From: Escherichia coli
GTDB taxonomy: Bacteria > Pseudomonadota > Gammaproteobacteria > Enterobacterales > Enterobacteriaceae
Strand: one strand, 5' to 3'
Length of the DNA: 64,000 nt
NCBI RefSeq assembly: GCF_003334385.1
Contig: NZ_QOWN01000014.1
Within the stretch, counting starts at the first letter, position 1; each line of letters begins with the position of its first letter. A model generated the notes under the pieces. That model worked only from the letters and a program-made list of their open reading frames with translations, did no database searches and had not been told where the DNA came from. The position numbers were made by a program, and so were the translations under genes. Shown piece after piece: positions 1 through 64,000 of this stretch.

Positions 1-1502
1 CATCCCTGGCAATAGCGCACGCCGCGTTTGCGCAGCCAGTTAACCTGCTCCTCAGTTTCGACGCCTTCAGCGATCGTTTTTAACCCCAGGCTGTGCGCCA
101 GCTCGATGATGTGTTCCGCAATCAAATGACTGGTTTTGTGGGTGGTCAGCGTTTCAACAAACGATTTATCGATTTTCAAAATATCGACATTCAATGATTT
201 AAGGTTATGCAAGTTAGAGTAGCCAATACCAAAATCATCAATTGCCACTTCGTAACCAGCCTGGCGGAAAGCCAGAATAATCGGCGTCATTTTTTCGACA
301 TCAAGAAATGCATGCTCAGTCACTTCAAATTTAATTTGCTGCGGACGCACCGCGTATTGCTCTGTTTTCTGATTGATTCGCGCTATCAACCGTGACGTAT
401 GAAAATCGGAGGCCGACAGGTTAATAGAAACATAGCGATCGGCATGTGTTGCCAAGTACGCGCCCAGATCACGGAAGACATTATCAATAACATAATCAGT
501 TATCTGTTCTATCATCCCCTCCTTTTCTGCCAGCGGAATAAACTCTGCCGGATTCATTATTTGCCCCTGCTCACCAAGCCAACGTAACAACGCTTCAGCG
601 CCGATACATTTTTCTGTTTTGATATCGATTATTGGCTGGTAATAAAGACAAAGTTGATGTTTTTCGAGGGCGCGTTGCAATTTACGTTTGGGAGATAAAT
701 AGTTTTGTCGAATACGTAGCCAGAGTAATAGCAGAACAAGACTCCCCAAAATACCGGCGGGCAACGCAAAAATAAGATGATTATAAAAATGGGTTATAAG
801 ACGTTGATATGAAGTCGCAACAATGGCTGCAATTGGGCGTTTTGTCGAATAAACTGTCGCATATAAATAGCCATTTCTTTGTACGGTTAAATCCTTCAAA
901 TGAATCAGCGGAGAAAACGTTGCTGCCGAGGCCTCTTTGCTTAACGAGAAAAAGGTTTTCGTCACCGTATCATACACACCCCATTGCAATGTCGGATCAT
1001 CAGACATCACTTCACTCCAGAAGAGAGGGTTGATAACTGCCACATAATTTCCCCGCTGCATATAGGTCATTTTATAGCCAGAGAAAAAAGGCGTATCGCG
1101 GTAATAATAGATAGAAACGTTAGGTTCACGCTTATAATCGGCCGGTGCAATCGTATAGCCGTTTACAGGCGCTATCAGCGATGAGCATAAAAAATGGTTA
1201 TCACGGGCATAGATCAATTCATTAATATAAAGATAGCCACGAATAATATTCAACATTCGCTTTTGATGGGCTGGAGTGCAAACTTGCCCCTGATAGCGTT
1301 CAGCTGCATCGCTCACTAAATCTGCCTGGCGAATGACCAGCTCGGATTTATCCAGTGCCAGTTGAGCAAAGGTTCGGAGCTGATTATTCACTTCTGATTT
1401 TGCCCAAAGGAAGGCAATCCATAGCGAAAGAATGATGGGAAAGAGAACTAAAAAGATAATGCCCGGCAACGCCAGTAATTGGTGTCGTGCACGATGACTC
1501 AT
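1..1502 (-). CDS. pdeC: cyclic-di-GMP phosphodiesterase PdeC/YjcC (EAL domain); 3' end cut by window edge
   Basis: Minus-strand frame open from position 1 to ATG at 1500-1502 (N-term MSHRARHQ); the last visible codons translate to [20 protein letters not shown], typical of an EAL domain; synteny next to yjcB-ssb-uvrA. Confidence 0.8.
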
Positions 1503-1931
1503 TGCTATCAATTTCCTGCCTGTTTATACCCGGCCATTGCAAGGTGAAAACCCTGGGTACCGACGTCTTTAGATAAATCTTACGGTATAAATAGCACTTT
1601 TGCCTGATTTGAAATTGATACCTTTCTAATCGTCACCTGGATGAAAATAATTCATTGATATTCAAAATTAATTTCCTACAGGAATGCAGAGGCGGCGGGA
1701 AGATATGCCCTTAATGCCACTGAAAAACCACATAATCTGTACAGCAATAAAAGTCACGGCCTAATATGGCTAACAAACAATCAATTGTGATATAGTTCAC
1801 AAAATTAATGAAACAAACAGAGTGTTTCATTTTTGTGTTCTGCAAGCCCCGCGATAGCCAGAGTGTACCACGCCTCCCGTGAACAACGCCGCGCTGTCCA
1901 GGGCATCGGCTCTTTTCAGAGGAATTGTTTG

Positions 1932-2213
1932 ATGGCTACCCTCACCACTGGCGTGGTTCTTCTTCGCTGGCAACTTCTTAGTGCCGTAATGATGTTTCTG
2001 GCCAGCACACTCAACATCCGTTTTCGTCGGTCTGATTATGTCGGGCTTGCGGTGATCAGCAGCGGTCTGGGCGTTGTTTCCGCCTGTTGGTTCGCAATGG
2101 GGTTGCTTGGCATCACAATGGCGGACATCACCGCTATCTGGCACAACATCGAGTCGGTGATGATAGAAGAGATGAATCAGACACCGCCACAATGGCCAAT
2201 GATTTTGACCTGA
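1932..2213 (+). CDS. yjcB: small membrane protein YjcB (93 aa)
   Basis: Internal Met (MATLTTGVV...) of ORF 1833..2213 gives a 93-aa hydrophobic protein; position between pdeC and ssb. Confidence 0.6.
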   Translation: MATLTTGVVLLRWQLLSAVMMFLASTLNIRFRRSDYVGLAVISSGLGVVSACWFAMGLLGITMADITAIWHNIESVMIEEMNQTPPQWPMILT

Positions 2214-2220
2214 TACGTAG

Positions 2221-2248
2221 AAGCCTCCATAACGGAGGCTTCTTTTTT
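2221..2248 (+). terminator. rho-independent terminator after yjcB (hairpin aagcctccataacggaggctt + T-tract)
   Basis: GC-rich inverted repeat followed by TTTTTT directly after the yjcB stop. Confidence 0.55.
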
Positions 2249-2311
2249 ATGGCTGGCAGATGCTTTAATCATCCACCTTAAAACAATATAACCTATTGTT
2301 TTAATGACAAA

Positions 2312-2848
2312 TCAGAACGGAATGTCATCATCAAAGTCCATCGGCGGCTCGTTAGACGGCGCTGCCGGAGCGGACTGCTGCGGGCGAGACTGCGCGCCGC
2401 CGCTGAACTGATTGCCACCCTGCGGCTGCTGAGGCTGACCCCAACCGCCCTGCGGCTGACCACCACCGATATTGCCACCTGCCGGAGCGCCACCACCCTG
2501 ACGACCACCCAGCATCTGCATGGTGCCGCCAACGTTCACCACGACTTCTGTGGTGTAGCGATCCTGACCGGATTGATCGGTCCATTTACGGGTACGCAGC
2601 TGACCTTCGATATAAACCTGAGAACCTTTACGCAGATATTCGCTGGCCACTTCTGCCAGTTTGCCGAACAGCACAACGCGGTGCCATTCAGTCTGTTCTT
2701 TCATCTCGCCGGTCGCTTTATCACGCCAGGATTCGGAAGTAGCCAGCGTAATGTTGGCAACTGCGCCACCATTTGGCATGTAGCGTACTTCCGGGTCCTG
2801 ACCCAGATTACCAACGAGAATAACCTTGTTTACGCCTCTGCTGGCCAT
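2312..2848 (-). CDS. ssb: single-stranded DNA-binding protein SSB (178 aa)
   Basis: Translation [28 protein letters not shown]... with Gly/Gln-rich tail and C-terminal DDDIPF; ORF-track start trimmed to the Met giving 178 aa. Confidence 0.96.
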
Positions 2849-3000
2849 GTTCGTGTCTCCTGAAAAAAATCGTTCTGAATAAGTGTAAACGCGCGATTGT
2901 ACCATTACCAATAGCGCTTTTACTATGTTGTGACCTCGGTTCCGGGAAACAAACCTGGCCAGACATTGTTACACAACACTCCGGGTAATGCATTCCAATA

Positions 3001-3016
3001 CTGTATATTCATTCAG
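3001..3016. promoter_or_regulatory. LexA (SOS) box CTGTATATTCATTCAG in ssb-uvrA divergent promoter region
   Basis: Exact CTGT-N8-ACAG-type palindrome-like motif about 85 bp upstream of the uvrA start. Confidence 0.8.
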
Positions 3017-3101
3017 GTCAATTTGTGTCATAATTAACCGTTTGTGATCGCCGGTAGCACCATGCCACCGGGCAAAAAAGCGTTTAATCCGGGAAAGGTG
3101 A

Positions 3102-5924
3102 ATGGATAAGATCGAAGTTCGGGGCGCCCGCACCCATAATCTCAAAAACATCAACCTCGTTATCCCCCGCGACAAGCTCATTGTCGTGACCGGGCTTTCG
3201 GGTTCTGGCAAATCCTCGCTCGCTTTCGACACCTTATATGCCGAAGGGCAGCGCCGTTACGTTGAATCCCTTTCCGCCTACGCGCGGCAGTTTCTGTCAC
3301 TGATGGAAAAGCCGGACGTCGATCATATTGAGGGGCTTTCTCCTGCCATCTCAATTGAGCAGAAATCGACGTCTCATAACCCGCGTTCTACGGTGGGGAC
3401 AATCACCGAAATCCACGACTATTTGCGTTTGTTATTCGCCCGCGTTGGCGAGCCGCGCTGTCCGGACCACGACGTCCCGCTGGCGGCGCAAACCGTCAGC
3501 CAGATGGTGGATAACGTGCTGTCGCAGCCGGAAGGCAAGCGTCTGATGCTACTCGCGCCAATCATTAAAGAGCGCAAAGGCGAACACACCAAAACGCTGG
3601 AGAACCTAGCAAGCCAGGGTTACATCCGTGCTCGTATTGATGGCGAAGTCTGCGATCTTTCCGATCCGCCGAAACTGGAACTGCAAAAGAAACATACCAT
3701 TGAAGTGGTGGTTGATCGCTTCAAGGTGCGTGACGATCTTACCCAACGTCTGGCCGAGTCGTTTGAAACCGCGCTAGAGCTTTCCGGTGGTACCGCGGTA
3801 GTGGCGGATATGGACGACCCGAAAGCGGAAGAGCTGCTGTTCTCCGCCAACTTCGCCTGCCCAATTTGCGGTTACAGTATGCGCGAGCTGGAGCCGCGAC
3901 TGTTTTCGTTTAACAACCCGGCGGGGGCCTGCCCGACCTGCGACGGCCTTGGCGTACAGCAATATTTCGATCCTGACCGCGTGATCCAGAATCCGGAACT
4001 GTCGCTGGCAGGTGGTGCGATCCGTGGCTGGGATCGCCGCAACTTCTATTATTTCCAGATGCTGAAATCACTGGCAGATCACTATAAGTTCGACGTCGAA
4101 GCGCCGTGGGGCAGCTTGAGCGCGAACGTGCATAAAGTGGTGTTGTACGGTTCTGGCAAAGAAAACATTGAATTCAAATACATGAACGATCGTGGCGATA
4201 CCTCCATCCGTCGTCATCCGTTCGAAGGCGTGCTGCACAATATGGAGCGCCGTTATAAAGAGACAGAATCCAGTGCGGTACGTGAAGAATTAGCCAAGTT
4301 TATCAGCAATCGCCCATGCGCCAGCTGCGAAGGAACGCGTCTGCGTCGGGAAGCGCGCCACGTGTATGTCGAGAATACGCCGCTGCCCGCCATCTCCGAC
4401 ATGAGCATCGGTCATGCGATGGAATTCTTCAACAATCTCAAACTCGCAGGTCAGCGGGCGAAGATTGCGGAAAAAATTCTTAAAGAGATCGGCGATCGTT
4501 TGAAATTCCTCGTTAACGTCGGCCTGAATTACCTGACGCTTTCCCGCTCGGCAGAAACGCTTTCCGGCGGTGAAGCCCAGCGTATCCGTCTGGCGAGCCA
4601 GATTGGTGCGGGCCTGGTTGGCGTTATGTACGTGCTGGACGAGCCATCTATCGGCCTGCACCAGCGCGATAACGAGCGCCTGTTGGGTACGCTTATCCAT
4701 CTGCGCGATCTCGGTAATACCGTGATTGTGGTGGAGCACGACGAAGACGCGATTCGCGCCGCTGACCATGTGATCGACATTGGCCCGGGCGCAGGTGTTC
4801 ACGGCGGTGAAGTGGTCGCGGAAGGTCCACTGGAAGCAATTATGGCGGTGCCGGAGTCGTTAACCGGACAGTACATGAGCGGTAAACGCAAGATTGAAGT
4901 GCCGAAGAAACGCGTTCCGGCGAATCCGGAAAAAGTGCTGAAGCTGACAGGCGCACGCGGTAATAACCTGAAAGACGTGACGCTGACGCTGCCAGTCGGT
5001 CTGTTTACCTGCATCACAGGGGTTTCAGGTTCCGGTAAATCGACGCTGATTAACGACACACTGTTCCCGATTGCCCAACGCCAGTTGAATGGGGCGACCA
5101 TCGCCGAACCGGCACCGTATCGCGATATTCAGGGACTGGAGCATTTCGACAAAGTGATCGATATCGACCAAAGCCCAATTGGTCGTACTCCGCGTTCTAA
5201 CCCGGCGACCTATACCGGCGTGTTTACGCCTGTGCGCGAACTGTTTGCGGGCGTACCGGAATCCCGTGCGCGCGGCTATACGCCGGGACGTTTCAGCTTT
5301 AACGTTCGTGGCGGACGCTGCGAGGCCTGTCAGGGCGATGGCGTGATCAAAGTGGAGATGCACTTCCTGCCGGATATCTACGTGCCGTGCGACCAGTGCA
5401 AAGGTAAACGCTATAACCGTGAAACGCTGGAGATTAAGTACAAAGGCAAAACCATCCACGAAGTGCTGGATATGACCATCGAAGAGGCGCGTGAGTTCTT
5501 TGATGCCGTACCTGCACTGGCGCGTAAGCTGCAAACGTTGATGGACGTTGGCCTGACGTACATTCGACTGGGGCAGTCCGCAACCACCCTTTCAGGCGGT
5601 GAAGCCCAGCGCGTGAAGCTGGCGCGTGAACTGTCAAAACGCGGCACCGGGCAGACGCTGTATATTCTCGACGAGCCGACCACCGGTCTGCACTTCGCCG
5701 ATATTCAGCAACTGCTCGACGTACTGCATAAACTGCGCGATCAGGGCAACACCATTGTGGTGATTGAGCACAATCTCGACGTGATCAAAACCGCTGACTG
5801 GATTGTCGACCTGGGACCAGAAGGCGGCAGTGGTGGCGGCGAGATCCTCGTCTCCGGTACGCCAGAAACCGTCGCGGAGTGCGAAGCATCACACACGGCA
5901 CGCTTCCTTAAGCCGATGCTGTAA
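3102..5924 (+). CDS. uvrA: excinuclease ABC subunit A UvrA (940 aa)
   Basis: 940-aa ORF with two ABC ATPase modules ([12 protein letters not shown] and [10 protein letters not shown] Walker A motifs, two LSGGE signatures) and Zn-finger cysteines. Confidence 0.97.
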
Positions 5925-5929
5925 TCGTT

Positions 5930-5957
5930 AAGGCCGCTTTCTGAGCGGCCTTTTCCT
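5930..5957. terminator. rho-independent terminator after uvrA (aaggccgctttctgagcggcctttt)
   Basis: Stem-loop plus T-tract immediately after the uvrA stop, between convergent uvrA and yjbR. Confidence 0.6.
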
Positions 5958-5958
5958 T

Positions 5959-6315
5959 TCAGAGTTGCACCAGCAATTTACGTTTTTCTTCCGGCAGTAA
6001 ATTCACCGCCTGCTGATAAGACGCATCCACCAGATAATAGATTTGCGAATCTGGCAGCGAACCGTCGAGATACACGGTGCTCCAGTGCGCTTTATTCAGA
6101 TGGCGGCTTGGACGCACATCGCTGTGCTGCTGACGTAGCAGCTCCGCCAGCTCCGGGCTGGTTTTCAGCGAAACAGCTGGGCGATTTTCTACTTCTTTCA
6201 CCATCGCAAACAGTACATCTTCCACTTTGATCTGCGTCGCTTTCCAGTCGTTATGCACGCTCTGTTCTGCGCCTGGTTTTGCCATGCAATATTGTAGCAA
6301 CTCCGAAATGGTCAT
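5959..6315 (-). CDS. yjbR: uncharacterized protein YjbR (118 aa)
   Basis: 118-aa ORF; synteny uvrA-yjbR-yjbQ-aphA. Confidence 0.8.
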   Translation of the reverse strand: MTISELLQYCMAKPGAEQSVHNDWKATQIKVEDVLFAMVKEVENRPAVSLKTSPELAELLRQQHSDVRPSRHLNKAHWSTVYLDGSLPDSQIYYLVDASYQQAVNLLPEEKRKLLVQL

Positions 6316-6318
6316 TTT

Positions 6319-6735
6319 TTACTCCCCTTGTAGTGTCGCGATGATGCGACGCGATCCGCCGTGGATGCGATGTTCCCCCAGCCAAATGCCTTGCCAGGTG
6401 CCGGTCTGAATACGCCCTTTATGCACCGGCAATACAAGCGATGTTCCCAGCATTGAGGATTTGATATGAGAAGGCATATCGTCTGCTCCCTCATAGTCAT
6501 GCTCATAATTTCCGTTGTCGGGAACGGTGCGGAGGAAAAAACGCTCCATGTCGTGGCGTACGGTGGGATCGCAGTTCTCATTAAGTGTCAGAGAGGCGGA
6601 GGTATGTTGCAGCAACAGATGCAGTAAGCCGATGTTAACGCGCGGCATATCAGCCAGCTGATTCAGAATTTCATCCGTTACCAGATGAAACCCACGAGAT
6701 TTGGCGCTAAGCGTGAGCGTCTTTTGATACCACAT
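6319..6735 (-). CDS. yjbQ: UPF0047-family protein YjbQ (138 aa)
   Basis: 138-aa ORF immediately upstream of yjbR on the same strand (3-nt spacing). Confidence 0.8.
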
Positions 6736-6845
6736 GTGCTGCTCCTTGATAAAACTCTCTTAATCAGTTTGCAGCAAGACAGCGAAAGGATAAAGGTGTG
6801 ATTAAAAAAACAGCATTCGGGAGAGCATCACGCTCTCCCGCTCTG

Positions 6846-7838
<993 letters not shown>

Positions 7839-7960
7839 TTAATGAACTTAATGATACAGCATTACAAAAACAATCGAAGTTTATAAAGATGATTCCTGAT
7901 TGACCAGAACCCTATCCTACAATGGTGACTAATTTTATTACTCCCGATGGAGATGATGAT

Positions 7961-8347
7961 ATGAATATATCATATGTGAATAGCAACAAAACGACATCTT
8001 TACCTGTTGAGCTAGATGCACTAAATAATAAAGATACCTCTTATGCCAAAGATTTTTCTTATGCTAAAGATTTCTTTTTATACATAGAAACACAGTTAAA
8101 AATTGCAAAAGATTTTTGTAGACCTGGAGAAGAAGTATCAAGTTCTATTGCAAGTAAAGTTTTTCACGCATTTATTGATTTAGTTAACAAAATCAGGGGT
8201 AAGAAAGACTTTATGTATATTTGCACGCTTTGCTGTTTTGCCGAGGAGGTTAAAGGTGATTATTCTCATTACAGGACCTTTTTATTTGATATTGGTAATC
8301 AATATAAGGTTAAACTTACACAAAGCGGAAAAAATAGCTCTCTTTAA
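7961..8347 (+). CDS. hypothetical protein in AT-rich aphA-tyrB spacer (yjbS locus); start uncertain (alternative ATG at 7922)
   Basis: Open frame in a markedly AT-rich segment; GGAG 8 nt upstream of ATG 7961; contains a tandem 18-bp repeat encoding SYAKDF-SYAKDF; no recognisable domain. Confidence 0.3.
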   Translation: MNISYVNSNKTTSLPVELDALNNKDTSYAKDFSYAKDFFLYIETQLKIAKDFCRPGEEVSSSIASKVFHAFIDLVNKIRGKKDFMYICTLCCFAEEVKGDYSHYRTFLFDIGNQYKVKLTQSGKNSSL

Positions 8348-8685
8348 CATTAGAATTTAACGATACTATAATTGAATCTCAGAAAGTCACAGGTAATAAG
8401 GCAAAGCATATTCTTGAGGATATAGAAATATTCTATCGTAACAAACCCGATACTTATTATTAAATTTAATAATGGTTAGATGTGCAGAAATTATTACTCC
8501 ACACGAAAAAATAGGGAAAGGAATTCCAGATAATTGGGATAAACTTAACAATAAAAGAACTGACAACGTTTTATTATCTCTCACGTAGAACAACGGCATC
8601 AAAAAAATCATCTACAAAGAAATAGTGAAAGCGACGACAGTTTAATTTCACTGCAGGCTGGGTAACTCCAGCCTGCTTTCCTGCA

Positions 8686-9879
8686 TTACATCACCGCAGC
8701 AAACGCCTTTGCCACACGTTGTACATTTGCCGTATTTAACCCGGCGACACACATGCGACCGCTGGCGATGAGATAGACACCAAATTCTTCACGTAGTCGG
8801 TCAACCTGAGCGGCACTTAAACCGGTATAACTGAACATGCCGCGCTGATTAAGCAGATAATCGAAATTGCGTTCTGGCATCTCTGTGCTTAATACCTTCA
8901 CCAATTCCTGACGCATTGCCAGAATGCGAGTACGCATCTCTTCTACTTCCGCCAGCCAGCTGGCTTTCAATGCCTCGTCATTCAGCACTGCAGCCACCAC
9001 CTGCGCACCAAAATTCGGCGGGCTGGAGTAGTTGCGGCGAACTGTTGCTTTCAATTGCCCCAGTACGCGGCCAGCGGCTTCGGCATCTTCACACATAACA
9101 GAAAGTCCGCCGACGCGCTCGCCGTAAAGGGAGAAAATTTTCGAGAACGAATTGCTCACCAGAGCGGGTAATCCAGCGCTGGCAATGGCGCGAATAGCGT
9201 AGGCATCCTCTTCCATACCGGCACCAAATCCTTGATAGGCAATATCGAGGAATGGAATAAGCTCGCGGGCTTTGAGAATTTCAATCACCGCATCCCACTG
9301 ATCATTAGTGAGATCGGCACCCGTTGGGTTGTGGCAACATGGATGCAGCAACACAATACTGCGGGCAGGTAATGTTTTCAGCGTCGCCAACAGGTCATTA
9401 AAGCGCACGCCGTTAGTCGCTTCGTCATACCAGGGGTAAGTACTCACTTCGAATCCAGCCCCGGCGAATATTGCTACGTGGTTTTCCCAGGTAGGATCGC
9501 TGACCCAGACGCCTGATTCCGGGAAGTAGCGTTTCAGGAAATCCGCGCCCACTTTCAATGCCCCGGAGCCGCCAAGGGTTTGAATGGTTGCTACGCGCTG
9601 TTGTTTCAGTACCGGATGGTCCGCACCAAACAGCAGCGGCGCAATGGCATGGCGATAGCTGTTAAGCCCTTCCATCGGTAAATAAAGCGAAGCGCCATGA
9701 GGCTGCGCATTCAGGCGCGCTTCCGCCTCCGCCACGGCTTGCAGTTGTGGAATAATTCCGTCTTCGTTGTAGTACAGACCGATACTTAAATTCACTTTGT
9801 CGCTGCGAGGGTCTTCTTTAAAACGCTCCATAAGCGTAAGAATCGGGTCGCCAGCGTAGGCGTCAACTTTTTGAAACAC
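8686..9879 (-). CDS. tyrB: aromatic-amino-acid aminotransferase TyrB (397 aa, GTG start)
   Basis: [14 protein letters not shown]... aminotransferase class I sequence with the [17 protein letters not shown]-lysine region; 397 aa from the GTG. Confidence 0.93.
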
Positions 9880-10074
9880 GCGATGGTTCTCCAGGTTTAC
9901 GGGCAGGTGGTTAAAACACAATAAACCGGAAGAAGGCGAAGATCGAGTGGATGTTCAGGAGCGAACGGCAATTAGCAACAGAGTGAGACTCATGACAAAC
10001 GTACATCCGCCAGAGGCACGACCTTTATAAGAGCATGAAAGAACATCAACTTATTGAATTTTTAGGATTTTATT

Positions 10075-10106
10075 GGCCGGATAAGGCATTCACGCCGCAT
10101 CCGGCA
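10075..10106. repeat. REP element (gccggataaggcattcacgccgcatccggca)
   Basis: Canonical E. coli REP palindrome between alr and tyrB. Confidence 0.7.
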
Positions 10107-10131
10107 CAGACAATCAAATATTACAGAACGA

Positions 10132-11211
10132 TTAATCCACGTATTTCATCGCGACCCTTGAAGTCAGGCGCGTAATAAGTTCGTAAGCGCTTACTTTCGT
10201 CATTTCAGCGATACGTTCTACGGGCAAACCTTCGCCCCATAAAATGACCGGATCCCCGGCTTTGTCCTGCGCCTGTGGACCTAAGTCTACGCAGATCATA
10301 TCCATCGCCACGCGCCCGACAATCGGTACTTCGCGACCGTTCACCAGCACTGGCGTACCGGACGGCGCGGCGCGCGGATAACCATCGCCATAGCCCATCG
10401 CGACTACGCCAAGACGGGTATCACGTTCGCTTACCCAGGTTCCACCATAACCAACAGGTTCTCCGGCTTTATGCTCACGCACGGCAATCAGGCTGGAGGT
10501 TAGTGACATCACTGGCTGACAGCCAAAATCGGCACCGGTGGAGCGATCTTCCAGCGGCGAGACGCCATAAAGAATGATGCCCGGGCGCACCCAGTCAAAA
10601 TGCGACTGTGGCCACAGCAGAATGCCACCCGATGCGGCAATGGAACGTTGACCAGGTTTGCCTTCGCAAAAGGTATTAAAGATAGCGAGTTGTTTCTCGG
10701 TTGCGCCACATTTTGGTTCATCCGCGCGCGCAAAATGGCTGACGATATTCACCGGCTGACGAACGTTTTTGCACTGGGTCAGGCGATGATAAAACGCCTC
10801 AGCCTGTTCCGGCCTTACGCCCAGACGGTGCATACCGGTATCGAGTTTCATCCAGACGGTAACCGGCTCGTCCAGGCTAGCCTCTTCCAGCGCAGCCAGC
10901 TGTTCTTCGTTATGCACGGCGGTATGAAAATGTTGCGCAGAAATCGTCGGCAGATCTCTGGCATCAAAAAAGCCTTCGAGTAACAGTACAGGTTTGGTGA
11001 TTCCCCCCGCACGCAGTCGCAGAGCTTCTTCGAGACGGGCTACGCCAAAGGCGTCAGCATCGGGGAGCGTTCGCGCGGTCTCAAGAAGACCGTGACCATA
11101 AGCGTTCGCTTTCACCACCGCAACCATTTTACTGGCAGGGGCCAGTTCACGAAGACGTTGCAGGTTGTGTCGCAGAGCGCGGCGGTTAATCACAACAGTT
11201 GCCGCTTGCAT
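10132..11211 (-). CDS. alr: alanine racemase Alr (359 aa)
   Basis: 359-aa ORF with the [13 protein letters not shown]-binding motif; immediately downstream of dnaB. Confidence 0.95.
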
Positions 11212-11263
11212 TTGTGTTCCTTGATAAGTGTTTGCTTTAATTACCTAATTCATAAAATAATTA

Positions 11264-12679
11264 TTATTCGTCGTCGTACTGCGGCCCCGCATAGTTGTCG
11301 AAGCGCGACCATTGACCGTTAAAGGTCAGGCGTACCGTCCCGATTGGGCCGTTACGTTGTTTACCGATAATAATTTCCGCGATGCCTTTTAAATCACTGT
11401 TTTCGTGATACACCTCATCACGATAGATAAACATGATCAAGTCCGCATCCTGCTCGATAGAGCCAGATTCACGCAGGTCGGAGTTGACCGGGCGTTTGTC
11501 GGCACGTTGTTCCAGAGAACGGTTCAACTGGGACAGCGCCACCACCGGCACGTTCAGTTCTTTCGCCAGTGCTTTCAGCGAGCGAGAGATTTCTGCAATT
11601 TCCAGCGTACGGTTATCGGAAAGCGCCGGTACGCGCATCAGTTGCAGGTAGTCGATCATGATAAGCCCGATGCCGCCGTGTTCACGGGCAATACGGCGTG
11701 CGCGGGAACGCACTTCCGTTGGCGTCAGGCCGGAGGAGTCATCGATATAGATATTGCGTTTTTCGAGCAAAATACCCATGGTGCCGGAAATGCGCGCCCA
11801 GTCTTCATCATCGAGCTGCCCGGTACGGATTTTAGTCTGGTCAACGCGCGACAGCGACGCCAGAGAACGCATCATAATCTGTTCTGAAGGCATCTCCAGC
11901 GAGAAGATAAGTACTGGTTTATCCTGCAACATCGCCGCGTTTTCGACGAGGTTCATCGCAAATGTTGTTTTACCCATCGACGGACGCGCGGCGACGATGA
12001 TCAAATCCGACGGCTGCAAGCCAGCGGTTTTTTTGTTGAGATCGTCATAACCGGTGTTTACTCCGGTAACGCCATCGTGTGGCTGCTGAAACAACTGCTC
12101 AATACGCGCCACGGTTGCGTCGAGCACATCGGCGATGTTCTTCGGCCCTTCGTCTTTGTTTGCACGACTTTCGGCAATTTTAAAGACGCGGGATTCAGCA
12201 AGGTCCAGCAGATCTTCGCTGGTACGCCCCTGCGGATCAAAACCGGCTTCAGCAATCTCATTCGCAACCGAGATCATCTCACGGACAACGGCACGTTCAC
12301 GCACGATGTCAGCATAAGCACTGATGTTCGCCGCACTTGGCGTATTTTTTGACAGCTCTGCCAGATAAGCAAAACCACCGACGCTATCGAGTTGCCCCTG
12401 GCGTTCCAGCGATTCCGCAAGAGTAATTAGATCGATAGGGCTACCGCTTTCCTGCAAACGCGCCATTTCAGTAAAGATATGACGGTGTGGGCGGGTGTAA
12501 AAATCGTCTGCTACCACACGCTCGGCTACATCATCCCAGCGTTCGTTATCTAGCATTAAACCGCCCAACACCGACTGCTCCGCTTCGATCGAGTGCGGAG
12601 GCACTTTCAGCCCGGCAACTTGTGGATCGCGTTCGCGGGGTTCAGCCTGCTGTTTGTTGAAGGGTTTATTTCCTGCCAT
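11264..12679 (-). CDS. dnaB: replicative DNA helicase DnaB (471 aa)
   Basis: 471-aa ORF, N-term MAGNKPFNKQQAEPRERDPQVAGLKVPPHSIEAEQSVLGG, Walker A AARPSMGKTTFA. Confidence 0.97.
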   Translation of the reverse strand: MAGNKPFNKQQAEPRERDPQVAGLKVPPHSIEAEQSVLGGLMLDNERWDDVAERVVADDFYTRPHRHIFTEMARLQESGSPIDLITLAESLERQGQLDSVGGFAYLAELSKNTPSAANISAYADIVRERAVVREMISVANEIAEAGFDPQGRTSEDLLDLAESRVFKIAESRANKDEGPKNIADVLDATVARIEQLFQQPHDGVTGVNTGYDDLNKKTAGLQPSDLIIVAARPSMGKTTFAMNLVENAAMLQDKPVLIFSLEMPSEQIMMRSLASLSRVDQTKIRTGQLDDEDWARISGTMGILLEKRNIYIDDSSGLTPTEVRSRARRIAREHGGIGLIMIDYLQLMRVPALSDNRTLEIAEISRSLKALAKELNVPVVALSQLNRSLEQRADKRPVNSDLRESGSIEQDADLIMFIYRDEVYHENSDLKGIAEIIIGKQRNGPIGTVRLTFNGQWSRFDNYAGPQYDDE

Positions 12680-12761
12680 AGTGAATGGAGTTACCGAGAT
12701 AAAGAATGGGTCGAAACTTTACCATATGAAGCAGACCCTGACGATACGTTCTGGAGGACAC

Positions 12762-37259: not shown

Positions 37260-39356
37260 TTAGCGGAAATTGACGCTACGGTCGCTGGTCATGTCATACA
37301 ACTGGAACTTACGCCCAAGTTGTTGACCACCGTCACGCGTCAGCGGCGTCCAGCCAATCGCCGCACGGCTGCGTGTCGGGCCAGACGAGAAGAGATCCAA
37401 CGGTACCGAGACATACACGCCTTTGGTGAAGTCCCCTTCGCCGTACTCCTCTTTCGAAACATTAGTGATCGTGGCATAGCCACCCACCACCACGCCGCTA
37501 TCAAAGCGTTTGGCGATCTCCAGCGTGCCGCCTTTATCCCCTGCCAGATACTGCCCGACGCTGGCTTTAACTAACACATCCTGAGCGAAAGATGGCGTCC
37601 AGTAGGCGGTCAGATGTCCGGTTTTCACGCTGTAGTCGGTGAATTTCATCATATCTTTTGCACTACGCCAGTCGCGCTGTTTAACGTAGTTGGCATCCAG
37701 ACCAAACGCCCAGTTGCTGTCCAGCGGGCGATACAACACTTCTGCCCCCGCACCGCCAAACATGGTTTCGAGATAACCACCGTAGACCTGACCGTAGAAG
37801 CCGTTGCCCAGATGCTGGAAGTAGTTGGCTTGCAGGTTATTCACATAGACATCGTTCTGCACATACTCGCGCACATGGGTACGCACGCGCGGTAAGTGCG
37901 AGTCCTGCGGAGGATTAGTGTAGTTAAACTTGTCGTAGTTGTTGGCAAGATTTGCAAACAGGCTGCCGGTGGTCAGCAGATGGTCCGTCAGCCACAAATC
38001 TGCCGTTCCCATCACGCCCAGCTGATACATGTAAAAGTTTTCCGGGCCACCGACCGACTGGTTCAGCACCGGATCGATATGGAAATCAAAGCGTGATTTG
38101 TCGATATACCAGCCCTGCTCGGTGGACTGCGGAACCACTGGCTCGACGCGTTTTTGCGCCAGCGTCGTTTCGTGGCCCAACGGCTCTCCGGCGAGATGAT
38201 TTTTCAGGCTGGCGACATCGGTTTCCGTCGTCGCCTGCGGCATGTTAAGGCGATTTTCCGTAATGCGGATCGTTTTGATCCCATCCGGCAGATCGTTCAT
38301 CACGATCCGATTCGCACGGATGATCCCTTCGCGCGAATCACGATATTTCACCTGCTCGCCGGTAACATACAGCGTATCGCCTTTCGCCTGGATCTGTGGA
38401 TCGGCAAGTCCGGCATTGTATTTCAACAGCGTTAACTGATTCGCCACCACCGAATGCTGCAAAATGGCATCCTGCGGCTGCGGTTGATATTGCGGGCGGG
38501 CGTTATCGTTGTAAGACGGGCGCAGATCGTTAAAGTTGGTGCGCAACGTAACGCCAAACATAAAGGTGTTGCCACGTTCATAGCTAAGGTTAACGTCGGC
38601 CCAATCGGTAACGCGATAAATCGCACCGACGTTAAACTTACTTTTTTGCTCCAGCTTCCCGGCAAAATCCTGCTGATAATTATTGCCTTCATACTCCAGT
38701 TTCAGGCGCAGCGGTTGCCAGGGCGTCTGGTATTCCACGCCGCCAAACAGTGAGGCAGGACCGTGGAACATCTGGCTACCGTCGATAGATCCCGCCTGTT
38801 TGTAGCTGTTATCGCGATAGCAATATTTATCACTGGCTGAACAGAGCGGATTTTTCACATTACCGCTGGTGCCCAAATATCCCCAGCCCAGGCCGAGCGT
38901 AAAATCGAACGGCCCCCAGGCTTTGCTGGCAACAAGATATTCCGCATCAAACAGCCCCGTACCGCCGATATCCCGCGCACCAACCGCCACTTGCGGCAGC
39001 CAGTAACTCTCTTCCCACAAACGCAGTTTGAGATCGAAGGCTTTATCTTTATACGTTTGATCGCCAGAGAACGCTTCGACGCTGCTGTACTGCCGGGTGC
39101 GCACGTCGGTGTAGCGCAGCGTTGTTTCCAGCCACGGGAAGAGTTGCACTGAAGCTGAGTAATAACGGTACTGATCGTTATCGCGATAGTTCAGGCTCAA
39201 CTCCCCTTCCCGCGCCATGCGTGCGGTGGGCGTTTGTAATAATCCTACGCCACCGAAATCCGACTGCGACGGGCCAATGGGCGCAGGATATGTTTCGCCG
39301 TAGCAAGCCATGCTAATGCCCAGCGCCAGTAAGCTAAGCAGATGTCTTTTTTTCAT
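37260..39356 (-). CDS. yjbH: outer-membrane lipoprotein-like YjbH (698 aa)
   Basis: 698-aa ORF with [20 protein letters not shown] signal, C-terminal aromatic residue; start ATG overlaps yjbG stop (TAATG). Confidence 0.9.
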
Positions 39357-40093
39357 TATTGAGGTATCCGCTGCGTCAGAGTCTGAAGAATGTCGGCGTT
39401 AAGGGCATCAGGCGTCTCACTCCAGACGGAGTCCGCGAGGCCAACATAAATAATGCTGCCGGGCATCGGCTCTACGTGACGCTTGTTCCAGTAAGCCACC
39501 GGCGCTTTTTGCGTGCGTCCGTCCGGGTAAACCACCCACGCGTAGCTGCGATCCGCACCGCTGAGCAGGCTCTGGTCAGAGAGATAGCTCGCCACGTCGC
39601 GACCTGGAGTGAATGGCTGCTTGCCAGGACGGCTGATAAGCCCGAACAACGTGACCGTGGACGGCGGTGGTCCGACCCACAGCGTGTAGTTGCCCTGCAA
39701 CGGCGGGTTACCGCGTTCGGCAACGCGGACGATATCGGGATCAAGATTGATTTTTTGCCTGCCCGTCACTTTCAACGCCTGAATTTGCTGGCGTAAGGCG
39801 TTAATCGCAGCGGCATCGTCGGCGCTGGAATCTGCGCCCTGTTCTGCCAGCCGTGTCAGCAACGCCTGCTGCTGACGCAATGCTGCCGCCGTTGCCAGCT
39901 CTTCGCTAATCACCGCACCGGGCCACCAGCTGTTTGCCAGCCGCGGTTGGCCTACCAGATCGATTAAATGCTCTGCGCCCGTTAGCGTTTTGGCCTCACT
40001 GCTGCCATTGCTGAACACCTTGACGGTTCCTGCCGCGAAGACCGATGACGCTCCCACACTCAAAAGCAACGCGACAATAGTTTGTTTAATCAT
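39356..40093 (-). CDS. yjbG: periplasmic protein YjbG (245 aa)
   Basis: [26 protein letters not shown] signal peptide; ATGA start/stop overlap with yjbF. Confidence 0.85.
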
Positions 40094-40728
40094 TGTTTTG
40101 CCGCCTTGATGAGAGTGGTTTTCACCGGAAAATAATCCGCGCCGAGATACTGTTCCGACTGGCGAATTTGCCCTTCGCTGTCGATCCAATAGCGGTTATG
40201 CCAGCGCGCCTGGTCGGTGGAGACTTCTTCGTCCAGCACGCGAACCGGGGTTTCATCGCTGCCGACTTTGACGGTATCGGTGCCATCCCATTTGAAGACT
40301 GAGCGTGCGGTGGCGTAGCGTACCTGCTGGTACTCGGTCCAGCCCATCGTGCGCGTCCAGCTTGCGCCATCAACGATTTGTGCGGGTTTAATCAGCGGGT
40401 CGGCAGCAAGGTTATTCACTTCAATCAGGTTGTCGCCGCCGAGCAGAGTCTTCACCAGACGGCCATGTTGGGTAACGAGAGTAGCCTGATCCTGAGTGAC
40501 CCATTTTTGTTGTCCGTCTTCAGCGAAGGCCAGCACCACAAATAACTGCGGCCCGCCATTAAGCTGCATGTACTGGCTGGCGTAGGGCATATTTTGAATA
40601 TCATCATCCGTCAGCTGTACGCCTGGCGGGCCGAACAGACTGTCCCACAGTGAATTGCCCAGCTCTTTAGTCGTGGCTGAACAGGCCTGTAATAGCAGGC
40701 AGATAAGAATGAGTGCAGGTCGCTTCAC
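40090..40728 (-). CDS. yjbF: lipoprotein YjbF (212 aa, GTG start)
   Basis: VKRPALILICLLLQACS lipoprotein signal peptide with lipobox LQAC; GGAG 7 nt upstream of the GTG. Confidence 0.8.
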   Translation of the reverse strand: MKRPALILICLLLQACSATTKELGNSLWDSLFGPPGVQLTDDDIQNMPYASQYMQLNGGPQLFVVLAFAEDGQQKWVTQDQATLVTQHGRLVKTLLGGDNLIEVNNLAADPLIKPAQIVDGASWTRTMGWTEYQQVRYATARSVFKWDGTDTVKVGSDETPVRVLDEEVSTDQARWHNRYWIDSEGQIRQSEQYLGADYFPVKTTLIKAAKQ

Positions 40729-40841
40729 GACTCTTCTCCAGAGGGGCAGAATAACCACACCGGAGTGTGGTTATGGTAAATCCCTTCATACTTCAAGCCA
40801 CAGATGCAATGACTCAAATTATTTTGGGGATACATACTTTA

Positions 40842-41084
40842 TTACTGGGTACTGGTGGTCGTGGTTGTGGTGGTCCCGGTATTAGAACCATCACCGCCAC
40901 CGGTTGCCGCGAGCGCGACACCCACCGCCGAGCTTACGGTGCTGACGCTGGTCGCGGAGGAACTCCCCGCCGAAACCGACGTTGCTGCCGACCCTGCCGC
41001 TTCGCCCACCTGTACAGGTGCAGCCCACGCAGAAGTCGCCGCAAGCGCAGATATGGCAAAAATGCCATACAGAACTTTTTTCAT
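40842..41084 (-). CDS. yjbE: secreted low-complexity protein YjbE (80 aa)
   Basis: [23 protein letters not shown] signal peptide followed by Gly/Ala/Ser-rich sequence and a poly-Thr run ([10 protein letters not shown]). Confidence 0.8.
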
Positions 41085-41492
41085 AACAATTTCCCTTCAT
41101 TGAATGAATGGAGATTTACCCAAAAACATTTCGGGCGGGATCGAGTATACACAACTAAAGCATGCGAATTACGGCGCGGGGAATTAGCGATGGCGTTTTA
41201 GGATAATTGGAATGAATATCAAATATAAGTTTCAACCTATATTTAAATAACAATAAAAATCATAAACTTAAAATAAAAACAAAAGCAATTAATCTGCGTA
41301 TTTTCCGAAATAAACAACGATTAAAAATCTATTTTAGGATTAACCTCACGGTATGATTTCCGTTAAATTACAGACAAGGGGATTTATCTGATAAAAAAAT
41401 GCCGACATAACGTCGGCATTGTTATTAAGGTTATTTAATCAATCGTGCTATGTATTAATTGCCGAATACGATGTACATATCGGCATCGACCT

Positions 41493-41570
41493 GTAGGCCT
41501 GATAAGACGCGACCGCGTCGCATCAGGCATCGGTTGCCGGATGCGGCGTGAACGCCTTATCCGGCCTACA
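41493..41570. repeat. REP pair downstream of pgi
   Basis: gtaggcctgataagacgcgaccgcgtcgcatcaggc and gccggatgcggcgtgaacgccttatccggcctaca. Confidence 0.8.
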
Positions 41571-41582
41571 TATCGACGATGA

Positions 41583-43232
41583 TTAACCGCGCCACGCTTT
41601 ATAGCGGTTAATCAGACCATTGGTCGAGCTATCGTGGCTGCTGATTTCTTTATCATCTTTCAGCTCTGGCAGAATACGGTTCGCCAGCTGTTTACCCAGT
41701 TCCACGCCCCACTGGTCGAAGGTGAAGATGTTCAGGATCACGCCCTGAGTAAAGATTTTGTGCTCATACAGCGCAATCAACGCACCCAGGCTGAACGGAG
41801 TGATTTCACGCAGCAGGATGGAGTTGGTCGGGCGGTTACCTTCGAATACTTTGAACGGCACCACGTAGTCAAGCGTTGCCGGATCTTTACCCTGATCACG
41901 ATATTCCTGCTCAACCACTTCGCGGGATTTACCAAACGCCAGCGCTTCGGTCTGGGCGAAGAAGTTAGACAGCAGTTTCTGGTGATGATCAGAGAGCGGG
42001 TTATGGGTGATAGCCGGAGCGATGAAATCGCACGGTACCATTTTGGTTCCCTGGTGGATCAGCTGGTAGAACGCGTGCTGACCGTTAGTGCCTGGTTCAC
42101 CCCAGATAATCGGGCCAGTCTGGTAATCCACAACGTTACCGTTACGGTCAACATACTTACCGTTGGACTCCATATTGCCCTGCTGGAAGTACGCCGCGAA
42201 ACGGTGCATATACTGGTCATACGGCAGAATCGCTTCAGTTTCCGCACCAAAGAAATTGTTGTACCAGATGCCAATCAGCGCCAGCAGTACAGGCAGGTTT
42301 TTCTCGGCAGGCGTGGTGGAGAAATGCTTGTCCATCGCGTGTGCGCCGGAAAGCAGTTCAACGAAGTTATCAAAGCCGATGGAGAGAACAATCGACAGGC
42401 CAATCGCTGACCACAAAGAGTAACGGCCGCCAACCCAGTCCCAGAACTCGAACATGTTGGCAGTATCAATACCAAACTCGCCAACGGCTTTGGCATTGGT
42501 GGAAAGCGCCGCAAAGTGTTTTGCAACGTGTTTTTCATCACCTGCCGCTTTCAGGAACCAGTCACGCGCGCTATGGGCGTTGGTCATAGTTTCCTGAGTG
42601 GTGAAGGTTTTAGATGCTACCAGGAACAGCGTGGTTTCCGGGTTTACTTTTTTCAGCACTTCCGCGATGTGAGTCCCATCGACGTTAGAAACAAAGTGCA
42701 TGTTCAGGTGGTTTTTGTACGGACGCAGAGCTTCGGTCACCATGTATGGGCCGAGGTCAGAACCGCCGATCCCGATGTTCACTACGTCAGTGATTGCTTT
42801 GCCGGTATAACCTTTCCACTCACCGGAAATAATCGCTTCTGAGAAGGTTTTCATCTTCTCCAGCACCGCGTTGACTTCCGGCATTACGTCTTTGCCATCA
42901 ACCAAAATCGGGGTATTGCTACGGTTACGCAGCGCTACGTGCAGCACGGCGCGGTTTTCAGTGCGGTTGATCTTCTCGCCAGAGAACATCGACTTAATCG
43001 CGCCCGCCAGATCGCACTCTTTCGCCAGATCCTGTAATTTCGCCAGCGTCTCTTCAGTGATGCGGTTTTTGGAGTAATCCACCAGCATCTGATCGTCGAA
43101 GGTTGCGGAGAACTTAGAAAAACGATCGCCGTCTTTAGCAAAAAGATCGGCGATCGTAACGTCTTTCATTTCATCGAAGTGTTTCTGTAGTGCCTGCCAG
43201 GCAGCGGTCTGCGTTGGATTGATGTTTTTCAT
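41583..43232 (-). CDS. pgi: glucose-6-phosphate isomerase Pgi (549 aa)
   Basis: [58 protein letters not shown]... PGI family. Confidence 0.97.
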
Positions 43233-43467
43233 TAGCAATACTCTTCTGATTTTGAGAATTGTGACTTTGGAAGATTGTAGCGCCAGTCACAGAAAAATGT
43301 GATGGTTTTAGTGCCGTTAGCGTAATGTTGAGTGTAAACCCTTAGCGCAGTGAAGCATTTATTAGCTGAACTACTGACCGCCAGGAGTGGATGAAAAATC
43401 CGCATGACCCCATCGTTGACAACCGCCCCGCTCACCCTTTATTTATAAATGTACTACCTGCGCTAGC

Positions 43468-43660
43468 GCAGGCCAGAAGAGGCGCGTTGCCCAAGTAACG
43501 GTGTTGGAGGAGCCAGTCCTGTGATAACACCTGAGGGGGTGCATCGCCGAGGTGATTGAACGGCTGGCCACGTTCATCATCGGCTACAGGGGCTGAATCC
43601 CCTGGGTTGTCACCAGAAGCGTTCGCAGTCGGGCGTTTCGCAAGTGGTGGAGCACTTCTG
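43468..43660 (+). ncRNA. lysine riboswitch (LYS element / L box) in the lysC leader
   Basis: Conserved L-box core GAGGCGC...GTTGGAGGAGCCAG...GGGGTGCATCGCCGAGG...GGCTGAATCCCCTGGG in the 5' UTR of lysC; coordinates approximate. Confidence 0.8.
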
Positions 43661-43756
43661 GGTGAAAATAGTAGCGAAGTATCGCTCTGCGCCCACCCGT
43701 CTTCCGCTCTTCCCTTGTGCCAAGGCTGAAAATGGATCCCCTGACACGAGGTAGTT

Positions 43757-45106
43757 ATGTCTGAAATTGTTGTCTCCAAATTTGGCGGTACCAGCGTAGC
43801 TGATTTTGACGCCATGAACCGCAGCGCTGATATTGTGCTTTCTGATGCCAACGTGCGTTTAGTTGTCCTCTCGGCTTCTGCTGGTATCACTAATCTGCTG
43901 GTCGCTTTAGCTGAAGGACTGGAACCTGGCGAGCGATTCGAAAAACTCGACGCTATCCGCAACATCCAGTTTGCCATTCTGGAACGTCTGCGTTACCCGA
44001 ACGTTATCCGTGAAGAGATTGAACGTCTGCTGGAGAACATTACTGTTCTGGCAGAAGCGGCGGCGCTGGCAACGTCTCCGGCGCTGACAGATGAGCTGGT
44101 CAGCCACGGCGAGCTGATGTCGACCCTGCTGTTTGTTGAGATCCTGCGCGAACGCGATGTTCAGGCACAGTGGTTTGATGTACGTAAAGTGATGCGTACC
44201 AACGACCGATTTGGTCGTGCAGAGCCAGATATAGCCGCGCTGGCGGAACTGGCCGCGCTGCAGCTGCTCCCACGTCTCAATGAAGGCTTAGTGATCACCC
44301 AGGGATTTATCGGTAGCGAAAATAAAGGTCGTACAACGACGCTTGGCCGTGGAGGCAGCGATTATACGGCAGCCTTGCTGGCGGAGGCTTTACACGCATC
44401 TCGTGTTGATATCTGGACCGACGTCCCGGGCATCTACACCACCGATCCACGCGTAGTTTCCGCAGCAAAACGCATTGATGAAATCGCGTTTGCCGAAGCG
44501 GCAGAGATGGCAACTTTTGGTGCAAAAGTACTGCATCCGGCAACGTTGCTACCCGCAGTACGCAGCGATATCCCGGTCTTTGTCGGCTCCAGCAAAGACC
44601 CACGCGCAGGTGGTACGCTGGTGTGCAATAAAACTGAAAATCCGCCGCTGTTCCGCGCTCTGGCGCTTCGTCGCAATCAGACTCTGCTCACTTTGCACAG
44701 CCTGAATATGCTGCATTCTCGCGGTTTCCTCGCGGAAGTTTTCGGCATCCTCGCGCGGCATAATATTTCGGTAGACTTAATCACCACGTCAGAAGTGAGC
44801 GTGGCATTAACCCTTGATACCACCGGTTCAACCTCCACTGGCGATACGTTGCTGACGCAATCTCTGCTGATGGAGCTTTCCGCACTGTGTCGGGTGGAGG
44901 TGGAAGAAGGTCTGGCGCTGGTCGCGTTGATTGGCAATGACCTGTCAAAAGCCTGCGGCGTTGGCAAAGAGGTATTCGGCGTACTGGAACCGTTCAACAT
45001 TCGCATGATTTGTTATGGCGCATCCAGCCATAACCTGTGCTTCCTAGTGCCCGGCGAAGATGCCGAGCAGGTGGTGCAAAAACTGCATAGTAATTTGTTT
45101 GAGTAA
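43757..45106 (+). CDS. lysC: lysine-sensitive aspartokinase III LysC (449 aa)
   Basis: MSEIVVSKFGGTSVADFDAMNRSADIVL... aspartokinase with C-terminal ACT domains. Confidence 0.97.
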   Translation: MSEIVVSKFGGTSVADFDAMNRSADIVLSDANVRLVVLSASAGITNLLVALAEGLEPGERFEKLDAIRNIQFAILERLRYPNVIREEIERLLENITVLAEAAALATSPALTDELVSHGELMSTLLFVEILRERDVQAQWFDVRKVMRTNDRFGRAEPDIAALAELAALQLLPRLNEGLVITQGFIGSENKGRTTTLGRGGSDYTAALLAEALHASRVDIWTDVPGIYTTDPRVVSAAKRIDEIAFAEAAEMATFGAKVLHPATLLPAVRSDIPVFVGSSKDPRAGGTLVCNKTENPPLFRALALRRNQTLLTLHSLNMLHSRGFLAEVFGILARHNISVDLITTSEVSVALTLDTTGSTSTGDTLLTQSLLMELSALCRVEVEEGLALVALIGNDLSKACGVGKEVFGVLEPFNIRMICYGASSHNLCFLVPGEDAEQVVQKLHSNLFE

Positions 45107-45358
45107 ATACTGTATGGCCTGGAAGCTATATTTCGGGCCGTATTGATTTTCTTGTCACTATGCTCATCAATAAACGAGCCTGTACTCTGTTAACCAGCGT
45201 CTTTATCGGAGAATAATTGCCTTTAATTTTTTTATCTGCATCTCTAATTAATTATCGAAAGAGATAAATAGTTAAGAGAAGGCAAAATGAATATTATCAG
45301 TTCTGCTCGCAAACGAATTCCCGTACACTGAACTCTCTGGCTCACTGAGGGCACCATC

Positions 45359-45631
45359 ATGGCACTCCCCCGTATTACCCAAAAAGAGATGACTGAACGC
45401 GAGCAGCGTGAACTTAAAACACTGCTGGATCGGGCGCGGATTGCGCATGGTCGCGTATTGACCAACTCCGAAACCAACAGCATTAAGAAAGATTACATCG
45501 ATAAATTAATGGTTGAGCGTGAGGCTGAAGCGAAAAAAGCCCGCCAGTTGAAGAAAAAGCAGGCTTATAAACCGGATCCTGAAGCGTCATTTAGCTGGTC
45601 AGCAAATACGTCGACGCGCGGCAGGCGCTAA
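45359..45631 (+). CDS. yjbD: uncharacterized protein YjbD (90 aa, DUF3811-like)
   Basis: 90-aa highly charged ORF MALPRITQKEMTEREQRELKTLLDRARIAHGR... Confidence 0.7.
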   Translation: MALPRITQKEMTEREQRELKTLLDRARIAHGRVLTNSETNSIKKDYIDKLMVEREAEAKKARQLKKKQAYKPDPEASFSWSANTSTRGRR

Positions 45632-45763
45632 TCCACAATCAACGCCTGAGATTTTCACTCGTCAGTGTGAACACAATTTTCCCCTCACCCTAACCCTTTT
45701 CCCGAAGGGGCGAGGGGACTGTCCGGGCACTTTTGGGCCGTTTTCATCAGTCTGAGGCGTTAA

Positions 45764-46636
45764 TCAGCGCCCCTTCTTTTTACGCCCCGGCGAGGTAAAA
45801 CGCTTACCGTTGGACGCCGGGCGACCGCCTTTTTCCGCCGTTTTTTCCATCTTAACGACTGGACGTTTGATGCCCGCTGTTTTCGGTTTGGCCTTCGCTT
45901 TAGGTTTTACCTCGGAAGAGGAATTTTCAATGAGCTTAAAGAGGTCGATTAACTCATCGTCGGTTAAATCGCGCCATTCCCCCAGCGGAATGCCGCTTAA
46001 GCTAACGTTCATGATGCGCGTGCGTTCCAGCTTTTTCACTTCATAGCCGAAATGCTCGCACATGCGCCGGATCTGACGGTTCAGCCCCTGCACCAGGGTA
46101 ATGCGGAAGACAAACGGCGCTTCTTTTTTAACTTTGCACTTTTTGGTCACTGTCCCGAGGATTGGCACCCCCGCACTCATGCCGCGAATAAACTCCTCGG
46201 TAATCGGTTTATCGACCGTCACCAGATACTCTTTCTCATGATCATTGCCAGCACGCAGGATCTTATTCACCAGATCGCCGTGATTGGTGAGGAAAATCAG
46301 CCCCTGGGAGTCTTTATCCAGGCGGCCAATCGGGAACACGCGTTTGCTGTGGTTAACGAAATCGACAATGTTATCGCGCTCGCCATCTTCGGTGGTGCTT
46401 ACAATACCAACGGGCTTGTTCAGGGCGATAAGTACCAAATCTTCGGCTTCCCGAGGTTCAATCAACTGACCGTTTACTTTCACAACGTCGCCGGGTTTCA
46501 CCTGATCGCCAATGGTGGCTCGCTTGCCATTAAGGAACACATTGCCTTGCTCGATATAGCGATCCGCTTCGCGGCGTGAGCAAATTCCGCTTTCGCTGAT
46601 GTATTTATTTAAACGGACTGATGAGTCGGGCAGCAT
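45764..46636 (-). CDS. rluF: 23S rRNA pseudouridine synthase RluF (290 aa)
   Basis: S4 domain ([31 protein letters not shown]) plus RsuA-type catalytic core ([12 protein letters not shown]); Lys/Arg-rich C-terminal tail. Confidence 0.93.
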
Positions 46637-46847
46637 AAATTCTCCTGTAAAAAACGGAATATACCGTACCTTTGGGTTGATAAAAAATAGTCATGAGCGA
46701 ACTATTTGTTATTTCCATTGGCTTGAATTCGTTACCTGCTCAAATCACTTTCCAGAAGCAATGTGCGACATCGTGAGCCATGTCAGTAAGTGGTTAAATT
46801 CGCAGTGGTAGCATGCCTCCCGTGATTTCTTACTAACCGGAGAAGTA

Positions 46848-47537
46848 ATGGAACTGCTTTTATTGAGTAACTCGACGCTGCCGGGTAAAGCCTGGCTGGA
46901 ACATGCACTGCCGCTAATTGCTGAACAGTTGCAGGGTCGCCGCTCAGCGGTGTTTATCCCTTTCGCTGGCGTAACGCAGACCTGGGATGATTACACAGCG
47001 AAAACGGCTGCGGTTCTCGCTCCGCTGGGTGTTTCTGTCACCGGTATTCATAGCGTTGTCGATCCCGTTGCCGCGATTGAAAATGCTGAGATCGTGATTG
47101 TCGGCGGCGGGAATACTTTCCAGTTGCTGAAACAGTGCCGCGAGCGCGGGCTGCTGGCACCAATTACTGACGTGGTTAAACGTGGCGCTCTGTATATTGG
47201 CTGGAGCGCAGGCGCTAACCTTGCTTGCCCAACTATTCGTACCACCAACGATATGCCGATTGTCGATCCGCAAGGTTTCGATGCGCTAAATCTGTTCCCG
47301 CTGCAAATCAACCCGCACTTCACCAACGCGCTGCCGGAAGGCCATAAAGGTGAAACCCGTGAGCAGCGTATTCGCGAACTGCTGGTCGTCGCGCCAGAAC
47401 TGACGATTATTGGTCTACCGGAAGGTAACTGGATCACAGTGAGTAAAGGTCACGCTACGCTGGGTGGCCCGAACACCACTTATGTGTTTAAGGCTGGTGA
47501 AGAAGCGGTTCCGCTGGAAGCTGGTCACCGTTTTTAA
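46848..47537 (+). CDS. pepE: dipeptidase E (alpha-aspartyl dipeptidase) PepE (229 aa)
   Basis: [28 protein letters not shown]... S51 peptidase with GWSAGAN Ser nucleophile motif. Confidence 0.93.
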
Positions 47538-47544
47538 GTGAATT

Positions 47545-47615
47545 GCCGGATGCATGATCCGGCATCTTGTTCATAGTGCCTGATGCGACGCTTGACGCGT
47601 CTTATCAGGCCTACA
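47545..47615. repeat. palindrome plus REP element between pepE and yjbB
   Basis: gccggatgcatgatccggc palindrome followed by gcctgatgcgacgcttgacgcgtcttatcaggcctaca REP. Confidence 0.7.
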
Positions 47616-47627
47616 GGATTCACAATA

Positions 47628-49259
47628 TTAATACTCGTCCCGTCCTTCATCTTCATCCGGCTGTTCCAGCACACTGTAAGCCACCGAACAAAACAGCGAG
47701 TTCAGGCGCTGCATATCTCCCAGTAAGCCTAAATGTAGCGAACTGGTTTCAATGCTCTGCACGTTTTGCTGATGCAGGCGATCGACGTGGGCGTGGGAAT
47801 AGCGGCGATTAAGAATGCGAAAACGATGTTTGCTGCGACGCAAACGACGAGCGCTGGTGACATCGCCAGAGAAGAACACCGACATTGCCAGCTTTAAATT
47901 ACTGAGCAATTGCTCATAGAGCGCATCCAGTTCCTTCAACCCATCAAGCGAAAATGCCCGCCGTGCTGCCAGTGATTTGTCAGCAATTTCGCTGCCCATG
48001 CGCTCGACGATATCGGAGGCCTGTTCAAGGTTGAGCGACATTTCGATGATCTCTGCCCAGCGGCGCGACTCTTCCTCCGCCAGCTCTTCTTTTGGCATCC
48101 GCGCCAGATACAGCTTAATGGCGGTGTAGAGAACGTTGATATCATCTGCCAGCTTACGCAGCTCTTTCTCCTGCCGTGGCTCACCGTGCATCACTTTATT
48201 CAACCCTTCCATCATCTGTTCCATGGCGTCGCCAATGCGCAGGGTTTCGCGCGCGGCGTTCGCCAGAGCAAGCGTGGGCGTATCCAGCGCGCTGACATCC
48301 AGATGTTTAGGCCGTAGCTGGGTATCCAGTTCCGGTTCATCGCGAATAATCGTTTTGCAAAACCGTGCCATCGGGTCAACAAATGGCAGCATGACCAGGC
48401 AACGTACAAGGTTGTAGAAGACGTGGAAATAGATCACCAGTTCCGCTTTTGGCAATGACAACTTCCCCATTGTCTCTGCCAGCAAATGGACAAACGGCAG
48501 GATAATCAGGCTACCCACCAGCTTAAACAGCAGACTACCCAGCGCGACACGGCGGGCTGCGGCATTGGCGGCACTGTTGTTGAGCATTGCCAGCAGACCG
48601 GAACCGAGGTTAGCACCAATCACCAGACAGAGCGCCACGGGGAAGGAGATAATGCCTGCGGCGGTCAGAGTCGCGGTCAGCAGTACAGCAGCAAGGCTGG
48701 AGTAGCTGATAATGGCGAACATCGCGCCAATCAGCGCATCCAGCAGAATATCGCCGGTCAGCGAGGCAAAGATCACCTGAACGCCGTTTGCCTGGGTGAT
48801 CGGCGTTACGGCCTGCACAATCAACTCCAGCGCTAGCAAAATCAGCCCAAGACCAATACCGACGCGGCCCAGTTGCCCGGCGCGTGACTGTTTGCGTCCG
48901 AGGAAAAAAATCACGCCGATAAAAATAAGTAACGGTGACAGCCAGGATAAGTCGAAGGTGAGAATACGCGCCATTAGCGCCGTCCCGACATCTGCACCCA
49001 GCACAATGACCAGAGCCGGTGCGAGGGCTACCAGATCCTGAGCGACAAACGAGGTCACCAGCATGGTGGTGGCATTACTGCTCTGTACCAGTGCGGTAAC
49101 GCCGATCCCCGCGCAAAAGGCGAGCGGCTTTTTTTCGACGCTCCGGCTAAGGACAGTACGCAAACGCGCGCCGAAGACGCGCATTACGCCGGTTCGAACA
49201 ATATGAGTCCCCCAGACCAGCAGGGCGACGGCAGAAAGCAGGTGAAGCAGCGTTAACAC
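47628..49259 (-). CDS. yjbB: Na+/phosphate symporter-family membrane protein YjbB (543 aa)
   Basis: 543-aa ORF with N-terminal polytopic membrane half and hydrophilic PhoU-like C-terminal half. Confidence 0.9.
   Translation of the reverse strand: MLTLLHLLSAVALLVWGTHIVRTGVMRVFGARLRTVLSRSVEKKPLAFCAGIGVTALVQSSNATTMLVTSFVAQDLVALAPALVIVLGADVGTALMARILTFDLSWLSPLLIFIGVIFFLGRKQSRAGQLGRVGIGLGLILLALELIVQAVTPITQANGVQVIFASLTGDILLDALIGAMFAIISYSSLAAVLLTATLTAAGIISFPVALCLVIGANLGSGLLAMLNNSAANAAARRVALGSLLFKLVGSLIILPFVHLLAETMGKLSLPKAELVIYFHVFYNLVRCLVMLPFVDPMARFCKTIIRDEPELDTQLRPKHLDVSALDTPTLALANAARETLRIGDAMEQMMEGLNKVMHGEPRQEKELRKLADDINVLYTAIKLYLARMPKEELAEEESRRWAEIIEMSLNLEQASDIVERMGSEIADKSLAARRAFSLDGLKELDALYEQLLSNLKLAMSVFFSGDVTSARRLRRSKHRFRILNRRYSHAHVDRLHQQNVQSIETSSLHLGLLGDMQRLNSLFCSVAYSVLEQPDEDEGRDEY

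Positions 49260-64000: not shown

Follow-up and report, generated by a model that had tools for sequence, protein, structure and literature searches.

Results

Gene content and layout of the yjbEFGH locus

Within the 64,000-nt stretch of Escherichia coli DNA that we analysed (the window), the sequence and its open reading frames place four minus-strand genes, yjbE, yjbF, yjbG and yjbH, at 37260..41084 (Table 1). A preliminary description of this DNA had read four co-directional genes in the order yjbE-yjbF-yjbG-yjbH, and the RefSeq annotation agrees, carrying the same four gene names and placing the operon between pgi and psiE. Sequence comparison matched the yjbE region at 100% identity to many E. 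coli chromosomes and found the locus in 5,421 of 5,426 complete E. coli genomes. It is the known chromosomal yjbEFGH operon of E. coli, a paralogue of the gfcABCD group 4 capsule genes. The earlier description of the operon is right, and this is an ordinary locus whose content has already been published.

On one strand and in gene order, the products matched PF11106, PF11102, PF20616 plus PF06251, and PF06082. Assignment of all four proteins to well-characterised families, which would have contradicted the preliminary description, was not the outcome, Pfam returning only self-named families; no NCBIfam model was found for YjbE, YjbF, YjbG or YjbH. The link to exopolysaccharide production and the unclear molecular roles noted earlier are in line with the literature, which has reported both Rcs control of the operon and its association with exopolysaccharide (PMC5461412, PMC8592465, PMC11494523).

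Table 1. Features of the yjbEFGH locus and its flanks, in positions of the window.
Feature	Position	Strand	Details
yjbE	40842..41084	-	80 aa; Pfam YjbE PF11106, E=5.5e-33; RefSeq yjbE
yjbF	40090..40728	-	212 aa, GTG start; Pfam YjbF PF11102, E=1.3e-63; RefSeq coordinates agree
yjbG	39356..40093	-	245 aa; Pfam GfcC_N PF20616 (1.2e-49) and GfcC_C PF06251 (1e-42)
yjbH	37260..39356	-	698 aa; predicted two beta-barrels and periplasmic middle domain; PF06082
Thr7 tract of YjbE	40854..40874	-	in C-terminal tail; codons ACC ACC ACA ACC ACG ACC ACC
REP element	41496..41566		belongs to pgi; in pgi-yjbE spacer
pgi intrinsic terminator	41393..41420	-	hairpin and T-run; z -4.6; stem covaries between species
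RcsAB-type operator (predicted)	41335..41348	-	TGAGGTTAATCCTA; 251-264 nt upstream of yjbE ATG
Second, partly conserved site	41199..41212	-	..TTATCCTAAAAC; from phylogenetic footprint, putative role
Invariant promoter block	41141..41155	-	GTTGTGTATACTCGA; -10 hexamer TATACT (41144..41149); predicted start; poor -35
5' UTR, two stem-loops	41092..41136	-	from folding
yjbE-yjbF spacer hairpin	40752..40773	-	UAACCACAC-UCCG-GUGUGGUUA; -16.7 kcal/mol, z -3.8
GC-rich hairpin between convergent stops of yjbH and a yjbT-like ORF	37221..37248	.	from folding

Gene junctions and the start of yjbF

Both overlaps described previously are present: yjbF and yjbG share 4 nt in an ATGA (40090..40093), and yjbG and yjbH share 1 nt in a TAATG (39354..39358). 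Among loci from 80 other species, an overlap of 4 or 1 nt was seen at 52 of 72 F/G junctions and 62 of 76 G/H junctions, and because the overlaps are conserved in this way we do not regard them as chance. The F-G-H order itself was held in about 75 of the 80 species. Short overlaps in gfc and yjb have already been described as translational coupling (PMC8592465).

The gene yjbF and its ATGA overlap stand as described, with a revision of the start: RefSeq begins the 212-aa protein at the GTG at 40728, in place of the 222-aa ORF opening at 40758. A GGAGAAG precedes this GTG at 40733..40739, and the GTG start with its GGAGAA ribosome-binding site is kept in 25 species.

The upstream region and its control elements

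The long region preceding the operon is AT-rich, as had been observed (GC 0.32 at 41085..41480 and 0.27 at 41200..41420, against 0.55 in the operon), but it is not one unit. The pgi-yjbE spacer, 498 bp in total, combines 3' elements of pgi with the control region of yjbE, and the pgi terminator is the upstream limit of the latter. On the plus strand, 41281..41430 matched the Rfam family STnc430 (RF02053) at 77.5 bits against a gathering threshold of 47; the match to this putative RNA may simply reflect conservation of the spacer.

Looking for an RcsB box in this region, as had been proposed, led to an RcsAB-type candidate, TGAGGTTAATCCTA, with a core kept in 25/25 enterobacterial species. Positions T1, A3, G4, T10, C11 and A14 are invariant across these species, and the first five of them correspond to the conserved positions, written as capitals, in the consensus TaAGaatatTCcta (PMC4325325), from which the site departs at 4 positions in full. 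Strict searches upstream of yjbE returned nothing, neither an RcsAB site with three or fewer mismatches to the 14-mer nor a match to the RcsB homodimer pattern TNRGAN4TCYNA, which TGAGGTTAATCCTA fails at position 5; the box was recovered only by relaxed scoring combined with phylogenetic footprinting. With all capital positions kept and a location upstream of the predicted promoter, the candidate has the features expected of an Rcs regulon member, and dependence of the operon on RcsA-RcsB has been published (PMC5461412, PMC5651002). Some 200 nt separate the box from the downstream -10 element, the only one strongly conserved; this is a long distance for a simple activator. The second footprinted site has the right half TCCTAAAA in common with this box, and the predicted transcription start is about 68 nt further downstream.

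The -10 element belongs to the block GTTGTGTATACTCGA, which is identical in 24 of 25 species and carries a single change in the remaining one; a consensus promoter scan called no minus-strand promoter for yjbE. Two stem-loops were folded downstream of it. Helix 1 (41118..41136) lies where the yjbE mRNA is predicted to begin and gave a covariation score of 0.149, compared with at most 0.047 in shifted controls and with 11 of 500 shuffles reaching 0.149. Helix 2 (41092..41112) is invariant and includes base pairs to GAAGGGA, the ribosome-binding site.

Hairpins following yjbE and yjbH

The stem of the hairpin in the yjbE-yjbF spacer is identical in 25/25 enterobacterial species, while its flanks diverge. 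The hairpin is probably a partial terminator or a 3' stabiliser setting YjbE above YjbFGH; termination there is uncertain because the U-tract is weak (AUUCUG). The hairpin after yjbH folds on both the minus strand (-21.1 kcal/mol, z -4.0) and the plus strand (-20.0 kcal/mol, z -2.9) and is probably a two-way terminator. Neither hairpin was called by a consensus terminator scan. A match to isrH at 40782..40828 was dismissed as chance, being below threshold with an E of 0.41.

YjbE and its threonine tail

The composition attributed to the 80-aa YjbE, rich in Gly, Ala, Ser and Thr, was borne out: following a signal peptide judged by eye (approximately 41022..41084, MKK...SAWA/AP), 45 of the 59 residues of the predicted mature part are T, S, A or G. 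An AlphaFold model built with 25 homologues was unconfident (pLDDT 50.9, pTM 0.19), and for this reason YjbE probably lacks a stable fold by itself. The homologues were drawn from genomic loci, as a word-indexed protein search gave mostly frameshifted or truncated entries and the exact YjbE sequence was not found in that collection. In most of about 75 species for which upstream DNA was present, yjbF is directly preceded by the gene of a small secreted protein, Gly/Ala/Ser/Thr-rich and with a Thr-rich C-terminus. Outside Enterobacterales, YjbE sequences are reported to be highly variable (10.1101/391854).

The poly-Thr run that had been pointed out is real, a stretch of seven Thr codons, but its reading as a variable repeat did not hold, given a stable length and mixed codons. 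We considered that the tract might be a contingency repeat, varying in phase or length and thereby diversifying the surface, as its reiterated ACC/ACA codons and the in-frame alleles of 9 and 12 Thr could indicate. Length variation across isolates, which had been put forward as a check, is low: in 103 of the 5,421 genomes (1.9%) the identity value lies in the band that an indel at the tract would give, the sampled length alleles have 9 or 12 Thr, and every variant seen is in frame. Exactly 7 Thr are present in nearly all sampled Enterobacterales, including Citrobacter, Enterobacter, Kosakonia, Pantoea and Cedecea. The low variation and the shared length across genera contradict the contingency reading, which we consider highly improbable.

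YjbF, YjbG and YjbH

The lipobox claimed for YjbF was seen by eye as LLQA/C at 40681..40695, with an unusual Q at -2 and Ser at +2. YjbF matched PDB 2IN5 (YmcC/GfcB) with E=7e-43 and is predicted to be an outer-membrane lipoprotein with a GfcB fold. YjbG, with a signal peptide also read by eye (MIKQ...SVFA/AG), matched PDB 3P42 (GfcC) with E=2e-55, which identifies it as a predicted periplasmic GfcC-type protein with Wza-like beta-grasp domains. GfcC-family beta-grasp domains resemble D2 and D3 of Wza, according to PMC9603273, which cites the GfcC structure, and class 2 OPX proteins such as KpsD contain a GfcC module. YjbG does not have the architecture of the Wza-type OPX proteins, in which SLBB domains follow a Poly_export domain (PF02563), Pfam finding only GfcC_N and GfcC_C; unlike Wza, YjbG lacks both the Poly_export domain and the Wza_C membrane helix, and it is a separate periplasmic protein with a barrel as its partner.

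A search of the PDB with the YjbH sequence found nothing. The question of whether YjbH is a beta-barrel was answered by a confident predicted structure, in which a single chain forms two beta-barrels of the outer membrane, with a periplasmic domain between them. From the model and the literature, YjbH is composed of an N-terminal 12-strand FapF-like barrel, the periplasmic domain and a C-terminal barrel resembling polysaccharide porins, in keeping with the double beta-barrel already predicted in print (PMC8346858, PMC9603273). Its export signal, read by eye as ...GISMAC-YG, is of ambiguous type, and the paralogue GfcD has been shown not to be acylated (PMC8592465).

These assignments bear on the view that yjbEFGH is a biosynthetic operon making a distinct exopolysaccharide, to which the Pfam names ("exopolysaccharide biosynthesis/production protein") and the original genetic link (Ferrieres 2007, cited in PMC5461412) lend some support. 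No enzyme family was matched by any of the four proteins, all of which carry putative export signals (judged by eye) and are predicted envelope proteins. The folds recognised comprise barrels, beta-grasp domains and a lipoprotein; a glycosyltransferase, flippase or polymerase is not among the products of the operon. In other species synthesis genes are separate neighbours. Because of this domain analysis we regard a biosynthetic role as very unlikely.

Natural fusions in the YjbH/GfcD family

Clustering at 50% identity resolved the YjbH/GfcD family into 2,664 representatives. Among the best 150 of these, 52 carry an N-terminal extension of more than 200 aa, which is GfcC-like by BLASTP or Pfam in at least 33 of the 52, and 13 carry a C-terminal PAP2 domain (lipid phosphatase superfamily). 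Natural GfcC-YjbH and GfcC-YjbH-PAP2 fusion proteins thus exist, the representative P0204 having the domain order GfcC, YjbH, PAP2.

These fusions touch on a possible, though less probable, alternative in which YjbH is LptD-like, inserting a lipid-anchored polysaccharide into the outer leaflet through a lateral gate in the C-terminal barrel, with no free polymer released, while a LolA-like YjbF shuttles the lipid. Molecular dynamics of GfcD shows a stable lateral gate able to hold lipid A (PMC11494523), the GfcB fold is LolA-like (PMC8592465), yjb mutations alter the anchoring of colanic acid (PMC8117528), and the PAP2 domain in 13 of the best 150 family members hints at a lipid-phosphate-linked cargo. 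All of this support is computational, however; soluble acid phosphatases also belong to PAP2, the motif of the fused domain is atypical, and E. coli YjbH has no PAP2 domain.

Comparison with known systems

The closest counterpart is gfcABCD, with the same four families in the same order. Its first protein, like YjbE, is small, Thr-rich and secreted, overlaps of 1-4 nt at its B/C and C/D junctions resemble those in yjb (PMC8592465), and its last protein, like YjbH, is a double barrel (PMC8346858). In contrast to gfcABCD, yjbEFGH is under RcsA-RcsB control and lacks adjacent wza-wzb-wzc paralogues (gfcE-etp-etk), standing alone between pgi and psiE; YjbE also differs from GfcA in a shorter hydrophobic segment and a fixed T7 tail.

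Homologues of F-G-H occur in the same order as wbfB/wbfC/wbfD (with orf1) in Vibrio, likewise with a small secreted Thr-rich ORF upstream, an arrangement seen in Vibrio, Grimontia, Photobacterium and Enterovibrio. The Vibrio proteins are just 25-48% identical to the Yjb proteins and, in contrast to them, sit inside polysaccharide loci. In Vibrio sinaloensis wza-wzb-wzc lies directly upstream of the F-G-H module, and the modules of V. ruber and Rheinheimera adjoin sugar-phosphate transferase, dehydratase and glycosyltransferase genes. The wbfB/wbfC/wbfD genes have been tied to polysaccharide transport (PMC8592465).

Barrel proteins of known export systems are more distant. FapF, the channel of the Pseudomonas functional amyloid, is 14% identical to YjbH, whose corresponding barrel shares its chain with a second barrel and a periplasmic domain; the likeness is confined to the barrel fold, with no fap families found among YjbE, YjbF and YjbG and fap-type amyloid subunit genes absent. 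Against YjbH, scores nearly equal to that of FapF were also given by NanC, KdgM and autotransporters, 12-strand barrels whose functions are unrelated. PgaA, PelB, BcsC and AlgE, the polysaccharide porins of synthase-dependent systems, share 6-10% identity with YjbH, which has no TPR domain or synthase partner; the literature aligns these porins with its C-terminal barrel.

The FapF comparison raises a protein-secretion reading that we consider unlikely, in which the FapF-like barrel of YjbH would export unfolded YjbE, whose Thr tail would prime, carry or tether polysaccharide in a proteoglycan-like layer. That the exopolysaccharide phenotypes would then be secondary to YjbE export is similarly doubtful. 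The signal peptide of YjbE, its lack of a confident fold and a composition fit for a narrow barrel are consistent with such export, as are the recurrence of a Thr-tailed small protein before yjbF and the 7-Thr tail kept across genera. Modification of GfcA with O-antigen and its delivery to GfcD have also been speculated (PMC8592465). Against this, unrelated 12-strand barrels resemble YjbH almost as closely as FapF does, and E. coli K-12 is not known to have a general O-glycosylation system. Amyloid-type repeats are absent. YjbE is also highly variable outside Enterobacterales (10.1101/391854).

Discussion

Together, these data make it probable that yjbEFGH is an envelope-stress-induced outer-membrane module that carries out the final step in exporting or anchoring surface polysaccharide. 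RcsA-RcsB would bind the predicted box at 41335..41348 and activate a promoter whose -35 is poor. YjbE may be left more abundant than YjbFGH by the invariant hairpin that follows yjbE, and the overlaps at ATGA and TAATG would act with weak ribosome-binding sites to couple translation of F, G and H in fixed proportions. YjbF and YjbG would dock beneath YjbH, as GfcB and GfcC are reported to bind GfcD (PMC8592465, cited in PMC9603273). The three proteins would then guide a Wzx/Wzy-type polymer made elsewhere through the C-terminal barrel, or laterally from it. Weighing against this reading, the neighbours of the operon in E. coli are housekeeping genes, with synthesis genes absent nearby. In published genetics, a Salmonella wza yjb double mutant loses a uronic-acid exopolysaccharide (PMC5461412), and disruption of yjb alters colanic-acid anchoring and activates Rcs (PMC8117528).

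In the export module, YjbE, probably disordered, with a Thr-rich tail and co-conserved with yjbFGH, may be an accessory or a co-cargo. There is a small chance that it is a real (co-)cargo, its tail threading the N-terminal barrel of YjbH while the polymer exits the C-terminal barrel and the two are joined at the surface. If YjbE were such a cargo, this would explain the two-barrel fusion, the Thr-tailed protein before yjbFGH and the envelope upset from polar yjbE/yjbF insertions.

The analysis yields modest leads: the coordinates of an RcsAB-type box, the invariant hairpin following yjbE, the strict 7-Thr tail, and the GfcC-YjbH-PAP2 fusions, whose domain content hints at a lipid-phosphate-linked cargo. 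The operon is part of the core Rcs envelope-stress response, and pathogenic E. coli and Shigella require its paralogue gfcABCD for their O-antigen (group 4) capsule. [quoted passage not shown]

Gene layout and protein families

The preliminary description had placed four co-directional genes here with two overlapping junctions, and all of these were found at its coordinates, on the minus strand (see the table below). ATGA at 40090..40093 contains both the yjbF stop and the yjbG start, and TAATG at 39354..39358 contains the yjbG stop and the yjbH start, which have one A in common; weak ribosome-binding sites precede both yjbG and yjbH. Overlaps of 1-4 nt have previously been interpreted as translational coupling (PMC8592465). 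The longest yjbF reading frame opens with GTG at 40758. RefSeq begins the gene with GTG at 40728, eight bases downstream of GGAGAAG, and both this start and its ribosome-binding site are kept in 25 enterobacterial species. RefSeq gives the order pgi, yjbE, yjbF, yjbG here. Many E. coli chromosomes match the yjbE region at 100% identity, and 5,421 of 5,426 complete E. coli genomes carry the locus.

Downstream of yjbH lies a convergent ORF, probably yjbT, with a predicted signal peptide. Between its stop and that of yjbH, 46 bp apart, is a strong GC-rich hairpin that could serve as terminator for both.

Positions of the operon and of the features around it
Feature	Position	Strand	Details
yjbT-like ORF	36935..37213	plus	92 aa
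Convergent hairpin	37221..37248		-21 kcal/mol
yjbH	37260..39356	minus	698 aa
yjbG	39356..40093	minus	245 aa
yjbF	40090..40728	minus	212 aa; RefSeq start
yjbE-yjbF spacer hairpin	40752..40773		10 bp; -16.7 kcal/mol, z -3.8
Seven-Thr run of YjbE	40854..40874
yjbE	40842..41084	minus	80 aa
Invariant stem in yjbE 5' UTR	41092..41112	minus	TCCATTCAT / ATGAAGGGA; pairs with ribosome-binding site
Invariant -10 block	41141..41155		GTTGTGTATACTCGA; poor -35 ahead; footprint
Second, half-conserved site	41199..41212		TCCTAAAA; footprint
Sigma-70-like site	41247..41274	plus
STnc430 match (Rfam)	41281..41430	plus	77.5 bits, threshold 47; opposite strand to yjbE
Candidate RcsAB-type box	41335..41348		TGAGGTTAATCCTA; conserved island in 25-species alignment
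pgi terminator	41393..41420
REP element after pgi	41496..41566		Rfam naRNA4, 79.5 bits
Lysine riboswitch	43469..43665	plus	Rfam RF00168, 99.5 bits

Because Pfam returned only eponymous families (PF11106 for YjbE, PF11102 for YjbF, GfcC_N and GfcC_C for YjbG, PF06082 for YjbH) and a search of NCBIfam with all four proteins gave no model, the proteins do not all belong to well-characterised families. By sequence search, YjbG matches the GfcC crystal structure 3P42 (E=2e-55) and YjbF the YmcC/GfcB structure 2IN5 (E=7e-43), and no solved relative of YjbH was found. The lipobox of YjbF is LLQA/C, followed by Ser at +2.

The operon is a paralogue of gfcABCD in the group 4 capsule operon, where GfcD is bound by GfcB and GfcC (PMC8592465). 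YjbH/GfcD is the largest outer-membrane protein family with two predicted barrels per chain, the predicted chain running from a FapF-like barrel at the N-terminus through a periplasmic domain to a PNAG-porin-like barrel at the C-terminus (PMC8346858, PMC9603273). RcsA-RcsB activates yjbEFGH, and the linked exopolysaccharide differs from colanic acid (PMC5461412, PMC5651002). With operon, paralogue, overlaps, barrels and regulation thus already published, the preliminary description is a correct account of a known locus.

YjbE and its threonine tract

YjbE has a typical predicted signal peptide (…SAWA/AP), and 45 of the 59 residues of the predicted mature protein are Thr, Ser, Ala or Gly; the Gly/Ala/Ser/Thr-rich composition and the poly-Thr run claimed for this secreted protein were both borne out. 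The run is encoded by mixed ACC, ACA and ACG codons. Its length variation across isolates, which the preliminary description had proposed to check, was surveyed in 5,421 genomes with a 90-nt probe across the tract, insertions being inferred from the identity band. Only 103 genomes (1.9%) fell within the band expected for an insertion, and the longer alleles sampled, with nine Thr (+ACCACA) or twelve (a 15-nt duplication), were all in frame. The YjbE tail recurs, with its Thr count of exactly seven, in Citrobacter, Enterobacter, Kosakonia, Pantoea, Cedecea, Mangrovibacter and other genera. The rarity of variants and the seven Thr kept across genera show the tract to be constrained and not hypervariable. 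Modelled alone, YjbE gave no confident fold (pLDDT 50.9).

At the yjbE position in Alteromonas, Rheinheimera and Arsukibacterium (loci L055, L057, L050, L068-L071, L076 and others), the protein has a Cys pair (C..GDD..V.G.C), alternating Thr-x-Thr stretches after it, and TFTYAPTxQ as its conserved terminus, a pattern that differs from the enterobacterial T7 tail.

The yjbE-yjbF spacer

The 113-nt spacer between yjbE and yjbF contains a hairpin. All 25 of the 25 species share one stem sequence, with divergent flanks; the loop is UCCG in E. coli and UUCG in other genera, and a weak U-tract follows. We infer that it acts as a partial terminator or 3' stabiliser raising YjbE above YjbFGH. The spacer is an insertion hot spot and changes length by insertions, including a 73-bp insert in Nissle 1917 (locus L002, about 970..1045) and REP-like inserts in several Citrobacter (L009, L011, L014, L019); one E. 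coli strain, EC-1639 (L007), has a spacer of only 63 nt, the length usual in other genera. In every case the hairpin beside the insertion is intact. In the clinical urine isolate E. coli E03, IS1 lies between yjbE and yjbF (L004, NZ_CM143907.1, 2308..3005), a position resembling that in laboratory mutants in which IS1 within yjbF or between yjbE and yjbF led to Rcs activation and altered colanic-acid anchoring, the colanic acid being anchored in mutants with an insertion at such a site (PMC8117528).

The upstream control region

The long AT-rich upstream region that had been claimed was recovered at 41085..41480, with 32% GC against 55% across the operon. The whole pgi-yjbE spacer proved to be a composite of REP element, pgi terminator, candidate Rcs box, AT-rich spacer, predicted promoter and 5' UTR. 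About a third of E. coli genomes lack the REP part or differ there, and 80% or more of the pgi-yjbE spacer is present in only 3,576 of 5,426; the AT-rich part is conserved in composition, not in sequence.

An RcsB box had been suggested as a target for searching here. Strict pattern searches for Rcs boxes gave no site upstream of yjbE, and a phylogenetic footprint of the pgi-yjbE spacer aligned from 25 Enterobacterales yielded a candidate of RcsAB type. T1, A3, G4, T10, C11 and A14 of TGAGGTTAATCCTA are invariant among these species, and the first five coincide with the conserved letters, written as capitals, in the RcsAB consensus TaAGaatatTCcta, the right half of which is the RcsB half-site (PMC4325325). 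Since position 5 is never the A that the RcsB homodimer box requires, the putative box fits RcsA dependence.

The footprint also shows, where the yjbE UTR begins at its 5' end, a stem-loop with modest covariation, and an invariant stem that pairs with the ribosome-binding site. For the latter, covariation offers no test because all but a few of the 23 species compared share one sequence; translation may be controlled at this stem. The Rfam match to STnc430, a candidate enterobacterial sRNA, overlaps the RcsAB-like box, ends in the pgi terminator hairpin and begins 7 nt after a sigma-70-like site. RefSeq annotates nothing at this match, and a literature search found no experimental description of STnc430; the match may simply mirror how well the spacer is conserved. 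Separately, a lysine riboswitch, presumably the lysC leader, lies upstream of pgi on the other strand.

Comparison across species

With one genome scanned per species, 80 loci were recovered, ranging from Enterobacterales to Vibrio, Shewanella, Alteromonas, Rheinheimera and Idiomarina. The order F-G-H holds in about 75 of the 80, and overlaps of 4 or 1 nt occur at 52 of 72 F/G and 62 of 76 G/H junctions. Most loci encode, directly upstream of yjbF, a small protein of common layout: signal peptide, Gly/Ala/Ser/Thr-rich stretch, short hydrophobic Ala/Val/Gly segment, acidic or polar motif and Thr-rich C-terminus. A preprint describes the gfcA/yjbE slot as hypervariable, retaining a signal peptide and always ahead of gfcBCD (10.1101/391854).

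The YjbH family comprises 2,664 representatives at 50% identity clustering. Among the best 150, 52 have an N-terminal extension of more than 200 aa, GfcC-like in at least 33 (BLASTP or Pfam), and 13 have a C-terminal PAP2 phosphatase-superfamily domain. Natural fusions in the order GfcC, YjbH, PAP2 occur in representatives P0204, P0232, P0233, P0225 and others, and the yjbG frame of Idiomarina zobellii (L078) continues directly into yjbH. The module follows wza-wzb-wzc in Vibrio sinaloensis, adjoins sugar-phosphate transferase, dehydratase and glycosyltransferase genes in V. ruber and Rheinheimera, and stands alone amid housekeeping genes in Alteromonas and E. coli.

Proposed function

Together, the analysis confirms the original observation and supports its interpretation. 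The evidence best supports an outer-membrane module that exports or anchors a polymer synthesised elsewhere, in which YjbF and YjbG would form a periplasmic adaptor beneath the YjbH double barrel, and RcsA-RcsB, the spacer hairpin and translational coupling would set the expression level. The cargo may be free, lipid-linked or linked to YjbE; the PAP2 fusions point to lipid-linked cargo, as do simulations suggesting a lateral gate for a lipid-anchored polymer (PMC11494523). The yjbEFGH locus is already known.
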